In this document: one piece after another, positions 1 through 64,000 of the stretch | Position numbering within the stretch: position 1 is the first letter of the stretch | Layout of the letters: each line of letters opens with the position of its first letter | From: Minisyncoccota bacterium | Lineage (GTDB): Bacteria > Patescibacteriota > Minisyncoccia > UBA6257 > 2-01-FULL-56-20 | Assembly: GCA_041664245.1 (NCBI GenBank) | Contig: JBAYLC010000003.1 | Coordinates: 394-64,393 of the forward strand | DNA: 64,000 nt | Direction: 5' to 3' | Program-made: the position numbers and the translations under genes | Notes under the pieces: generated by a model | Database searches by the model: none | What the model saw: only the letters and a program-made list of their open reading frames with translations | Told to the model about the DNA's origin: nothing

Positions 1-324
1 ATTCATCGCGTAAACTCCAAATGTATAATTTATTCCGGCTGCAAGTGAAATCGGCTGATGCAAATAAGAATTAGTGACTGCAAACACCCGCCAGGTTCCC
101 GCCTGCGCAAGATTATTCATACAACCGGCATTATTATTACTCACCGTCCATCCCGGCGGCGGGTTTGTTGCCACCGTACAACTTTCAAAACCCGAATCAT
201 TTAAAGAAACAGATTGTGCCTGCGCTAAATCAGGAGTCAATCCGCCAAAAACAAAAATCGAAATAACCAACACTAAAATACTTGCTCTATTAAATAAACG
301 GTTTGAGAATAAATCAGCAACCAT
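1..324 (-). CDS. secreted protein, 5'-partial view (start ATG at 324, runs off window start); N-terminal signal peptide (MVADLFSNRLFNRASILVLVISIFVFGGLTPDLAQA..)
   Basis: I translated the minus strand manually. It is an open frame with no stop before the window edge, and the N-terminus is hydrophobic with an AQA cleavage-like site. It is not in the ORF track because no stop lies inside the window. Confidence 0.5.
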   Translation of the reverse strand, partial: MVADLFSNRLFNRASILVLVISIFVFGGLTPDLAQAQSVSLNDSGFESCTVATNPPPGWTVSNNNAGCMNNLAQAGTWRVFAVTNSYLHQPISLAAGINYTFGVYAMN

Positions 325-444
325 TTTCACGTTATTAAATGTTATAAACATAGAGAAATTATAACATTTAAGAGGCCCGCAAAACATCAAGCCGAAACTT
401 TTATAAAAACCGTACAGGTATTTTTTTTACTCGCTTTTTCTTTG

Positions 445-516
445 CGCCCCCGGCAGGAATCGAACCCGCATCAGCGCCTTAGAAGAGCGTTGCTCTATCC
501 ATTGAGCTACAGGGGC
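445..516 (-). tRNA. tRNA-Arg (anticodon TCT)
   Basis: I folded a cloverleaf by eye. The acceptor stem is GCCCCTG/CGGGGGC, the D stem GCTC/GAGC, and the anticodon loop CTTCTAA with U33 and A37. The T loop is TTCGATT. The first anticodon-stem pair is an A.C mismatch. Confidence 0.75.
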
Positions 517-596
517 AGCGTCAACTCAAAAATTATCAAAAACTTGCTCGATTAGCAAATATTATTTAATCTGATTCTGACAAATCAATTTCACTT

Positions 597-667
597 CGGG
601 GTGTAGTATACCGGTAGTACGCATGCTTTGGGAGCATGTAGACCGGGTTCAATTCCCGGCACCCCGA
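597..667 (+). tRNA. tRNA-Pro (anticodon TGG)
   Basis: The acceptor stem is CGGGGTG/CACCCCG, the anticodon stem CATGC/GCATG with loop TTTGGGA, and the T loop TTCAATT. Confidence 0.85.
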
Positions 668-685
668 CACTAGATTTTGTTAGCA

Positions 686-957
686 AGTTTACGAGCGTTA
701 CAAAATGTGGTGCCCCGAAGAAGTCCCGCAAAGCGGGACGGAAGCGGAGCAATAGAATTGAACAAAGTGAAATTAGAGTTTCTTATGTCCCGCCGATGGC
801 GGGACATTCTAATTAAACTCTCGAATTTTACAAAATCTCATGCCCCGAAGAAAGCGGGGCATTAGAATTTAATCTACGAGCATTAGAATGAAATAAAAAA
901 ATGCGGGTGAGGAAATCTTCCTTACCCGCAAGTCCTCTCCAGATAGTTCAGGCTGCT
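686..957. repeat. two degenerate tandem units (~135 nt) built from GC-rich hairpins (GTCCCGC-N-GCGGGAC, TGCCCCG-N-CGGGGCA) each followed by a TAGAAT/ATTCTAA motif; a further related hairpin lies at 1055-1078
   Basis: I saw direct repeats of tacaaaat..tgccccgaagaa and tacgagc. The hairpins are at 723-739, 787-805, 841-861, 902-929 and 1055-1078. There is no ORF in the region. Confidence 0.6.
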
Positions 958-1373
958 CCCCTTTTGTGAATCCGATAGGTTATCTTCAGGAACCCAAGCT
1001 CCTCCTTTCTCTACCCCGAGAAAATCTATAACTCAAGAATAAAAGTTCCACATTGGGCGGGACAAGAATGTCCCGCCCATAATAACTGAATTTCAACTTC
1101 CGGGGAGAAAGTTAGAAATCCGATACTTCGCGCTCCCACAAGGTCTTAGTCTTATAGAAAACGTAAAGAGAAAAAGGTGAGTAAATCAAGAAGGCCAAGC
1201 AACCACCCCTTTGCTTCCGAATCTATCCTAAAAAAACTTAGCAAATTACTAATTTAATTTTAATCCTCCATCACGAAGTTACAAGTGCAAAAAAAGACAT
1301 ACCTGCACTACATAATTTAATAAAGAGTTAAGATAGTGCTGTGCGCTACGTAGCTCCGCAAGGAGCGAAGTAG

Positions 1374-1445
1374 TGGGCGTTGTAGGGATTGAACCTACGA
1401 CCTTCTCGGTGTAAACGAGACGCTCTACCACTGAGCTAAACGCCC
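1374..1445 (-). tRNA. tRNA-Val (anticodon TAC)
   Basis: The reverse complement reads GGGCGTTTAGCTCAGTGGTAGAGC..CTCG-TTTACAC-CGAG..GGTTCAATCC..AACGCCCA, a canonical Val tRNA. Confidence 0.9.
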
Positions 1446-1503
1446 AAGTGTGGCGGGGCAAGCTGAGCTAAGTTCCCCAAGCCAAAAATATACTCAAGAA
1501 CCG

Positions 1504-2334
1504 CTAAGAATTCAACTTCCAAAAATTATTAAATAATTTTGCCACCAATACCGGCCCCGTTCCGCCCGGTGTCGGTGTATAAAAAATCTTTTTATCATCC
1601 GCTCCGGATAAATCAAAATCGCCGCTAATTTTATCCCCCTCTCGGCCATAACCGAAGTCAACTACCAACGCTCCTGATTTCAAATCCGCCGCCGAAAAAA
1701 GTTTCGGCACTCCTGCTCCACTCACCACCACATCAGCATCACTGAGTTTAGCACGAACATCCTTCACGGTATTATCAAGCACTGTTAATTCCCCCACTCG
1801 ATTCTGCAACCAAAACCCTAACGGCTTCCCAATTAAAAACCCCGCCCCAATTAAAACCACTTTCAAATCCCGCAAATTTGGAAATTCTCCATTCTTAATT
1901 CTCCATTCTAAAATTTCATTAAGCGCTTCCACCGCCGGCGGCGCCACCTTTCCCCTACCGGTATAAAACGCTCCTAACGCTTGCTCGCTCAAACAATCGA
2001 CATCTTTTTCCTTTGGTATCGCGTTCAAAACATAATGACGATTAATCCCTTCGGGAATAGGCAGCTGCACAATAAATCCGCCGCAATTTTTTGGCCGCGA
2101 CAACATTCCAATCTCCGCTCGCAAATCATCTGTTGTCACTGTTGCCGACGCTCTGTGAAGTCGGAAACTAATTCCCAATTCTTCCGCCACTTTTTTCTTT
2201 TGATTCAAAAAATTAACCGAAGCCTGATCGTCGCCAACAAGCAACGCTCCCATAAATTTACTCTGCCGCTCTCCCTTCTTTAGCTTCAGCTCATCAACAA
2301 TTTTTTTCGCAATTTCCTTTCCTTCAATAATCAT
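1504..2334 (-). CDS. folD: bifunctional methylenetetrahydrofolate dehydrogenase/cyclohydrolase
   Basis: The 276 aa product has FolD-like conserved blocks (VLIGAGFLIGKPL, TPTPGGTGPV). It overlaps glyA by 1 nt. Confidence 0.9.
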   Translation of the reverse strand: MIIEGKEIAKKIVDELKLKKGERQSKFMGALLVGDDQASVNFLNQKKKVAEELGISFRLHRASATVTTDDLRAEIGMLSRPKNCGGFIVQLPIPEGINRHYVLNAIPKEKDVDCLSEQALGAFYTGRGKVAPPAVEALNEILEWRIKNGEFPNLRDLKVVLIGAGFLIGKPLGFWLQNRVGELTVLDNTVKDVRAKLSDADVVVSGAGVPKLFSAADLKSGALVVDFGYGREGDKISGDFDLSGADDKKIFYTPTPGGTGPVLVAKLFNNFWKLNS

Positions 2335-3587
2335 TAAATTTTATATTTAAGAGGAAATCTCGCGCACAATTTCCCCACCTCGTCCAAAACATTTTTATTT
2401 TCCAGCAACACATCCCTAATCAACCGCGCCACTATTTTCATTTCCTCTTCTTTCATCCCCCTCGTAGTTAGAGCTGGCGTTCCCAGCCGAATTCCCGATG
2501 GGTCCATCGGCGTTCGCGAATCATAAGGAATAGTATTTTTATTGACAATAATTCCGTTCTTTTCCAATTGATCACCCGCATCTTTTCCGCTAATTCCTTT
2601 TTCAAAAACATCAATCAAAATCAAATGTGTTTCTGTTCCGCCAGCCACAATTCTGAAACCAAATTTCTTTAATTCTTCAGCTAGTGTTTTGGCATTTGAA
2701 ACGATCTGTTTCGCGTATTCTTTAAATTCTGACTTCATCGCCTCTCCAAACGCCACCGCTATCGCCGCAATCTGATTTGCATGCGGCCCGCCTTGGAGTC
2801 CCGGAAACACCGCCCTATCAACCGCCTTCCACCCTTCAATCTCTTTCCCATTATTCATAATTCTTAATTCTTTATTCGTAAATATCACCCCCGCTCTCGG
2901 CCCTCTTAGTGTTTTGTGCGCAGTCGTCATCACCACATCCGCGTATTCAAACGGTGTTGGATAAACTTCGCCCGCCACCAGCCCAGCAAAATGAGACATA
3001 TCAACCATCAAATATGCCCCTACCTCGTCCGCAATCTCCCTAAATTTTTTGAAATCAATAATTTTTGAGTAAGCCGTAAATCCCGCGACTATCAGCTTTG
3101 GTTTTTCCCTCTTCGCCATTTCTCTAATTTCTTCATAATTTAATTCCTCTGTTTCTTTGTCTAATGTGTACGGCGCCGATTCCCAAACTTTAGAAGTAAA
3201 ACTAACTTTATGTCCGTGCGTTAAATGTCCGCCCATATCCAACTGCAAGCCCATAATTTTTTCACCGACCGGCACTAGAGCAAAATAAATCGCCAAATTC
3301 GCCGGCGAACCGGAATATGGTTGGACATTAACCTGCCACTCGTTTTCATTAAGTCCGAAAAGTTTAAGCGCTCTCGTCTTCGTTAGAATCTCTAGCTGAT
3401 CAACATTTTCGTTACCGCCATAATATCTCATCTCCGAATACCCCTCGGCATACTTATTGGTAAATATTGACCCAAGCGCCTCGAGCACATCTTCCGAAAC
3501 AAAATTCTCCGATGGAATTAAGTCCAAAGTATCATTTTGCCTCTTCGTTTCCGCCTTAATTAAATTTTCTATTTCCTTGTCAACCAT
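2334..3587 (-). CDS. glyA: serine hydroxymethyltransferase
   Basis: The 417 aa product carries DLIPSENF and TTAHKTLRGPR (the PLP lysine region). Confidence 0.95.
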   Translation of the reverse strand: MVDKEIENLIKAETKRQNDTLDLIPSENFVSEDVLEALGSIFTNKYAEGYSEMRYYGGNENVDQLEILTKTRALKLFGLNENEWQVNVQPYSGSPANLAIYFALVPVGEKIMGLQLDMGGHLTHGHKVSFTSKVWESAPYTLDKETEELNYEEIREMAKREKPKLIVAGFTAYSKIIDFKKFREIADEVGAYLMVDMSHFAGLVAGEVYPTPFEYADVVMTTAHKTLRGPRAGVIFTNKELRIMNNGKEIEGWKAVDRAVFPGLQGGPHANQIAAIAVAFGEAMKSEFKEYAKQIVSNAKTLAEELKKFGFRIVAGGTETHLILIDVFEKGISGKDAGDQLEKNGIIVNKNTIPYDSRTPMDPSGIRLGTPALTTRGMKEEEMKIVARLIRDVLLENKNVLDEVGKLCARFPLKYKI

Positions 3588-3631
3588 AGGGCTGTTGCCA
3601 ACAATAATACCGCACCCTATACTTTAATCAA

Positions 3632-4234
3632 ATGATTCTCTCCGACCGCGACATCAAAAAAGCTCTTAAAACCGGCCAGATCGTAATCGATCCCCTTTTT
3701 CCAAACGCCATCCAACCGGCCTCAGTTGATCTTCATTTGGGCGGTGATTTTTTAGTTTTTAAAACCGAACAAAACGTCTGCATTGATCCCAAAGAACCAA
3801 TCGACCACATGATGGAAGAAGTAAAAATTGACGAACATCGCCAGTTCATAATTCACCCGGGCGAATTCGCCCTCGGTATGGCCTACGAAATAACTGGTGT
3901 AAGTGACAGCATGGTTGGCCGCCTTGAGGGCAAATCCTCGCTCGGTCGCATCGGCCTCATCATTCACGCCACCGCCGGCTATCTTGACCCTGGCAACAAA
4001 CTCAAAATGACGCTTGAGCTTCATAACATTTCTCCGCTTCCCATTAAGCTCTACTATAAAATGCCGATTGCCCAAATTTCCTTCACTCCGCTCTCCTCTG
4101 CCGCCGAACATCCCTACGGCCAGAAAAAACTAAACAGCAAATACTACGGCGCCATAAAACCGCAGGCCTCTCAATACTGGAAAAATTTCAAAAAGAATAA
4201 CGAGTGGATGAAGTTTGAGCAAAAATCAAAATAA
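3632..4234 (+). CDS. dcd: dCTP deaminase
   Basis: The 200 aa product has the ASVDLHLG and HPGEFALG motifs of the dCTP deaminase/dUTPase superfamily. Confidence 0.85.
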   Translation: MILSDRDIKKALKTGQIVIDPLFPNAIQPASVDLHLGGDFLVFKTEQNVCIDPKEPIDHMMEEVKIDEHRQFIIHPGEFALGMAYEITGVSDSMVGRLEGKSSLGRIGLIIHATAGYLDPGNKLKMTLELHNISPLPIKLYYKMPIAQISFTPLSSAAEHPYGQKKLNSKYYGAIKPQASQYWKNFKKNNEWMKFEQKSK

Positions 4235-4265
4235 CAAAAAAGATTGGTCCGAAAACCAATCCTTT

Positions 4266-4751
4266 TCAAAATTGCTCAACCTCAAATGGATCAAACCGAT
4301 CCACTCTTTTCCCGTCAGTAGAAAATCGAATGACTGCTCGGAGTTTTACTCCTTCCAATATTTGCGGCAGCCATTTTTTATCCGCTACCCACATCCGATC
4401 AAAAGGAATCTCCTCAAAGAAAAACCATTCCGGCTCGCCCATTTCTTCCGAAGCCTTTAGTTCGCCGACCCAATCTTCAATCAAAAAAATGTGCAAAACA
4501 AATTTCGGTTCCTCGCCGAAAAAAGTTATTATAATCGCCACTTTTGTGATTTTAGCTCCGCGAACATCCAAGCCCGATTCTTCTTTAATCTCTCGAAAAA
4601 GTGCTTCTTCTTCCGTCTCGCCATCCTCTATCCGGCCGCCATATCCATTCTGATTGCCTGCTCCAAATCCCTTAAGTTTCAGAGGCAAGCAAACCCGACG
4701 GTCTTTCACGAAAAATCCTACTACCGCATGTTGCATTCTTACCTCCTTCAA
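4266..4751 (-). CDS. Nudix hydrolase (MutT-like)
   Basis: It has a canonical Nudix box, GGRIEDGETEEEALFREIKEESGL. A Shine-Dalgarno sequence (aaggagg) lies upstream of the start. Confidence 0.85.
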   Translation of the reverse strand: MKEVRMQHAVVGFFVKDRRVCLPLKLKGFGAGNQNGYGGRIEDGETEEEALFREIKEESGLDVRGAKITKVAIIITFFGEEPKFVLHIFLIEDWVGELKASEEMGEPEWFFFEEIPFDRMWVADKKWLPQILEGVKLRAVIRFSTDGKRVDRFDPFEVEQF

Positions 4752-4777
4752 AAAACTAACCCCATCCTAAGTCTCTA

Positions 4778-4806
4778 AAAAACAAAAAGCAAGCAAATAA
4801 CTTGCT
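4778..4806 (-). terminator. intrinsic terminator downstream of tRNA-His
   Basis: The minus-strand hairpin agcaag-ttatttg-cttgct is followed by a T-run. Confidence 0.5.
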
Positions 4807-4826
4807 CCGAATTTTTAATTTCCTAA

Positions 4827-4900
4827 TGGGTGCCTAATGGGAATTGAACCCATATCGCCGCTTCCACAGAGCGGAGCTTTACCACTAAGCTATAGGCACC
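4827..4900 (-). tRNA. tRNA-His (anticodon GTG) with genomically encoded G-1
   Basis: The tRNA reads G-GTGCCTA..CCGCT-CTGTGGA-AGCGG..TTCAATT..TAGGCAC-C-CA. Confidence 0.9.
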
Positions 4901-4973
4901 ATCTTTTTGTAATCCCATCTTAAATAAAACCCGATTTCCCGTCAAACCAAATCCGATCTGCTATAATTGTTCA

Positions 4974-5609
4974 ATGCTAAACGGCGTCGAAACTCTAGCC
5001 AACGGCCACCATCTCCTTTACTACACCATTGTATTTCTCTCCGCCATCATCATCGGCAATGCCGCCGCTTTTTCCAGCTTCTGGCTTGCCCTCTTTGGTT
5101 ATCTCGGACGTTGGGGAATGCTCTTAACCATCCTCACTGTTCTCGCCGCTGATATTATAAACGATGTTGGCTGGTATTTGCTCGGCCGCAGTCTCCACGA
5201 TACCCGCTTCGGCGAATGGCTCAAAAAAAGATTTACCAATCACCACCGTATTGAAGACTACATCCACGAAGGCAGCATCAAGTGGCTCTTCCTGGCTAAG
5301 TTTATCTCGAGCACCAACGCGCCGATTGTTTTTCTAGCCGGGTGGGCTAAAGTAAATTTTAAAGAATTCTTTAAAACCAGCCTAGCTGCCATTTTCGTCT
5401 GGATCGTCGGGATGCTCGGCGCCGTTTATTTTATCTCTTCCGGCTTTATTCCTTTAAAATCACTCCAGTTTTTCAAAAAAACCGAGTCAGTCGTTCTTAT
5501 TATTATTGTCAGCGTTATCATCTTTCTTATCCTCAACTACCTTGCCCACTATCTAATCAAAAAAGGGATTCTTAAATTTAAAAAAGAAGAAGAAAGATCT
5601 GATCAATAA
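4974..5609 (+). CDS. DedA/SNARE-associated (TVP38/TMEM64) family membrane protein
   Basis: The 211 aa polytopic membrane protein has a DedA-like G-rich reentrant motif, LGRSLHDTRFGEW. Confidence 0.65.
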   Translation: MLNGVETLANGHHLLYYTIVFLSAIIIGNAAAFSSFWLALFGYLGRWGMLLTILTVLAADIINDVGWYLLGRSLHDTRFGEWLKKRFTNHHRIEDYIHEGSIKWLFLAKFISSTNAPIVFLAGWAKVNFKEFFKTSLAAIFVWIVGMLGAVYFISSGFIPLKSLQFFKKTESVVLIIIVSVIIFLILNYLAHYLIKKGILKFKKEEERSDQ

Positions 5610-5671
5610 AGAAAGAAATAGAATTGACTTATCACCTAAAAACGTCTATTATCTAATTCACTAAAACCTTT

Positions 5672-5929
5672 ATGCCAATCACCAAATCCGCCAAAAAAGC
5701 TCTCCGGCAAAATGTCTCCCGCCGGAAACAAAATTTGAAACGAAAAGAGACCTACAAGCAGGTTGTAAAAGAAGTTCGCAAGCTTGCAAAAAACAAGCAA
5801 AAAACAGAGGCCCAAGCTCTTTTATCGAAAGCCTTTCAGGCGTTGGATAAAGCCGCTAAAACCAACGTCATCAAAAAAAATAAGGCCAGCCGCCTCAAAT
5901 CTCGCATTTCTAAAATTCTAGGGAAATAG
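5672..5929 (+). CDS. rpsT: 30S ribosomal protein S20
   Basis: The 85 aa basic helical protein begins MPITKSAKKALRQN and has KNKASRLKS near its end. Confidence 0.85.
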   Translation: MPITKSAKKALRQNVSRRKQNLKRKETYKQVVKEVRKLAKNKQKTEAQALLSKAFQALDKAAKTNVIKKNKASRLKSRISKILGK

Positions 5930-6715
5930 CTAACTAAGCGCTAAATCAACCAGCGCTTCTTCATAATCCATTTTCCCTGACTTAATCGCCAAATCATAAC
6001 CTGCGATTTTTTCTATCTTTTCCGGTAATTGGTAAGCAATAATATTAAAAACTTTTGCCGTTGGCTCATTCGTGCCCAACATTTTCTCAAGCGCTCGCAA
6101 TCGATCACCTAAAAACCGGCTTTTAAATCCCAAAATCAAACTCCAAAAATTAGGCATCACTTCTAGTCCCATTTTTTCCAAATCTTTCCTATCAATAATT
6201 TCTAGTTCCAAACATCTCAATTTATCTAATTCAGTCACCAAACGCCAAGGATTTCCTTCGTAAACTTTCTCTAAAAAATCCACCGCTGCCGGCGCAAAAT
6301 TCATCTCCCTTTTTTTAATTTCCCTTTTCACAAAAAGATTCCACTCTTTTCCTTTTAAAACATCAAACCCTTGGGTAAGCACAGGTTTTTTGAGAAGAAA
6401 ATTTAATTCCTTTCCCGGTTTATCCGGTGTGGAAATAACCACCGTTACGCTTTTATTCTCTAAAAATAATTTAAGCTCCTCCGCCAAGCCTTTAGCTGGC
6501 ACCTCTAAAATTCCACCTATCACAACAAGTTTTGCTGATTCGAAGATAGATTGATTTCTAAGAAAACTTTTAAATTCTTCAAACCAATTCAAATCTCCTT
6601 CGGCAGAAAAAAATCGCACGCTAAGCCCTGAACGCTTCTTTAGAAATTCCCCAACAATCGCCCGCCGTTTTTCTTCTCGTCTATAGTCGTCAGGACCATA
6701 TAAAAATATAATCAT
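5930..6715 (-). CDS. holA: DNA polymerase III delta subunit-like protein (tentative)
   Basis: The 261 aa product has an N-terminal FLYGPDDY motif resembling the HolA YLLYGEE start. I have no stronger motif. Confidence 0.45.
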   Translation of the reverse strand: MIIFLYGPDDYRREEKRRAIVGEFLKKRSGLSVRFFSAEGDLNWFEEFKSFLRNQSIFESAKLVVIGGILEVPAKGLAEELKLFLENKSVTVVISTPDKPGKELNFLLKKPVLTQGFDVLKGKEWNLFVKREIKKREMNFAPAAVDFLEKVYEGNPWRLVTELDKLRCLELEIIDRKDLEKMGLEVMPNFWSLILGFKSRFLGDRLRALEKMLGTNEPTAKVFNIIAYQLPEKIEKIAGYDLAIKSGKMDYEEALVDLALS

Positions 6716-6725
6716 TTTTAAAATT

Positions 6726-7610
6726 TTAGCTTATCAATTCCTGGCACTTTGAACAAAAATGCGCCGACCTCCCACCAATTTTCATCCGCTGAATTATATG
6801 CTTTTTCGGGCATTTCTGGCCAGTTTTCTGATAAACCAAAATCACCTTTCCATATTCTCCTTTTTTCCCGGCCGTATCTCGAAAATCATCCGAACTCGTT
6901 CCTCGAAATTTTATCCCCTTATTTAAAATTTCCCGCATCGCTTTAAATATGGCTTTTAAATGTTTCTCCTTTAATTTTTCCACCCGGCTCGCCGGATGGA
7001 TCTTGGCCTTGTATAAAACTTCATCCGAATAAATATTACCGATTCCAACAACAAAACTCTGATCCATTAAAACCTGTTTGATCTTTCCCCGCTTCCCCTC
7101 AAACCTATCAGAAAATTCCCTGAAATTAATCACCAGCGCTTCCGGCCCTAACCCCTTTAAATCCGGCAAGTTGAAAATTTCTTCTTTTGGCCCGCAGAGC
7201 ACTTTCGCAAATCTTCTTAAATCCGAAAGTGCTAGCATATTAGAATTTTTTGGCCCATCTAAAAATAAAATCAGCCGGATAAATCCATTTTTCGGATCCG
7301 CCATTAATTTCGACTTCGAAACCGGAATCCATTTGCGATTTGCGATTTGCCACTTGCCGACTAACGGATGCCCCGTCATTTTTAAATGAATTAGGAGTAA
7401 GTGTTTGTCGGAAAGATGAATTAGAATATTTTTTCCTCGCCTCTCAACTCCTTCTATTTTTTTTCTCAAAACATGTTTCTTAAAAGTCGCCAAACTATAA
7501 TGCGGTTTAAAATACTTCGGCCAATCCGTCCAAACATCCAAAATTCGCCGTCCAATTATTTTCAGGCGCAAATCCCTAACCACTGTTTCAACCTCAGGCA
7601 ATTCTGGCAT
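6726..7610 (-). CDS. mutM: formamidopyrimidine-DNA glycosylase
   Basis: The N-terminus is MPELPEVE with catalytic Pro2 and Glu3. The C-terminus has a zinc finger, CPKKHII..HFCSKCQ. Confidence 0.9.
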   Translation of the reverse strand: MPELPEVETVVRDLRLKIIGRRILDVWTDWPKYFKPHYSLATFKKHVLRKKIEGVERRGKNILIHLSDKHLLLIHLKMTGHPLVGKWQIANRKWIPVSKSKLMADPKNGFIRLILFLDGPKNSNMLALSDLRRFAKVLCGPKEEIFNLPDLKGLGPEALVINFREFSDRFEGKRGKIKQVLMDQSFVVGIGNIYSDEVLYKAKIHPASRVEKLKEKHLKAIFKAMREILNKGIKFRGTSSDDFRDTAGKKGEYGKVILVYQKTGQKCPKKHIIQRMKIGGRSAHFCSKCQELIS

Positions 7611-7641
7611 CTTATTTTAAAGCTAGACCCTAATCTAATTA

Positions 7642-8997
7642 TTACTCCTCCTGCGCCACCTCCTCAACCGGAATCACACTCCGATCGGTCGGCAAAGTGA
7701 AAAAGAAAGTTGTACCTCTATTTTCTTCCGACTCTGCCCAAACTTTTCCGCCGTGAGCCGCCACAATATTTTTATTAATATATAACCCTAAACCAGAACC
7801 TTCAGTCTGGAACTTAATCGCGTTCTCGGCTCGGAAAAATTTCATGAACATTTTTTTTAGTTCTATCTGTGGAATGCCAATTCCTGTATCTTTTATACTC
7901 ACCTGAATAAACGGCTGGTCGGGCAACTTTTCCACTTTTACCACTACCTCGCCATTTTGAACATTGTACCGAATCGCGTTATCTAAAAAGTTGTAAAAAA
8001 CCACCGAGAGTTTATCTTGATTCGTCATCACTTCCGGCAGCGGCTCGCCCGGCCTGTCAAAGTAAATTTTGATTCCTGCCCGCTTCGCTTGAGGCAAAAC
8101 ATTCGTCAAAATTTTATTAATGAAATCAATTAAATCAGTTGGTTCAAAAGTGTAACCAAATCTTCCCTCTTCAATCTTCGCTACATTAATCAAATCTTCA
8201 ATTATTTTTAAAAGTAGCTGGCCGGCCACCAGCGCGTTTTGAACCAAAGTTTTACTATTCTCATCAAGATTTTTATCTTGGCTTAGTGATTCAAGCGCCC
8301 AATTCACATTTGTGATTGGCCCCCTTAATTGATGGGAGGCCACCGTCACAAACTCGCTTTTTGAACGAAGTAAAAACTGCTCCCTCGTCCGGTCGCTTAT
8401 GGTTTTCATAAAACCTAAAAGATTCCCTCCCTCGTCCGTCACTGGCATTGTTGTTACTCGAAAATCCACCTCGGGGCCATCAAAAGAAAGATCGATCACT
8501 TGAGGATATTGTCCCGATTTTGACCGATTAATTACGGTTGGCGCGAGTGTCGGGAAAATCACCTGTGTGAAGAGTTTCCAACCAATTTGCCCTGCATCTT
8601 GCGGCGTAATCACTCTTCCTAAAACTTCACTAACCCTGATGTTAAAAAGCCGCTCCGCCGCCGGATTAAAAAACAAAATTCTAAACTCTCGGTCATAAAC
8701 AATAAGCGCGTCATCAAAATTCAAAATTATATTTTTAAACTCCCTATTTTCGGTTCGAATCCTGTAGTTTAGGGTAAATATTCTAAAAACCAAAAACATA
8801 ACAAGAAGTCCAACCAGCGCCAAAATTCCTCCATAGGTTACCGCCGATTGCGTATCCAGTTTATAAAAATAAAAACCTATCCCGCCTAAAATAATTAAAA
8901 TCAAAAGCGGTATCAAGAAAAATTTATAAAATTTGATCTCCCCGCCATATTCTGAACTACCCAACACCCCGATTTTTTTATCAAAAAATACTGCCAT
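7642..8997 (-). CDS. sensor histidine kinase (2 TM, PAS-like, HisKA + HATPase_c)
   Basis: It has an H-box (ASHQLRGPIT), an N-box (FYNFLDNAIRY) and a G-box (GSGLGLYI), plus N-terminal TM helices. No response regulator is adjacent. Confidence 0.85.
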   Translation of the reverse strand: MAVFFDKKIGVLGSSEYGGEIKFYKFFLIPLLILIILGGIGFYFYKLDTQSAVTYGGILALVGLLVMFLVFRIFTLNYRIRTENREFKNIILNFDDALIVYDREFRILFFNPAAERLFNIRVSEVLGRVITPQDAGQIGWKLFTQVIFPTLAPTVINRSKSGQYPQVIDLSFDGPEVDFRVTTMPVTDEGGNLLGFMKTISDRTREQFLLRSKSEFVTVASHQLRGPITNVNWALESLSQDKNLDENSKTLVQNALVAGQLLLKIIEDLINVAKIEEGRFGYTFEPTDLIDFINKILTNVLPQAKRAGIKIYFDRPGEPLPEVMTNQDKLSVVFYNFLDNAIRYNVQNGEVVVKVEKLPDQPFIQVSIKDTGIGIPQIELKKMFMKFFRAENAIKFQTEGSGLGLYINKNIVAAHGGKVWAESEENRGTTFFFTLPTDRSVIPVEEVAQEE

Positions 8998-9006
8998 CTG
9001 TTAAAT

Positions 9007-11532
9007 TTATTTCTTTAATTCGCCTAGATTTTGCCCAACCGAGATATCAACTTTTAACGGCAAACCCAAGTCAAAAACCCTTTCCATTATCTTTAAAACC
9101 TCGGCTTTGACTATTTGAATAATATCATCGTGAACCTCCAAGAGCAATTCGTCATGGATCGAAAGAATCATTTTCGCTTTATTTCTAAAAACACTGTTGT
9201 CAGCTAGATAATTCCTGGTTTGAATCATGGATAATTTAATTATATCGGCCGCTAATCCTTGTATGGGTTGATTTATCGCCGCCCGTTCCGCCTCCGCGAT
9301 CAGCCGTTGCGCTCCCGAATTTATTCCTGGCAAATACCGCCTTCGGTTTGTCTTGGTTTTAACGTAACCGTTCTGCCGAACTTGTCGTTTAATTTCTTCC
9401 TGCCACTCTTTAATTCTAGAAAACTCCTTAAAGTAAGCGTCAATAAAATCTTGGGCTTGGGTTCGTTTCAAACCGCTCGTTTTAGAAAAAGCGGAAACAC
9501 CCATGCCGTAAATCAAGCCAAAATTTAAAGTTTTTGCCAGCCGTCTTTCTTCTGGCCCCACTTTGCTGATTGGAATCTTAAGGATCTTCGAAGCGGTAAG
9601 AGAGTGAATATCTTGTCCTTTTTGGAACGCCTCAGTCATTTTTTCATCCTCACTCAAAGATGCTAGGATCCTAAGCTCGATTTGAGAATAATCAAATGCT
9701 AAAAATGAAAAATTTTTTGGCGCTTCAAATGCCATCCTTAATTCTTTCGCCCAAACTGAACCCTGGGGAATATTCTGTAAATTTGGTGATTTAGAACTAA
9801 GCCGCCCAGTTGCCGCTCCGGTCTGAATAAATTCGGTGTGCAACCTCCCTTCGTTATCAACTAAACTTTGGAATGGCCGCACGTAAGTCGTTTGAATCTT
9901 AAAATGCTCCCGATAATCAATAATCGAATCAATAATTTCATGCTGGCCGCGAAGAGCCAACAAACTCTCAAAATTTGTAGACCTCTCTCCACCTTCCGTC
10001 CGCCGGGCTAACTTAGCGTTTACGCCCAATTTGTCAAAAATAATTTTTCCAACCTGTTGGGGTGAATTGATGTTGAATTCCTCGCCCGCCAATTTGTAAA
10101 TTATTCCAGTCAGTTTTTCGAGCTCAATATCTATTTTCTCTTCAAGAGCCTTAAGTTTGGAAATATTAGTTAAAATCCCAACGCTCTCCATCTCGGCCAA
10201 AACCCCGATAAGCGGCATCTCAATTTTCTGAAAAATTTCCTCCATCTCATATTCTTTTATCTTCTTCGCTGTAAAGTTATAAGCCAATTTCAAATCATCC
10301 TCGTTACCCCGAAATTCTCGCCGTAAAAATTGCTTGAAAACCGCCTCCGGCTCATAATCCTTAAAATCAGGATCCAGCAACCAAAACGCTACCCCTAAAT
10401 CAAAATAAGGCTCCTTCAAATCTTTCCCATTTCGCCATAAATTCTTTATTAAATTTTTTAACCCAAAACCAACTTTTAATTTATCAGAACTAAAATCCCT
10501 GCTTTCTGGATTCTCCCCAAAAATCAAAATCTCGCCGTTAGTTTCAAAAACCTCAGACTTTTTCTGAGTTCCAAAAATCGAGCCCTGCCCCGCCTTTATT
10601 GGAACTTCTTTTGTTGTTTTAATTTTCCCACCAAAAACTACCTCTTTGATATTAGAAGTAGGCAATTCGGCTCCTCCATTCATTCGCTTCACCAAACTCT
10701 CAAATCCAAGATCTCGAAAATAATTTGCCAGTTGTTCTCCGTCTCGCTCCATTACCAATTCATCTAAATTACCCACCTTAACCGGCGCCTTCATTTCCAA
10801 AATAACCAACGACTTCGCAAATTCTGCCTTCTCTTTAGTTCCCTCAAGTTTTTTGGCCGCTTTTGGATCTTTATCTAAATTACGATAGATATTATCGAGC
10901 GTTCTGTATTTTTTTAAAAGCTCGCTGGCTGTTTTCGGTCCAATCCCCGGCACTCCTTTAATATTATCCGAAGCGTCTCCGATTAAAGCCTTATAGTCAG
11001 TCAGTTGTTTTGGTTCTAAGTCGTAGCGCGCTTTAACTGCCGCCTCGTCGTAAGTAAAAGTGTCACTCACCCCCCGCCGGAAAGTTTTAACCACTAATTT
11101 CTCGCCCTCCACCATCTGCAAAGTATCAAGGTCACCGGTTAAGATCATCACCCTCACCCCCGGTTCCGATTTAAATTTCTGGGCTAAAGTAGCAATCAAG
11201 TCGTCCGCTTCATAACCGGGAATTTCAAAAGTCTTGATTCCAAATTTAGGAAACAAATCTCTCGCCGCAATAATTTGCTCCACTAAATTATCCGGCGCCT
11301 TCGGTCGTTGAGCCTTATATTCCTTAAATCTTTCTTTCCGAAAAGTCGGCTCCGGTCGGTCAAAAAGTGCCGCCGCATAGTCGGGTTTATCTTCTTTTAA
11401 AATTCGAAGAAGAATATTGGAAACGCCATAGAGCGCTTGTGTCGCCCGCCCATCCGGCGCTGTTAAAGGCGGCAAGGCGTGGAAACACCGGTGAATTAAG
11501 GAATTAGCGTCAATAAGTAATAGGGTTTTCAC
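9007..11532 (-). CDS. polA: DNA polymerase I (5'-3' exonuclease + polymerase domains)
   Basis: The 841 aa product has an N-terminal 5'-3' exonuclease domain (LLLIDANSLIHRCFHAL), polymerase motif A (LSIHDELLLEV) and the O-helix (RRLAKTLNFGLIYGMG). Confidence 0.95.
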   Translation of the reverse strand: MKTLLLIDANSLIHRCFHALPPLTAPDGRATQALYGVSNILLRILKEDKPDYAAALFDRPEPTFRKERFKEYKAQRPKAPDNLVEQIIAARDLFPKFGIKTFEIPGYEADDLIATLAQKFKSEPGVRVMILTGDLDTLQMVEGEKLVVKTFRRGVSDTFTYDEAAVKARYDLEPKQLTDYKALIGDASDNIKGVPGIGPKTASELLKKYRTLDNIYRNLDKDPKAAKKLEGTKEKAEFAKSLVILEMKAPVKVGNLDELVMERDGEQLANYFRDLGFESLVKRMNGGAELPTSNIKEVVFGGKIKTTKEVPIKAGQGSIFGTQKKSEVFETNGEILIFGENPESRDFSSDKLKVGFGLKNLIKNLWRNGKDLKEPYFDLGVAFWLLDPDFKDYEPEAVFKQFLRREFRGNEDDLKLAYNFTAKKIKEYEMEEIFQKIEMPLIGVLAEMESVGILTNISKLKALEEKIDIELEKLTGIIYKLAGEEFNINSPQQVGKIIFDKLGVNAKLARRTEGGERSTNFESLLALRGQHEIIDSIIDYREHFKIQTTYVRPFQSLVDNEGRLHTEFIQTGAATGRLSSKSPNLQNIPQGSVWAKELRMAFEAPKNFSFLAFDYSQIELRILASLSEDEKMTEAFQKGQDIHSLTASKILKIPISKVGPEERRLAKTLNFGLIYGMGVSAFSKTSGLKRTQAQDFIDAYFKEFSRIKEWQEEIKRQVRQNGYVKTKTNRRRYLPGINSGAQRLIAEAERAAINQPIQGLAADIIKLSMIQTRNYLADNSVFRNKAKMILSIHDELLLEVHDDIIQIVKAEVLKIMERVFDLGLPLKVDISVGQNLGELKK

Positions 11533-11558
11533 TCCTATATTATAATCTAGCGAGCCCC

Positions 11559-11981
11559 TTAAAGGTAATGCTCGAATTCCTTCGGTAACCGGTTAATTTC
11601 GTTTAAATAAAAAATCATTCTTTTAAAATCACTGTTTCCCTCCAAATAGGTTTTTTCTTCTAATCCGCTGGCTTGATGATTGGAAATTTTTTCCCTCAAT
11701 TCCTTTAGGGCTTTTTCATGGCCTAAAATATAATTTCTTATTTCCTCCTCACTCATAAGCTCGCCAACAGTCGCAGTTTGATTTTCCCTCATCTTTTTTT
11801 CTACCCCTCTCATATGACTTTCTAAATCTCCGCTCCCAAAAGAACTTCCCACATCCTTTTGGTCGCCAAAAGATTGCTCCAGAAATATTTTTGGAGGGCT
11901 TTCAGTCTCCCCACCCTTCATTGGATTTACTATCTCTTTTTCCCCTCCGCTAATTTTTGGCTCTCCAACCTCCGAATTCAT
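11559..11981 (-). CDS. hypothetical protein (acidic, low complexity)
   Basis: This 140 aa ORF sits in an operon between polA and tsaE. Confidence 0.5.
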   Translation of the reverse strand: MNSEVGEPKISGGEKEIVNPMKGGETESPPKIFLEQSFGDQKDVGSSFGSGDLESHMRGVEKKMRENQTATVGELMSEEEIRNYILGHEKALKELREKISNHQASGLEEKTYLEGNSDFKRMIFYLNEINRLPKEFEHYL

Positions 11982-12001
11982 CTTTTTATAATACCACGAA
12001 T

Positions 12002-12487
12002 CTATCTTGCTATTTTTATTAACCTTTCATTCTCTTTTTTCCCGTGCTTGAATTCAATTTTCCGAATATTCTTCGGCAAAATATTCTTAATCCGTTCCGG
12101 CCACTCAATTAAAACTATATTCTTTGGATTTTCCAGAATTTCTTTGATTCCTAAAATTTTTAGTTCGTCCGCTTTTTTAATCCGATAACAATCAAAATGA
12201 TAGACATTAGTAAACGGCAAATCACGAAGCGCAAATCGCTTAAAAATCACAAACGTTGGACTCTGCGCTTTTCCCCGAATTCCCAGCCCGCGCAAAAATC
12301 CTTGTGTAAAAGTTGTCTTTCCGCTTCCCAAATCCCCCTTTAAAGCCAAAACCACCGCCCCTTTGCGGCTTGATACCTGACACTTGCTTGCCCCGAAGTA
12401 TCTTGAGGGGATACTTGATACTTTTTTCGCCACCTCACTGCCAACTTTCTTCGTCTCGTCTGAAGAATAAGTTCGATAAGTATTCAT
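12002..12487 (-). CDS. tsaE: tRNA threonylcarbamoyladenosine biosynthesis protein TsaE
   Basis: It has a P-loop, GDLGSGKTTFTQG, and an SPTF motif. The annotated start overlaps the upstream gene's end by 53 nt, so an internal start is possible. Confidence 0.8.
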   Translation of the reverse strand: MNTYRTYSSDETKKVGSEVAKKVSSIPSRYFGASKCQVSSRKGAVVLALKGDLGSGKTTFTQGFLRGLGIRGKAQSPTFVIFKRFALRDLPFTNVYHFDCYRIKKADELKILGIKEILENPKNIVLIEWPERIKNILPKNIRKIEFKHGKKENERLIKIAR

Positions 12488-12995
12488 TTCTTTTTATTAA
12501 AAAAATAATCAGGGCGGTTATAAAGATAGCGCTTCCCAAAGCCAAAATCAAAATCTCGCCGAATCCTAAACCGTCATTTATCGGCCGGCCAAATTCAAAA
12601 TTTGTTTTCGCCCCCTCGACCTGAGCTAAAAATCTATTTACCTCTCCCGGTGTCGGTTCAGTCGCCAAAAAAATTCCGGAATCAGTTCGGCTAAAACTTT
12701 TTCCCTCCGCCGCCGATCCATAAAAAGCCGCCGTCTGTATCAAACTTCCCTTCGGGTCGTATAATTTCAATTCGCCGTTTTGATTTTGAAGCGCCAATTT
12801 AGTTTCGCTTCTCTTTAAAACCTTATATTCTCCGGAAGCAATCTCGCCTTTCAAATAAAACTTTTTGCCGGAATTATTTTCGATTCGCCAGCCATTCAAA
12901 CTAAGCGGTTGTCCGCCGCTATTAAAAATCTCCATCCATTCACCCGCTGTATCATTGCCAACTGGATTCGGCAACCACTCATTAATTAATATCAT
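12435..12995 (-). CDS. lamin tail domain (LTD) protein with C-terminal TM anchor
   Basis: It has the LTD signature INEWLPNPVGNDTAGEWMEIFN and a C-terminal hydrophobic helix. Confidence 0.7.
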   Translation of the reverse strand: MILINEWLPNPVGNDTAGEWMEIFNSGGQPLSLNGWRIENNSGKKFYLKGEIASGEYKVLKRSETKLALQNQNGELKLYDPKGSLIQTAAFYGSAAEGKSFSRTDSGIFLATEPTPGEVNRFLAQVEGAKTNFEFGRPINDGLGFGEILILALGSAIFITALIIFLIKRNEYLSNLFFRRDEESWQ

Positions 12996-13004
12996 AACGC
13001 AAAT

Positions 13005-14009
13005 CTACAGGAGTTCTCCTTTTCTTTTTATTCCCAAATGCTCATACGCCGCCGGCATCACCAACCGCCCCGCCGACGATCGCTGCAAAAATCCCAAACT
13101 CATCAAATACGGTTCGTAGATATCCTCGATCACCCCTCTCTCTTCATTCAGGGCCGCCGCCAAAGTATTAATTCCCACCGGCCCCCCGCTGAATTTATTT
13201 ATGATTATTTCGAGTAGTCGCCGGTCGCTCGGCTCGAGTCCCCGCTCATCGATATCCAAAAGTTTTAATGTTTCGAACGCCATCTCTGCTTTTATTATTC
13301 CGTCGCCGTGAACCTCAGCATAATCTCTCGCTCGTTTTAAAAGTCGATTGGCAATTCTCGGCGTCGCCCGCGAAGCTTGGGCCAAGATATCCACCGCCTC
13401 CGACGCCACTTTCACTCCCAAAATCTTCGCCGATCGGCCAATTATAGTCTTGATATCTTTCGGGTCGTAATAATTAAGTCGAAACGTCGCCCCAAATCGC
13501 GATCGAAGCGGTCCCGAAAGCAAATTTTCTCTCGTTGTCGCCGCAATCAAAGTAAACGCTGGCAAGTCCAAAGTTAAACTCCGCGCGCTTGGCCCCTTGC
13601 CAACCATTAAATGAAGTTTTCGACTCTCCATCGCCGGATAGAGCACCTCTTCAATTAATCTATTCATCCGATGAGCTTCATCAATAAATAAAATCTCCCC
13701 CTCTTCGAGGTTAGTTAAAATCGCCGCCACATCCCCCGCCCGTTCCAAAGCCGGCCCGGAAGTAACCTTCACTGCCGCTCCAAATTCTTTTGCCACTAAA
13801 TATGCCAACGTTGTTTTACCTAATCCAGCCGGTCCGCAAAAAAGAAGGTGATCAATTGATTCATTTCTTTTTTTTGCCGCCGTCATAATAATCCGCAAAT
13901 TATCCTTTATCCTTTCCTGGCCAACATATTCATCCCAAGAAGTCGGCCGCAAAGCCTGATCAATCGTAGCATCCTCTTTATTCAAGTCATTTTTCTTCTC
14001 CAATTTCAT
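13005..14009 (-). CDS. ruvB: Holliday junction branch migration ATPase RuvB
   Basis: It carries Walker A (GPAGLGKTT), Walker B (LFIDEAHR) and sensor motifs. The track ORF extends to 14069, but MKLEKK at 14009 aligns with the RuvB N-terminus. Confidence 0.9.
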   Translation of the reverse strand: MKLEKKNDLNKEDATIDQALRPTSWDEYVGQERIKDNLRIIMTAAKKRNESIDHLLFCGPAGLGKTTLAYLVAKEFGAAVKVTSGPALERAGDVAAILTNLEEGEILFIDEAHRMNRLIEEVLYPAMESRKLHLMVGKGPSARSLTLDLPAFTLIAATTRENLLSGPLRSRFGATFRLNYYDPKDIKTIIGRSAKILGVKVASEAVDILAQASRATPRIANRLLKRARDYAEVHGDGIIKAEMAFETLKLLDIDERGLEPSDRRLLEIIINKFSGGPVGINTLAAALNEERGVIEDIYEPYLMSLGFLQRSSAGRLVMPAAYEHLGIKRKGELL

Positions 14010-14122
14010 AACTACAATATACAACTCCTGGGGAATCAAAGGCAAACAATCGACTTGACAAGCTTTCAAAATCCAACGAAAATAACGTTCCGTAGGTCAT
14101 TTTCGGTTCCAGAATCTCCTTC

Positions 14123-14151
14123 TTGACAAATTAAAAATAGTATGCTAGAAT
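14123..14151 (+). promoter_or_regulatory. sigma70-type promoter TTGACA-N17-TAGAAT
   Basis: The sequence matches a consensus -35 and a near-consensus -10 with 17 nt spacing. Confidence 0.6.
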
Positions 14152-14157
14152 ATCCAG

Positions 14158-14368
14158 GCAATTGAAGATAGTTGTTTTAAATCTGGGGTAAGGAATTAAT
14201 CCTAGTTAACGGACGGTTTGGCTCCGGCGAGACCCATCCTCGGAATAATTCTTCGCTCTTCTAAATTTCATTTAGAAGGGTCTCTCGCCGCCCTTCCCAT
14301 AAGGTTGGCCCCCAGATTTAAAATAACTACCCACCCGCTCAACTTCCAAGTTGGGTGGGTTTCGTTTT
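14158..14368 (+). ncRNA. candidate sRNA (~210 nt) between promoter and intrinsic terminator; rod-like long imperfect hairpin
   Basis: A 14 bp closing helix pairs ttttaaatctgggg with ccccagatttaaaa. An inner stem pairs ccggcgagaccc with gggtctctcgccg, and there is an apical hairpin ttctaaat/atttagaa. The 3' terminator is acccaccc..gggtgggt followed by a T-run. There is no ORF. Confidence 0.5.
14329..14368 (+). terminator. intrinsic terminator (acccaccc-loop-gggtgggt + TTCGTTTTT)
   Basis: An 8 bp GC-rich stem is followed by a T-run. Confidence 0.7.
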
Positions 14369-14463
14369 TCTCCCCTTCTCTAAATAAATCTCTACTTTTT
14401 CTGTAAGCGAGTATTTTTAGAAGCTTTTTGAATACTTCAAAGAAAAGCGACTTTTCTGTTTTT

Positions 14464-14568
14464 AGGGAGCTATCGGAAGTTTCAAAAGCTTGGTCCCCGT
14501 CACAACGGGGTTTTGAAACCGAGATGCAGGCGCGCTTAGCCGCTGGAAGCTAAGCGACGCCGGTCCCT
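14464..14568. ncRNA. unclassified structured RNA motif, copy A (P1 AGGGA/TCCCT; P2 9 bp; P3 hairpin after conserved GCTTGGT; conserved CCGAGAWGCAGGCGC; P4 hairpin with loop CGCTGGAA)
   Basis: It is a paralogue of the element at 49754-49860. All stems are preserved through compensatory changes. It lies in intergenic sequence directly 3' of the pilB stop. Strand is undetermined. Confidence 0.55.
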
Positions 14569-14591
14569 AAAAACAGAAGAGGAGCGCTCGC

Positions 14592-16277
14592 TTAAACCCC
14601 AATTAACCCCGTCACTTTCTCCACCTCATCAAAAGTCGTAATCCCATCTAAAACTTTTAGAATGCCATCTTCCTGCATCGTTACCATTCCCTGGCTAATT
14701 GCGAATTTTCGAAGCGTCACCTCTGAAGCTTCTTTCAAAATTATTTCTTCAAATTCAGCCCCAGCTTCCAAAAATTCAAAAATTCCAATTCTTCCCTTAT
14801 AACCAAAACCATTGCACTCATTACATCCCACCACTTCGTAAATTGTCCGCCCCGCCGATAAATCATATTTTTCTCTATTTACCCTCTCCGGCATTTTTTC
14901 TATCAGCTCTTTAATCTTATTTAGCTCTTCGGCAGCCAAATGCTTTTCTTTTTTGCACTTATCACAAAGCCTTCTTACTAGCCTTTGGGCAATAACCAAA
15001 CTAAGCGCCGGCCCGATTGTCGGCGTTTTTACTCCCAAATCAACCAATCGGGGAACTGCCCCGATCGCGTCGTTGGTATGGAGCGTCGAGAAAACCACGT
15101 GTCCGGTCAAGGCCGCCTGCATTGCAATCTCCGCAGTTTCCAAATCCCTAACCTCGCCAACCAAGATCACATCCGGATCCTGCCTAACAATTGCCCTCAA
15201 CCCTTTTGCAAAAGTGTATTGCGCGCTCGGGTCCACTTGTGTCTGTTCAATTCCCTCGAGCCGATATTCGATAGGATCTTCAATTGTAATAATTTTTGTT
15301 TCCGAGCTGGAGAGAGATTGCAAAAACGCGTAGAGCGTCGTTGTTTTTCCTGATCCGGTCGGTCCCGTATTTAAAACTAATCCGTTTGGCTTGCCTAATT
15401 GTTTTTTCACAATTTCCAAATCATCTTCCCGAAGTCCCAAATCTTTAAGTCCAACTTTTATCGCGTCAGGATTTAATATCCTCATCACAATCGTCTCGCC
15501 GAATTCCGAAGGAATAATTGAAACTCTCATCTCAATTTCCTTCCCTGCTACATTAATTGTGAATCGCCCGTCTTGCGGTTCATTGCGGACATTTATCTTC
15601 AGCCCTGAGAGAAGTTTAATCCGCGAAACTAATTTTTCATAACTTATTCTCGGTAAATTACTCAAAACATCATGAAGAAGACCGTCCACTCTGAATCGCA
15701 CCCTCACAATTTCTTCTCCGGCTTCGAAGTGGATATCCGATGCCCGGCTTATTAGTCCCTCTGCCAAAACCATTTCGAAAATATCCGTCGTGCTGAGTGT
15801 TGCAAAATTAGAACCCTCTAACTCCTCTTTAAATACTTGAATGCTAACCCATCGCTTTGTAAATTCGCCGAACTTTTGTTTGTCGATTCCCACCTTGCCG
15901 GTGATATCTTTCGCCTCCGGTGATACATATTCATAAAAAGCCCAAGCCTGTTTAACACTACTAAGCGAAGCTACAAAAACTTTAACTTTATATTTTTTTA
16001 ATTCCAAATCTTTTATCACCTCCGCCACTTCGGGGAAACGGGGATCCGTCGTCACCACCGCCAGCTTCTGAACGCTAATCTCCACTGCTGCCAGTTTAGC
16101 TTGCTTTGCCTTTTCCTCCGGAACTAATTTAACCGCCTCTAAGGCAATTGCCGCCTTACTTAAATCGAGGTAGGGATATCCTATCTCTTCTGCTAAACGC
16201 TTGGCAGCCCTTTCCTCCGAGTCTCTTCGGAGTCTCCCCAATTTCTGTTCAATCGGTATTGAGTTATTATTCGCCAT
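14592..16277 (-). CDS. pilB: type IV pilus assembly / type II secretion ATPase (GspE/PilB family)
   Basis: The 561 aa product has Walker A (GPTGSGKTTT), Asp/His boxes and a tetracysteine motif, CDKC..CNEC. Confidence 0.9.
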   Translation of the reverse strand: MANNNSIPIEQKLGRLRRDSEERAAKRLAEEIGYPYLDLSKAAIALEAVKLVPEEKAKQAKLAAVEISVQKLAVVTTDPRFPEVAEVIKDLELKKYKVKVFVASLSSVKQAWAFYEYVSPEAKDITGKVGIDKQKFGEFTKRWVSIQVFKEELEGSNFATLSTTDIFEMVLAEGLISRASDIHFEAGEEIVRVRFRVDGLLHDVLSNLPRISYEKLVSRIKLLSGLKINVRNEPQDGRFTINVAGKEIEMRVSIIPSEFGETIVMRILNPDAIKVGLKDLGLREDDLEIVKKQLGKPNGLVLNTGPTGSGKTTTLYAFLQSLSSSETKIITIEDPIEYRLEGIEQTQVDPSAQYTFAKGLRAIVRQDPDVILVGEVRDLETAEIAMQAALTGHVVFSTLHTNDAIGAVPRLVDLGVKTPTIGPALSLVIAQRLVRRLCDKCKKEKHLAAEELNKIKELIEKMPERVNREKYDLSAGRTIYEVVGCNECNGFGYKGRIGIFEFLEAGAEFEEIILKEASEVTLRKFAISQGMVTMQEDGILKVLDGITTFDEVEKVTGLIGV

Positions 16278-16337
16278 TAGTTAAAATTTATATGATTAAT
16301 ACTATTATAGTTCAAATTAAATAATCCCCAAAATAAA

Positions 16338-18974
16338 ATGAGCGCTTTTGAGACAGCACGAAACAAGGAATTAGAAGAAGCGGATACCGCCGCTAAAGAA
16401 AAAAAACCAACGCTGGAGACACCGCCAATAGGCAGTATAGTTACCGGCAGGGATGCGTTTGAAAAAGCCACGGTTACCGGCGAGTTAAAAGAAATAAAAA
16501 TTATTTATGGTGAATTATTTGGCGTAATTATTGATAAGGAAAAAGTTCAGCACAAAATTAAAATTGATCCAAGCGCCGAAATAATTATGCCCCCAAAGGC
16601 AGTGGAATCAGAAAACCAACCGCCGATTAGCAAGATTGAGAGAATAATCGACACCACCCCAAATGCAGTAACGCCCCTGGCAGAAACGGACATCGAATCA
16701 ATTCTCTTAGATCCAGATGGACCAACAGTTAAAAAACAAGTGGCCGACATCCTAGATTACGAAGAGTTATTAAAGGATGCGCCATCTGAAATAGAAAGAA
16801 AACTCCCGCCTCCACCGCCGCCGCCGAAAGCCGAAAATCCCGAACCAAAAATATCCAAAGCGCCTTTAGAAGCGGAAAGTAAACTAGCGGAAATTATTGA
16901 AGCCACTCCTATATCTAATTATGTTAGTGGTGCTGAAATAAAAGATATTCCACTCGAACCAGAACCAACACTAGTAAAAAATGAAGAAGCCGGAATAGTT
17001 GAAACCGCCACCGAAAAAAATGAAGCCACCACCCCGGAAAGTCCGGTCGAGGAAATCAATCGCCGCCTAGCCACTCTCAAAAATGAATTCGACACTAACG
17101 TCGGAAGTTTCTCCCCTGAAAGTTGGTCCGCGGGGAAAAAAGAGATAATTTCTATCCTGAGTAAAGACTTAGGCGTCCTTACTAACGACCTAGAAAACCC
17201 TCTTAAAGTTAGCTCAACCAAATTGCAACAGTTAACTGATTCTTTCTTCTATTCTCCTTCTGAATTTGAGAATAATTACGAAAAAATTAAGGGGGAAATC
17301 AGCTCAGAACTTAACCCCCAGCCGGAAAGCAAAGAATTTAAAGAGGAATCGGTCTCTAGAAATGAAGCGCCGTCAATAATTACAAAGGCAGAAGAGGCAA
17401 TAGAAACCGAAAAATTAAATGCGAAAACGGAGGTGGTGATTCCTCCTCTAGAAGAAAAAACGCCCGCTGATCTTAAAGAAGAGACTGTCCCCATTACTCC
17501 AGAGTTAACCGAAAAAACTCCGGCTGGAAAAATGGAATCTGCCCGGGCCGCCTATCTCGATCTTTATGAAAAAAACCGTCTCTTTCAAAAAAGATACGAG
17601 CGTGGAAGTTTATTCACCGAAGATGAGCAAGGTGAATGGACGCAAATTAAAAATGATCTGGAAATAAAAGGAGAAGAATACCGAGCGTCCCGCCAAGGAT
17701 ACTTAGAATCAACCCTCAAACAATTTGAAACCGAGCAGATCGACAAAGAACTTGCCTTCTTCAAACATGACGCTGATTTCCCTAACCTCCCCCTCGGCGC
17801 TAAGTTTGATGCTAATGAATACAAAAAATCTCGGCTCCAAGAAAAAGCCACCCTAGAATTAACCGCCGAATTTAAAAAACTGCACGACGCCAAAACCGAA
17901 AAAGCCGCTGAAAGTTACGGTCCAAAATTTTTAGAAAGAATCCGCGAATTTGGTCGGAACTACAACAAGCAGCCTCTTTATAGAAAATTAATGCTCGGCG
18001 GGGCAATTATGGGCGGTGGCATGCTAGCCGCTTTAGGCGGTGGTGGAATTGGTGCCGCTTTCGCCGCCGCTATTGGAGTTGGAAAAATTGCTCAAAGAGC
18101 CGTTTCTGGAACAGCTATGTTTGTCACCGTCGAAGCTCTCGTGAAAAGAAAGCAAGATAAAATCCTAGCCAAAAAAATCGAAAAAAACGAAATTTACTTC
18201 AAGGCTGAGATAGACGCCGCCGCCGAAAGATTCACTAACGGTGAAAAAGCCGGCGGCCTAATCGATTTCCTCAAAACTCAGGATAAAACTCTGGAAAATA
18301 GATACAACGAAAATCAGGCGGAATTAAAGAAAATGGAAAAAAGAATGGCTTATCGGCGAATATTCTATGCCGGAGCTGGCGGCCTAGTAATCGGCACCGG
18401 CCTCTTATCCTACGGCGTCCACAAGGCTATTAACGTTTTTGGATCTCTCACCGATCTTCACTCCGTTGAAGCCCCCAGTGGCCACAGTGGATTTGAGGCT
18501 CCGACTGATACCTCTCATGTTGCACCCAGTGAAACCATTCACTCAACTAGCCCCGATACCCTCTCCGCCAAACCGACACCCAATATTTTTGATGAACGTA
18601 TTAACGCCAAACCCGATCTCAGCAAAATCACTAATCTAGAATCGGAACTATCCCGCCCCATCGCTACCGTAAAACCCGGTGGCAGCTTCTGGGAAGCCGC
18701 TAAATCACTTCTCCATGAGAGTAAAATTTCGCCGGAAAAATTTGACGAAGCTTGGCGCCATTCCTTCGCCGAAATAAATGGTGTTAAAACTCCGTTAAGC
18801 GAACTTGGTCTCTCTCATCCCGGCGACCACCTTACTTTCATCGACGACCCCGGCAATCCCCACTTCGAAATTTCCGACCACCTCAAATTCGGTACTGATG
18901 AAGATTTGTTTAAATATCTCAAATCAGCCGGCAAAACTATCCCTCAATGGTTATCCGAAAAATTCGGAAAATGA
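16338..18974 (+). CDS. large hypothetical protein: acidic/Pro-rich disordered N-half (PPPPPPPK), two Gly-rich TM helices, ~170 aa C-terminal domain
   Basis: The 878 aa ORF is divergent from pilB and I recognised no domain in it. Confidence 0.6.
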   Translation: MSAFETARNKELEEADTAAKEKKPTLETPPIGSIVTGRDAFEKATVTGELKEIKIIYGELFGVIIDKEKVQHKIKIDPSAEIIMPPKAVESENQPPISKIERIIDTTPNAVTPLAETDIESILLDPDGPTVKKQVADILDYEELLKDAPSEIERKLPPPPPPPKAENPEPKISKAPLEAESKLAEIIEATPISNYVSGAEIKDIPLEPEPTLVKNEEAGIVETATEKNEATTPESPVEEINRRLATLKNEFDTNVGSFSPESWSAGKKEIISILSKDLGVLTNDLENPLKVSSTKLQQLTDSFFYSPSEFENNYEKIKGEISSELNPQPESKEFKEESVSRNEAPSIITKAEEAIETEKLNAKTEVVIPPLEEKTPADLKEETVPITPELTEKTPAGKMESARAAYLDLYEKNRLFQKRYERGSLFTEDEQGEWTQIKNDLEIKGEEYRASRQGYLESTLKQFETEQIDKELAFFKHDADFPNLPLGAKFDANEYKKSRLQEKATLELTAEFKKLHDAKTEKAAESYGPKFLERIREFGRNYNKQPLYRKLMLGGAIMGGGMLAALGGGGIGAAFAAAIGVGKIAQRAVSGTAMFVTVEALVKRKQDKILAKKIEKNEIYFKAEIDAAAERFTNGEKAGGLIDFLKTQDKTLENRYNENQAELKKMEKRMAYRRIFYAGAGGLVIGTGLLSYGVHKAINVFGSLTDLHSVEAPSGHSGFEAPTDTSHVAPSETIHSTSPDTLSAKPTPNIFDERINAKPDLSKITNLESELSRPIATVKPGGSFWEAAKSLLHESKISPEKFDEAWRHSFAEINGVKTPLSELGLSHPGDHLTFIDDPGNPHFEISDHLKFGTDEDLFKYLKSAGKTIPQWLSEKFGK

Positions 18975-18995
18975 TATAATTAAGCTACAAATAAT

Positions 18996-19289
18996 ATGAA
19001 TGAGGATATTGATAAAAAATTAGAACCTATTCTTGCTTCTCTCTCGGAAGACGAGAAAAAGGAAGTTATTGCTCAAATTGGCGAGTCTTTAATGAAGCGG
19101 CTGATTATAAGGATTTATGATCACCTAAACGAAACCGACCAAAAAATTCTTGATGAACTAAACGAAACCGCCGATCCGGAGAAAATTAACGAATTTTTCA
19201 AACTCAAAGTTCCAGATTTAGAATCAATCCGCGATGAAGAATTAGAGACCTTAATTTCGGAAATGAAAGAGTTTATCGGTGCTAAATAA
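18996..19289 (+). CDS. hypothetical small acidic helical protein
   Basis: The 97 aa ORF is co-oriented with 16338-18974 and is followed by an intrinsic terminator. Confidence 0.5.
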   Translation: MNEDIDKKLEPILASLSEDEKKEVIAQIGESLMKRLIIRIYDHLNETDQKILDELNETADPEKINEFFKLKVPDLESIRDEELETLISEMKEFIGAK

Positions 19290-19311
19290 TTCGCCGCAAT
19301 CTTAACTGCAG

Positions 19312-19342
19312 AAAAGACAGCCTCATGGCTGTCTTTTCATTT
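19312..19342 (+). terminator. intrinsic terminator (aaaagacagcc-tcat-ggctgtctttt)
   Basis: A perfect 11 bp stem is followed by a T-run. Confidence 0.75.
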
Positions 19343-19379
19343 CCACCAGTTTAGTTTAATATTTCTACTATCCAAACGT

Positions 19380-21233
19380 ATGTCTAAAAACAAACCTATG
19401 TCTAACTTTTATAAAAATATCCTCTGGGCCATTTTCGCCCTCGTTGTTATTTCTCTGATTTTTTCCAATTTTTTAGAAAGCAAAAAACCTATTCCCGAAA
19501 TTGCCTTAAACCAACTCGTTGATCAAATCAACACCGGTAAAATAAAGGAAGTAACCATCGCCGGTAATGATCTAAAAATAAAACTCCAAGACGGAACTGA
19601 CGCCACCTCTAAAAAAGAGACTGATGCCAGCTTAACCGACACTCTTAAAAATCTTGGCGTTGACTCTTTGGCTCTCCAAAAAGTAAAGCTGAGCTTTGAA
19701 GCTCAGTCTGGTTGGCAATTTTGGGCCGGAGTTTTAATTCCCACTCTCCTTCCCATTGTTATTATCGGAATAATTCTTTTTCTGATGCTACGACAGGCTA
19801 AAACGGGAGTTAACCAAGCTTTTAGTTTCGGCCGTTCCACTATACGTCTTTCTAATCTCACTAAAGAAAAAATAACCTTCGAAGATGTCGCCGGTGCCAA
19901 AGAAGCGAAGGAGGAACTAATAGAAATTGTTGATTTCCTTAAAAATCCTAAAAAGTTTTTAGACTTGGGCGCTAAAATTCCCCGTGGCGTCCTTTTGGTT
20001 GGCCTGCCCGGCACCGGCAAAACTCTTCTTGCTCGAGCCGTCGCCGGCGAAGCTGGCGTCCCTTTCTTCAACGTCTCAGCTTCTGAATTTGTTGAAATGT
20101 TTGTGGGTGTCGGTGCCGCAAGAATCAGGGATTCCTTCACTACCGCTAAAAAAGCTTCTCCGTCTATTCTTTTTATTGATGAAATTGATGCCGTTGGACG
20201 CCAGCGCGGTGCCGGTTTAGGCGGCGGTAATGACGAAAGAGAACAAACCCTAAATCAAATCCTCGTCGAACTAGACGGTTTTGAGCGAAATGATCGGCTG
20301 ATCGTTCTCGCCGCCACTAATCGCCCTGATGTCCTTGACCCCGCCCTTCTTCGGCCCGGCCGTTTCGACCGCCGAGTAGTTCTTGACCTGCCCGACATAA
20401 ATGATCGCGAGGCCATCCTAAAAATTCACTCTCGCGGAAAATCTTTAGCACCCGATGTCGATCTTCGAAAAATTGGAATTCGAACTCCTGGTTTTTCCGG
20501 CGCCGACCTGGCTAATTTAATGAACGAAGGTGCCATCCTCGCCGCCCGCCAAAATAAAAAAATAATTAATCAAGAAGATTTTTATAACGCGGTGGAAAAA
20601 GTGATTCTTGGCCCCGAACGCCGCAGCCGAGTTATCTCGGTCAAAGAAAAAGAGATTACCGCTTATCACGAAAGCGGCCACGCTTTAGTCGCCGCCTCCC
20701 TGAAAGATTGTGATCCGATTCATAAAGTCTCCATCATTAGCCGCGGCAACGCTGGCGGTTATACAATGAAACTTCCCGCCGAAGACCAACATCTCCGCTC
20801 TAAAAAACAGTTTCTTAGCGACTTGGCCGTTATGCTGGCTGGTCTTGCCGCTGAAAAGTTGATTTTTGACGACACCACCACTGGTGCCTCAAACGACCTC
20901 AAGGAAGCTTCCGCTTTGGCCAGGCGTATGATCACCCGTTATGGAATGAGCGATAGTCTCGGTCCGGTCACTTTTGGAAAAAGCGAGGAGCTAATATTTT
21001 TAGGCCGGGAGATAAGTTCCGAGAAAAACTACTCCGAAAAAGTGGCTGAAAAAATCGACGAGGAAGTTCACAATTTCATAAATCGCGCCAATCAAGTTGT
21101 CCATAAAATTCTATCCCACGAAAAAAAAGCTCTTAAAGCCATCGCCGACACCCTAATCGAAAAAGAAACAATTGAGCAAGAAGATTTCTACGCCATCTTA
21201 AAACCTTTTAATATAAAGCCAATCTCCGTCTAA
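19380..21233 (+). CDS. ftsH: ATP-dependent zinc metalloprotease FtsH
   Basis: It has an N-terminal TM, an AAA Walker A ([13 protein letters not shown]), the SRH region and an HESGH zinc site. Confidence 0.95.
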
Positions 21234-21331
21234 TTTGCTTTCTTTTTGTTGTAAATTTTTATGAACGGGCAGTTCCCCTATCCCCTCAATTTCGAAACCC
21301 AAAAAAACTATGATAAGATAAAAACGCACCC

Positions 21332-22876
21332 ATGCAAAAAATAAAATCATTATTTAAAAAGAAAATATTTTCTATTCCCGCTATCGCAATTATCGTTGTT
21401 TTAATAATTATTATTTTAAGTTCTTCTGGGAAACAAAACTCCAATATTTTCACTGTCAAAAAAACAAATTTAATCCAAGACGTAAGTGTTTCCGGAAAAA
21501 TCAATTCGGCCAACCAAGTCGATCTCGCCTTTGAAAAAGGCGGTCGTGTGAGCAGTATTAACGCCGAAGTTAGCGACAAAGTTTATGCCGGTGAGGTTAT
21601 TGTTCGCCTTGAAAATGGCGATTTAGTCGCCCAACTAGATCAGGCCCGGGCCAACATCAAAATTCAGCAGGCTAGACTGGACGAGCTTAAACGAGGCAGC
21701 CGGCCCGAAGAAATTCAAATCAAGCAAACCGAACTCGCTAAAGCGCAACAAGATTTAAACAATTATTATTCTAGCATCCCTGATGTCTTGAATGATGCCT
21801 TTTCTAAAGCCGATGATGCACTCCACAAACAAGTCATCCAAACCTTTTCGAGTCTAGACACACCTCGTCTGACTTTTGACGTCGATAGTGTCCAATTAAG
21901 AACTAATACCGAAGGCCAAATTATTACTGCTCTTAATGCCTTAAAAAAATGGAAAAACGACTTAGACTCGCTAACCCCCCAATCGTCCTCTGATACTCTT
22001 TTTTTGTCTCTTGAGAAAAGTCTGGTTCCCTTAAATATTATTCGAGATTCTCTGGATAAAATTATGAATTCAATAATTCACAACATTAATCTGACTCAAA
22101 GCACCGCCGACACCTACAAAGCTAACGCCAACACCGCCCGCAATAATGTGAATACCGCCATCACAAACATCAGTGATCAGAAAGCAACCATTGAATCTCA
22201 AAAAATCGCCGTCAAAAAAATCAGCGATGAATTAGCGCTTAAATTAGCCGGTTCTGATCCTAAAGAAATTTCCATCCAAGAAGCCGAAGTTGAATCCGCC
22301 AAGGCCAATGCAAGAAATTTTGAAGCTCAAATAAACAAAACCCTAATTATCGCCCCAATCTCGGGAATCATCACCAAACAAGATGCCAAAGTTGGTGAGA
22401 TCATCTCGCCCAACATCACAGTGGTCTCATTAATTTCTGAGTCAAAATTTCAAATTGAAGCCAATATTCCGGAAATCAACATCGCCAATATAAAAATCGG
22501 CGACGAAGCCAGCGTCACGCTTGATGCCTACGGTAGCAACAACGCCTTCCCAACTAAAGTTGTAAAAATTGACCCAGCCGAAACCATCGTCGAAGGTGTT
22601 TCTACTTACAAAGTTACACTTCAATTTTTAACCCCCGATCCGAGAATCAAATCAGGTATGACCGCCAACGTCCAAATAAAAACCGGCGAGAGAAAAAATA
22701 TTCTCGTTATTCCCCAGCGAGCCATCATTATTAAAGACAAAATCCAAACGGTTAAAATTCTTAAAAACGGCGTTGGCCAAGATGTAGAAATAAAAACCGG
22801 CCTCCGCGGCTCAGACGGCAACATCGAAGTTTTAAGCGGTCTTAATGAAAACGATCAAATAATAATCCCTTCTTAG
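21332..22876 (+). CDS. HlyD-family membrane fusion / efflux adaptor protein
   Basis: It has an N-terminal TM, a long coiled coil and a C-terminal beta-barrel/lipoyl-like region. No cognate transporter gene is adjacent. Confidence 0.7.
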   Translation: MQKIKSLFKKKIFSIPAIAIIVVLIIIILSSSGKQNSNIFTVKKTNLIQDVSVSGKINSANQVDLAFEKGGRVSSINAEVSDKVYAGEVIVRLENGDLVAQLDQARANIKIQQARLDELKRGSRPEEIQIKQTELAKAQQDLNNYYSSIPDVLNDAFSKADDALHKQVIQTFSSLDTPRLTFDVDSVQLRTNTEGQIITALNALKKWKNDLDSLTPQSSSDTLFLSLEKSLVPLNIIRDSLDKIMNSIIHNINLTQSTADTYKANANTARNNVNTAITNISDQKATIESQKIAVKKISDELALKLAGSDPKEISIQEAEVESAKANARNFEAQINKTLIIAPISGIITKQDAKVGEIISPNITVVSLISESKFQIEANIPEINIANIKIGDEASVTLDAYGSNNAFPTKVVKIDPAETIVEGVSTYKVTLQFLTPDPRIKSGMTANVQIKTGERKNILVIPQRAIIIKDKIQTVKILKNGVGQDVEIKTGLRGSDGNIEVLSGLNENDQIIIPS

Positions 22877-22907
22877 ATTTAGTGCTTACACCGCGAAACT
22901 TTAGCGA

Positions 22908-22983
22908 AGTGGTGCGCACTCCTGGATTCGAACCAGGAACCGGTCGTGTATAAGACGACTGCTCTACCGTTGAGCTAAGTGCG
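22908..22983 (-). tRNA. tRNA-Ile (anticodon TAT, reads AUA); CCA encoded
   Basis: It reads GCGCACT-TA-GCTC-AACGGTA-GAGC-A-GTCGT-CTTATAC-ACGAC-CGGTT-CCTGG-TTCGAAT-CCAGG-AGTGCGC-A-CCA. Confidence 0.75.
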
Positions 22984-22987
22984 CTCT

Positions 22988-23584
22988 CTATTTTACCAGC
23001 TGATCAAAACGCTTAATCGCTTGATCGGCTTGTGTGTTAAAATCGTTAATTGACTGTATTTCCCCATTCACACTCTTTATTAAATCCGCCACCCCCTCTT
23101 GATCAGAAAAATTACCGACGAACCTATTCCGCAAAACCCCCAATAATTTTTCGAGATAGCCGCTATAATTGATTAGCCGGCTAATCAAAGAAAGATAGCT
23201 GCTAATCGACTCAAGCGCCGCCTGCTTGGCTTGGTCCGAACTTATCCCCGAAACCGCCTTCGTCATATTTTCAAGTTGAGCTGAGAGATTAATAGCCTCA
23301 CTTCTAATCTCTTGGCTCTTCCCTACTGTTCTCGCCACGACATTTAAGGCCTCAGTATAATTTCCCCCCTTATCCAATTTATTTATCAATTCAATATCAC
23401 TCGCCGATTGATTAGAGGCATCAACGATATTTTTCGCGATTACCGCTCCTTGAACTCTCGCCTCAGAAAAAGCGGCCGGCACATCTGAACCCGACGATCC
23501 AGCAAACGCCACCACTAAATAAGTTGCCAAACCCGCCGCCAGAAAAATTAGGTATATCTTTTTTTTGCCTGAAAAAAATGTCAT
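22988..23584 (-). CDS. hypothetical membrane-anchored/secreted protein
   Basis: The 198 aa product has an N-terminal hydrophobic segment followed by a helical Ser/Ala/Gln-rich region. Confidence 0.55.
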   Translation of the reverse strand: MTFFSGKKKIYLIFLAAGLATYLVVAFAGSSGSDVPAAFSEARVQGAVIAKNIVDASNQSASDIELINKLDKGGNYTEALNVVARTVGKSQEIRSEAINLSAQLENMTKAVSGISSDQAKQAALESISSYLSLISRLINYSGYLEKLLGVLRNRFVGNFSDQEGVADLIKSVNGEIQSINDFNTQADQAIKRFDQLVK

Positions 23585-23758
23585 ATCGTTAAGGAGTATT
23601 CTAGTTTAAGGTAAAGCTAACGTCAACTAATAAAAATTGAAATCGAAACCAAAGAATGGTAAATTTAATCTCGCAAACTAAATCAAAAAAGGAATAGTCC
23701 CGCCTATGGCGGGGCATAAGAATCGCTAAGTTCTCAAGTTCACTAAGCGAGTTCTAAT

Positions 23759-23829
23759 GCGGGTATCGTATAACGGTATTATGCCACCCTTCCAAGGTGG
23801 AGACACGGGTCCGACTCCCGTTACCCGCT
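23759..23829 (+). tRNA. tRNA-Gly (anticodon TCC), non-canonical D stem and T loop (TCCGACT, C at position 55)
   Basis: The acceptor stem is GCGGGTA/TACCCGC and the anticodon stem CCACC/GGTGG with loop CTTCCAA. The D stem has only 3 pairs and there is C at position 55 of the T loop. Confidence 0.6.
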
Positions 23830-24005
23830 CTCTAATTGAATCAGGACGATTTCATATCGCCTTAATTTGACTTTCGAATCACAGGGAGTCGGACAGGGAA
23901 AGGGGTCGGGAAAACGGAAGTTTTCCCGTGGCGGAAATACTAAAACCTATGGGTTTTAGAAAATTTTACCGGAGTAAAATTTCGTTCGCCTCCCGTTACC
24001 CGCTC
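23815..24005 (+). repeat. 16 bp perfect direct repeat CTCCCGTTACCCGCTC (tRNA-Gly 3' end, 23815-23830, repeated at 23990-24005) flanking ~160 bp
   Basis: The two copies were read directly from the sequence. This is the att-site-like duplication signature left by integrases that target tRNA genes. Confidence 0.6.
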
Positions 24006-24011
24006 CAAATA

Positions 24012-24046
24012 AAAATCACCGATTTAAATCGGTGATTTTTATTTCA
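24012..24046. terminator. bidirectional intrinsic terminator (atcaccgattt/aaatcggtgat palindrome flanked by A-run and T-run)
   Basis: A perfect 11 bp palindromic stem has A-runs and T-runs on both sides. Confidence 0.7.
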
Positions 24047-24057
24047 TTTTTCCCCTC

Positions 24058-24717
24058 CTAATCATTAGTGCGGAAAGTGTTTGGCATAGTCATAGTAACG
24101 TTTCCGGAATTATCCGTCGAGCGAGTAACATAGTAGTAACTCGTATTCGGCTGAAGACCCTGCATGGTTACTGACTGCGAATTATGGACATCGGTATTAT
24201 TCGGAGCAAGTAATCCTCCTATATACGCTTGTTGGGCGTATCCAGTCGTTTCATTTGACTGTATTGGGGATATATCATAATACACCTGTCCCTTCGCTGG
24301 TTCGCTTGTCGACCAACTAATAGTGGCGTTAGTGCGGTTAGCCTGCATCCAAGCGTTTGACATAGTTGGAGCGTTGGTATCAAGACCGAAACCAGACGAC
24401 ATAATACTGTTAATTTTACTCTGCGTCATTGGACCAACCCGACCTGCCTGCGGAATATCGTAGGCTACCTGAAATTGCGTAACGGCAGCTTGGGTAAGCG
24501 GACCGAAATAACCAGAAACAATTCCTTCCGGATAAATGGAATAATTTGTAGCTAGAAACTGTTGAAGTTCAGTCACATTATTTCCTCTTGAACCAAGATC
24601 TAATTGGCTAGTAATAGCAGCCTGCGCCTTTTGCGTAGTTACCGATAAAACCAAAAAGAGCGCCAGAAAACCTACAGATATGAAACCAATACGTAACATT
24701 TTTATCGTTTTATTCAT
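24058..24717 (-). CDS. secreted protein with peptidoglycan-binding (PG_binding_1-like) domain
   Basis: It has a signal peptide and a PG-binding-like repeat, GNNVTELQQFLA..GYFGPLTQAAVTQFQ. Confidence 0.65.
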   Translation of the reverse strand: MNKTIKMLRIGFISVGFLALFLVLSVTTQKAQAAITSQLDLGSRGNNVTELQQFLATNYSIYPEGIVSGYFGPLTQAAVTQFQVAYDIPQAGRVGPMTQSKINSIMSSGFGLDTNAPTMSNAWMQANRTNATISWSTSEPAKGQVYYDISPIQSNETTGYAQQAYIGGLLAPNNTDVHNSQSVTMQGLQPNTSYYYVTRSTDNSGNVTMTMPNTFRTND

Positions 24718-24939
24718 TTTATATGTAATTAATTTTTATTAATGGATTCTAATAGTCGACCCCTATGTATCCTTTCGCAAATGATGCCGCTACAAAGACA
24801 AAAATATTACAAAAACTCCCTATAGGTCTTTGTAACTCATCTTCGAAATATTTGATTATCTTCCTATTTCTAAACAACCGACAAACCAAACACAACCCAA
24901 AAATAATTCTAATAGACTTTTATGTAGGATCGAGATAAC

Positions 24940-25296
24940 TTACTTGTCTTGGTTGTTCATTTTTACTGCGGCCTCTGATGTGGACACAGTTTTACTCATC
25001 AGAAACAATCGAACGATTGCGAGAGCAATCATCCAATACACCAACATTGCCAAAAGAGTCGTCCACTCAAAAATATTACCCTGAACAGTTGCCGCTGGAA
25101 AAACTGCAATGAATGGAGCGATGAACGGCCACGTAAGAGCATAAATAAAACTCGTAAATCCAGCTTCGGGATTTGCTCCTGCTAACTTGAGTGCAAAACG
25201 AAACACAAATAATATCTCGGCGATCGAAAGAAGATACCAAGCAACTTGGATGCCCCTGAATAACGGTTTCGTTGTAGGAGAATTATATGAATTCAT
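24940..25296 (-). CDS. YggT-like integral membrane protein
   Basis: The 118 aa product has 3-4 TM helices and an RFALKL-type motif. Confidence 0.5.
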   Translation of the reverse strand: MNSYNSPTTKPLFRGIQVAWYLLSIAEILFVFRFALKLAGANPEAGFTSFIYALTWPFIAPFIAVFPAATVQGNIFEWTTLLAMLVYWMIALAIVRLFLMSKTVSTSEAAVKMNNQDK

Positions 25297-25380
25297 AAAT
25301 GATTAATTTTTAAATAAACATATGGATTATCAGGGCCGACCCCCCTGTATTTTTGCTTATTCGTTAAATAAGTAGAACCT

Positions 25381-25533
25381 TCATGAAATTGGATTCCTTC
25401 CTTGAATAAGGCGAATTAGAATTACAACCACGGCCACCACGAGTAAAATGTGTATAAACCAACCGATAGCGTATACGCCAACAACGCCCAAAATCCAAAA
25501 AAGTAAAAAGATAATTGCAATAGTATAAAGCAT
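25381..25533 (-). CDS. lmo0937-family small membrane protein (50 aa)
   Basis: I translated MLYTIAIIFLLFWILGVVGVYAIGWFIHILLVVAVVVILIRLIQGRNPIS manually. It replaces the overlapping 79 aa track ORF (25364-25603), which is in a different frame. It is paralogous to 27023-27169. Confidence 0.65.
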   Translation of the reverse strand: MLYTIAIIFLLFWILGVVGVYAIGWFIHILLVVAVVVILIRLIQGRNPIS

Positions 25534-25620
25534 ATTTATTTGGGTAAAATCTTGATAAAACTTTTAAGAACGCGATGTGTGAATTGGAATAACAAGATTT
25601 CAATTCTAACTATTTGATTT

Positions 25621-26220
25621 TTATAAATTACTTTTAAGCTCATTAATTTCTTTTTCTAATTTTTCAATATGGACCTCTAATCTTTGTGTCCGTTCCGCTA
25701 ACTTGCTTTCTAGTTGATTTGCATGACCAGCCAACGTTTCGGCGACAGCCATCATTTCCGTAACATCTTCCATGGCAAGAAGTATGATGGGGGGGAATAT
25801 TTTTGAATTAACATCGCCCTTAGCCGATTTAGAATGAATCTGACGGGCATTTAAAATCATCACCCTGTGTCCAATAAAAGGAAATTCATGAACAACTTCA
25901 AAACCTTTAAAAAAGGTGTTTTTAGGAAGAATATCTTCGAGAAGCTTCTGAAGGGAAGGAATATTCCATTGGCCATTCCCCAATTCGTAAACAATTCTAT
26001 TCTCGGTATCTTCCGGCAAAACTTTAAAAGCTTCATAAAAAGATTCGTTCGCCGCCATAACATGAAAATCTTTATCAAGAATCAAAATCGGTTCTCGCAC
26101 AACATCTACTACCGTCCTAATGTAGGTCCAGCTTTCTTCCCATAAACGCTCAAAAAAATCAGTCCCGACGGCTTCAAGAGCTTGCCCTACGTCTTTTTCG
26201 GTTGTTTCGGTTGTTTCCAT
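25621..26220 (-). CDS. PAS-domain protein with C-terminal coiled coil (putative sensor / sigma-factor regulator)
   Basis: It has a PAS fold (ILILDKDFHVMAANESFYEAF) and a coiled-coil tail. It is divergent from the ECF sigma gene. Confidence 0.7.
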   Translation of the reverse strand: METTETTEKDVGQALEAVGTDFFERLWEESWTYIRTVVDVVREPILILDKDFHVMAANESFYEAFKVLPEDTENRIVYELGNGQWNIPSLQKLLEDILPKNTFFKGFEVVHEFPFIGHRVMILNARQIHSKSAKGDVNSKIFPPIILLAMEDVTEMMAVAETLAGHANQLESKLAERTQRLEVHIEKLEKEINELKSNL

Positions 26221-26433
26221 GTAAATGAAGACGTTGGAAAGTTTGAATTATTGCGTATCGCTAACAAGATACTTAATATGCTATGCTACAAAAGCAGAGT
26301 ACCTCTCTCTTTAGCTATTGTAATATCAGCGTAATAGGATTTATTCAGTTAGATCAAATAATCCACCGTAGAATATAGATATTACCCTTACTATTACAGC
26401 AATGTCGTAATACTAGTGTAATAAAACTCTGCC

Positions 26434-27000
26434 ATGTCCGTCATAACCTATACAATGACCCCAGAACAAGAAATACAACAACAAGCAGTTTTAACTGCAG
26501 CGCACCAAGATTACTCGAAAGGGCTCAATTTACACGCATTTTTAAAGGTTAGTAATCGTTCAACTGGCGAAGACTTAGTTCAAGAAACATTCATTAAAAC
26601 ATGGGGATACCTAGTTAAAGGAGGAAAAATTGATTTGATGAAAGCTTTTCTCTACCACATCCTAAACAACTTGATTGTGGATGAGTATCGAAAACGCAAA
26701 ACAACATCACTTGATATTCTAATCGAAAAGGGCCATGAGCCCAACCACGAGCCCAGCACTGACAACAATCCCAAGCTCCTCTTCGATATTTTAGACGGAA
26801 AAGCGGCACTCCTCTTAATCAATCGCCTTCCTGAAAAATATAAAAAAGTGATGCATATGAAATACGTTCAAGATCTCTCTCTAAAAGAAATGTCTTTAAT
26901 CACCGGCCAATCAAAAAACTCTATTGCCGTACAAGCATACCGAGGACTCGAAAAACTCAAATTATTATATAATCCCTTACGTACAAATGGTAACGTCTAA
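26434..27000 (+). CDS. RNA polymerase sigma-70 factor, ECF subfamily
   Basis: Region 2 is DLVQETFIKTW..LYHILNNLIVDEYRKRK. Region 4 is LSLKEMSLITGQSKNSIAVQAYRGLEKLK. Confidence 0.85.
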   Translation: MSVITYTMTPEQEIQQQAVLTAAHQDYSKGLNLHAFLKVSNRSTGEDLVQETFIKTWGYLVKGGKIDLMKAFLYHILNNLIVDEYRKRKTTSLDILIEKGHEPNHEPSTDNNPKLLFDILDGKAALLLINRLPEKYKKVMHMKYVQDLSLKEMSLITGQSKNSIAVQAYRGLEKLKLLYNPLRTNGNV

Positions 27001-27022
27001 TTATAAAACCTAATTTTAAAAC

Positions 27023-27169
27023 ATGCTTTGGACAATTATTATAATCTTAATAGTTTTATGGCTTCTTGGGTTTAGTTTCAAAGTAGGCGGTAATCTAATT
27101 CACACCTTACTCGTTATTGCGCTTATTGTGGTTATCGTTAAACTCCTATCCTAATAAGTTCTCTTAATT
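27023..27169 (+). CDS. lmo0937-family small membrane protein (48 aa)
   Basis: I translated MLWTIIIILIVLWLLGFSFKVGGNLIHTLLVIARLLWLSLNSYPNKFS manually. It starts 23 nt downstream of the ECF sigma gene. Confidence 0.55.
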
Positions 27170-27190
27170 AACAAGTTTAAACATCCCCTC

Positions 27191-28372
27191 CTAATTCGTT
27201 TTAAAAAAACTCTTCTTCCCAATTCTCAAAATTTCTCCGCCCTTCAAATTAAGAAGCTCTTTTGGATCCTTTTTAGTTTCTCCATCAACACTAAATCCGC
27301 CTTGCTCAACAAGCCGCCACGCTTCACTTTTACTCTTCACCACTCCGCTTTGATAAACTAAATCCACTACACTCATCTTTTTGTTTTTTACTTTTAGAAT
27401 CGGTAAATCTCCGCTGAATTCTTTTTTAGAAAAAATCTTATCAAAATTTTCTCTCGCCGCCCGGGCCGCTTTCTCACCGTGATAGATTTTTACAATTTCA
27501 TATCCCAGCTTCGCCTTCAAATCTCGAGGCAGTAATTCCTTCTTTAAGTTTTTAATCTCGTCTGAATTTAAATCAGTACAAAATTCAAAATACCTCTCCA
27601 TCATCTTATCCGGGATTTTCATTACCTTGCCAAACATCTGATCTGAAAATTCCGAAAGTCCGATGTAATTACCATAGCTCTTGCTCATTTTTTTCTCCCC
27701 ATCAGTTCCTTCCAAGAGTGGCAAAGTCATCACGTCTTGTTCTTTCATTCCAAAATGTCTTTGTACCCTCCGTCCCATAAGTAGATTAAACTTCTGATCC
27801 GTCCCGCCGAGTTCAATGCTCGCTTTAATCTTTAGAGAATCATAACCTTGAAAAACCGAATACAAAACTTCGAGTAAAGTAATATCATGTCCCTCGTCTA
27901 GTCGTTTTTTAAAATCCGCCCGTTTCAAAACCTGTTGGATACTGCTCGCTCCCGCCAATTCTAAAATCGCCTTCACTCCTCCCTCTTTAAACCACCGGCT
28001 ATTATAAACCACCTCCGTTTTTTTTATATCAATTATTTTCGCGGCTTGAGCTAAATAACTTTTCATATTGCCCTTCACTTCTTTTTCAGTAAGCGGCTTC
28101 CTAGTTTCGTTTTTTCCCGACGGGTCGCCAATCGTTCCGGTAAAATCGCCGATTACTAAAACAACTTTGTGTCCTAATTTTTGAAAATCTCTAAGTTTTC
28201 TTAAAACAACAGCGTGACCAAGATGCAAATCAGGCGCCGTCGGATCAATCCCAAATTTAACCCTTAGCTTATCGCCACCAAGAAGCCTTTTCTTGAGGTT
28301 TTCTTTTTCAATCACTTCCTCAACATTTCGGCTTAAAAGTTTCTCTACTTCCTCAGTTTTATTAATTGCCAT
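27191..28372 (-). CDS. tyrS: tyrosine--tRNA ligase
   Basis: It has HIGH (DLHLGH), KMSKS and a C-terminal S4 domain. The start is likely MAINK at 28372, because a clpP terminator hairpin lies in 28403-28430, although the track ORF runs to 28441. Confidence 0.9.
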   Translation of the reverse strand: MAINKTEEVEKLLSRNVEEVIEKENLKKRLLGGDKLRVKFGIDPTAPDLHLGHAVVLRKLRDFQKLGHKVVLVIGDFTGTIGDPSGKNETRKPLTEKEVKGNMKSYLAQAAKIIDIKKTEVVYNSRWFKEGGVKAILELAGASSIQQVLKRADFKKRLDEGHDITLLEVLYSVFQGYDSLKIKASIELGGTDQKFNLLMGRRVQRHFGMKEQDVMTLPLLEGTDGEKKMSKSYGNYIGLSEFSDQMFGKVMKIPDKMMERYFEFCTDLNSDEIKNLKKELLPRDLKAKLGYEIVKIYHGEKAARAARENFDKIFSKKEFSGDLPILKVKNKKMSVVDLVYQSGVVKSKSEAWRLVEQGGFSVDGETKKDPKELLNLKGGEILRIGKKSFFKTN

Positions 28373-28402
28373 AGATATCTGGATTTTATCACAACTTCCC
28401 CT

Positions 28403-28430
28403 ATCAAAAAAGCCGCCTTTCGGCGGCACT
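28403..28430 (-). terminator. intrinsic terminator after clpP (gccgcc-gaaa-ggcggc + T-run on minus strand)
   Basis: The hairpin and T-run were read directly from the sequence. Confidence 0.65.
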
Positions 28431-28443
28431 TTCAAAAACAATA

Positions 28444-29025
28444 TTAATGATTTTTTATTATTTCATCAATAAGTCCGTACTCTTTTGCCTCAACCGGCGT
28501 CATGTAAAAATCTCGATCGGTATCCTTCTCTATTTTTGTAACCGGCTTCCCAGCGTGCTTTGCTAAAATCTGATTAATTTTATCTTTAATTTTAATAATG
28601 TGCCGCGCTGTGATTTCCACTTCAATCGCTTGCCCCTCTACTCCCCCCATCACTTGGTGGAGCATCACTTCCGAATTGGGTAAAGCAAATCTTTTCCCCT
28701 TTTTTCCTGCCGCCAAAAGAACCGCCCCCATCGAGGCCGCAATACCCACGCACATTGTCTGCACATCCGCCTTCACATATTGCATTGTGTCATAAATCGC
28801 CAATCCCGCCGTCACCGATCCTCCCGGTGTGTTCAAATAAATTCTGATGTCCTTTTTTGGATCTTCATGATCTAAAAATAAAAGCTGGGCAATCACCGCG
28901 TTTGCCACCCCATCCGTAATCGGCCCTCCCAGAAAAACTATTCTGTCTTTAAGAAGGCGAGAGTAAATATCATACGCCCTCTCTCCATATTGCGATTTCT
29001 CTATAACTGTTGGTATGAGATTCAT
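28444..29025 (-). CDS. clpP: ATP-dependent Clp protease proteolytic subunit
   Basis: The 193 aa product has the catalytic serine context (GIAASMGA) and the histidine (MLHQ). Confidence 0.95.
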
Positions 29026-29068
29026 ATTCTTATTATACGCTATCGCATACTACATATACTATATGATG

Positions 29069-31078
29069 TTACCTAAAAAACTGCACTAATAGCAACGCCA
29101 CGATATTTATAACCTTGATCAACGGATTGATCGCCGGCCCCGCTGTGTCCTTATACGGATCGCCAACGGTATCACCAGTCACGGCCGCTTTATGCGCTTC
29201 TGATCCTTTTCCGCCAAAATGGCCTGACTCAATATATTTTTTAGCGTTATCCCAAGCTGCTCCACCCGATGTCATCGAAATCGCCACAAAAAGTCCAGAT
29301 ACAATCGTCCCGATTAAAAATCCGCCAAGCGCCGCTTTGCCTAAAACAAAACCGACCACTAGTACCGAGACAATCGGCAAAAGCGCCGGCACAATCATTT
29401 CTTGTAAAGCGGCCTTCGTCACGATATCCACCGCTTTGCCATATTCCGGTTTTCCCGATCCGTCCATAATTCCTTTTATTTCCCTAAACTGCCGGCGAAT
29501 TTCTTCAACCAGCGTCCCCGCTGTTTTGCCAACCGCCTTCATTGCGATTGATCCAAAAAGATAAGGAACCGAAGCCCCAAGGAAAAGCCCGATCACTACT
29601 ATCGGCGTCTGAAGATCAAAAGAAAAGCTCTCTGTCAGTTTCTTCACCTCTTCAACATAACCGGAAAAAAGAACCAAAGCCGCCAGTCCGGCCGAAGCAA
29701 TCGCGTAACCCTTAGTTATAGCTTTAGTAGTGTTCCCCACCGCATCCAAAGCATCTGTCGCTTCCCGAACATCATTCGACTGACCGGTCATCTCGGCAAT
29801 CCCACCTGCATTATCGGTAATCGGCCCAAAAGCATCTATCGCCACAATAATCCCCGCCACCGAAAGCATTGAAGTCGCCGCAATCGCGATTCCGTATAAA
29901 CCTGCCAACGAAAATGCTCCCAAAATTCCAAGCACGATAATCACAATCGGCAAAAAAGTCGCTTCGGTTCCTACTGAAAGTCCCATTATAATATTCGTCC
30001 CATGCCCTGACTTTGATGCCTCTGCGATACTCTTAACCGGCCGATATTTTTTCGCCGTATAATAATCAGTTACCAAAACCATTAGCACCGTCACCGCTAA
30101 TCCAACTAAACTAGCCATAAAAATATTCGCAAAGTTGTCCGGGAAAAAATATTTTGAAGCGAAAAAGAAAAACACGGCTGACACAACAAGCGCCACCGTT
30201 AATCCTTTATAAAGCGCCCCCATTATTGAATTATTTTTACCCAGCTTCACAAAAAAAGTTCCTATTATTGAAGCTACAATTGCCAACCCACCCAAAACAA
30301 GCGGGAACTGAACTTGAAACGGAGACAAGTGTCCGAGTCCAACACCAATTAAAATCGCCGCCGTAAGCGTCACTGCATAGGTTTCAAAAAGATCCGCCGC
30401 CATTCCCGCGCAATCACCGACATTGTCGCCAACGTTATCCGCGATCACCCCGGGGTTCCTCGGATCATCCTCCGGAATTCCCGCTTCGATCTTCCCAACC
30501 AAATCTGTTCCCACATCCGCCGCTTTGGTAAAAATTCCTCCCCCCAATCTAGCGAAAACTGAGATAAGCGAACTTCCAAAAGCGAGCCCGATAAGCACAC
30601 CGGTACCACCACTCAAAATATCAGCCTGAAACATAAAGAAAAAAAGTGAGACCGCTAAAAGGCCCAACCCTACCACTAAGAAACCAGTCACCGATCCGCC
30701 CAAAAAGGCCACTCTAAATGCCTTCGCTAAACCATGCTTGGCTGCTTCCGTTGTCCGCGAATTAGTATCCACCGCTGTCATCATCCCCAAATAACCCGCC
30801 AAAGCCGAAGTGAAAGCGCCAACCAAAAATCCAAAAGCAATTATTTGCCCCGACGCATTAAATTTCATCATCGCCATAATCAAAAACGCGATTACAATCG
30901 CCACATATACAACCGTTTTATTCTGCCGCCGTAAATAACTCTTTGATCCCTCTTTAATTGCGTCCCGAATCGCCAGCATCTTTACATCTCCAGACGGATA
31001 TCGCTTGACTGACTTGATCAAGAACACTCCAAAAACGATCGACGCTAATGCCAAACCGACTGATAAAAATACATTCAT
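29069..31078 (-). CDS. hppA: membrane-bound proton/sodium-translocating pyrophosphatase
   Basis: The 669 aa polytopic product has the [17 protein letters not shown] and DNVGDNVGD motifs. Confidence 0.95.
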
Positions 31079-31117
31079 AGTAATAAATTTATATAAAAAT
31101 TAATTGATTTTAAATAT

Positions 31118-32347
31118 TTATTCATCCGACTTTTCGTCTTTATTCTCGCTAGCCACTTCCTCTCCGGCGATACCGCCCTCCTGCACCTCTTCCGGCCGTG
31201 TTTGTGAACGAACATCAATCTTCCAACCAGTCAGTCTCGCCGCTAAACGGACATTTTGTCCGCCGCGGCCGATTGCCAAACTAAGCTGGTCCTCGGGCAC
31301 AAAAACTCTCGCTTCTCTTCGCGGCAAAATTTCCACTGTTTTTACCTTTGCCGGCGAAAGCGAATTAGCGATAAGTTTTTCTGGATCTTCAGACCATTCA
31401 ATAATATCAATTTTTTCGTTGCCTAATTCGTTATTCACCACCATCACCCGCGTTCCTCGCTGCCCCACTAATGCCCCCACCGGATCCACTCCTTCGGCGT
31501 GAGATTGAACCGCTAATTTTGTCCGGTTGCCTGGTTCTCTCGTGATCGCTTTAATTTCCACCACTCCCTCTAATAGCTCTGGCACCTCTAATTCAAAAAG
31601 TTTTGATACGAATTTTGGATGTGATCTTGAAAGTATAATTCCCGGCAAACGGGTATCCTCTTGAACCGCTAACACCAAAAATCTTAACCGCTCACCCGAA
31701 CGATAGTGTTCCGAAGGAATTGATTCGTTTGAGAACATCACTCCCACCGTCCGGCCCAAATCAACATAAACATGGCCTCGCTCAAATCGCTGGATAATAC
31801 CACTTGCAATCTGCCCCTCCTTGCCCCGCCATTCCTGCAAAATTGACTCTCTTTCCGATCCGCGCAATTTTTGAAATATCACCTGCTTTGCCGCTTGAGC
31901 GGCAATTCGGCCGAAATCCTCTTTCGTCTCTAATGGAAAAGTTAATTCCTCTCCTAAAGCCACATCTGATTTTATCGCCCTCGCCTCATCAATTAGAATA
32001 TGCCTTTCGGGATTGTATCTCGGTAATTTCACCTCGTCTTCATTATCAGCAGTTGAAAAAGATTCGCCCGGCGCTCTCTTGAATTCATTCTTTCCTTCAT
32101 TCTCTTCCTCTCCCTCCTCAACAATTCTCACCGTCGTCTCGTCCACTACCGTTTTAATTTTCCAAAATTTAAGTACTCCGGTTTTAGTGTTAAGTTTCGC
32201 TTTAACAATCTCTCCTCTCTCGCCATATTCCTTTTTATAAGCCGCCGCAATCGACGACTCAATCGCCTCAAGAACTTTATCCGCCGCTATGCCCTTCTCT
32301 TCCGCTACTTGGGTAATTAACTTTCCAAAATTTTTTACGTCAAACAT
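31118..32347 (-). CDS. nusA: transcription termination/antitermination factor NusA
   Basis: It has the N-terminal domain, an S1 domain and two KH domains, with RLAARLTGWKIDV. Confidence 0.9.
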   Translation of the reverse strand: MFDVKNFGKLITQVAEEKGIAADKVLEAIESSIAAAYKKEYGERGEIVKAKLNTKTGVLKFWKIKTVVDETTVRIVEEGEEENEGKNEFKRAPGESFSTADNEDEVKLPRYNPERHILIDEARAIKSDVALGEELTFPLETKEDFGRIAAQAAKQVIFQKLRGSERESILQEWRGKEGQIASGIIQRFERGHVYVDLGRTVGVMFSNESIPSEHYRSGERLRFLVLAVQEDTRLPGIILSRSHPKFVSKLFELEVPELLEGVVEIKAITREPGNRTKLAVQSHAEGVDPVGALVGQRGTRVMVVNNELGNEKIDIIEWSEDPEKLIANSLSPAKVKTVEILPRREARVFVPEDQLSLAIGRGGQNVRLAARLTGWKIDVRSQTRPEEVQEGGIAGEEVASENKDEKSDE

Positions 32348-32539
32348 ATTTTTTTATTTTAATAATTTTTTCGGCCTTGTCTCTCCAATGTTTCAAACTC
32401 TGATTCTATTGTATCCTCGTCATCATAAAAACAAAGTCCGCGAAAGCGGACTAATCAACCACTGTCAAATTATATAGAATATTAGCTTTTAATGTCAAAT
32501 ACCCTTAAATAACCAACAAAACAAAGCTTTTTGAGCATA

Positions 32540-32568
32540 TTGACAATATAAAAATAATGAGCTATAAT
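32540..32568 (+). promoter_or_regulatory. consensus sigma70 promoter TTGACA-N17-TATAAT
   Basis: The hexamers and spacing match the consensus exactly. It lies ~35 nt upstream of the 32607 start, which has a Shine-Dalgarno sequence. Confidence 0.7.
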
Positions 32569-32606
32569 AAAAGAAGCAAACGTAAATCAAGAAAGAGAGG
32601 TTTTTC

Positions 32607-32903
32607 ATGAGGAGAGTGCTGGTTTTCCTAGCGGCGGTTATTATTCTATTAGCCGCCATTCCTTCCTCCGTCAGCGCCCGTGGCAACCACTTTCGGTATG
32701 ATCCAGTTAGAACATATCGAATGACGACCAGCAATAGTTGCGGTAGTCACGGAAACCAATACCAAAATCGCGGCTTCAATCGCCGCGGCACCGGGCTGAG
32801 CATCGGAGGAAGTATCAACTACGAAAAAAACACGATATCTTCCGATGGAAAATCCCAGAAAACCATCCGGATATCTTTTGGGATTGGACTTTCTAAACGC
32901 TAA
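32607..32903 (+). CDS. small secreted Gly/Asn-rich protein (98 aa, signal peptide)
   Basis: It has a Shine-Dalgarno sequence (agagagg), a signal peptide with an SVSARG cleavage region, and its own promoter and terminator. Confidence 0.6.
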   Translation: MRRVLVFLAAVIILLAAIPSSVSARGNHFRYDPVRTYRMTTSNSCGSHGNQYQNRGFNRRGTGLSIGGSINYEKNTISSDGKSQKTIRISFGIGLSKR

Positions 32904-32937
32904 AACTTCATTCCTGATCCTCCTATCCCGATGCCTA

Positions 32938-32970
32938 GGCCCCGATCTTTGTCGGGGCCGATCTTTTTTA
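32938..32970 (+). terminator. intrinsic terminator (ggccccga-tctttg-tcggggcc + T6)
   Basis: The hairpin and T-run were read directly from the sequence. Confidence 0.75.
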
Positions 32971-33259
32971 TAGAAACCGCAATATCTATCTAACGGGGTT
33001 GACCTTTTTAATCATCTAGATTAAAATAAAAGCTCTAATTAGTTTTAACTATCTTTCTAAATTTATCTTAACTAACTCGCCTCCATTAATCTCCAAAGCA
33101 AAAAATAACCAAAAGGGTAATCTTTTTAAAAAATTCAATCAGCCTGCCAAGGTAGTAATCTTCCGTCCGTCAACTAGCGGAGGCAGATGGCAGACATATA
33201 CGGTTCACCCCGTCACGAAATTTGCTCGTAAAAAATAAAGGGATAAAAATCCAAGATCC

Positions 33260-33346
33260 GCCGAGGTGGTGAAACTGGCAGACACGCAGCGTTCAGGTCG
33301 CTGTGCTCGCAAGGGCTTGCGGGTTCAAATCCCGCCCTCGGCACCA
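33260..33346 (+). tRNA. tRNA-Leu (anticodon CAG), long variable arm, CCA encoded
   Basis: The acceptor stem is GCCGAGG/CCTCGGC and the anticodon stem CAGCG/CGCTG with loop TTCAGGT. The T loop is TTCAAAT. Confidence 0.85.
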
Positions 33347-33397
33347 TAATTGAAATAAATTAATAAAAAAAGTAAAAATAAAAAAAACAAATAAATA

Positions 33398-35203
33398 ATG
33401 ATAAAAAAAACTTTAATTCGTCCAAGAGACGAATCTCAAAAAAATCGTTCTGTTAGATCAGAAAAACCAGCTCGTCGGCCTAGATTTTCGCCGTCCTCAA
33501 GAAAATCAGAATCAGAAATAAAAAATCCGATCCAGAAAAACGCAAACGCACTTCGTTTTATTCCTTTGGGTGGCCTCGAAGAAATCGGCCGCAATATGAT
33601 GTTTTTTGAATATAAAAACGAGATCGTCATCGTTGATGCCGGCCTTCAATTTCCCGAAGAAGAAACACCGGGCGTTGATTTTATTATTCCTAACATTACC
33701 TATCTCCAAGAAAAAAAAGCTAATATCCAAGCTCTAATCCTTACTCACGCCCACTACGATCATATTGGCGCCATTCCTTACGTAATGGAAAAAATTGGCA
33801 ACCCGCCGATCTACGCCACTTCTCTAACAAAAGCCATCGTCGAGAAACGGCAAGAGGATTTCCCCAACACCCCCAAATTAAGAATCATCACTGTCAAAAA
33901 TGGCGACGTCATGAAACTATCAAATCATTTCGAAGCCGAATTTTTTGCTATCCCTCACACTATTCCCGATTCGACGGGCATCCTTCTTAAAACCCCGGTC
34001 GGCAACGTTGCCAACCTCGGCGATTTCCGAGTTGAATATGATATGAACGGAAATCCGGAAGGTTTAGATGAATTAGAAAGAATTGGGAAAAAGGGTGTTC
34101 AATTATTCGTGATCGACAGCACCAGCGCCGACAAACCCGGCGTCTCCGAAAGCGAGCGCTTGGTTGAAAAAAATCTTGAGGACCTTTTCAAAAAAGCCCA
34201 AGGCCGCATTGTAATAGCCATGTTCGCATCCGTTCTAACGCGCATCGCCGAAGTCATCAAAATTGCCGAGAGATTAGACCGCAAGGTCGCTCTCTCCGGC
34301 TACTCAATGAAAGCCAACGTTCAAATTGCCCGCCAGCTCGGTTTCATTAAAGTCAGCAACGACACTGTTATCCCTTTAGAAGAAATCCATCGCTATAAAG
34401 ACAATAAACTTATTATTCTCTCAACTGGCGCCCAGGGCGAATCAAACGCTAGTTTGATGAAAATTATTACCGGCGAACACCGCTTCGTAAAAATCAAACC
34501 CGGCGACACCGTTATTCTCTCCGCCTCGATTATTCCCGGCAACGAACGTAGTGTTCAAAGTGTCAAAGACAATCTCGCCCGCCAAGGCGCTATCATCTTT
34601 CACTCCGATATTATCGACATTCACGCGAGCGGCCACGCCCCAAAAGAAGACCTCAAGCTGGTAATGAAACTTATCAACCCGAAATTCCTCGCTCCGGTTC
34701 ATGGCTACTATTACAAACGCTCAGTTAATGCCCAATCCGGCGTTGAAGTTGGTATTCCCAAAGAAAATATTTTTCTTTTAGACAATGGCCAAGTCGCCGA
34801 AATAACTCCTTCTAGTTTTAAAATCACCAAAGAGACAGTTCCTTCTTACTACGTCATGGTTGACGGTCTCGGCGTCGGTGACGTTGAAGAAGTTGTTCTT
34901 CGCGATCGCCGCACTCTCGCCCAAGAAGGAATGGTGGTTATCATCATCACCATCGACCGGAAAAATAATCAACTTCTCAAAAGCCCCGACATCATTTCTC
35001 GCGGCTTCATCTACTTAAAAGAGAACCAGGGTATCTTAGAAGAAATCCGCAAAAAAATCCGCAGCGTTCTCTCCCGCCTTCCCAACTACCAGCCGCTCGA
35101 AGCCGACTACCTAAAAACTTTAATCCGCGACCAAATCGGCCAGCTAATGTATAATAAAACCAAACGCCGGCCAATGATCCTACCGGTCGTGATTGAAATC
35201 TAA
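33398..35203 (+). CDS. rnj: ribonuclease J (MBL/beta-CASP)
   Basis: It has THAHYDHIG and the beta-CASP and C-terminal domains. The N-terminus is basic and extended. Confidence 0.9.
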   Translation: MIKKTLIRPRDESQKNRSVRSEKPARRPRFSPSSRKSESEIKNPIQKNANALRFIPLGGLEEIGRNMMFFEYKNEIVIVDAGLQFPEEETPGVDFIIPNITYLQEKKANIQALILTHAHYDHIGAIPYVMEKIGNPPIYATSLTKAIVEKRQEDFPNTPKLRIITVKNGDVMKLSNHFEAEFFAIPHTIPDSTGILLKTPVGNVANLGDFRVEYDMNGNPEGLDELERIGKKGVQLFVIDSTSADKPGVSESERLVEKNLEDLFKKAQGRIVIAMFASVLTRIAEVIKIAERLDRKVALSGYSMKANVQIARQLGFIKVSNDTVIPLEEIHRYKDNKLIILSTGAQGESNASLMKIITGEHRFVKIKPGDTVILSASIIPGNERSVQSVKDNLARQGAIIFHSDIIDIHASGHAPKEDLKLVMKLINPKFLAPVHGYYYKRSVNAQSGVEVGIPKENIFLLDNGQVAEITPSSFKITKETVPSYYVMVDGLGVGDVEEVVLRDRRTLAQEGMVVIIITIDRKNNQLLKSPDIISRGFIYLKENQGILEEIRKKIRSVLSRLPNYQPLEADYLKTLIRDQIGQLMYNKTKRRPMILPVVIEI

Positions 35204-36191
35204 AATGAAACCCGTTCTTATTTCAGGGATCCAGCCCTCTGGACGCCTTCATCTCGGCAATTACCTCGGCGCCCTAAAAAATTTCGTTGACCTCCAAAAT
35301 TCCGGCAAGTATGACTGCTACTTTTTTATTGCCGATCTTCATTCTTTAACCGAAAGCTACACGCCAGAAGAAAAACGCAAACAGATTTTAGAACTTATCT
35401 CCGACTACCTCGCCGTCGGTCTTAATCCTAAAAAATCAGTTATTTTCCTCCAATCTCAAGTTCTCGCTAATTCCGAGCTAGCTTTTATTCTAAACACCAT
35501 CACGCCAATAGGAGAACTGCGTCGGATGACTCAATACAAAGAAAAATCTCAAAACGAAAAAGAAACTTCCAACGTCGGCCTCTTTACCTATCCAACTCTT
35601 ATGGCCGCCGACATTTTAATTTATGATGCTAAATTTGTCCCGGTCGGCGACGACCAGCTCCAACATCTTGAACTCGCCCGCACTCTCGCCAGAAAATTCA
35701 ACTCTCGTTTCGGGAAAATTTTTGTCGAGCCCCAACCGCTTCTAACTAAATCTCCTCGCGTTATGAGCTTAGGTGATCCCACCAAAAAAATGTCTAAGTC
35801 CGCCCCTCAAACCTGCCTCTTCCTTGAAGATTCACCCGAAGAAATAAAATCAAAAATAAAACACGCCGTGACCGACTCTGGTAATGAAATTAAGTTTGAT
35901 CAAAATAAAAAACCCGGCCTAAGCAATCTTTTAAACATCTATTCGGCTTTAAGCGAAAAACCAATCGCCAAAATCGAAAAAGAATTTGCCAATCAAAACT
36001 ACGGTTCTTTCAAATCCGCTCTCGCCAATTTAATAATTGAAAATCTGGCTGATTATAGAAAACTTAAGAAGTCCCTAAAATCCAAAACCCATAACCTAAA
36101 AACTATTTTAAACGCCGGTTCTAAAAAAGCCTCTCTTAGGGCCAATAAAAAAATCGCTGAAGTAAAAAATAAAATTGGTTTGAATCTTTAA
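35193..36191 (+). CDS. trpS: tryptophan--tRNA ligase
   Basis: It has the HIGH-like motif PSGRLHLGN and KMSKS. It overlaps rnj by 11 nt. Confidence 0.9.
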   Translation: MKSKMKPVLISGIQPSGRLHLGNYLGALKNFVDLQNSGKYDCYFFIADLHSLTESYTPEEKRKQILELISDYLAVGLNPKKSVIFLQSQVLANSELAFILNTITPIGELRRMTQYKEKSQNEKETSNVGLFTYPTLMAADILIYDAKFVPVGDDQLQHLELARTLARKFNSRFGKIFVEPQPLLTKSPRVMSLGDPTKKMSKSAPQTCLFLEDSPEEIKSKIKHAVTDSGNEIKFDQNKKPGLSNLLNIYSALSEKPIAKIEKEFANQNYGSFKSALANLIIENLADYRKLKKSLKSKTHNLKTILNAGSKKASLRANKKIAEVKNKIGLNL

Positions 36192-36210
36192 AAATAAACC
36201 GGCAATTGGA

Positions 36211-36996
36211 ATGAAAAGGAACACTATCAATCACATAGCGAGCGCTGGCATAATTTACCCAAAAAACGACCCAACGAAAATATTTTTAGAGATAAAAGAT
36301 AAAACCTATCCCATTAAAAAATTCCGCCATTCTCTTTGTTTAATCGGCGGAAACTGGATCGGCAAAGCCGCCAAGAAAGATCAAAGTCCATCCTCTACTT
36401 TTAACCGAGAAGTAGAAGAAGAACTCTCCTTCAGGAAACCCTTGGTCAGTTCGACTGAGCTTAAACTTCTAGGAATCAAAAACTCCAAAGACTATCAAAT
36501 AAAAAAACTTAAACACAAACCCGACTCTAAAGATATAAAATCCCTTCGCTCTATAAAAACTATAATAAAAAAATCAAAAAAACCTTGGGGAGATTTTATT
36601 CACACCATCAATCAAAAAGAAATCCTCCTTAGTAACTTCATTGGTCAAAACAAAAACCTCGTTTTCGTAAACTCTTACTGGCTCATCCCGCTCAAGGAAA
36701 AAGATTGGGCAATCCTAGAAAATCTCCAAAAAAAATTCGGCAACTTATCCGAAGAGTCTCAAACCGTCATCATCTCAATAGATGATATTTTAAAAAATAA
36801 AATCCAAATCATCTGGGGTCACGACCACATCCTAAAAAAATTTTTCTTAAAAAATAAGATTAACTCAGCCAATAGATTATCAATTTTTAAAAATATTCAA
36901 AGTAAAAATCTAGGTAAAACCTTAAAGTCCTACAAAGAATACAAAAAGAAATTTACAATTCTCAGGAATCCATTCTTAGATAAAAATCTTGCTTGA
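36211..36996 (+). CDS. Nudix-fold protein with degenerate Nudix box (paralogue A)
   Basis: The GGNWIGK..FNREVEEELSF region is a degenerate REUXEE box. It is paralogous to 37905-38687 across its whole length. Confidence 0.6.
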   Translation: MKRNTINHIASAGIIYPKNDPTKIFLEIKDKTYPIKKFRHSLCLIGGNWIGKAAKKDQSPSSTFNREVEEELSFRKPLVSSTELKLLGIKNSKDYQIKKLKHKPDSKDIKSLRSIKTIIKKSKKPWGDFIHTINQKEILLSNFIGQNKNLVFVNSYWLIPLKEKDWAILENLQKKFGNLSEESQTVIISIDDILKNKIQIIWGHDHILKKFFLKNKINSANRLSIFKNIQSKNLGKTLKSYKEYKKKFTILRNPFLDKNLA

Positions 36997-37061
36997 CATA
37001 ATAGAAAAAACATATATAATTTAGCAAGTTTTATTGACAACCAAAATAAGGAAAGGAAGCC

Positions 37062-37862
37062 ATGAATTCTAAAGAGATAACCGCTCTGCGAAATGTATTA
37101 TCTGCTGCCATTCAAAAAGCTGGAAAAGTAGTTCTGACATCTAGAAAAAGGATCAGCATTGCAAGTACCTCCGCTCACGACTTAGTAACTACTGCCGACC
37201 ACAAGTCGGACGGATTATTAATCGCTACCCTCAAAAATCACTTTCCGAAAATTGCCGTATATTCCGAAGAGTCCGGCGGTGAAAAAAAGTTTCCAAAAGA
37301 ACTATTGGCTATTTTTGATGGAATTGACGGAACTATCAATTACTCCTCGGGGTCTCCTATCTGGGGAATCTCCGGAGCTATTCATGAAAACGGCATACCC
37401 ATCGCAGCCGCAATTTGCCAGCCCGCCCTAAACAAATTCTTCTCTATGACCGCTTATAAAACGGCGACCGTTCATCGCCAGGTCAGCGAAAGGAAATTGT
37501 CCGTTAGTAAGAAACGCGACCTAGAAACAGCTCGTGTTTGCACGGAATGGAAAAAAGGCAATTCGGAAATCGTCTATGATATCCTCCGAATCCTCTTTGA
37601 AAACACAATGTGCCCGCAAATATTTGTTTGCTGCACATTCTCGATAATGTTGGTCGCCGAAGGAATTTTAGATGGCTGCGTAGCATCCGGTCCTACGCCC
37701 GAAGACGTCGCCGCAGCAATTCCTATTCTTGAAGCCGCCGGCGGTCGCGTCACTGATCTCGATGGCAATCCCTACGACATATTTTCGGGAAAGGTAATGG
37801 TCGCTTCGAACGGCCACATCCACAAAGCACTTTTGAAAACTCTCGAATCGATCAGGAAATAA
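37062..37862 (+). CDS. inositol monophosphatase / CysQ (3'(2'),5'-bisphosphate nucleotidase) family phosphatase
   Basis: It has the metal-binding motifs YSEESGG, FDGIDGT and EDVAAA..EAAGG. It has its own TTGACA-N16-TATAAT promoter at ~36997-37025. Confidence 0.75.
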   Translation: MNSKEITALRNVLSAAIQKAGKVVLTSRKRISIASTSAHDLVTTADHKSDGLLIATLKNHFPKIAVYSEESGGEKKFPKELLAIFDGIDGTINYSSGSPIWGISGAIHENGIPIAAAICQPALNKFFSMTAYKTATVHRQVSERKLSVSKKRDLETARVCTEWKKGNSEIVYDILRILFENTMCPQIFVCCTFSIMLVAEGILDGCVASGPTPEDVAAAIPILEAAGGRVTDLDGNPYDIFSGKVMVASNGHIHKALLKTLESIRK

Positions 37863-37904
37863 CTCTAACCCCAACCGTTCCGAAAATGGAACAAGGAGGT
37901 TTAA

Positions 37905-38687
37905 TTGCTTAGAGTCAAAAATTGCGCTTCGGTAGGTATTATCTATCGAGCGAACCAACCGGGACAGGTCTTTCTCGAAACTAAAACTCCCGGTTATCCC
38001 GTGGAAGTTTTCGTGGGAAAGGGATTATTGCTGGGCGGCAACTGGGTTGGAAGCGTTCCGGACAAAAATCCCCTTGAAACTTTTCAGAGGGAAATCAGAG
38101 AAGAACTTTCTTTCGGAAATCCAGCTTTTGACCCCCAAGAAGTTGAATTACTCTTTGGAGAAAAAGCAATTGGGCATCCGTCCGAGGTAAGAAACATTTC
38201 TCCCGACCCCCAAGATGAAATCGAGCTGGAAAAAATAGTATCGACCATCTGTAATGGGGCAAAACCCTTTGGCGTATTTAGTCAAAAAGTTTCAAGGTCT
38301 CTTTTCGACAGCGGAAATCTCAAAAACAGAGCGGACGACCATACCGGCCTAATCTCTGTTTTCGAAGTTCCCCTCGAAGATGATACTTGGCTGCTACTGA
38401 TGAACCTTCAGGAAAAATTCGGAAATCTGTCTAACGAAAGCCAGAGTACCGCAACCTCTGTTTGGGAAATCCTGAAAAGAGGTATTCAGCTTGCGTGGGG
38501 AGAAGATCGCATCCTTATGCAGCACTTTCTGCGACATGGAATAGATGAAGCAGCAGGAATGCGACTAATGCCCTTTATCAATCTAAAGTATTGGGGACCC
38601 GTCGCCGACAATTACGACACCTACCTCCAGTCCATGGAAATCGAGAAGATTCCAAATGGAGTCGAACGACCCAAAATCACATCTTAG
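37905..38687 (+). CDS. Nudix-fold protein with degenerate Nudix box (paralogue B), TTG start
   Basis: The LGGNWVGS..FQREIREELSF region aligns with paralogue A. A Shine-Dalgarno sequence (aaggagg) precedes the TTG start. Confidence 0.6.
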   Translation: MLRVKNCASVGIIYRANQPGQVFLETKTPGYPVEVFVGKGLLLGGNWVGSVPDKNPLETFQREIREELSFGNPAFDPQEVELLFGEKAIGHPSEVRNISPDPQDEIELEKIVSTICNGAKPFGVFSQKVSRSLFDSGNLKNRADDHTGLISVFEVPLEDDTWLLLMNLQEKFGNLSNESQSTATSVWEILKRGIQLAWGEDRILMQHFLRHGIDEAAGMRLMPFINLKYWGPVADNYDTYLQSMEIEKIPNGVERPKITS

Positions 38688-38766
38688 CGGAGACTTGAAT
38701 CACCAATCCAAATCTCCAATAGAGCGAACTGACAATTCGCTCTTTTTTTATCTTGGTTCGCAATAT

Positions 38767-41700
38767 CTATATCTTCCTCACCCCCACCCAAATTTCTTCA
38801 CCGTCTAATTTAGTAATAATCTCCACCAAAAACTTTTCCGATTTTTTATAACTAATTGATTCCGCGCCCACCTCCTTTTTAAATGAATCTTCGTTTTTAT
38901 CAATTATTTTTCGCAAGCTCTCGGGTAACTCCATCATTCCCATGATTCGATCCTCTGCGCTTAGTCCCGCTTTCGCTCTCAAATCCTGAACCAATCTCAC
39001 AAATTCCCTAACCAATCCCTCTTCTTTTAATTCTTTAGTAATATTCAAATCCAACTCCACCTCTCCGGAAATTTTGTCGTTAAATTGTACTTCCTTCACA
39101 TTTACCTCATCGGCTAAAATCCGAATTAACTCCTTATTCTTAATTCCTAAATCTTTATTCTTAATTCTCAAAGCCGCCAAAGGTTGGCGGACTTTGATTC
39201 CCGCCTCCGCCCGCTTAGCTAGCCCCAACGCTGCTAATCTTCTCACTTCTGCCATCTCTTCTAAAATTTTTGATTTTTTTTCTCTTGTTTTTAATTCCGG
39301 CCACCTCTCTAGATGTACTGATATTTCATTCTTGATACCTGATTCCCTATTCTTAATTCCTTCAAAAATAACCTCCGCAAAAAATGGCGTAAACGGTGCA
39401 ATTAATTTCGTTATTTCTTGAATCACGTAACCCAGTGTTTGCGATACCGCTGTATAATCTTTCTCGCTTATTGGTTTCTGTAGCCTTCGCCGCGACCTCC
39501 GAATATACCACCGTGATAAATCATTAATCAATTCCTCGATAACTATTGTCGCCTCTCTTACTTCGTAATTCTCGAGGTGTTTAGTTGTCTTATCAATCGT
39601 TTCATTAAGCCGCTCCGAAATCCATTGATCTAAAATATTTCGTGATTCACGATTTGCTATTTGTGATTTGCCATTAGCATACGTGTAATAAAACAAGAAC
39701 GAATTCCATAAAATCAAATGAAATTTCCGGGAAGTTTTTACAATTTCCGCCTCGTCGAAATTCCGAGGCTCTCCCGCCGGCGCCGCATTATAAAAATACC
39801 ACCTAACTGCATCTATCCCGTATTTCTCAATCATCGTCGCTGGCATAACAATATTTCCTTTTGATTTTGACATTTTCTGGCCAAATTTATCGTTTATAAG
39901 CCCAAGGCAAATAACATTTTTATAAGGTGCTTCAAAACCCAAAAGAGTCGCCACCGCTAAAAGGGTGTAAAACCACCCGCGCGTCTGATCTACTCCCTCA
40001 GAAATATAATCTGCTGGATACTGTAAATCTTTTAATCCTTTATTCTGTTCAAACGGCCAATGCGCCTGCGCTAGTGGCATCGCCCCCGAATCAAACCAAA
40101 CATCGGCAATTTCTTTCACCCTTTTCATTTTTCCGCTGCATTTTTTGCAACCAAAAACCATTTCGTCCGCAAACGGCCGATGTAGATTGATCTCCCCTGT
40201 TCTGTCTCGTGGGTTAAGCTTCAAATCAGTTTTTAAAAAATCTGCTACATTTATAAAAATCCCCTCCTTTTTTCCTATTTCTTGAATCGCTTCTTTTTCT
40301 GTCCATCCCCTCATTATTTGAGCAAACATCCAAATTGGATATTCGTGGCTTACAATCAAAATTCTCTTTCCCTTGTATTTCTTTTCAGTATCTTTAATAA
40401 AATCCCAAAGTCGAGTTCGCAAATCTAAAAGCGACTCTCCTCTCTCCGGTTTCTTCGAAAATTTATCCTCATAAGTTGGAAATTCATCGTGATATTCTTT
40501 TAAAGGTCGGCCCGAAAATTCAGCCACTTGTATCTCCCGAATTCGCTTATCGAAATTTACCTTCTTAATTCCTAAGATTTTTGAGGTAATCTGAGCCGTC
40601 TCTTTTGTCCGCAAAAGATCAGAGGCAAAAATCAATTGAATTTTTTCTTTTTTCAAAACCTGAGCGGTTTTCTCCACCTGTTTTCGGCCTCGATCGGTTA
40701 AGTGAAAGTTCTGATTGCCCGAATCAGCAATCCCCAACATCTGTGTTTCCGATTCTCCATGTCTCATAAATAAATACTCATTATTAGCCTCCCCCATCCT
40801 ATCACTCAATTCATCAAGACTGCCGATTACCTCTTCCTTGCCGCACTTACCACAAATCCAAATCGGCAAAGGCGTTCCCCAATATCTTTCCCGGGAAAAA
40901 TTCCAATCCTTCACCTCTTTTAACCATTCACCAAACCGGCCTTCTTTAATGTGTTTTGGCAGCCAATTTATTTTTTTATTCGCCGCCATCAACTCATTTT
41001 TTACCGCCGTGGTCTTCACAAACCAAGCATCTCGCGCATAATAAAGAAGTGGCGTTTTGCATCGCCAGCAGAATGGATATTCATGAGAATATTTTTCTAT
41101 CTTTAGTAAATTCTCGTTCTTTTCTAAAATACTGAAAATTTTCTTATCCGTTTCGGGATCCTTAACATACATTCCGCTCAAGCCCGACACCTCCTTTATG
41201 AATTTCCCCTGTTCATCAACCGTGTGAAATTGCGACAAACCGGCTTTAGCGCCTAACTTATAATCGTCTTCGCCATACATCACCGCCGTGTGTACCACCC
41301 CCGTTCCATCCGTCGTCGTCACAAAATCCGCCGCGTAAATCTTATAAGAATTCTTATTCTTTAATTTAGAAACATTAAAAAGCGGCTCATAATTCAACCC
41401 AATTAGATCCTTACCCTTGGTTGTTTTTTCAATTTTTCCCCGGACGCCCACCGCCTCAATCCGCTCTTTCGCCACCACAAAAATTTCTCCGCTCTCTGAT
41501 TCAAGCAAAACATAATCAATCTTTTCTCCCACCGCCAAAGCCACATTTCCCGGCAGTGTCCACGGCGTCGTTGTCCACGCCAACACATAAGTTTTGTCGT
41601 TCGTGTACCAGTCTCCAATTTTCTGTTTCGATTTTAATTTGAATCTAACGTAAACCGATTTATCTTCCACCGTCTCGTATCCCTGCGCCACCTCATGAGA

Positions 41701-42267
41701 AGAAAGGCCCGTCCCGCACCGTGTGCACCACAAAATAACCTTGTATCCTTTATACAAAAGCTTCCTCGCCCAAAACTGCTTAATAATCCACCACAATGTT
41801 TCCATATAATCCTTTTCATAAGTGATATATGGATTTTTTAAATCCAGCCAAAACCCCATCCGCTCTGTTAATTGCTCACCCTCTTCTTTGTACTGCCAAA
41901 CCGACTCCTTACACTTCTGATTGAATTTCTCAATTCCATATTCCTCAATCTCTTTTTTTGACTTCAACCCAAGCTTTTTTTCCACTTCAATTTCCACCGG
42001 CAAACCGTGCGTGTCCCAGCCGCTCCGCCGCGGCACATAAAAACCGCGCATAGTTTTATAGCGTAGAATAATATCCTTAAAAGACCGTGCTAAAACATGG
42101 TGGATACCCGGCCGCCCATTCGCCGTTGGCGGTCCCTCATAAAAGGTGAATTTTTTCTTTCCCTTATTTTTTTCGAGTGATTTCTCGAAAATTTTATTTT
42201 TCTTCCAAAACTCCAAAACCTTCTCCTCGGCTTTAGCCAAACTAAAATCTTTAAAATCCGCAAACAT
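38767..42267 (-). CDS. ileS: isoleucine--tRNA ligase with inserted histidine-phosphatase (PGAM-like) domain
   Basis: It has HIGH (PGIHH), the CP1 editing region, a CxxC zinc knuckle and KMSKS. A ~200 aa RHGES histidine-phosphatase domain lies between VIGSLDEL and LHRPF. The start may be 42297. Confidence 0.9.
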   Translation of the reverse strand: MFADFKDFSLAKAEEKVLEFWKKNKIFEKSLEKNKGKKKFTFYEGPPTANGRPGIHHVLARSFKDIILRYKTMRGFYVPRRSGWDTHGLPVEIEVEKKLGLKSKKEIEEYGIEKFNQKCKESVWQYKEEGEQLTERMGFWLDLKNPYITYEKDYMETLWWIIKQFWARKLLYKGYKVILWCTRCGTGLSSHEVAQGYETVEDKSVYVRFKLKSKQKIGDWYTNDKTYVLAWTTTPWTLPGNVALAVGEKIDYVLLESESGEIFVVAKERIEAVGVRGKIEKTTKGKDLIGLNYEPLFNVSKLKNKNSYKIYAADFVTTTDGTGVVHTAVMYGEDDYKLGAKAGLSQFHTVDEQGKFIKEVSGLSGMYVKDPETDKKIFSILEKNENLLKIEKYSHEYPFCWRCKTPLLYYARDAWFVKTTAVKNELMAANKKINWLPKHIKEGRFGEWLKEVKDWNFSRERYWGTPLPIWICGKCGKEEVIGSLDELSDRMGEANNEYLFMRHGESETQMLGIADSGNQNFHLTDRGRKQVEKTAQVLKKEKIQLIFASDLLRTKETAQITSKILGIKKVNFDKRIREIQVAEFSGRPLKEYHDEFPTYEDKFSKKPERGESLLDLRTRLWDFIKDTEKKYKGKRILIVSHEYPIWMFAQIMRGWTEKEAIQEIGKKEGIFINVADFLKTDLKLNPRDRTGEINLHRPFADEMVFGCKKCSGKMKRVKEIADVWFDSGAMPLAQAHWPFEQNKGLKDLQYPADYISEGVDQTRGWFYTLLAVATLLGFEAPYKNVICLGLINDKFGQKMSKSKGNIVMPATMIEKYGIDAVRWYFYNAAPAGEPRNFDEAEIVKTSRKFHLILWNSFLFYYTYANGKSQIANRESRNILDQWISERLNETIDKTTKHLENYEVREATIVIEELINDLSRWYIRRSRRRLQKPISEKDYTAVSQTLGYVIQEITKLIAPFTPFFAEVIFEGIKNRESGIKNEISVHLERWPELKTREKKSKILEEMAEVRRLAALGLAKRAEAGIKVRQPLAALRIKNKDLGIKNKELIRILADEVNVKEVQFNDKISGEVELDLNITKELKEEGLVREFVRLVQDLRAKAGLSAEDRIMGMMELPESLRKIIDKNEDSFKKEVGAESISYKKSEKFLVEIITKLDGEEIWVGVRKI

Positions 42268-42651
42268 AGTATCTATATTCAAGCACAAAAAACACAATCA
42301 GTTCAAATTAGACCGAGCTTCCCTTTCGGTAAAAAATCAATTAAACTAGAGCAAAACAGAAAGATAGCCCCTCCTCTTCTCCACCGAACCGCTCTTCTCT
42401 TCTCAAGGAGCAAACCAGGAGAAACAGACTTCCCGTCACTATCTTTCTGTTCTTTTTTTCGCCTTCCCAGCCGAACTAACTACTTCGGCAGAATAGGCAA
42501 GCAGAGCGCCTCCCCTTCTAATTACCACCAAAATAAACTATTCTTAAAATCAAGAGGCAAGATAGATAAGAACTCAAAAGGGACAGACAGCCAAGCTATA
42601 TCCAATAGGGCAAAACGTTCAACCACCTATCTATCTTGCCCTTTTTATTCT

Positions 42652-44346
42652 CTAGATTTTATCCAAAACTTCTATCCCCAAGAGTCCTAGGCCGCTTTCA
42701 AGAACTGTTCCCGCCAAATCAATAAGCCCCAACCGGGCATTTTTTTTATCTCGATCGTTCTCTCGCCCCACCGGCACGGTCTCGTAAAATCTATTAACCA
42801 AATTAGCCAGCTCAAAAAGATATTCTGTTAGCTCGCTGGTTAAAAACGTCCGCCTCGCTTTTGTCACCGCTTCTGGAAACTGCGCAATTTTAAGAATTAG
42901 ATCATCTTCAACTTCATTTTTTAAGAATTCAAATTTTGGTTTCGCTGCCCTCCCTGATTTGTTTTTTATTCCTTGAATCCTCGCATAGGTATATTGCAAA
43001 TACGGTGCGCTATTCCCTGAAAAATCCAACATTCTCTCCCAATCAAAAACAATATCCGAATGCCTATTTTCCTTCAGATCGCCATATTTCAAAGCGCCGA
43101 TTCCCACCGCTCGAGCCACTCGCTCTTTTTCTTTTTCACTCAACTGTGGATTTTTTTTAGCCACCACCTCTTTTGCCAAGCCAATTATTTTTTCTATTAA
43201 ATCACTCAAAATAATCACTCTTCCTTCTCGAGTCGCAAACCTTTTCCCTTTTTCACCTAAAATAGTTCCAAATTTTATGTGTTCGGTTTTTATGTCGCTC
43301 CACCCTAAAATATTTTTTATCGCAAAAAGTTGTTCAAAGTGAAGCGACTGCTCATTTCCCACCACATACAAAATTTCCTCCGGCCTGTATTTTTCTCGAC
43401 GATACTCTAAATTGGCGATATCACGAGTCAGGTACAAGCTAGCGCCATCCGATTTCTGAATCAACCCGGGCGGCAAACCCCGATCATCAAGCGGCACCAC
43501 TAATGCCCCTTCGCTTCTTTTCGCCACTCCCCGCTTAATCAAATCATCAACTAGTAGCTTCAATTTCTTTTCGTAAAAAGCTTCTCCAATCCAGATATCA
43601 AAATCCACTCCCAAAATTTTATAAATCTTTTGAAATTCTTTGAGTGATTCTTTTTTAAACCATTCCCATAATTTTCTATTTTCTCGGTCTCCTTGCTCCA
43701 GCTTTTTAAATTCTTCCTGGCCCCGCCCTTCGAGCTCCGGCTTTTCCTTCATCTCGTCATGAAATTTCACGTAGAGTTTTTGGAGTTCTACGATCGGTTC
43801 CTGCTCCACAACTTTTTTGTCCCCCCACAACTTATACGCTGCGATTAACTTTCCAAACTGCGTCCCCCAATCACCCAGATAATTCCACCTTAAAACTTTA
43901 TAACCCGAAAACTCAAAAATATTAGCAATCGCGTCGCCGATAATTGTCGAGCGAATATGCCCCACATGCATCTGCTTGGCGATATTCGGATCAGAATACT
44001 CCACTATTATTTTTTTGCCTCGGCCGATTTTTGTCCGGCCAAAATTTTTTCGCTCCGCGTAAATTTTTTCTCCCTCCGATTTAACAAAATCCGGCGCGAG
44101 TTTTAAATTAATAAAGCCCGGCTTAATCACCGAAACATCAGCAATCATTTCTTTTGGCGCCTCCTTCCTAATCGCCGTCGCCCAATCCTCCGCCAGAACC
44201 ATCGGATTTTTACCGAGTTCTTTTGCCAACTTCAGCGCCGCGTTGGTCGAAAAATGGCCAAATCCTTTTTGCTCCGGCACCGTCACCTCAAACCCATCTT
44301 CTCGGCCAATCGCCCGTTTTATTAATATTTCTACTTTTTCTTTCAT
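42652..44346 (-). CDS. argS: arginine--tRNA ligase
   Basis: It has the HIGH motif HVGH and the DALR anticodon-binding domain. Confidence 0.9.
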   Translation of the reverse strand: MKEKVEILIKRAIGREDGFEVTVPEQKGFGHFSTNAALKLAKELGKNPMVLAEDWATAIRKEAPKEMIADVSVIKPGFINLKLAPDFVKSEGEKIYAERKNFGRTKIGRGKKIIVEYSDPNIAKQMHVGHIRSTIIGDAIANIFEFSGYKVLRWNYLGDWGTQFGKLIAAYKLWGDKKVVEQEPIVELQKLYVKFHDEMKEKPELEGRGQEEFKKLEQGDRENRKLWEWFKKESLKEFQKIYKILGVDFDIWIGEAFYEKKLKLLVDDLIKRGVAKRSEGALVVPLDDRGLPPGLIQKSDGASLYLTRDIANLEYRREKYRPEEILYVVGNEQSLHFEQLFAIKNILGWSDIKTEHIKFGTILGEKGKRFATREGRVIILSDLIEKIIGLAKEVVAKKNPQLSEKEKERVARAVGIGALKYGDLKENRHSDIVFDWERMLDFSGNSAPYLQYTYARIQGIKNKSGRAAKPKFEFLKNEVEDDLILKIAQFPEAVTKARRTFLTSELTEYLFELANLVNRFYETVPVGRENDRDKKNARLGLIDLAGTVLESGLGLLGIEVLDKI

Positions 44347-44384
44347 CCTTTCTTCTATATAAGGTACATAATATAATAACTGTA

Positions 44385-44822
44385 ATGAAAATCCTATCTG
44401 AAAACCGCCGCGCCCGTTTTGATTATGAAATCCTCGAGTCCTTCGAGGCTGGTTTAGAGCTGATCGGCCAAGAAGTTAAAAGTATTAAAGGTGGAAGGTG
44501 CAATCTAAGCTCTAGCTATGGGATTATTAAAAACGGCGAAGCCTGGCTTTTAAACGCCGAAATTCCTGCTTATCAACCCAAAAACGCCCCCGCCGATTAC
44601 GAATCCAGCCGCTCGCGCCGGCTTCTTCTTCATCAAAGCGAAATAGCCAAACTTACCGGCCGGCTTCACGAAAAAGGCCTCTCTCTGATTCCAATTAAGG
44701 CCTACTTGAAAAGGAATATGATTAAAATCGAGCTCGGCCTCGCTCGCAGCCGGAAAAAACAAGACAAACGCGAATATCTCAAAAAACGCGAAGCTCAAAA
44801 AGAAATCCGAAAAGAAAAATAA
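44385..44822 (+). CDS. smpB: SsrA-binding protein
   Basis: The sequence begins MKILSENRRARFDYEIL..GQEVKS. The internal start sits within the longer track ORF. Confidence 0.85.
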   Translation: MKILSENRRARFDYEILESFEAGLELIGQEVKSIKGGRCNLSSSYGIIKNGEAWLLNAEIPAYQPKNAPADYESSRSRRLLLHQSEIAKLTGRLHEKGLSLIPIKAYLKRNMIKIELGLARSRKKQDKREYLKKREAQKEIRKEK

Positions 44823-44912
44823 TTAAAAATCACTAAAAATAAAAAGCCCGTCCTTAAATCAGGAACGGACTTAACAATTTTGACGCTCATATCAACTACA
44901 AGGGCTTCTTAT

Positions 44913-45200
44913 TTATTTAAGCCATTCCCTTTCTTCTTGTAGGAGACGATTCTCTTGCGCAACACGGACTGCGGCATTTGTGAACGCTCTGGAAACATCT
45001 TTCGCTTTCCTGGCCAGCAGCTCTTGAACTGATATATTCAACGCTGCCGCCTCCTTGCCCAACCTTTCCGCTTTTTCCCTTTGCCTCGCTCTCTTTTTAG
45101 GCCAGGACAACCTCTGCCCTTGTCCGACTTCCTTTCCCACGCTCGTTAGCTGACTTCCAATAAATCTTGTCTGAACGCTAGACTTCATAAAAACCTCCAC
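44913..45200 (-). CDS. hypothetical small basic protein
   Basis: The 95 aa ORF is followed on the minus strand by an intrinsic terminator at ~44845-44880. Confidence 0.45.
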   Translation of the reverse strand: MEVFMKSSVQTRFIGSQLTSVGKEVGQGQRLSWPKKRARQREKAERLGKEAAALNISVQELLARKAKDVSRAFTNAAVRVAQENRLLQEEREWLK

Positions 45201-45251
45201 AAAAATAAGTTTCTTTTACTTTTTTACCACATCGCTAAAAAATTCGCAATC

Positions 45252-45932
45252 CTACTTCTTTATTACTAACTCCTCCTCTGGATTTTCTTTTTCTAAATTC
45301 TCCAAAATTTTTTCCGCCACATATTCCGGTTTCATAAATTGGTCATAACCGGGCGGGCGGCTTCCGTCAAAAAGCCCTGTTTTCATCTTATCCGGAAAAA
45401 CCGAAATCACTTTAATATCAAATGGCTTAGTTTCTAGTCTCAAAACTTTCGTAAAACCATTTTCCGCGAATTTACTGGCGCAGTATCCCGCCGAACCGAC
45501 GTGCCCTTCAATTCCACTTACTGAAATTATATTCATAATCATTCCTTTCTCCGCTTTCTTCATCGGTCCGAGCGCCGCCCGCGAACCGTAAACCATCCCA
45601 AATAAGTTTACCTCCAACATTTTTCTTATTTCCTCTATTGGCAGATCTTCAATCGATGAATGCGGCAGCCAAATCCCAGCGTTATTCACCCAAATATCAA
45701 TCCGATTAAAATTTTTTATTGCCACCGCGGCCAATTCCTTAACATCAACCTCCCTAGTCACATCCGCCGTAAAATAAACTGCCCCCAATTCTTCCGCCAC
45801 CCTTCTTAACTCGTCCCGCTCATTCGCGCTCAAAACTAATTTTGCTCCCAATTTTTTAAATCCCGCCGCCATCGCCAATCCCAATCCCCGGCTAGCGCCA
45901 GTTATAACCACCACTTTATCCTGTAACTTCAT
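45252..45932 (-). CDS. short-chain dehydrogenase/reductase (SDR) family oxidoreductase
   Basis: It has a TGASRGLG Rossmann motif and a YxxxK catalytic motif (YCASK). Confidence 0.85.
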   Translation of the reverse strand: MKLQDKVVVITGASRGLGLAMAAGFKKLGAKLVLSANERDELRRVAEELGAVYFTADVTREVDVKELAAVAIKNFNRIDIWVNNAGIWLPHSSIEDLPIEEIRKMLEVNLFGMVYGSRAALGPMKKAEKGMIMNIISVSGIEGHVGSAGYCASKFAENGFTKVLRLETKPFDIKVISVFPDKMKTGLFDGSRPPGYDQFMKPEYVAEKILENLEKENPEEELVIKK

Positions 45933-46027
45933 AATTGAATTATAACTTATTCAAAAAATTTAAAATTTTATTATTCCTGTGCATAAGTAATCCCCTTTTA
46001 GTAGAAAACAAGTTGTATAATTAGTAC

Positions 46028-47971
46028 ATGGCATCAAAAGAATTAATCGATTATATAAAACAAACTTTAAGTCAGGGTTTTCCTGAAGAGCAAATCCGAA
46101 AAGAACTCCTAGGCGCAGGCTGGTTACTGGGTGACATAAACGAAGCGTTCGGCTCCGTGAAAAGTCCGACTCAAACGCAACCGCCGTCTCAAATCCGCTC
46201 GCCGCAAACTTCGGTCTATCCCTCTAATCAACCGATCCAAGTAAATAAATCCCAACCCACCGCCTCTCCAATCTCCGACACCAAGCGCGACCCCCTTTCC
46301 AGTCCATTCTTATCAACCCCCTCCACCAACCAACCCGTCAATCAATTTTCTAATACCGCCTTCAACACTCCAAAAAAATCAAAACTTGGTTTAATAATTG
46401 CCATCATCGCTGTCGTTCTAATTCTCGGCGGCGGTGTCGCTTACGCTTACACTCAAAAACTCTGGTTCTTCGCCCCCTCCGTTTCCGACGAACAATTAGT
46501 CGGCAAACTTTTTGAAAATATCAAAGGAATATCCTCGGCCTCATATAATCTTTCTCTCTTGCTTGAGACCGCCACTCGAGACCCGAACATCCAACCCGTC
46601 TCCTCTACTCCAGAAATCGATTCAAGTTTGTCTAATCTCGGCACCGATTCAAAATTCAGTTTCAAAATTTCCGGTGATTCCCAAAAACAAACCTCCACTG
46701 AAAATCATTTTAAAATCAACGCCGACGTAAAAATCACCGACGGCCTTAGCTTCGCCGGCGAAGCAGAATTTTTAAACAAAAACTCTTCAACCTATTTAAA
46801 GCTAAACCAACTCCCCCCGCTTCCAATCCCCGGTTTTGATTTAGGAAAAATAACCAACAAGTGGATTAAAATTGATAATGAGAGCTTTGCTGATCTCGCC
46901 GGATTTCCGCCGACCGCAATCCTCCCGGCAGCCAATCTTGATTCCAATGCCAATTCAGGCAATCAAGTTTCCGAATCCCTTAAGTCATTTTTTGACCTAA
47001 CCCAAAAGCAATCCCTACTCGTCTTCGGTAAATCTGTAAAAGAAAAAAATGGTGATGCCGATACCTACCACTACAAACTAACTATCGATAAAACAAAAAT
47101 CATTCCTTTCTACCAAGAACTAGGAAAAGAGATAAATGCTAAATTTGGAGATAGTTCACCGTTTAAAATAGACGAACAATTTTTAGCCGCCTTTCAGGGC
47201 CCCGACTTTGATAAAAGTTTTGATTACTTAAGCAAGAATAGCTCTTTTGATCTCTGGGTTGATCCCATAACCGCCCTTCCTCAAAAGCTCTCTTTTGTTT
47301 TTAAAATCGCCCCTGACTCATCTGTAACAGATCTAAAAGACAAACAAGTCGTCATCAGCGCCAATCTGGAACTTTCGAACATCAATCAACCCGTTACTAT
47401 AACCGAACCAACCGAATTCTTATCGAGCGACGATCTCGCCTTAGCCCTAAGCGGCTTAACTAAGGAGCAATATCAGATTGAAAAACAAACTAACAACATC
47501 GAAGAACTTCGCGCAACTCTCGCTAGATTCAGAAAACTTGCCGGCATTTATCCCGACTCACTCGATAAATTAACAATAACCGGCGACGACATTTTAATAT
47601 TAAACCCAAAATCCACCCTCCTGAAGCCAAATAAAGCTAGCAGCACCGACTATTGCGACTATTTTATCGGAACCGGAGGAACATACTATGACGAATTCAT
47701 GCCTTCTTCATACTCTCCATCCCCAACTTGTGGAAATCTAAAATTCACCAAATCGGTCCCTCAAGACGCCTACACCAAAACTCCCTATACCTACACCAAA
47801 GTCGGTGATGATTACAAACTTACTTACACCATAACCTTCCCTGCCGTTTCAACTTCCACCGCCACTTCCACCGATAATACCGCAGAGTTTAATCTTCGTC
47901 TTAAGAAATACAAAAACGGCACCAACACCGCCACTAAACTCTGGCTCTCCCAAGAAGCGAAAAGTAAATAG
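46028..47971 (+). CDS. hypothetical membrane-anchored extracellular protein (647 aa)
   Basis: It has an N-terminal cytoplasmic helix, a Pro/Gln/Ser-rich linker, one TM and a large extracytoplasmic domain. It is followed by a terminator. Confidence 0.6.
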   Translation: MASKELIDYIKQTLSQGFPEEQIRKELLGAGWLLGDINEAFGSVKSPTQTQPPSQIRSPQTSVYPSNQPIQVNKSQPTASPISDTKRDPLSSPFLSTPSTNQPVNQFSNTAFNTPKKSKLGLIIAIIAVVLILGGGVAYAYTQKLWFFAPSVSDEQLVGKLFENIKGISSASYNLSLLLETATRDPNIQPVSSTPEIDSSLSNLGTDSKFSFKISGDSQKQTSTENHFKINADVKITDGLSFAGEAEFLNKNSSTYLKLNQLPPLPIPGFDLGKITNKWIKIDNESFADLAGFPPTAILPAANLDSNANSGNQVSESLKSFFDLTQKQSLLVFGKSVKEKNGDADTYHYKLTIDKTKIIPFYQELGKEINAKFGDSSPFKIDEQFLAAFQGPDFDKSFDYLSKNSSFDLWVDPITALPQKLSFVFKIAPDSSVTDLKDKQVVISANLELSNINQPVTITEPTEFLSSDDLALALSGLTKEQYQIEKQTNNIEELRATLARFRKLAGIYPDSLDKLTITGDDILILNPKSTLLKPNKASSTDYCDYFIGTGGTYYDEFMPSSYSPSPTCGNLKFTKSVPQDAYTKTPYTYTKVGDDYKLTYTITFPAVSTSTATSTDNTAEFNLRLKKYKNGTNTATKLWLSQEAKSK

Positions 47972-47994
47972 AATTATTACTAAAAAGTAGGATC

Positions 47995-48025
47995 AAAAAA
48001 TCCGCTAACAAAAGCGGATTTTTAA
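47995..48025 (+). terminator. intrinsic terminator (aaaatccgc-loop-gcggatttt)
   Basis: The hairpin and T-run were read directly from the sequence. Confidence 0.7.
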
Positions 48026-48174
48026 TTCGTGAAATGGGTCGAGACGTTTGGGAAACTACGCTAAGAGAAATTTATATTGCTTTAACTAGTAAGTAAAAAA
48101 ATAAAAAAAGCCCACCAATTAGGGTGAGCCACCAACTACGTGAGTTGGATTTTAGGATGATTGACTGAAGCGAG

Positions 48175-48735
48175 CTAGTCGACCGGAAATTTGAACGGCG
48201 AGCACATCAATCTGGGTTCCATATAGATCGGCGCCACATTTCCGCTATTTGGATCCTTCAAGAGGACCCAAGTGGCTTCGGACGAGGATGGCTTATAGAG
48301 TCCGTTCGGATCGGCCAGCGGGAGGCGTTCGGCTCCGTAGTAATGTTGGCTTCCCGTCTTCTTGAGATTGTAGGTTTGTATTGCTTCTGGTGCGGTAAAC
48401 TGGGCAGAATAGGGAATCGGGAAGCCAATAGTTTCTCCAAGAAAAGTGAACTTCCCGCCGAGCGCTGTACGTCCACGCACAACAGTCGGAACCAGATTTT
48501 CGAGGTAGGCGTACGTGACGATTTCCTGATCACAAAGCTCTTGAATCATCCGCATGGTTTTAGCCTCGCGGAAATTCGTGATGGCCGGCATACCAACCTG
48601 ATTAGTGCCTTCTTTCAGCGAAACCTCTTGTTGGTCACGCTTTATGTCCTCAGCTGTTCGCTCGGGTGCGCATGCCGAAAGAGAAATCGCTACCAAAATG
48701 GCCAGAGCTGCAAAAATGATGTGAATCCTTTTCAC
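48175..48735 (-). CDS. lipoprotein (lipobox LSAC), GC-rich gene
   Basis: It has a signal peptide plus a lipobox. Local GC is about 52-55% against about 42% elsewhere. Confidence 0.6.
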   Translation of the reverse strand: MKRIHIIFAALAILVAISLSACAPERTAEDIKRDQQEVSLKEGTNQVGMPAITNFREAKTMRMIQELCDQEIVTYAYLENLVPTVVRGRTALGGKFTFLGETIGFPIPYSAQFTAPEAIQTYNLKKTGSQHYYGAERLPLADPNGLYKPSSSEATWVLLKDPNSGNVAPIYMEPRLMCSPFKFPVD

Positions 48736-48781
48736 TTGATTACTCTCCTGTTTGAAGTTGAAATTTGTCCTTGTTATTTGC

Positions 48782-49126
48782 TCAGATTTCAGATTTGAGC
48801 TTGTGAATGAAAGCTCGAAGATCGCTCGGGAGATATTTCTCGTCGATCTTGCCCGATTCGCGAATGATCACCGTCTTCAGAGCGTCCTTGTGTTCCTTCT
48901 CGGCCTTCTGATATTCCAGCATGTATTGCTGAAGATTTTGGACCATGCCGTCGACGTAGGCCTGTGAATTCTTGAACACTTCGTGTTGCACTTCCACCTG
49001 TCTCGGCGCGAAGAACTTGTACATAAAGAAGTCATTGCCTTGGCCGATCCAGGTAAGAACCAGAACCACAACCAGGACTCCAACCACTATGCCAACGATC
49101 TTCTTTGTGGTGATTTCGGATTCCAC
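48782..49126 (-). CDS. small membrane-anchored protein, GC-rich gene
   Basis: The 114 aa product has an N-terminal TM helix. Its composition matches the adjacent lipoprotein gene. Confidence 0.55.
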   Translation of the reverse strand: MESEITTKKIVGIVVGVLVVVLVLTWIGQGNDFFMYKFFAPRQVEVQHEVFKNSQAYVDGMVQNLQQYMLEYQKAEKEHKDALKTVIIRESGKIDEKYLPSDLRAFIHKLKSEI

Positions 49127-49349
49127 GTTTTTCTCCTTGTCTGCCGGTATTTCTCCGACAAGAAATGGGTTATTGCCTATATATTTAGTCAGTCAATCTA
49201 ATTATCAAATTATCAAGTTGCCCTAATAGTATAGCACGAATACTATCACTTTGTCAAGTGGCACTTTTGAGTTCATTTCCGTCCATCTATCACCCCTCTT
49301 CTGACAATAAAAGCCTTGGTTTACAAGGCTTTTATTTCAATTCCGTCGA

Positions 49350-49669
49350 TGTGGAGATGGGCGGAATCGAACCGCCGTGTAAAAGTAATATCAGTTAGCC
49401 ATCTACGAGCGTAGTTTCGCCGAAGCGAGACAAAGTTTGCTCTATTAGTTTAGTTCCGCTCCCCTAGAGCGAAAGAACAGAACGAGCCTCCTTATATAAG
49501 ACCGGACTTAGCCTAAGAGGCCCAGACCAGCCGATCCTCCGGCGTTATGCGTAAGCAAACGCTGGAGCTGCAACTTTTTGGTTGGCAGATATAAATTGTT
49601 TGCCAGATTAACGAGTTAGCGCTCGGCTCGCCGACTAATGACCTACTCCTATCGAAGCCATACATCCCC
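49350..49669 (-). ncRNA. ssrA: transfer-messenger RNA (tmRNA, ssrA)
   Basis: The 5' end is GGGGATGTATGGCTTCGATAGGAG and the 3' tRNA-like end is GGCGGTTCGATTCCGCCCATCTCCA. The acceptor pairs GGGGATG with CATCTCC. The internal tag reading frame ends ..AAPAFAYA-TAA. A terminator hairpin follows at 49302-49332. Confidence 0.85.
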
Positions 49670-49753
49670 ATATTCAATTTTCCCCTTTATTATACTAGAT
49701 ATCCCCAAAAAAGGCAAATTCACCTTTTTGCTCTCTGAGCGAGTACTTTTACT

Positions 49754-49860
49754 AGGAAGCTTTCGGAGGTATTGTGAGCTTGGTGTCCCGCTTTTACGGG
49801 ACTCACAATGCCGAGAAGCAGGCGCGTTTTGCCGCTGGAAGCAAAACGCCGCCGGTTCCT
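49754..49860. ncRNA. unclassified structured RNA motif, copy B (P1 AGGAA/TTCCT; P2 8 bp; P3 hairpin; conserved GCTTGGT and CCGAGAAGCAGGCGC; P4 hairpin with loop CGCTGGAA)
   Basis: It is a paralogue of 14464-14568 with covarying stems. It lies between the tmRNA promoter and a plus-strand terminator at 50031-50062. Confidence 0.55.
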
Positions 49861-50030
49861 AATAAAAAATACGAGCGAAAAGTTATCCACAGCCCCCCTT
49901 GACCGCTTCGCCTATTATTTTAAAATTAAGTTAGCTCATCGAAAACCTACTCCCGTTTGATATATAAGCGAGACTACTCGCACTCAGTATTGAAATCAAT
50001 TGCAGATTCTAATCTGCACCAACTATATAA

Positions 50031-50062
50031 CCCGTGTCCTAGACACGGGTTCATTTTTTATT
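50031..50062 (+). terminator. intrinsic terminator (cccgtgtc-ctag-gacacggg + T-run)
   Basis: The hairpin and T-run were read directly from the sequence. Confidence 0.7.
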
Positions 50063-50151
50063 TACAACCTTGACCATTTTTCATTTTTATTTTAAACTCA
50101 ACCGTCATTTACTAGCAACTTTGTATCACTTCACCACGAAAGGAGTAAATA

Positions 50152-50283
50152 ATGTCCATTCCTCCTCACGGAAAAAAGAGGAAAGATGAACGCAGGAAAA
50201 CAACAATCGGAATGGTGAATTGTAAACCCACGGGAGGCTTCGTTAAGCAAATATATACCGCCAGAAGAATGATAAGAGCCTAA
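50152..50283 (+). CDS. possible small basic protein/leader peptide (43 aa) upstream of infC
   Basis: A strong Shine-Dalgarno sequence, aaaggagtaaataATG, precedes it. It translates to MSIPPHGKKRKDERRKTTIGMVNCKPTGGFVKQIYTARRMIRA. A GC hairpin follows the stop. Confidence 0.35.
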   Translation: MSIPPHGKKRKDERRKTTIGMVNCKPTGGFVKQIYTARRMIRA

Positions 50284-50363
50284 CCCCCTCGGCCCGACCC
50301 TAACCGGTCGGGCCTCACTTTCTTCCCCAAAAACAAACAATAAGCTATAATCAAATCAATAAA

Positions 50364-50891
50364 TTGTATAAAAAATACGTCCCCCCTCGAGTCTTAGTAA
50401 GATTAAACGGCGAAATTAGAGCCCAGGAAGTTAGAGTTCTTGACGAAAAAAACGAGAGTTTGGGCGTTTTTAGCACCCAAGAAGCCCTTAAAATGGCTAC
50501 TGAACGAGGCGTAGACTTAATCGAAACGGTTCCGAACGCCACCCCGCCTATTACTAAGCTGATTACTTACGATAAATACCGCTATCAAAGGGAAAAGGAA
50601 GAGAAAAAAGAACGCCTTGCCCAAAAAACCGCTGGCCTCAAACAGGTTCAAATTAGCGCCCGAGCTGCTCAAAACGACCTCCTCGTGAAAGTCCGCCAAC
50701 TGGAAAAGTTCTTGAAAGAAGGCCATCAAGTAGAAATCAACATGCGCCTCCGCGGCCGAGAAAAAGGCAACAAAGAATGGGCTTCCCAGAAGCTCAATGA
50801 CTTCTTCAAGATGATCCCGATCGAGTTTAAGATAATGAGCCCGCCCAAATTTGGCGGACGAGGAATGTTCGTCCAAATTTCCTCGAAATAG
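50364..50891 (+). CDS. infC: translation initiation factor IF-3
   Basis: The sequence is RVLVRLNGEIRAQEVRVLDE.. with the C-terminal domain. The true start may be an upstream non-ATG codon. Confidence 0.85.
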   Translation: MYKKYVPPRVLVRLNGEIRAQEVRVLDEKNESLGVFSTQEALKMATERGVDLIETVPNATPPITKLITYDKYRYQREKEEKKERLAQKTAGLKQVQISARAAQNDLLVKVRQLEKFLKEGHQVEINMRLRGREKGNKEWASQKLNDFFKMIPIEFKIMSPPKFGGRGMFVQISSK

Positions 50892-50965
50892 GGTTGCAAT
50901 AAGTAAAGGGTAATGCTATAGTGAGCCGCGTTACCTGATAAGGCTTTTTGCCTTTTTATTTTCAA

Positions 50966-51148
50966 ATGGCTAAACACTCAACCACTAAAAGCGTTACAAA
51001 GCGCATTAAAATAACCAGGAATGGTAAAATTGTTCGCCGGCCAATGGGCGTCAATCATTTCAAAACCAAACGGACCGCCAATCAGCTTCGCAATAAACGT
51101 TCTTCGCGCTCGCTTGATTATCCAATAAAAAAAATCTTAAACTACTAA
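50966..51148 (+). CDS. rpmI: 50S ribosomal protein L35
   Basis: The sequence MAKHSTTKSVTKRIKITRNGKI is in the infC-rpmI-rplT order. Confidence 0.85.
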   Translation: MAKHSTTKSVTKRIKITRNGKIVRRPMGVNHFKTKRTANQLRNKRSSRSLDYPIKKILNY

Positions 51149-51151
51149 ACC

Positions 51152-51499
51152 ATGCCTAGAGTTAAACGCGGCACCACCGCTCATAAAAAAAGAGAAAAAG
51201 TTTTAAAGCAAACCAAAGGTTTCCGCTGGGGACGCAAATCAAAAGAACGCGCCGCCAAAGAAGCTCTATTACATGCCCTTTCCCGTTCATTCCGCGGCCG
51301 GAAAGAAAAGAAACGTACATCTCGTTCACTTTGGCAGGTTCGCATCAACGCCGCCGCCAGAGAAAATAACACAACATACAGCAAGTTAATCGCCGCTCTT
51401 AAAAAGGCAAATATAAAATTGGATCGAAAAATTCTCTCCGATCTCGCTCAAACCGAACCCGCCATTTTCAAAAAAATAGTAGAAAAAGCGATCACCTAG
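51152..51499 (+). CDS. rplT: 50S ribosomal protein L20
   Basis: The sequence is MPRVKRGTTAHKKREKVLKQTKGFRWGRK. Confidence 0.9.
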   Translation: MPRVKRGTTAHKKREKVLKQTKGFRWGRKSKERAAKEALLHALSRSFRGRKEKKRTSRSLWQVRINAAARENNTTYSKLIAALKKANIKLDRKILSDLAQTEPAIFKKIVEKAIT

Positions 51500-51753
51500 A
51501 TCGCTTTTTCTTTTTTTAACAACTCAATTTTTTTCCTCGTTCCGTCTTTAAATCCTCCGATTTTCCCGTCCGAGCGAATCACCCGATGGCAGGGAATTCC
51601 CCGCTCCATTCCGCCGTGGCGATTTAAAATATTACCGACCGCCCGGCACGCCCCAGGCTGTCCGGCGGACTTCGCCACTTGTTTGTACGTGCGGACTTCG
51701 CCTTTGGGTATTTTGCGGACCGCGGCGAGAACGCGATTGGTAAAGGATGTCAT
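51496..51753 (-). CDS. methylated-DNA--protein-cysteine methyltransferase, minimal DNA-binding/active-site domain (85 aa)
   Basis: It has the PCHRV active-site motif and an HTH region. Confidence 0.7.
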   Translation of the reverse strand: MTSFTNRVLAAVRKIPKGEVRTYKQVAKSAGQPGACRAVGNILNRHGGMERGIPCHRVIRSDGKIGGFKDGTRKKIELLKKEKAI

Positions 51754-52168
51754 ATGCGCTTTTTAAAACTTTTTGGCTGTCTTTAAATTTTCCCAAAATC
51801 TTTTTTGCATCGCTGAAAGAAAACCAGCCATAACCGTCGTGCTCATCAGAAATTTTAATTTCTCGGCGATTAGTTTCCGCCATATAGAAAATAACTGTTT
51901 TAAAAATTTGTTTTGTTCCTCGCCGAAAAGTGAACCTCTCCTGCGCCCGAAAATTTTTCAAAATCCTAAGATCTCTCTGGGTAAGCCCCGTCTCCTCCCT
52001 TGTCTCTCTAAGCGCCGCTTCAAAGCTCCTCTCTTCGTTTTCAATCTTTCCCTTCGCAAAATTCCAATAACTGTGTCCATGATAAAGAATCAAAAATTTA
52101 GGCCCCTCTTCGGTTTTTCTAAAAATAACTATTCCCGCTGAAATTTCTTTGTCCATTTTAGTGTCCAA
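51632..52168 (-). CDS. Nudix hydrolase
   Basis: It has the Nudix box GKIENEERSFEAALRETREETGL. Its 3' end overlaps the MGMT-like gene by 122 nt in another frame. Confidence 0.75.
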   Translation of the reverse strand: MDTKMDKEISAGIVIFRKTEEGPKFLILYHGHSYWNFAKGKIENEERSFEAALRETREETGLTQRDLRILKNFRAQERFTFRRGTKQIFKTVIFYMAETNRREIKISDEHDGYGWFSFSDAKKILGKFKDSQKVLKSAYDILYQSRSRRGPQNTQRRSPHVQTSGEVRRTAWGVPGGR

Positions 52169-52811
52169 TATTCATCGGAGCATGATCCTTTATGGTCGGA
52201 TCTTGTATGGTTTTTCGAGGTAAAACCAAATCTGGAACTATAAGTAAAACAAAAGCTGCTGCTGCCGTAAATAAGGAAGTAAAAATAAATAAGGTCGCAA
52301 AGCTATAGCCGGCAACCCAGGCTCCCAAAAAGCCGCTAATCCCTGCCATTAGCCCCAAGGCCACGGTATCGAGCGACCAATCAAAAGATATCCGATCCCT
52401 ATCGAGATGCCTCGAGAAAATAGCCGACCAAGCCGGAGCATAAAGGGAAAAAGCGATAGCTTGTAGTATTTGCACGGAATAAAGCTGCCAACTGGTATTA
52501 ACGAAAATGAAAAGCAAAGCGCTAATCGATGCCAAAAATAATCCCGCTATCAAGACCCTTAAATCATCCGCTTCGCCCATTTTTTTATCTAAATAATTAG
52601 CCACTGGCAACTGCAAAACCGACCGCACCGTCCAGTAGATTACCGTCCCCACACCAACGGTAAGCAGGGTTGCCCCCGCTATTTTTTCAATTATATAAAT
52701 AGAAAAAATCGGGCCAATTAAGCCCCAACCAGACATCAAAAGCAAATCAGCCAGTACAAAAAATTTCACTACCTTATTTACTTTAAAATCAATTTTTACA
52801 TTAATATGCAT
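52158..52811 (-). CDS. hypothetical integral membrane protein (6 TM, MFS-half-like)
   Basis: The 217 aa product is a hydrophobic polytopic protein. Confidence 0.5.
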   Translation of the reverse strand: MHINVKIDFKVNKVVKFFVLADLLLMSGWGLIGPIFSIYIIEKIAGATLLTVGVGTVIYWTVRSVLQLPVANYLDKKMGEADDLRVLIAGLFLASISALLFIFVNTSWQLYSVQILQAIAFSLYAPAWSAIFSRHLDRDRISFDWSLDTVALGLMAGISGFLGAWVAGYSFATLFIFTSLFTAAAAFVLLIVPDLVLPRKTIQDPTIKDHAPMNIGH

Positions 52812-52870
52812 TTTTTTCTTTTAGCTTATTCTAACCCCTCTCTCTAAACCGGGCAAATACAGCCTTTCTA

Positions 52871-55411
52871 TTACTCCGCCGCAACAAAATTAAACTCTTC
52901 TTCTCCTTTCAACACCACGGTGTATCGCCCCCCTCTTACCACTTCCTTATTTAACATCTTTTGCGCCAGCGGCGCTTTGAGCCGCTCGGCGATAACTCGC
53001 TGTAACGGCCGCGCCCCGAATGCCGGTTCAAAACCCAGTTTGGAAATTTTCTTTACCACCTCCTCGCTAAATTCCAAAACTATACCTTTATCATCTAGAG
53101 TCTTAGCAAAATCTTTTAAGTTAAGCAAAGTAACTTTGTATAAATTCTCCGCCGACAAATTATTAAAAACCACAATTTTAGAAAAACGGTTTAGTAGTTC
53201 CGGCTTAAAAACATCAGTTAGTTTTGTTTTTAAATATTCGCCTATCTGCGACATCACCTGTCCCTGCCGCAAAGCTTCGTTGATAATGTCGGAGTGCGCG
53301 TTTGAGGTAGCAATGATAATTGTATTTTGAAAATCAACCAATCTTCCGTTGTTATCCGTTAATCTCCCATCATCAAAAACTTGCAAAAATAAATTCAGAA
53401 TATCAGGAAATGCTTTTTCAAATTCATCAAGTAGAATCAGGCTGTATGGTTTTTCTAAAACCGCCTCAGTCAGTGATCCCGAAACCTTGCCGTCCGGCGA
53501 TCCAATCAATCTGAAAAAACTTTGTTTGTCTTGATACTCGGTCATATCAAATCGAATCATCGCGTCTTTCGAACCAAATTGAATTGTCGCTAAAATCTTA
53601 GCGAGTTCCGTCTTGCCCACGCCGGTTGGTCCCACGAAAAGGAAGATAGCAATCGGTCCGCCCGGTTTAGCCAATCCACTTCTATATTCTCGAAGTACAT
53701 TGGCCACTGCCGTCACCGCCTCTTCTTGGTCAATTAACCGCTCGTGGATTACTTCTTCAAGATTAAGCAACTGTTCGGCCTCCTTTTCTGTTGCCTCATG
53801 GATTGGAATCTTCGTTTTTTTCTCCGCTACCTCGATTACTAAATCCGGCTGGATTGCTTTTAACCCCTTTCGCCTCGCCTCCACTAAGGCATCCTTTATA
53901 AGCTCACTAGCGCTCGATGGCAAAAATTTATTTCCAAAATATTTCTTTGCCAGCTTTACCGCTTTTTTTATCGCTCCAAAACTTATCAAAATCTTACTCT
54001 GTCGTTCCAAAATCAAACTCTCGTAAATCAAAATCTTTCCGGCTTCCTCTTCGCTTATTTCATTCACTCGAATTTTTTCAAACGCTCCCGCCAGATCGCT
54101 TCGCGATTCTAAAAATTCTTTGAACTCCCGCGGATATGTCGCCCCGATTACCGGAAAAGAATTACTCATTATAACCGGCATTAACGCATCAGCCGCCGAA
54201 AGATAAGCCGCTCCGGACGTTTTTACTAAATTATGCATATCCGGAATATAGAGAATAATATTGCCAGCTGTTGCGATCTCCTCCACAATCTCCCTAAGCC
54301 GCGCCTGAAGCTCCTCCGGCGCCGCTCCTGCCACCAGCCCGGCAATATCAAGCATTACCAATCTTTTATCAAAAAGCGCCTCCGGCACCTTATCCTTCAC
54401 TAAATCGTAAGCAAAATGAGCCACCATTGTTTCCTTCCCAATCCCCGCTTCACCGATTAAAAGCGCGTTCGGGTTGACCGGTCTAGCCAAGGCGTCCACC
54501 ATTCTTTGATATTCAACCTCGTGGCCAATTAAAAAACCTACCTCTTCTTGTCGTGCTAAATCCGTGAAATCGGTTCCAAATCGGTCTAAAGTCGGCGTTG
54601 GCCGGCTAGTCCAAGCCCGATTCATAATTCGGTGCCTTATCTTCGTCGTTCCCCCGATAAATCCGCCAATCGTTGCTGGAATATTTTTCAAGGAAGAAAA
54701 TCTATCCCGAACTGAACTGAAAACCAAAGCTTGCTCCAAATCATTAGCTTCAATTCCAAAAATAGAAAAGATTCGGTTTATTGGCTCGCTTTTCATAGAA
54801 GCCAGCGCAGCAAAAAGATCCCCGCACTCGATAAATAAGTGTCCATTTCTTAAAGCGTGGTCAAATGCCACTTTCACCAAAGCCTCAACCTGCCCGGATA
54901 CATTCGCCTTAGAAACATGCCCCGACTCTACAACTCTATTTTTGATAAACTCATCAACCTTATCCAAAATTTCATCATTGGAAACATTCATCCGCGTCAG
55001 CCCTTCTTGAATACCTTTATGCCCTAATAATTTTTTAAAAATCTCTAAATAAAAATCACCCCCGCCAACGCTAGCTCCGGTAAAAGCTTTTTCAATCGTC
55101 CGGAACACCGAAAGCTTTAAGTAGTCCGCTAAATTCACTCGTCCTTTTATTGGGATCTCGCTCAAAAACCGCCGTCCCTCATTCCGGTGAATAAAATAAT
55201 CAATCAAAAAAATAATTACGATAAACGCCAAATACCAAAGCCAGGTAATACCAGAAATAAGTAGCGTAAAAACCGCCACCACCGTGAATAAAATAAAAAT
55301 ACTGCTAAAAATCCTCACTAAAGAACGCCCGACAACCGTCATCCTTAACCGCGAGTCCGAAAAGTAAAACTCCGAGATCGAAGACGAATTATTTTTATTT
55401 TTTAAATCCAT
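52871..55411 (-). CDS. membrane-anchored ClpC/ClpA-like double-AAA+ ATPase (degenerate D1, intact D2)
   Basis: It has two N-terminal TM helices and a Clp_N-like repeat. D1 has Walker A GEAGIGKET and Walker B PDMH, with E replaced by M. D2 has GPTGVGKTELAK and LLDEFEKA. There is no ClpB-type M-domain. Confidence 0.8.
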   Translation of the reverse strand: MDLKNKNNSSSISEFYFSDSRLRMTVVGRSLVRIFSSIFILFTVVAVFTLLISGITWLWYLAFIVIIFLIDYFIHRNEGRRFLSEIPIKGRVNLADYLKLSVFRTIEKAFTGASVGGGDFYLEIFKKLLGHKGIQEGLTRMNVSNDEILDKVDEFIKNRVVESGHVSKANVSGQVEALVKVAFDHALRNGHLFIECGDLFAALASMKSEPINRIFSIFGIEANDLEQALVFSSVRDRFSSLKNIPATIGGFIGGTTKIRHRIMNRAWTSRPTPTLDRFGTDFTDLARQEEVGFLIGHEVEYQRMVDALARPVNPNALLIGEAGIGKETMVAHFAYDLVKDKVPEALFDKRLVMLDIAGLVAGAAPEELQARLREIVEEIATAGNIILYIPDMHNLVKTSGAAYLSAADALMPVIMSNSFPVIGATYPREFKEFLESRSDLAGAFEKIRVNEISEEEAGKILIYESLILERQSKILISFGAIKKAVKLAKKYFGNKFLPSSASELIKDALVEARRKGLKAIQPDLVIEVAEKKTKIPIHEATEKEAEQLLNLEEVIHERLIDQEEAVTAVANVLREYRSGLAKPGGPIAIFLFVGPTGVGKTELAKILATIQFGSKDAMIRFDMTEYQDKQSFFRLIGSPDGKVSGSLTEAVLEKPYSLILLDEFEKAFPDILNLFLQVFDDGRLTDNNGRLVDFQNTIIIATSNAHSDIINEALRQGQVMSQIGEYLKTKLTDVFKPELLNRFSKIVVFNNLSAENLYKVTLLNLKDFAKTLDDKGIVLEFSEEVVKKISKLGFEPAFGARPLQRVIAERLKAPLAQKMLNKEVVRGGRYTVVLKGEEEFNFVAAE

Positions 55412-55425
55412 TAAAAATAAGCTTT

Positions 55426-55797
55426 TTATAAATTAAGGCTCACCGCTCCAAAAAGACTTTTCAAAGTCATGGCAATTAAAACTGGCAAAAGCAAAACATA
55501 AACCAAATAAACAGCCAGAAAAACGCCAGCAACAATAAGATAAACAACCAAACCAATTAAAATTCTGCCCGACCTAAAAATTACTCCGAGAATCCGTCCG
55601 AGAATCGTGAAATCTTTATAAAGCGGCTGGAAAAAATATTTTACTGTAATCCTAATCGCTAAAGTTTGGTCTAATTTTTCAAATGACGAAACAAAAAAAT
55701 CGGCCAATCGCCGTGAGCCGTCAATGTACCAGTGGTGCAAAAAATCGCCGATTAAAATAAAGAATCGCACCACTAAATAAACCGGAGCGAAATTCAT
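55426..55797 (-). CDS. hypothetical small membrane protein
   Basis: The 123 aa product has 2-3 TM helices. Confidence 0.45.
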   Translation of the reverse strand: MNFAPVYLVVRFFILIGDFLHHWYIDGSRRLADFFVSSFEKLDQTLAIRITVKYFFQPLYKDFTILGRILGVIFRSGRILIGLVVYLIVAGVFLAVYLVYVLLLPVLIAMTLKSLFGAVSLNL

Positions 55798-55832
55798 GGG
55801 TTAATTATACCGCTCTAAGCCGGATAAAAAAA

Positions 55833-56471
55833 CTAGAAAAGCTTAGCTTGAGGAATCTTTGGTTTTTCTTCCTTTCTCGCCCTTATCTCTGGTTTCGCTC
55901 CTGCTTTAACCTCGACCAAACCCTTTCCACTTACAATCGCCGGCAACTTCTTGAATGTCTCCCTAAACTGGTTCATTACTCCCGTCCCCCGCAAAGCCGC
56001 CGCGGGATGGAATATAGGCACGATTAGCCGCCCTCCCATTTTAAAGACCTTGCCCTGATCCCTGGTTATTTTCGCCTCTGGCAGAAAATAGTTCATTGAA
56101 AATCTCCCCAAAGTCGCGATTATTTTGGGATTGATAATTTCAATCTGCCTAGTTAAATAAGGCTTATAAGCCTCAATTTCTTCAGGCAATGGATCACGAT
56201 TTTCTGGTGGTCGTCGTTTAACTATATTAGTTATATAAACTTCTTCCTCTCGCCATCCTAAATTACGAATATTTTCGCGAAGCAACTGTCCGCCCCGCCC
56301 CACAAACGGCCGCCCCTTCTCATTTTCATGAAATCCGGGCGCTTCGCCGATAAACAAAACCTTGCACTCTTCGCTTCCTTCGCCGAAAACCAAATTTGAT
56401 TCCCTAAGCGGCAAACTTTTATCCGCCAAAATCTCCGCTTCTAATTTTTTTAATTCTTCCTTTTTATTCAT
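55833..56471 (-). CDS. uracil-DNA glycosylase, family 4
   Basis: It has the GEAPG and HPAA motifs. The start is set at MNKKEELKK because the longer track ORF overlaps tRNA-Arg. Confidence 0.85.
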   Translation of the reverse strand: MNKKEELKKLEAEILADKSLPLRESNLVFGEGSEECKVLFIGEAPGFHENEKGRPFVGRGGQLLRENIRNLGWREEEVYITNIVKRRPPENRDPLPEEIEAYKPYLTRQIEIINPKIIATLGRFSMNYFLPEAKITRDQGKVFKMGGRLIVPIFHPAAALRGTGVMNQFRETFKKLPAIVSGKGLVEVKAGAKPEIRARKEEKPKIPQAKLF

Positions 56472-56498
56472 AAGCCTATTATTTACTACACAGCTCTG

Positions 56499-56570
56499 TG
56501 CCCTCAGCAGGAATCGAACCTGCACCGCCTCCTTCGGAGGGAGGAATTGTATCCATTCAACTATGAGGGC
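56499..56570 (-). tRNA. tRNA-Arg (anticodon CCG)
   Basis: The acceptor stem is GCCCTCA/TGAGGGC and the anticodon stem CCTCC/GGAGG with loop CTCCGAA. The T loop is TTCGATT. Confidence 0.8.
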
Positions 56571-56576
56571 TCGCCC

Positions 56577-57692
56577 CTATCTTATTACAAAATAATAAAT
56601 TTCGTAAACCACGGCGGCTAAGAATACCACAACCAATAAGCCGGCTAGAATTCTTTTCCAACCCCGAAAAACTAAAGCCTTCGCCGCCACTAAAATTATT
56701 ATCACATACTGCAAAGCCACGAAAATTCCGCCTGCCACTCCAATCGTCTCCAAAAAATTAGTAAAACCAGCCAGTAAAAGAATAATCGGCAGAGCCAACA
56801 GTAATCCAATCGCCAAAAAACGCGGCCACTTTAAGTCGTAAATAAAAGCGTTTCTCAGCTCTAATCCAATCGGCACATAAGACGTCCAAATTGCGAATAG
56901 CCCGAAAATTCCCAAAAGTTCCAATTTCCAAGCCGGCCAATTAGTTAAGCCAGAAAAAGAATCTGTTGTCGCCGCTCCCCCGGTTGTCAACGTTAAAATC
57001 GCTATCGCAAATAAAAAATAAAAAATCACCGGTATCGCTGTTCCCCAAAAAATCACCGAACCTAAACTGTTTTTATCTCCTCTTCTTTTTTGAAAATCAA
57101 ACACCGGCTCGATCGCCGTCCAACCGGCCAGCGAAAAAAGAAAAGCACCAAATGGTAAAAAGATCTCTCGGCCGGTAACCGCCACCCCTAAAACCAAATT
57201 TTTAAACGGCAAAGCTGTTAAAAAAATCGCCAAAATGATAATCAGCATCGCCGCCCCGCCAAAAAATTCTAAATTCAAAACCCTTCCGGATTTAAGTAAA
57301 AAAGGAAACGATCCTAAAATCCAAAAAATAAGAATCGCCGCCGGCCCGCTTAGTCCCGGAAAAACCATTCCTAAAAAATCTCCGCCCAAAATCAAAAAAG
57401 CGGTTAAAGTTAACAACAGGCCGGCTAGAATAATTAAAAACGAAAAATACCTTCCCTTCTTGCCGTAATATCTATTAGCTAGTCCAAGTAACCGGTCTCG
57501 CTCGCCGGTTTTCTGCAAAGTTTTAAGATACCAGCTATGAGTTAAAATAATGCCCGCCGCAATTAATATTAAATACCCAACGCTCACCGCCCATCCCGTC
57601 TTATTAAAAATATAAGGCAAGGCAAATATGCCTGCCCCAATCGTCGTCGCCACTAAAAAACCCGCTTCCCGAAAAAAGTTAATAATTTTCAT
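56577..57692 (-). CDS. amino-acid permease-like membrane transporter (~11 TM)
   Basis: It has a GAGIFALP motif and a polytopic topology. Confidence 0.55.
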   Translation of the reverse strand: MKIINFFREAGFLVATTIGAGIFALPYIFNKTGWAVSVGYLILIAAGIILTHSWYLKTLQKTGERDRLLGLANRYYGKKGRYFSFLIILAGLLLTLTAFLILGGDFLGMVFPGLSGPAAILIFWILGSFPFLLKSGRVLNLEFFGGAAMLIIILAIFLTALPFKNLVLGVAVTGREIFLPFGAFLFSLAGWTAIEPVFDFQKRRGDKNSLGSVIFWGTAIPVIFYFLFAIAILTLTTGGAATTDSFSGLTNWPAWKLELLGIFGLFAIWTSYVPIGLELRNAFIYDLKWPRFLAIGLLLALPIILLLAGFTNFLETIGVAGGIFVALQYVIIILVAAKALVFRGWKRILAGLLVVVFLAAVVYEIYYFVIR

Positions 57693-57700
57693 AAAAACTA

Positions 57701-58201
57701 TTAAACTTCGAAAACTTTGTCGCCTTCCCGAACTTTATCCCTAACTTTTATTCCCACTTCTAAATTTTTCCTAGCCAGTGTAATTGGTTTGCGATCAAAT
57801 TGCATCGAGATAATTTTATCTTCGAAATCTGTCGTTGCTCCCTTAAATTTTAGTGGCGTTCCGATAGCCATCGCCTTAGAAAACTTCACAATCGCCACCC
57901 CTAGGCCATCATAAAAATGGGTAACTGTTCCAATCGCTTTTGGCCCCTTTGTTGTCTTTACTAAAACCGCTCTCTTTTTAGTTGTCTTCTTTGCAACCTT
58001 TTTCGCGGCGGAATTTCTAGAAACTTTTTTTATAGTTTTTTTCGCAACCTTCCTAGTAGTCTTCTTCTTAGAGGTCTTTGCTTTCTTAACTATTCGCTTG
58101 CTGGCTTTTTTAGTATTCTTTTTTGTTTTTTTAATTTTTTTTGGCATAAAATTTATAACTTTTCCCGACCTTTGCCCCACGCCAAAGGCGGGGTATTTCA
58201 A
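57701..58201 (-). CDS. lysine-rich histone H1-like protein with C-terminal beta-rich domain
   Basis: An N-terminal KK-rich tail of ~70 aa is followed by GTVTHFYDGLGVAIVKF. An alternative start is at 58147. Confidence 0.5.
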   Translation of the reverse strand: MKYPAFGVGQRSGKVINFMPKKIKKTKKNTKKASKRIVKKAKTSKKKTTRKVAKKTIKKVSRNSAAKKVAKKTTKKRAVLVKTTKGPKAIGTVTHFYDGLGVAIVKFSKAMAIGTPLKFKGATTDFEDKIISMQFDRKPITLARKNLEVGIKVRDKVREGDKVFEV

Positions 58202-58875
58202 CCCCTCTTTTTTTTACTTACATCCATCGGAACTATATCAACTCGCCTTTCATATTTTGTTTTTTCATCCTCCTCAATTAAAGCCACTAATTTATCCATT
58301 AATTTTTCTGGATCATTATCATAAATAATTTTTCCTTGCCCTCGGTGAGCCTCCTCAACAATTTCTTTAATTTGATCCGCTGTCCCGCCGCTTCCGGTCA
58401 AAATTCCTTGCGGCTTTCGATCTTCAAAAGCGATCGTGAATTCGTTTAACGTTCCCATTCGCCCACAAATAGTCACCACTGCGTCCGAAGCTCTTGTCAA
58501 AATTAAATTCCTTCCTGAATAATCAAAACCGGTGTAAACAATTACGTCATGATAATCAGTCGGCAAGCGATATGAATTAATATGAGCCGACTTTGATGCC
58601 GCTGGTGAAAATCCGATCACCATCCCCCCCGCTTGCTTCGCGCCCTTGGCCGCCCAATAAGGTAAACCCACTGTCGCTCCAGTAACCAGAACCATCCCTC
58701 GCTTGGCGATTACCCGCCCCATCTCCTCGGCCATTTCCGAAGCCCTCTCGGCGCAATGAGTTGTCTCCGCCGCTCCCGAAATGCAAATCTTATACTTCGG
58801 CTGATAGTTTATTTCTAAATCATCCGTATGAATTTTTAAATTATTATTTTTCGCTGGCATAATTTTATTATACAT
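58198..58875 (-). CDS. LOG/TIGR00725-family Rossmann-fold nucleotide-binding protein
   Basis: It contains ICISGAAET..MVLVTGATVGLPYWAAKGAKQAGGMVIGFSP. Confidence 0.65.
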   Translation of the reverse strand: MYNKIMPAKNNNLKIHTDDLEINYQPKYKICISGAAETTHCAERASEMAEEMGRVIAKRGMVLVTGATVGLPYWAAKGAKQAGGMVIGFSPAASKSAHINSYRLPTDYHDVIVYTGFDYSGRNLILTRASDAVVTICGRMGTLNEFTIAFEDRKPQGILTGSGGTADQIKEIVEEAHRGQGKIIYDNDPEKLMDKLVALIEEDEKTKYERRVDIVPMDVSKKKRG

Positions 58876-58941
58876 CTTCCCTAATTAAATTCTCAATTTA
58901 TCTCTTTATTATCATCTATTCGCGTCATTCGTATCGTCAAC

Positions 58942-60294
58942 CTACAACTCCACCTCCTCTTTGTATTCCGGAATCTCTGTATGAATCACCAACTCATCAT
59001 TAATTTTCTTAGCTAAAGCTGCCGTCGCTCCCTCATCTCCTTGGACCACAAACACTTTCTTTAATGTTATTTTTCTAGTCGCCAGCCAATCTAAAAGTCG
59101 CGGCTGGTCGGCGTGGGCTGAATAACCACTAATCATTCTCACCTTCGCGTGAACCGGCACTTCCTCGCCAAAAATTCTTACCGCCTTTGCTCCCTCAAGA
59201 AGTTGTCGTCCCATTGAACCTTCCGCTTGATACCCCACCAAAAGCAACATACTCTTGGGGTCCGGTAAATATCTAAACTCATGATGCAACACCCTCCCGC
59301 CGTTCGACATCCCCGAACCGGCGATAATAACTTTTGGCGCCGGCACGTCATTAATTCTTTTTGAATCTTCTGTTGTCGGCGTGAAAGTCAGTCCTTTAAA
59401 ATTCAAAACATCATCTCCCCCCTTGATTAAATCCGATGTTCCTCTATTAAAATATTTATGATATTTTCGATAAACTTCGGTCAGCTTAATCGCCAAGGGA
59501 CTATCAATATATATTGGTATTTTTGGAATCCGTCCATTTTCAATCAAATCATTTAATTCATAAAGTAATTGTTGTGTTCGCTCCATCGCAAAAGCGGGTA
59601 TCACCAAAACCCCTCTTGATCTCACCGTATCTTCAATCGCGTCTTCAAGCATTTCCCGCCGCGCCGAAACATCTTCATGAATTCTATCGCCGTAAGCCGA
59701 TTCGATCAAACAATAATCCGCCTCCGGCAGTTCTTCGGTCGGATTAATAATCGGCGCCGGCGAGTTTCCTAAGTCGCCGGAAAAAACCACCGACTGGCCA
59801 TCGCTCTCAACTCGAATAAAAGCTGATCCTAAAATATGCCCAGCATCAAAAAATTCAATTTTAAAAGTATCCCAATCAATTTTTTGGTGATACTCCACGC
59901 CCTCCCAATGTCTCATCACCGCTTCGACATCTTCTTGGGTGTACAAAACCGGCTTCCTCTCTCGATTCGCCTCTTCGCTCAAAAGATGTTCCGAATCAAG
60001 CAATAAGAACTCCGAAAAATCCCGGGTGGCTGGTGTCGAAAAAATCTTTCCTCGAAATCCGTCTTTGTAAAGTTTTGGTAGAAGTCCAGTATGGTCAATG
60101 TGTGCGTGCGTCACAAAAACCGCCTGAATTTCTTTTGGATCATATGGAAATGGATCGAAATTTTGCCGCTCGGCAAAATTGCTTCCTTGATGTAATCCGC
60201 AATCAATCAGAATCTTCGTCTTCCCGTTTTTCGTCTCCAGTAAATAGCTTGACCCCGTCACCGTTCTCGCTCCGCCGTAAAAAGTTAGTTTCAT
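58942..60294 (-). CDS. MBL-fold metallo-hydrolase, beta-CASP RNA-metabolising family
   Basis: It has HAHIDHTG and the beta-CASP motifs. Confidence 0.8.
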   Translation of the reverse strand: MKLTFYGGARTVTGSSYLLETKNGKTKILIDCGLHQGSNFAERQNFDPFPYDPKEIQAVFVTHAHIDHTGLLPKLYKDGFRGKIFSTPATRDFSEFLLLDSEHLLSEEANRERKPVLYTQEDVEAVMRHWEGVEYHQKIDWDTFKIEFFDAGHILGSAFIRVESDGQSVVFSGDLGNSPAPIINPTEELPEADYCLIESAYGDRIHEDVSARREMLEDAIEDTVRSRGVLVIPAFAMERTQQLLYELNDLIENGRIPKIPIYIDSPLAIKLTEVYRKYHKYFNRGTSDLIKGGDDVLNFKGLTFTPTTEDSKRINDVPAPKVIIAGSGMSNGGRVLHHEFRYLPDPKSMLLLVGYQAEGSMGRQLLEGAKAVRIFGEEVPVHAKVRMISGYSAHADQPRLLDWLATRKITLKKVFVVQGDEGATAALAKKINDELVIHTEIPEYKEEVEL

Positions 60295-60355
60295 AAATCG
60301 TGTTCCTGTATTCTATCATCGCTTCTCCGAACTTCCAAAATTTACAAAAAAACAT

Positions 60356-60386
60356 TTGACAAAGTCAAATTTATATGATATATAAT
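60356..60386 (+). promoter_or_regulatory. sigma70 promoter TTGACA-N17-TATATAAT
   Basis: It lies upstream of the 60435 ORF, which has a Shine-Dalgarno sequence (ggagg). Confidence 0.6.
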
Positions 60387-60434
60387 AATAAGCTACTTTT
60401 GGGGAACACATATATTTGAAGACAGGAGGTCTTT

Positions 60435-60662
60435 GTGAGCTACATGAGTTACAAAAATCGGTCGAATTCCATCAAACTATTTGCCGTATTACTCTTAGCG
60501 ACAGGAATACTCTGGGGATTTGCAGTATTTTACAAATACTATTTCTTGATGGATACCCAAGAAATCCTCGCCCTCAATAATTGGGCGTGGCAATTTACCA
60601 AGAACCTTTTAGGTGGCGCAGTCCTACTCATCATTGGCGTCATCATTCTTGCTCGCCGCTAA
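60435..60662 (+). CDS. hypothetical small membrane protein (75 aa, 2 TM)
   Basis: It has a promoter, a Shine-Dalgarno sequence and a downstream terminator. Confidence 0.5.
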   Translation: MSYMSYKNRSNSIKLFAVLLLATGILWGFAVFYKYYFLMDTQEILALNNWAWQFTKNLLGGAVLLIIGVIILARR

Positions 60663-60687
60663 AAAGCCCAACCTCTTCCTAAGCCAA

Positions 60688-60722
60688 AAGGCCTCGCTTC
60701 TCTAGCGAGGCCTTTTCTTTTC
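60688..60722. terminator. bidirectional intrinsic terminator (aggcctcgct-tctc-tagcgaggcct + T-run)
   Basis: The hairpin was read directly from the sequence. The stop codon of the convergent Mur ligase gene lies inside it. Confidence 0.65.
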
Positions 60723-61976
60723 CAAAATTTCTTCCACCACCCCCCTATCGCTCCACGCAATTTTTTTTCCTTTTTCTAGGTGGATATAATCCTCACTTCC
60801 TTTTCCGGTGATAATCACCGTATCGCCTTCCTTCGCTAAACCAATTGCTTTCTCAATCGCCTCTCTTCGATCAAGAGTTTCAGAAACTTTGGAAATTAGA
60901 AATTGGGTATTAGAAACTCCAGATTTTATTTCTTTTAAAATCTGGTTTAGATTTTCATCGTAAGAATCCTCGTTAGTCAAAATAACTTCATCACAGAACT
61001 GTCCGGCAATTTCTCCCATCACCGGCCGCTTCCATTTATCTCTCCCCCCGCCCGCCGATCCTAAAACACAAATCAATTTCCCTTCCTTATTTTTAATTAA
61101 AATTTCATAAACTTTTTTTAGACTATCCGGTGTGTGGGCGTAATCAACAATCACCCGAAACGGCTCATCTTGAACAACATCCATTCGCCCTGGTAACCCT
61201 TTAAAATTTTTTATTGCGGCCTTAATAATATCGTTGGAAATTCCGACTTGCTTTGCCACCGCCACTGCCGCCGCGATGTTTTCTCGATTAAATTCTTCAG
61301 ATAACGAATTAGCATTTTTGTCAATATAGTCCCCCGCCGTTTTGGCAAGAGCGCTATTTAAATCGCGATCAGTTTTCGAATATAAAATCACGCTCGCCTT
61401 TTTAACTTTCTCGACAAAAAAATTGGAACTTTCATCATCAGCGTTTACAAAAATTTTCGCGCCCTCTCGCGCCGCATAATTTAAAAATTTTAATTTCGCT
61501 CCCCTGTAACGTTCAAAAGATCCATGATGCTCGATGTGTTCCGGCGCCAAATTAGTAATCACTCCAATCTTCCAATTTAAAAATTTGTGCCGTGATAATT
61601 CCACGCCTTGGGACGTCACTTCAACGATCGCATAATAGCACCCTGCTGTCACCGCTCGCTTTAAAAATCTCGGAATAAAAAATCTCCCTGGCATCGAATT
61701 ACCAGTTAAATTTTTTTCTTTCTTGTCGCCAATTTTTATATAAACTGAAGAAAGCAGCGCTGTTTTCTTTTCAGCTTCTTCGAGAATAGAATTAAGAAGT
61801 TCAATAACCGTTGATTTGCCTTTTGTTCCAGTAACGCCGATCAAAAAAATTTTCCGGCTTAGAAACCCGAAAAAAAAATTTCCCCAAAACGCTAATTTAA
61901 AATGATAGATCCGAAATAAAACTGGGAACTTATAGAGCCATTTAATCAGCCAATTTTTTTTTAATGATTCAAGCAT
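60702..61976 (-). CDS. Mur ligase family protein (MurE-like)
   Basis: It has a P-loop GVTGTKGKSTV and LAPEHIEHHGSFERYRGAK. At 424 aa it is short for MurE. Confidence 0.7.
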   Translation of the reverse strand: MLESLKKNWLIKWLYKFPVLFRIYHFKLAFWGNFFFGFLSRKIFLIGVTGTKGKSTVIELLNSILEEAEKKTALLSSVYIKIGDKKEKNLTGNSMPGRFFIPRFLKRAVTAGCYYAIVEVTSQGVELSRHKFLNWKIGVITNLAPEHIEHHGSFERYRGAKLKFLNYAAREGAKIFVNADDESSNFFVEKVKKASVILYSKTDRDLNSALAKTAGDYIDKNANSLSEEFNRENIAAAVAVAKQVGISNDIIKAAIKNFKGLPGRMDVVQDEPFRVIVDYAHTPDSLKKVYEILIKNKEGKLICVLGSAGGGRDKWKRPVMGEIAGQFCDEVILTNEDSYDENLNQILKEIKSGVSNTQFLISKVSETLDRREAIEKAIGLAKEGDTVIITGKGSEDYIHLEKGKKIAWSDRGVVEEILEKKRPR

Positions 61977-62556
61977 GCTTCTGGTCTGACAAAATTTTTA
62001 ATGCCTCTTTTAGTCTTTTTTCTAAACTTAAAAATTCTTTCGACACTTTATCGAGCGCTCGTTTCGCCTGGTCTCTTCCATAACCAAGGCCGGTTAGAGT
62101 ATCAACTAGGTCGCTATCAATTTCCATTTTTTTAACCGCTTCCGTCGAGCCCTCAGCTTCAACTTTGTTTTTTAATTCCAAAATAATTCTCTCGGCCGTT
62201 TTCTTTCCAACTCCAGAAGCTCGGCTGAATAAATCACTTCGCTCTTCTTTGATCGCTGAAAGTAATTCATTAAGCGGCGCCACATCCATAACCGAAAGAG
62301 CCGACTTCGGACCAACCCCTCCGACCGTATTTAAAAGCTCAAAAAAATCCAACTCCCTAACCGATATAAATCCGTAAATCTCAAACGCCGTTTCTCTCAC
62401 AAAAAGTCGGGCATAAATTTTAATATTACTCTCAATCGCCGGCAGCGAGGAGATACTCCTTTTGGAGGAAAAAATCTTTATCCCAAAGCCGCCAATATCT
62501 ATAACAAAGAAATCGGGTAATTTCTCGCTTATTCTTCCCTGGAGGTAATAAATCAT
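61969..62556 (-). CDS. ruvA: Holliday junction DNA helicase RuvA
   Basis: Its N-terminus is MIYYLQGRI and it has HhH motifs (GVGPKSA, GVGKKTAERI). Confidence 0.85.
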   Translation of the reverse strand: MIYYLQGRISEKLPDFFVIDIGGFGIKIFSSKRSISSLPAIESNIKIYARLFVRETAFEIYGFISVRELDFFELLNTVGGVGPKSALSVMDVAPLNELLSAIKEERSDLFSRASGVGKKTAERIILELKNKVEAEGSTEAVKKMEIDSDLVDTLTGLGYGRDQAKRALDKVSKEFLSLEKRLKEALKILSDQKHA

Positions 62557-62690
62557 TAATCTGAATTATATTAGAAATTCCATTTATGCGCCACAAACGG
62601 ATTCAACTAGGAAAGTCACCTTTTCGGTTTTAACGCCAAAACCCAATAATCCTATGAAACCTATGTTTCTCAACAAAAGTAGAAAATTAA

Positions 62691-62946
62691 ATGTTTAGCG
62701 CTAAACATCCCTGCTTGATCAAAAAGCCAGTATTGTTGGAAAATATACATATAATTAGAAATTAGCCAAAAAATTGTTTCGCGCTAAACACTCCAAGAAT
62801 TGGAGCCCCTCCTAATTATAAGGACATCAATGTTTCGCGCTAAACAATTAGTAATGCAAAAATACGGCAATAATACATATATATAATCAGGCAATCATAT
62901 ATTTGCCGTATTACTACATATATCAATGTTTAGCGCTAAACATTGA
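62691..62946. repeat. four copies of a perfect palindrome (core TGTTT[A/C]GCGCTAAACA; 62691-62708, 62776-62790, 62831-62846, 62923-62946), candidate operator array
   Basis: The palindromes are self-complementary by inspection. They sit in the divergent ruvA / yraN intergenic region. Confidence 0.6.
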
Positions 62947-63006
62947 TAACAAAACAAACACAAATAATAACTTCAAACAAATGATATAATTAAATAAACA
63001 CTCAAA

Positions 63007-63432
63007 ATGGAAGAACAATCCACAAATTTAGAGGTAGGGAGATTAGGAGAAGATCTAGCCGAAAAGTATTTAAGAGACAGGGGATACGAGATAGTCACCC
63101 GAAACTACCGCCAACCTTGGGGAGAAATTGATATAGTTACAAAATCCAAAAATAGAACCCTTACATTTTTTGAAATCAAAACTTTAAAAAAGCCAGAATT
63201 TAACAATGAGACGAATATAAAACCCGAAGACAATTTAACCGCCTCTAAACTTTCAAAGCTAAAAAGAATCTGTGAAAGTTTTGCCAACTCAAACCCAAAG
63301 CTAATCACAGGTTCTCGAGGGTGGCAAATTGATCTCTTAACCATCTGGATAAAAAACTTTTCTAACGTCCAAACCCTGTTATTGACAGAAATAGAAAAAG
63401 ATTGCGAAATAAAACACTACGAGAATATTTAG
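63007..63432 (+). CDS. yraN: YraN/UPF0102-family predicted endonuclease
   Basis: The N-terminus is GEDLAEKYLRDRGYEIVTRNYRQPWGEIDIV. Confidence 0.75.
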   Translation: MEEQSTNLEVGRLGEDLAEKYLRDRGYEIVTRNYRQPWGEIDIVTKSKNRTLTFFEIKTLKKPEFNNETNIKPEDNLTASKLSKLKRICESFANSNPKLITGSRGWQIDLLTIWIKNFSNVQTLLLTEIEKDCEIKHYENI

Positions 63433-63480
63433 TTTTTCTTCTTATTTTCCTTTTTACTTTTTATCTTTTATATTCTAAAA

Positions 63481-64000
63481 ATGTCCGGTCATAGCAAATG
63501 GTCTCAGATCAAACACCAAAAAGAAATCACCGATAAAAAACGCGGCCAAAATTTTTCTAAACTCCTAAAATTTATTTCCGTCGCGGCGAAAGATGATTCC
63601 AACCCTAAATTTAATATCCGTCTAAAAAGCGCCATTCAAAAAGCCAAAGATGCTAACGTTCCGAACGACACCATTGATCGCGCCGTCAAACACGCCAATG
63701 AAGAAAAAAATTTAGAAGAATTAATTTTTGAAGCTTACGGCGAAGGCGGCATAGCAATTCTGATTGAAGCCATTACCGATAACCGCAATCGCACCGTCGC
63801 CGAAATAAAAAGTATCCTAAATAAAAACGGCGGCCGCTGGGCAGAATCAGGAAGTGTCCGCTGGGCCTTCGAAAAAAATTCCGAAACAGAGGAGTGGCAT
63901 TCTAAATTTCCCCAAACCCTTCCGGAGGAAAATTTAGAAAAACTAAAAAAACTTTTAAACGAAATTGAAAGTCATGATGATGTCCAAAAAATATTCACGA
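63481..64000 (+). CDS. yebC: YebC/PmpR-family transcriptional regulator (3'-truncated by window end)
   Basis: It begins MSGHSKWSQIKHQK. Confidence 0.85.
   Translation, partial: MSGHSKWSQIKHQKEITDKKRGQNFSKLLKFISVAAKDDSNPKFNIRLKSAIQKAKDANVPNDTIDRAVKHANEEKNLEELIFEAYGEGGIAILIEAITDNRNRTVAEIKSILNKNGGRWAESGSVRWAFEKNSETEEWHSKFPQTLPEENLEKLKKLLNEIESHDDVQKIFT

Follow-up and report, generated by a model that had tools for sequence, protein, structure and literature searches.

A branch-1 histidine phosphatase nested in the CP3 domain of a patescibacterial isoleucyl-tRNA synthetase

The isoleucyl-tRNA synthetase (IleRS) encoded in a 64,000-nucleotide stretch of patescibacterial DNA (the window) carries a second enzyme domain within its catalytic body. 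Judged from sequence and structural modelling, the insert is a whole branch-1 histidine phosphatase (~175 aa, of the PhoE/PspA/GpgP type) set into the hairpin that links the two CxxC pairs of the CP3 zinc knuckle, and it is almost certain that one polypeptide here comprises two complete enzymes. The fusion is a real, widespread and previously undescribed variant of aminoacyl-tRNA synthetase architecture; a literature search found no description of either a fusion or a pairing of IleRS with a phosphatase. The best explanation, to which we assign a probability of about one half, is that the phosphatase is an accessory enzyme functionally coupled to IleRS.

An IleRS interrupted by a phosphatase domain

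The ileS coding sequence occupies positions 38767..42267 on the minus strand and specifies 1166 aa plus a stop codon. The corresponding open reading frame can be extended to a TTG (38767..42297, 1176 aa); the ATG at 42267 is most likely the true start, because an identical 1166-aa protein (P0121, 100% identity over 1166 aa) is present in NCBI/JGI/ENA. The product scores 881.4 bits against the ileS equivalog model TIGR00392, above its cutoff of 621.4, with the match split into two stretches around the insert. Pfam similarly recognizes tRNA-synt_1 in two parts flanking His_Phos_1, followed by Anticodon_1 and by DUF5915 (aa 1070-1165), which is the type-2 C-terminal domain. The class I motifs PGIHH (42097-42111) and KMSKS (39862-39876) were verified in the translation, and H57, K798, M799 and K801 do not vary among 77 homologues, nor do the CP1 editing motifs W231-N241 (WTTTPWTLPGN) and G321/G323/V325/H326 (GTGxVH). 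The original prediction, which had called the 38767-42267 product an IleRS with PGIHH, CP1, CxxC and KMSKS elements, is borne out by the TIGR00392 score and by the location of these motifs.

The full-length structural model (pLDDT 89.1, pTM 0.83) has as its closest PDB folds in Foldseek the IleRS2 of P. megaterium (8C9D/8C8V), the T. thermophilus enzyme (1ILE) and yeast IleRS. It resembles the P. megaterium and T. thermophilus structures in overall fold, with E values of about 1e-88 to 1e-74 and 32-38% identity, and shares with type-2 IleRSs (the eukaryote/archaeon-like, mupirocin-resistant type) the HIGH-type and KMSKS motifs, the CP1 editing motifs and DUF5915. The window protein is, on these sequence features, a complete type-2 and editing-competent IleRS, whose own aminoacylation chemistry is presumably unchanged.

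With domain names after PMC7191050, the N-terminal part of the synthetase (aa 1-488; 40804..42267, minus strand; Pfam tRNA-synt_1, aa 17-491) comprises the PGIHH-bearing first half of the Rossmann fold, together with the CP core, CP1 (the editing domain, with its invariant motifs), CP2 and the half of CP3 that precedes the insert. In the C-terminal part (aa 694-1166; 38770..40188, minus strand), the domain matches and the model place what is left of CP3, the other half of the Rossmann fold with DVWFDSG, the KMSKS motif, and the anticodon-binding and type-2 C-terminal domains. Each part retains one CxxC of the CP3 zinc knuckle: C472-G-K-C475 (40843..40854, minus strand; C472 and C475 invariant) lies just upstream of the insert and C707-K-K-C710 (40138..40149, minus strand) just downstream. 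The T. thermophilus IleRS likewise bears a zinc motif in CP3, where zinc is bound through two CxxC pairs (PMC7191050). Solved IleRSs have a short beta/alpha element in CP3, whereas the window IleRS has a 205-residue enzyme domain there.

The inserted segment spans aa 489-693 (~205 residues; 40189..40803, minus strand) and is missing from the IleRSs of insert-less relatives, as seen in an alignment with seven of their ileS genes. It lies between the blocks 'VIGSLDEL' and 'LHRPF', where those relatives have ~8-25 residues, and covers the 40189-40785 interval for which an insert of about 200 residues between the same two blocks had been claimed. The His_Phos_1 domain proper, delimited by the PF00300 match and by alignment with free-standing homologues, comprises aa 495-666 (40270..40785, minus strand); the profile search matched PF00300 to aa 499-658 with E=3.4e-34 and 118.6 bits (gathering threshold 21.7). 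A return linker of 27 residues (aa 667-693; 40189..40269, minus strand), defined by the junction alignment and containing a beta-strand at 677-680 in the model, leads back into CP3. The linker motif P..(R/N)..G..(D/N)LHRP is common to all fusions at this position (site A), and P686, R687 and G691 are 93-99% conserved in homologues.

The catalytic residues of the family are all in place, on the minus strand. R502-H503-G504 (40756..40764) contains the predicted phospho-accepting nucleophile, H503; in site-A domains the Arg is found in 229 of 230 and the His in 230 of 230. The second phosphate-binding Arg, R553 (40609..40611), lies in SDLLRTKET and is present in 238/238 site-A and 75/75 free-standing domains. 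E578 (40534..40536), in REI, is the predicted proton donor (99% of 120 homologues, 229/238 site-A domains), while the second catalytic His, H641 (40345..40347), in IVSHEYP, is invariant in the homologues and occurs in 235/236 site-A domains. E611 and R619 also belong to the catalytic set. Every motif that had been quoted from the translation (RHG, the LLR ending at residue 553, H641 within ILIVSHEYPI, CGKC and CKKC) was found at its place.

The insert is modelled at pLDDT 91-97 within the full-length protein, and the phosphatase domain modelled alone reaches 88, so the predicted structures represent it as an independent, confidently folded domain. The isolated domain aligns with GpgP, PhoE, PspA and dPGM at TM 0.71-0.79. 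The profile match, the catalytic residues and the confident model together uphold the earlier assignment of a complete branch-1 histidine phosphatase, and the nested enzyme is apparently active. Its free-standing homologues consist of a single domain and are as long as PspA (4IJ5), PhoE/YhfR (1EBB, 1H2E), GpgP Rv2419c (4PZ9) and CobC (6E4B), enzymes of ~190-210 aa with which the insert shares the fold (TM 0.71-0.78) and the RHG…R…E…H set. It differs from them in that identity is just 19-26% and that it is found inside or immediately upstream of ileS, not in a metabolic operon.

Distribution of the fusion and the argS-ileS locus

The fused architecture is not unique to the source genome. The identical protein is present in NCBI on contigs up to 183 kb, and the 120 best full-length homologues, which are 55-84% identical and come from independent assemblies of Paceibacterota/Parcubacteria and relatives, without exception have the same architecture, as do nine GTDB genomes; the comparison with related genomes reveals a fusion represented by hundreds of public sequences. 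These source names agree with the CPR origin that had been guessed. An assembly chimera or a one-off oddity is ruled out by this recurrence across independent assemblies. An intein or intron is likewise ruled out, as had been argued from the uninterrupted frame: the ileS frame is intact through the insert, with no stops or frameshifts, Pfam finds His_Phos_1 as the sole domain in it and no Hint, splicing or homing-endonuclease domains, and a whole free-standing protein aligns with it end to end. Nothing but the G+C content of the insert (0.34-0.35, slightly below ~0.41) would speak for an artefact of this kind or for a pseudogene, and with the catalytic residues conserved such an artefact, be it chimera, pseudogene or mobile intein-like insertion, has a practically negligible probability.

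Conservation of the phosphatase is comparable to that of the synthetase parts around it. The 120 homologues show no or almost no variation in the R-H-G…R…E…H set, and the mean identity of the phosphatase domain (0.51) falls between those of the C-terminal domain (0.48) and the anticodon-binding domain (0.55); by this measure of sequence identity, the phosphatase matches the anticodon-binding domain of its own protein in conservation. The phosphatase domain occurs at four sites in IleRS: A (aa 489), as in the window protein, A' (about aa 711), B (about 740) and C (about 870). Multi-copy IleRSs carry two to four phosphatase domains per protein, in the pairs A+A', A'+B, A+C and B+C or as four copies, and one such alternative form was found in six independent assemblies on contigs up to 1.06 Mb. 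Of the B, C, A' and tandem copies listed, all but two retain the full catalytic set: one has Q at the positions of E611 and R619 (P0329 copy 1) and another lacks RHG (P0317 copy 1). Site-A and free-standing domains show almost no variation in this set. Among 88 fused representatives, none is a simple N-terminal fusion of the phosphatase to IleRS.

Two further proteins, ArgRS and TsaC, also carry fused members of the same phosphatase subfamily. TsaC fusions in the Candidate Phyla Radiation (CPR) mostly involve an Ogt-type domain, and also 2H/cyclic-phosphodiesterase domains and many unrelated domains. The 2H/cyclic-phosphodiesterase fusions join TsaC of the same bacteria to another RNA-end-healing activity, a hint as to chemistry.

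Insert-less relatives encode an orthologue of 186-218 aa as a separate gene between argS and ileS in all nine loci examined. It stands immediately upstream of ileS in eight of them, with two intervening genes in the ninth, and often overlaps the ileS start or ends 2-12 nt from it. The phosphatase domain of the window protein aligns end to end with 20 free-standing homologues at 34-46% identity. These alignments identify the insert as the counterpart of the free-standing gene of the argS-X-ileS operon of insert-less relatives. In the window, argS (564 aa; 42652..44346, minus strand; Pfam tRNA-synt_1d, DALR_1 and Arg_tRNA_synt_N) lies directly upstream and by synteny belongs to the conserved argS-[phosphatase]-ileS block. 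The 384-nt spacer between argS and the ileS ATG (42268..42651, minus strand) is the slot that the free-standing gene occupies in insert-less relatives. A maximum-sensitivity HMM search of its three gene-strand frames recognized no remnant of a phosphatase gene, and the same search was empty for the equivalent spacers (300-690 nt) of three further loci (L001, L007 and L008); the idea that the spacer holds a relic of the free-standing gene was rejected on these results. The matches of an Rfam scan were confined to tRNAs and tmRNA; upstream of ileS it showed neither a T-box nor a leader.

On whether the nested form arose by insertion or the separate gene by fission, three signals conflict. In a neighbour-joining tree of IleRS cores, free-standing and fused lineages are interleaved with 97-100% bootstrap; the phosphatase-domain tree groups free-standing with free-standing forms; and all site-A junctions carry one linker motif. 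The conflict is perhaps due to recombination.

Proposed functional coupling to IleRS and its alternatives

Coupling of the phosphatase to IleRS is supported by its presence in nine of nine argS-ileS loci, by the four sites within IleRS, by the two to four copies per protein and by the fusions to ArgRS and TsaC. Since the phosphatase is a separate gene adjoining ileS in sister lineages, the two enzymes probably work together. The phosphatase would first have served IleRS in trans and have been tethered later, and it would hydrolyse phosphomonoesters through a phospho-His503 intermediate, the substrate being something that IleRS binds or needs. There are comparable cases in other synthetases, in which one family supplies both a trans factor and a synthetase-borne domain: the INS editing domain of ProRS and free-standing YbaK/ProXp, and the editing domain of AlaRS and AlaX. 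Those editing domains differ in being aminoacyl-tRNA deacylases with a known substrate, whereas the domain described here is a predicted phosphomonoesterase whose free-standing form is an operon neighbour. Among curated families, NF040702 (isoleucine--tRNA ligase, N-acetyltransferase domain-containing) is also an IleRS with an extra, unrelated enzyme domain; that domain is a GNAT, and the window protein, at 317 bits against a cutoff of 1999, is not a member. The bifunctional RNase H / acid phosphatase (Rv2228c type, NF005567), the second-best NCBIfam match at 84 bits, also joins a CobC/PhoE-like histidine phosphatase to a nucleic-acid enzyme; it differs in that the two are arranged end to end and not nested, in its other partner enzyme, and in a cutoff of 326 that lies above this score.

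The leading specific candidate for the substrate, a tentative one, is a tRNA acceptor end blocked by a 2'/3'-phosphate or pyrophosphate. Such a block would stop class I aminoacylation, and it could arise by nuclease or toxin damage, as a product of 2H phosphoesterases or through CCA-pyrophosphorylating toxins. A slightly more speculative extension is that the domain is a built-in 'healing' enzyme, which would clear the 2'/3'-phosphate or pyrophosphate from A76 before class I charging. Branch-1 members are able to strip a terminal phosphate from either nucleic acid or ATP (PMC2737285). If damaged tRNA ends in general were the target, nothing would account for IleRS, and not other synthetases, bearing the domain. 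Nor is the charge of the domain consistently basic, a point against coupling: the median pI is 9.0 at site A and 5.7-6.2 at the acidic sites B and C, while the free-standing forms are basic. As a hint of RNA binding, the charge points both ways. Fusion by itself is weak evidence of shared function, because Patescibacteria freely fuse unrelated neighbour genes (for example, TsaC with Ogt-type domains), and the argS-X-ileS adjacency could be inherited synteny.

A possible, though not favoured, alternative is that the domain is a housekeeping phosphatase or mutase for small molecules with no functional tie to IleRS. It would have lain next to ileS by synteny and, as the genome was compacted, have ended up inside surface loops that tolerate insertions. 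Nesting would have guaranteed co-expression with an essential gene. Candidates are a phosphoserine or sugar-phosphate phosphatase, or the phosphoglycerate mutase (PGM) reported missing from several Parcubacteria clades. The nearest relatives of the insert, which by sequence and fold are small-molecule phosphatases (PspA, PhoE, GpgP) and mutases, favour this alternative and count against coupling: the best PDB sequence matches are the phosphoserine phosphatase PspA (E=1.5e-12) and PhoE, and the fold search with the isolated domain gave similar matches to GpgP, PhoE, PspA, CobC and dPGMs, so that phosphatases and mutases were not separated. CP3 is structurally variable among IleRSs (PMC7191050) and so likely tolerant of insertions, and the joining of CPR TsaC to many unrelated domains points the same way. 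Nevertheless, neutral nesting poorly explains four insertion points, two to four catalytically intact copies and the lack of end-to-end fusions to IleRS.

Family models do not assign the insert to any of these enzymes, as it reached none of the NCBIfam equivalog cutoffs. The top model, the short archaeal dPGM NF038349, gave 88.5 bits for the insert and 99 bits for a free-standing homologue (P0048) against a cutoff of 225, a best match that nonetheless speaks for a mutase-like housekeeping enzyme. Other dPGM/mutase models (TIGR01258, 28.5 against 81.7; GpmB NF002901, 52 against 261) and the phosphatase equivalogs (PspA, 78.7 against 350; CobC, 75.6 against 162.9; SixA, 35.4 against 74.5) also remained below cutoff. 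PGM is reported to be absent from several shallow Parcubacteria clades, 'possibly too divergent' (Jaffe et al. 2020, PMC7304191), which adds to the case for a concealed housekeeping enzyme. Against it, true dPGM chains are far weaker sequence matches (1FZT, E=5e-5), and the free-standing gene lies beside glycolytic genes in none of the nine contexts examined. The dPGM-specific positions, K100, R116/R117 and HGN of E. coli GpmA, also appear not to be conserved: the family consensus has H-E instead of H-G-N and no conserved Lys/Arg-Arg at matching spacing, the mapping being by GpmA numbering and not by a computed alignment. It is improbable that the phosphoglycerate mutase 'missing' from Parcubacteria lies concealed within IleRS.

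It is also unlikely that the domain acts on protein, dephosphorylating IleRS or a partner (pSer, pThr, pHis or pTyr placed by a kinase or toxin), or serves as a dimerisation or scaffold module. Branch 1 includes the protein phosphatases SixA, PGAM5 and Sts, and the insert has a weak SixA match (35 bits), but its cap is of normal size, as in small-molecule enzymes, and not of the minimal SixA type, and no conserved kinase occurs in the gene neighbourhoods examined. Many members of the histidine-phosphatase family are dimers; the paired copies (A+A', A'+B, A+C and B+C) and the four-copy forms would fit pairwise association, with two copies in adjacent loops forming an intramolecular pair, and the full-length model is rigid (pTM 0.83). 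A scaffold would not, however, need the catalytic set that is kept in nearly every copy.

A role in clearing pyrophosphate or nucleotides seems very improbable. IleRS, ArgRS and TsaC all release PPi from ATP, and a phosphatase that hydrolysed PPi, AMP or Ap4A-type by-products would pull their reactions forward. The chemistry has a precedent in that histidine phosphatases can cut phosphoanhydrides, the yeast histidine phosphatase Det1 cleaving the gamma-phosphate of ATP (PMC2737285). The window, however, has its own gene for a membrane H+-translocating pyrophosphatase (29072-31078, 857 bits), so PPi is already handled, probably for energy conservation. We also know of no family member that is a dedicated PPase.

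Significance for Patescibacteria

Aminoacyl-tRNA synthetases are among the best-studied enzymes, and their known add-ons are tRNA-binding, editing or signalling modules. Conservation, across much of Patescibacteria, of a catalytically intact phosphatase within the body of the IleRS catalytic region would add a new functional class to these accessories. It also offers a clean natural case of a neighbour gene becoming, or ceasing to be, a nested domain, in which both states and several sites can be compared. If the enzyme is instead metabolic, essential metabolic genes would be concealed in 'IleRS' annotations, and such concealment could account for gaps in CPR pathways, PGM for example. Acceptor-end healing, if true, would represent a new form of cis-acting tRNA repair and quality control, resembling editing domains but operating before aminoacylation, and action on either tRNA or IleRS, if true, would reveal an unrecognised step in the tRNA-Ile supply of these ultra-small symbiotic bacteria.

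A histidine phosphatase embedded in IleRS

The longest open reading frame (ORF) over the insert lies on the minus strand (38767..42297) and encodes 1176 aa from a TTG. The 1166-aa form that starts from the ATG at 42267, whose residue numbering is used throughout, is 100% identical end to end to P0121, a protein present in NCBI, JGI and ENA, found on contigs as long as 182,822 bp and labelled by NCBI as 'MAG: class I tRNA ligase family protein [Candidatus Paceibacterota bacterium]'. Its Pfam domains comprise tRNA-synt_1 in two parts, His_Phos_1 (PF00300; aa 499–658; E=3.4e-34, 118.6 bits vs a gathering score of 21.7), Anticodon_1 (aa 880–1031) and DUF5915 (aa 1070–1165), and it scores 881 bits against TIGR00392, the NCBIfam ileS equivalog (cutoff 621). 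The His_Phos_1 match is the one anticipated by the original prediction, and all IleRS and phosphatase motifs quoted there were verified by translation of exact coordinates: PGIHH (42097–42111), CGKC (40843–40854), RHG (40756–40764), CKKC (40138–40149) and KMSKS (39862–39876), all on the minus strand, together with R553, E578 and H641. The homologue alignment shows no variation in the catalytic and editing motifs of IleRS. Judged by these residues, one chain is shown to carry both an intact IleRS and an intact predicted histidine-phosphatase active site.

The best matches to the AlphaFold body of the protein are type-2 IleRSs: P. megaterium IleRS2 (8C9D/8C8V), yeast IleRS and T. thermophilus 1ILE (38% identity). 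The window also encodes a tRNA-Ile (22910–22984, minus strand) whose anticodon is TAT (UAU) and whose CCA end is part of the gene. Such a tRNA is uncommon in bacteria, where AUA is usually decoded by a TilS-modified CAU tRNA, and it may be connected with the organism's type-2 (eukaryote/archaeon-like) IleRS.

Alignment with insert-less IleRSs of close relatives, among them that of locus L013 (55% identity to the window protein core), placed the extra segment at aa 489–693 (40189–40803), between 'VIGSxxEL' and 'DLH(R/K)P', a stretch of just ~8–25 residues in the relatives; an extra segment between VIGSLDEL and LHRPF had indeed been proposed. The insert therefore lies between the CxxC pairs C472/C475 and C707/C710, which are invariant in 77 homologues. 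This region is the CP3 subdomain of published nomenclature, which joins the latter half of the Rossmann fold to CP2; it is a zinc-binding element in T. thermophilus IleRS, and its topology varies between IleRSs (PMC7191050). The suggested independent inserted domain is predicted as a confident fold, both alone (pLDDT 88) and in the full-length model (pLDDT 91–97, without a disordered linker; overall mean pLDDT 89.1, pTM 0.83). The insert-alone model matches histidine phosphatases and mutases of compact type (GpgP Rv2419c, PhoE, PspA, CobC and dPGMs) at TM 0.71–0.79. The free-standing proteins of relatives align over their full length with aa 495 to ~680, so an entire gene product is embedded in IleRS, followed by a 27-residue return linker.

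Among 120 fused homologues R502, H503, G527, S549, R553, E611, R619 and H641 are invariant, and E578 is 99% conserved. The phosphatase domain (mean identity to the query 0.51) is conserved to much the same degree as the IleRS domains around it (anticodon-binding 0.55, C-terminal 0.48, Rossmann/CP part 0.66). The conserved catalytic residues of both enzymes and the similar domain identities suggest that both are under purifying selection.

Distribution, insertion sites and other fusion partners

The spread of the insertion among related CPR IleRSs, a question raised earlier, is wide: the same architecture (PF00133, PF00300, PF08264 and PF19302) is present in all of the best 120 full-length matches (55–84% identity, 1146–1271 aa; NCBI, JGI, ENA and Logan assemblies) and in nine GTDB representative genomes. 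Source names of the 120 include Paceibacterota, Liptonbacteria and Parcubacteria group bacterium GW2011_GWA1_59_11, and Nealsonbacteria, Magasanikbacteria and Colwellbacteria are named as sources of further fusion-bearing fragments. This recurrence in separate sources excludes an assembly artefact. A search with the insert alone against 1.84 billion 50%-identity cluster representatives gave 1051 matches at E<=1e-10; among the best 150, 88 were joined to an IleRS core, none of them as a simple N-terminal fusion, and 56 were free-standing (<260 aa).

Mapping by BLAST and HMM onto the window protein revealed four insertion sites. Site A (CP3, aa 489/694) is used by the query and the large majority of homologues. 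Site A', directly after the second CxxC, holds the first copy of P0329 and the second of P0306, and probably a copy in the P0306 relatives P0324, P0345 (labelled Peribacteria) and P0317. Site B, after DVWFDSG… (~aa 735–752), is the only site in P0384, and is also occupied in the P0386 cluster and by the second copy of P0329; site C, a loop at ~aa 864–878 before the anticodon-binding domain, holds the second copies of P0314 and the P0386 cluster. Sites B and C are occupied together in six independent ENA assemblies (contigs up to 1.06 Mb), and P0250 has four phosphatase copies. Where one protein has several copies, these diverged long ago (distances >= ~1.0), and R-H-(G/A)…R…E…E…R…H persists in nearly all copies, save copy 1 of P0329 (Q at E611/R619) and the N-terminally truncated copy 1 of P0317.

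The same subfamily is found on the C-terminus of an ArgRS (P0261; 689 aa, 70-kb contig) and fused in four Patescibacteria clusters (P0362, P0396–P0398; 379–442 aa) to TsaC, the threonylcarbamoyl-AMP synthase of t6A biosynthesis; the TsaC part is bona fide (TIGR00057, 147 vs cutoff 123). Patescibacterial TsaC (P0399–P0512) has many fusion partners, mostly an O6-methylguanine-methyltransferase-type (Ogt-type) domain (PF01035), with TruB, 2H/cyclic phosphodiesterase (PF07823/PF13563), methylpurine glycosylase, GNAT and NUDIX as others. Gene fusion seems rampant in these genomes.

Gene neighbourhood and history of the insert

Nine free-standing homologues (34–46% identity to the insert) were viewed in their contigs or genomes, and all nine lie in a block argS - phosphatase - ileS (insert-less) - ... 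- recO. In eight (L013, L016–18, L019, L020, the P0078 contig, L022, L023/24 and L011) the phosphatase gene is directly upstream of ileS, with spacing from a 4-nt overlap to 12 nt. The single exception is L014/15 (L014 6572–7947; L015 605–1971), where two small genes intervene, a 113-aa ORF without a family and a 338-aa PLP-dependent (PALP) protein faintly similar to threonine synthase (33 bits). In L011 5935–9292 (OY969803.1, a 516-kb 'complete' chromosome) the phosphatase gene and ileS after it are both split into many overlapping frames, most likely by long-read assembly indel error rather than pseudogenisation or recoding.

In the window, argS (42652–44346) is directly upstream of the fused ileS, as it is in the fused-type loci L001, L007 and L008, and SmpB and IF3 are nearby, as in the free-standing loci. 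The fused-type argS–ileS spacers are unusually long (~300–690 nt; window 42268–42651, L001 4326–4626, L007 1807–2492, L008 1698–2160) where free-standing-type genomes have the phosphatase gene, and a maximum-sensitivity HMM search of their gene-strand translations in three frames recognised no phosphatase-gene remnant in any of the four. Conserved stretches common to L007 and L008 may represent a leader or small element. Immediately downstream of ileS, G+C rises to 0.41–0.49 (37050–38700) vs ~0.33–0.40 on the upstream side; this stretch, which may be foreign or differently constrained, has plus-strand ORFs at 37062–37862 and 37905–38687, an inositol-monophosphatase-family gene and a 260-aa ORF without a Pfam match. 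Genes for translation and RNA functions abound in the window: TyrRS, a second class Ib (Trp/Tyr-type) synthetase, RNase J and a second beta-CASP RNase (27194–28441 (-), 35193–36188 (+), 33398–35200 (+), 58945–60294 (-)), TsaE (12005–12487), SmpB, tmRNA and IF3.

In a neighbour-joining tree of the IleRS core (881 columns, 100 bootstraps, archaeal outgroup) free-standing-type and fused lineages are interleaved, as in (P0379_A,(L023,L016,L014)) at 100% and (P0377_A,(L020,L019)) at 97%, and the A', B and C forms constitute one clade (99%). The free-standing phosphatases are nevertheless nearest kin to one another, and all site-A proteins have the return-linker motif P..N..G..DLHRP in common, groupings that, on these alignments, conflict with the core tree. 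At least two state changes are needed on any rooting. Recombination between conserved flanks, leading to cassette transfer, would be one way to reconcile the trees. A divergent insert-less clade (L014 7925–10843, L016 5994–8948, L023 1549–4407), with PWLDAG for VWFDSG, has a CP3 loop 'AVEGWExF' that MAFFT pairs with 'GW(S/T)EKE', a phosphatase helix in the fused proteins; the loop could be the vestige of an insert since lost, or the resemblance could be due to chance.

Possible role of the phosphatase

Functional coupling of the phosphatase to IleRS is favoured, at a probability of roughly 0.5, because the operon adjacency is very consistent, nesting occurred at several IleRS sites and copies multiplied with apparently intact active sites. 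It is possible, with lower confidence, that an unrelated housekeeping phosphatase or mutase was nested through genome compaction, as would fit the many unrelated partners of Patescibacterial TsaC, the variability of CP3 among IleRSs and the report by Jaffe et al. (PMC7304191) that several Parcubacteria clades lack PGM; however, the multi-site, multi-copy pattern argues against this, and neither the insert nor the free-standing members reach any NCBIfam equivalog cutoff, those for dPGM, PspA and CobC included. By sequence the closest solved relatives are PspA (E=1.5e-12) and PhoE, a bona fide dPGM being a much weaker match (1FZT, 5e-5). Clearance of PPi is weakened as an explanation by a membrane H+-translocating pyrophosphatase in the window (29072–31078, minus strand; PF03030, 857 bits), and a protein-phosphatase or dimerisation role is improbable.

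If the coupling is real, the phosphatase might clear a blocking terminal phosphate from the acceptor end of tRNA ahead of class I (2'-OH) charging, the most concrete of the mechanisms considered but a speculative and rather unlikely one. Members of branch 1 are able to remove phosphate from nucleic-acid ends and from ATP (PMC2737285), and 2H/cyclic-phosphodiesterase domains are fused to TsaC in these bacteria.

In public databases the fusion proteins carry no annotation beyond IleRS or 'class I tRNA ligase', and no description of an IleRS or any other aminoacyl-tRNA synthetase with a histidine-phosphatase domain was found in searches of PMC (7.7 million papers) and bioRxiv. Extra domains are a known theme in synthetases, for example editing domains with free-standing homologues, and NCBIfam 'ileS_w_GNAT' is likewise an IleRS with an extra domain. 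A phosphatase-bearing IleRS would surprise synthetase specialists.

Follow-up and report, generated by a model that had tools for sequence, protein, structure and literature searches.

Four dyads occupy the ruvA–yraN intergenic region

The window analysed here, a 64-kb stretch of a Paceibacterota genome, carries ruvA (61969–62556, minus strand) and yraN (63007–63432, plus strand) as divergent neighbours on either side of a 450-bp intergenic region (62557–63006; ~31% GC). yraN belongs to UPF0102, encodes a PD-(D/E)xK nuclease with catalytic residues D42/E56/K58 intact, and is followed in the window by a YebC gene. A scan of the window located four copies of TGTTTMGCGCTAAACA, all of them between ruvA and yraN, in agreement with an earlier note on this DNA. 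Site 1 (TGTTTAGCGCTAAACA, 62692–62707) is a perfect 16-mer that extends to an 18-bp palindrome over 62691–62708, and site 4 (TGTTTAGCGCTAAACA at 62927–62942) lies within a perfect palindrome of 28 bp (62921–62948), not 24 bp as had been reported. Sites 2 (62775–62790) and 3 (62831–62846), both TGTTTCGCGCTAAACA, are imperfect, each with a single non-complementary pair, C6/T11, and with a CGC half-site on the left and an AGC half-site on the right. The description of all four as perfect palindromes thus holds for sites 1 and 4 and fails for the other two by one asymmetric base. Similarly, the centre-to-centre distances had been given as 86, 56 and 94 bp, and only the middle value stands; the measured spacing is 83, 56 and 96 bp.

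These four sites are the sole matches in the window even when 3 mismatches are allowed, which bears out the statement that the palindrome does not recur in it. Counted as strand-matches, the 8 observed compare with 1.2 ± 1.3 by chance (0 of 100 shuffles reached 8), and the looser pattern TGTTT-N6-AAACA is found 4 times in the window versus 0.15 expected. No extra copies occur in ~80 kb of contiguous sequence from this Paceibacterota genome, and the element is therefore not a MITE, REP element or uptake sequence. Among the matches listed in a scan of GTDB, most contigs or genomes had a single locus, including contigs of 0.5–0.9 Mb. Neither scan makes the motif abundant genome-wide, the feature by which the earlier note would have recognized a generic repeat. 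A CRISPR array was also rejected, as it had been before: the repeat is only 16–20 bp long, the spacing is irregular, the units share part of their spacer sequence, and cas genes are absent from the vicinity.

The region contains further symmetry. The inverted repeat aatacggcaa-N32-ttgccgtatt noticed previously is real and occupies spacer 3 (62861–62912, arms 62861–62870 and 62903–62912), where it belongs to a 50-nt imperfect inverted repeat linking sites 3 and 4; it is related to CGGCAATTGCCG-type palindromes near the arrays of loci L133, L134, L184, L187, L202, L051 and L123. A long imperfect inverted repeat over 62826–62947 folds as a hairpin, which would fit a region with no protein-specific role, acting as a hairpin, cruciform or RNA, or representing a selfish repeat (MITE, REP, degenerate CRISPR or DNA-uptake sequence). 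An Rfam scan at gathering and E-value thresholds returned no family at threshold, and the weak, sub-threshold matches to miRNA-precursor hairpins that it did return arise because this inverted repeat folds as a hairpin. Such an explanation seems to us very improbable, given that the array keeps the same genomic position across deep divergence and that complementarity of the half-sites is not under selection, as detailed below.

The sites are interleaved with promoter-like elements. By-eye comparison with L010, L025, L038, L051, L087 and L100 revealed, at 62726–62749 (plus strand), a degenerate copy (gccagtattgttggaaaatataca) of a box, GTAAGCCCGTAAAACCTAC, that lies mid-spacer in the ~83-bp units of related arrays. 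This box resembles a −10 promoter element directed at yraN and may function as one. A candidate yraN promoter, the extended −10-like element TGaTATAAT (62982–62990, plus strand), is positioned 16 nt 5' of the yraN ATG, with site 4 centred ~50 bp further upstream; it was not called by a consensus promoter scan. On the opposite side, TATAAT at 62565–62570 (minus strand), 8 nt 5' of the ruvA ATG, is a putative ruvA promoter that would leave little or no leader, and between ruvA and the array a sequence scan called a hairpin resembling a terminator, on the ruvA strand (62579–62601).

The array is conserved upstream of yraN in many CPR genomes

Related loci were searched for with a 6-sequence YraN alignment. 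The intergenic region of the window is orthologous to those of L010, L038, L051, L077, L087, L100, L123 and L025, and the array is kept at the orthologous position, answering in the positive the question of conservation in related genomes that had been raised earlier. Among the matches listed in the GTDB scan, arrays with 2–7 copies of the same 16-mer are present in at least ~35 Patescibacteria MAGs, and outside CPR the 16-mer is essentially single-copy, the exception being the GC-rich L098, labelled 'Planctomycetota'. Some taxon labels of TPA MAGs ('Saccharibacteria') look unreliable, the DnaA proteins of L025 and L051 being 76–78% identical to that of the window genome, and we therefore read taxonomic breadth from YraN divergence (31–54% identity). 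Contigs with yraN homologues are in many cases very short, and some arrays lie at the end of a contig (L020, L033, L049, L050), so the arrays seem to interrupt short-read assembly.

In 24 of 31 array loci, the array immediately precedes yraN, and its end always falls 10–90 bp before the yraN start. Arrays of 2–13 sites (13 within 850 bp in L188) occur 5' of yraN in at least three synteny types, to which yraN is the only common gene, and the opposite neighbour is ruvA, a dksA-like gene with comM, or a VTT-domain (DedA-like) membrane-protein gene after ftsH. The emphasis previously put on ruvA is accordingly not supported: ruvA is the divergent neighbour solely in the synteny type of the window lineage, and the element accompanies yraN, its other neighbour differing between loci. 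In an unbiased sample of 80 CPR yraN loci, picked by protein similarity alone, TGTTT-N6-AAACA occurs at 2.74 per kb upstream of yraN versus 0.147 per kb elsewhere (19-fold enriched), and half-sites at 9.2 versus 1.1 per kb, with at least 4 in 42 of 77 loci. Unit lengths vary (36–37, 40–45, 48–52 and 81–85 bp). Perfect copies are also found inside coding sequence close to the array (yraN, folD), as is typical for parS and unusual for operators.

Transformation and recombination genes are frequent in this neighbourhood, with ruvA, ruvC and yebC adjacent and comM nearby in many lineages. Pfam scans of the array-flanking genes identified ComM, a DksA/TraR zinc-finger protein, NusA, FtsH, a VTT-domain protein, FolD and others, and no DNA-binding candidate common to all synteny types.

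The linkage to yraN bears directly on the earlier proposal of a LexA-like operator, according to which the sites would be SOS boxes controlling ruvA. ruvAB are SOS genes in some bacteria and a palindromic motif in a promoter region would suit such a role, yet the element tracks yraN and not ruvA, no site is present at recA in any of 6 related recA-containing loci (L007, L149, L156, L167, L200, L212), lexA is absent from the window, and 4–13 copies at one locus are not regulon-like. To our knowledge, the motif resembles no LexA box. One study (PMC7739468) moreover cites Patescibacteria LexA among LexA proteins that bind a direct repeat, and we regard this proposal as extremely improbable.

The same linkage might mean that YraN itself reads the palindromes, either to autoregulate or to nick or cleave specifically at the array upstream of its own gene. 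yraN is the sole gene consistently linked to the array, sites lie within yraN itself in L045, L095, L135 and L177, arrays of sites often adjoin the genes of their binding proteins, and enzymes of the PD-(D/E)xK or restriction-enzyme fold typically read palindromes as dimers. Legionella YraN, however, is a monomer whose cleavage of ssDNA is very relaxed in specificity, CPR YraN carries no extra DNA-binding domain, and with the catalytic residues intact, self-cutting at 4–13 sites would be harmful. In addition, 7-site arrays persist without an adjacent yraN in L023 and L030, and the array must therefore have a role beyond yraN control. The motif family also contains canonical parS, whose known reader is ParB. 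We judge recognition by YraN to be improbable.

Core variants and independent half-sites

We write the array-type site as TGTTTnnCGnnAAACA, with the dyad consensus AATGTTTAGCGCTAAACATT and the half-site TGTTTnnC. Across CPR, the sites form a TGTTT-nnCGnn-AAACA family whose cores differ by lineage: AGCGCT in the window and, elsewhere, the canonical parS core CACGTG, GCCGGC, GTCGAC, TACGTA and others. Core counts in the 80-locus sample include 16 sites with AGCGCT and 14 with CACGTG, and the exact canonical parS 16-mer, TGTTTCACGTGAAACA, was found 24 times in 408 kb versus ~1e-4 expected. The central CG is invariant in an ascertainment-biased set of 128 sites, and in the unbiased sample almost every core variant contains it. 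Conservation extends to the flanking positions, with A at −1 in 81% of the 128 sites, and the dyad is therefore 20 bp long.

If half-sites paired randomly within arrays, 133.6 symmetric sites would be expected, and 131 were observed (p = 0.75). Half-sites thus pair at random, and selection therefore acts on the half-sites and not on hairpin complementarity. This independent variation points to protein recognition rather than hairpins. The earlier note was right that the dyad symmetry suggests a dimeric DNA-binding protein. Positions 6–7, which are the positions read by characterised ParB proteins, vary within single arrays (L179, L198), and some lineages have everted or spaced half-site arrangements (L210, L056, L095).

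Comparison with known partition sites and operators

Chromosomal parS (TGTTNCACGTGAAACA, first described in Bacillus subtilis) is the same 16-bp dyad, with outer arms TGTTT/AAACA and a central CG. Owing to these shared features, the window sites match it at 12 of 16 positions (A variant) or 13 of 16 (C variant) and fall short of the strict consensus; no canonical parS at ≤2 mismatches is present in the window, where the core is AGCGCT or CGCGCT and not CACGTG. As with chromosomal parS, the sites are multi-copy and, in the window genome, near dnaA, and homologous arrays of other CPR lineages contain the exact canonical sequence, which the parS literature describes as the marker of chromosomal ParABS systems. 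Unlike chromosomal parS sites, which are scattered over kilobases and often intragenic, the CPR arrays are tight tandems (36–96 bp spacing) in one intergenic region, fixed upstream of yraN with no parB gene near and with heterogeneous cores within arrays.

In secondary replicons, variant parS sites have been characterised as palindromes of 16 bp whose 5' end is T-rich and whose 2C/2G/1A/1T core has a central CG (PMC5450999). The window motif TGTTT-AGCGCT-AAACA conforms to this full Bsr-type description, from the 16-bp palindrome and T-rich 5' arm to the core composition and the central CG. Bsr sites of Burkholderiales share this grammar and also form multi-copy clusters, but they belong to plasmid-like replicons with their own parAB adjacent, whereas the window array is on the main, only known chromosome of a reduced genome and has no adjacent parAB. 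The arm spacing of the window motif is 2 bp off that of the B. cenocepacia chromosome II site, gTTTATGCGCATAAAc (PMC7022226). A second likeness is to the OB operator of KorB on IncP plasmid RK2 (TTTAGCSGCTAAA), whose half-site TTTAGC/GCTAAA is identical to that of the window motif; the OB dyad spans 13 bp around a single central base, which the window dyad lacks, and OB sites are dispersed over the plasmid. KorB, with the operator TTTAGCGGCTAAA, is a ParB-family partition protein and a transcriptional repressor with multiple sites (PMC11790492). No KorA/KorB homologue was identified at the window array.

The F plasmid centromere sopC comprises 12 units of 43 bp, and in each of them a ParB-type protein binds an inverted repeat of 16 bp. 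The CPR array resembles it as a tandem array of diverged units with one 16-bp dyad each and a copy number that differs between relatives, but it is chromosomal, its unit lengths are variable and promoter-like boxes lie between its sites. In Streptococcus pneumoniae, ParB-parS is located next to natural-transformation genes and affects their expression. There, a single parS lies near comCDE, whereas in CPR the promoter of yraN, which encodes a D-loop nuclease, has an entire array fused to it, with comM adjacent in many lineages. We found no report in the literature of such a parS-type array upstream of yraN, no paper containing the motif string and, in main texts, nothing relevant on CPR together with ParB or parS.

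Partition genes and the replication origin

parS sites usually cluster near parB in other bacteria. Using approximate sequences of B. subtilis Spo0J and Soj as queries in tblastn (codes 11, 25 and 4) and phmmer, we found no parA or parB in ~0.85 Mb of CPR DNA flanking arrays, of which 80 kb form the contiguous stretch that holds the window array and dnaA, and no ParBc or ParA within 4–10 kb of any array; the sole match among all fetched DNA was on an archaeal contig. Left of dnaA, the source contig carries a type IV secretion cluster and no parAB. Scanning viral contigs for the motif gave 4 single matches, and an association with phage or plasmid ParB was not seen in them. A cultivated patescibacterium, Southlakia epibionticum, does encode ParA/ParB: SEML1_0183/0184 carry PF02195 and PF17762, are marked as a core family with growth-defect to essential phenotypes in Tn-seq, and are located 180 kb from dnaA (PMC10633639).

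Between the end of dnaA and the start of the window array lie 5.8 kb, which places the array near dnaA-dnaN; dnaA was not found within 10 kb of the array in the other lineages examined. A non-coding region that is AT-rich, unusually long, flanked by divergent genes and ~6 kb from dnaA-dnaN could be a replication origin, its palindromes being clusters of DnaA boxes or other initiator sites, and the CAC-type half-site TGTTTCACA fits the relaxed DnaA box, TTWTNCACA, at 8 of 9 positions. GC skew argues against this, since it keeps its sign on either side of the array in the window genome and in L188, L038, L087 and L100. Within the 21 kb analysed there is no sign switch, so GC skew did not locate oriC in that sequence. 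The AGC, GCC and GTC half-sites also lack the CACA required by DnaA, no canonical DnaA boxes are found in or beside the array, and TTATCCACA-like boxes are not enriched. We thus give an origin at this position very little credence.

Discussion

Together, these data lead us to favour, with modest confidence, the reading of the four palindromes as a variant parS-type loading array for a ParB-family protein that is at the same time the promoter region of yraN. A ParB-like loading site had been a secondary suggestion of the earlier note and is now the best supported reading. What the sequences show directly is the existence of the sites, their uniqueness and conservation 5' of yraN, their place in a family that contains exact canonical parS, and the separate evolution of their half-sites; that a ParB-family protein binds them, and that the array acts as a centromere and gates transcription, are inferences.

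In the mechanism we propose, a dimeric ParB-family HTH protein would occupy each 16–20-bp dyad, one monomer per TGTTTnnC half-site. The four tandem sites (up to 13 elsewhere) would then nucleate a large nucleoprotein complex ~6 kb from dnaA, which could serve as a centromere and as a clamp-loading platform. The same complex would gate yraN, which encodes a recombination nuclease needed for natural transformation, and the divergent gene, which is ruvA here and dksA-like or comM elsewhere. Because the sites are interleaved with promoter-like boxes and end ~40 bp from the putative yraN −10, such a complex would be expected to gate transcription. This dual output would parallel that of KorB, which acts as both partition protein and repressor.

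Several observations weigh against the parS reading: no parA or parB was found in the CPR DNA searched, the window motif departs from canonical parS at 3–4 of 16 positions, positions 6–7 vary within single arrays, some lineages have everted or spaced half-sites, and a location near the origin is seen for the window lineage alone. The strict placement at one gene and the interleaved promoter-like boxes also count against it in that they are likewise expected of an ordinary operator array. The sites might then bind a non-ParB dimeric factor, for example an HTH protein of the LacI, CRP/FNR or Xre type, that represses or activates yraN and the divergent recombination or competence gene, the array having grown by tandem duplication of a unit of operator plus promoter. 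Consistent with this are the array's end 10–90 bp before the yraN start in every case, the ~83-bp units with a conserved −10-like box facing yraN, the transformation and recombination genes in the neighbourhood, and the absence of parB near the arrays. The variable N6 core between fixed TGTTT/AAACA arms recalls CRP-type sites, and the AGCGCT centre recalls the symmetric lac operator. ComM and YraN have moreover been reported to act together (bioRxiv 10.1101/2024.02.06.579203). Against an operator array stand the exact canonical parS 16-mers in homologous arrays, the presence of up to 13 near-perfect sites, far above operator need, the perfect intragenic copies, and the arrays of L023 and L030 that lack yraN. 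There is apparently one target locus per genome, yet the motif has been kept across deep divergence, and no regulator gene conserved beside the array was found. An operator array therefore appears unlikely to us, if by no means far-fetched.

Returning to the parS-type reading, a broader generalization, which we put forward tentatively and consider somewhat doubtful, is that CPR chromosomes carry a single tandem parS-type 'super-centromere' fused to the yraN promoter, with a core specificity that has diversified between lineages and is mixed even within arrays. This would imply either unusually fast ParB-parS co-evolution, or relaxed reading of the core, on a primary chromosome, or, alternatively, a reader other than canonical ParB that couples chromosome segregation or organisation to natural transformation and recombination. 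For cultivated Saccharibacteria, among them the naturally transformable Southlakia and Nanosynbacter, ParB genes are known and genetic tools exist, which makes the hypothesis directly testable.

How CPR bacteria segregate their chromosomes and regulate their genes has hardly been studied. If the array is the CPR centromere, it would provide a sequence-recognisable landmark of chromosome organisation for thousands of uncultivated genomes. It would also represent a natural experiment in the drift of ParB-parS specificity on a main chromosome; the canonical parS of main chromosomes has otherwise been described as almost constant. Moreover, it would point to a physical connection of the partition machinery with yraN/comM, a transformation-recombination module, in organisms that are thought to depend on DNA uptake.

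The dyad array in the ruvA-yraN spacer

The 450-bp spacer (62557-63006, ~31% GC) separating ruvA (61969-62556, minus strand; Pfam RuvA_N, HHH_5 and RuvA_C) from yraN (63007-63432, plus strand; UPF0102/YraN, with yebC next after it) contains four copies of TGTTTMGCGCTAAACA, starting at 62692, 62775, 62831 and 62927. This array is real and non-random: the observed TGTTTMGCGCTAAACA count was reached by 0/100 dinucleotide shuffles of the window, TGTTT-N6-AAACA occurs 4 times in the window versus 0.15 expected, and the motif is confined to the ruvA-yraN locus across ~80 kb of contiguous sequence. An earlier note had not found the palindrome elsewhere in the window, and we indeed found no fifth TGTTTMGCGCTAAACA copy in the 64 kb with ≤3 mismatches allowed. 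Its four copies and its inner inverted repeat (aatacggcaa/ttgccgtatt) are likewise real, but the palindromes are not all perfect as claimed, sites 2 and 3 having C6 opposite T11; the measured spacing is 83/56/96 bp instead of 86/56/94 bp between centres, and site 4, described as a 24-bp palindrome, lies inside a 28-bp perfect one.

Close relatives of the window lineage carry the array as diverged ~83-bp tandem units, each consisting of one dyad and a conserved mid-spacer box, GTAAGCCCGTAAAACCTAC, which is -10-like and always oriented towards yraN; a degenerate copy of this box lies in spacer 1 of the window array (62726-62749). Reading the window directly, we located an extended -10-like TGaTATAAT (62982-62990), which the yraN ATG follows at 16 nt, and on the opposite strand a TATAAT at 8 nt from the ruvA ATG. 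Between the array and ruvA there is a terminator-like hairpin. We infer that a module comprising a site and a promoter was duplicated in tandem to build up the array; site occupancy would then affect transcription of yraN, and possibly of ruvA too. Palindromes of a second family, CGGCAATTGCCG-like (e.g. TCCGGCAATTGCCGGA), recur near arrays upstream of yraN (loci L051, L123, L133, L134, L184, L187 and L202); in spacer 3 of the window this family is represented by the split inverted repeat ACGGCAA-N-TTGCCGT (62861-62912), and it may provide a site for a second protein.

Identical RuvA and DnaA proteins assign the window to a 182-kb metagenome contig from a 'Candidatus Paceibacterota bacterium' (CPR/Patescibacteria). 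On it, dnaA-dnaN follow shortly after the window's right end, and 5.8 kb separate the end of dnaA from the start of the array. A replication origin at the array was rejected, as GC skew has the same sign on both sides in this genome and several other loci, and DnaA boxes are not enriched. At L188, a Wolfebacteria-type locus, the flanking genes are co-oriented and GC skew is 0.18 on each side. On the source contig (L204, 1-8166), a type IV secretion cluster (PrgI, TraC-like, VirB4-like DUF87/TraG P-loop and T4SS pilin genes) adjoins the dnaA region just left of rnpA-yidC-jag-dnaA and shows weaker GC skew than the remainder of the contig.

Elsewhere in the window, a 1176-aa isoleucyl/class-I tRNA synthetase (38767-42297, minus strand) carries a complete histidine-phosphatase domain (His_Phos_1, residues 509-668) midway through its catalytic domain, an unusual insertion. 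A predicted tRNA-Ile at 22910-22984 (minus strand) has the anticodon TAT (UAU), which is uncommon in bacteria, where a CAU tRNA modified with lysidine normally decodes AUA; TilS-independent decoding may be in use. The tmRNA gene (49349-49669, minus strand; tag peptide ANQKVAAPAFAYA) is ordinary.

Conservation of the array with yraN

An exact-pattern scan for the 16-mer TGTTTMGCGCTAAACA over one genome per GTDB species yielded clusters of 2-7 copies in at least ~35 Patescibacteria (CPR) MAGs, with spacing modes of 36-37, 40-45, 48-52 and 81-85 bp. Outside CPR, the 16-mer was essentially single-copy among the matches listed, and these copies look like chance matches. In 24/31 array loci the array is closely followed, on its downstream side, by the start of a yraN homologue; most of the remaining loci have arrays truncated at a contig or chunk end. 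The gene on the other flank differs, giving three synteny types: dnaN-PBP-ruvC-yebC-yraN <[array]> ruvA-mur, as in the window; comM-dksA/TraR-like <[array]> yraN-nusA; and ftsH-VTT >[array]> yraN-folD. The conserved partner of the array is yraN.

YraN is a PD-(D/E)xK ssDNA endonuclease that natural transformation requires, alongside the ComM helicase, at its recombination step (bioRxiv 10.1101/2024.02.06.579203), and the catalytic residues are preserved in CPR YraN. Not all Patescibacteria share the yraN-array arrangement: SEML1_0521 of Southlakia epibionticum, a cultivated Saccharibacterium, joins the UPF0102/YraN domain to RNase HII in one protein and has an upstream spacer of only 103 bp (PMC10633639 supplement).

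A parS-like motif family

Because we chose 80 CPR yraN loci solely on protein similarity, this sample is unbiased for the DNA motif. Only 9/79 of these loci have the exact window motif (≤2 mismatches) upstream of yraN. Within 600 bp upstream of yraN, TGTTT-N6-AAACA is 19-fold denser than elsewhere (2.74 vs 0.147 per kb) and the half-site TGTTTnnC 8.5-fold, with at least four half-sites in 42/77 loci. Cores are lineage-dependent (AGCGCT, 16 sites; CACGTG, 14; also CGCGCT, ACCGTG, GTCGTG, GCCGGC, TACGTC and GTCGAC), nearly all variants keeping the central CG. In a separate, unbiased comparison of 128 sites, the flanking positions lengthen the dyad to ~20 bp, AATGTTTAGCGCTAAACATT.

With the CACGTG core, the dyad becomes the exact canonical chromosomal parS, TGTTTCACGTGAAACA, a 16-mer described as the marker of chromosomal Par systems; perfect copies number 24 in 408 kb vs ~1e-4 expected, and L188 holds 13 sites, 8 of them canonical, within 850 bp upstream of yraN. 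Variant parS sites have been described as palindromes of 16 bp whose 5' end is T-rich and whose 6-bp core comprises 2C/2G/1A/1T, CG being central (PMC5450999); TGTTT-AGCGCT-AAACA of the window is an exact fit. The parS of B. cenocepacia chromosome II is gTTTATGCGCATAAAc (PMC7022226), and the site of the ParB-family repressor KorB, TTTAGCGGCTAAA, has the same TTTAGC half-site as the window motif. These descriptions support our assignment of the window motif to a parS-type family.

Looser or apparently unrelated layouts were also seen. Upstream of yraN on L210, a 695-kb CPR contig, a 1.28-kb non-coding region (8718-10000) is dense in TGTTTCAC/TGTTTTAC half-sites that are inverted, everted and spaced, far more loosely than in the window. 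In a GC-rich MAG labelled Planctomycetota, six perfect TGTTTAGCGCTAAACA copies (L098, 4533-6866) are spaced by about 113 bp and 225 bp in GC-rich DNA; their flanks are conserved (...ACAgcatgg...) and yraN is absent. The motif also occurs on two more contigs of this MAG (L014, L088). Here the palindrome seems to be put to an unrelated use.

Candidate readers of the array

Across 221 sites in 45 arrays, the two half-sites of a site agree at positions 6-7 and 10-11 in 131 cases vs 133.6 under random pairing of each array's own half-sites (permutation p = 0.75), and half-site types are mixed in 36/45 arrays. Selection thus acts on half-sites and not on intramolecular complementarity, as would be expected for a dimeric DNA-binding protein. 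An Rfam search found no RNA family for the array. Copy number (no further copy in ~80 kb), spacing and gene context rule out CRISPR, in agreement with the earlier note, as well as a REP element, an uptake sequence and the generic repeat (MITE) that the note named as what abundant copies would mean. Its suggestion of a LexA-like operator fails, there being no site at recA in six related loci; the window has neither lexA nor recA, and a passage in PMC7739468 cites Patescibacteria LexA as binding a direct repeat.

With Spo0J and Soj sequences as queries, we found no ParB or ParA homologue in the fetched loci, comprising the window, 17 kb left of the array and ~130 CPR loci (~0.85 Mb total). S. 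epibionticum encodes a Soj-like protein (SEML1_0183) and a ParB with PF02195 and PF17762 (SEML1_0184), both flagged as core family and growth-defect to essential in Tn-seq, 180 kb from dnaA (PMC10633639 supplements), which makes a distant parAB plausible in the window genome. YraN itself as the reader is an outside candidate, against which the Legionella protein is monomeric with relaxed specificity.

Perfect motif copies inside yraN and folD coding sequence in some CPR loci, seven-site arrays without yraN nearby (L023, L030) and copy numbers of up to 13 speak for a centromere-like platform rather than a simple operator. Conversely, the strict placement upstream of yraN, interleaved promoter-like boxes, variable cores and everted or spaced half-sites in some lineages (L210) argue for a cis-regulatory role, possibly with a non-ParB reader. 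The main rival is an operator array for some dimeric regulator of recombination and competence genes, which we consider possible though rather unlikely.

The folD copies of the 16-mer, perfect or near-perfect, encode ...FSAKH... in four different CPR MAGs with diverged flanking codons (L042 2362, L058 4857, L075 2587, L091 2541), folD lying directly downstream of yraN in Wolfebacteria-type loci; they could be a genuine intragenic site or a by-product of how the loci were found.

Our literature search found no paper with the motif or linking CPR to parS. We place the window array in a CPR-wide class of parS-type arrays joined to the promoter region of yraN, a class that none of the literature found describes. 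We lean, with modest confidence, towards a variant centromere or ParB-family loading array also serving as a regulatory region for yraN and its divergent neighbour.
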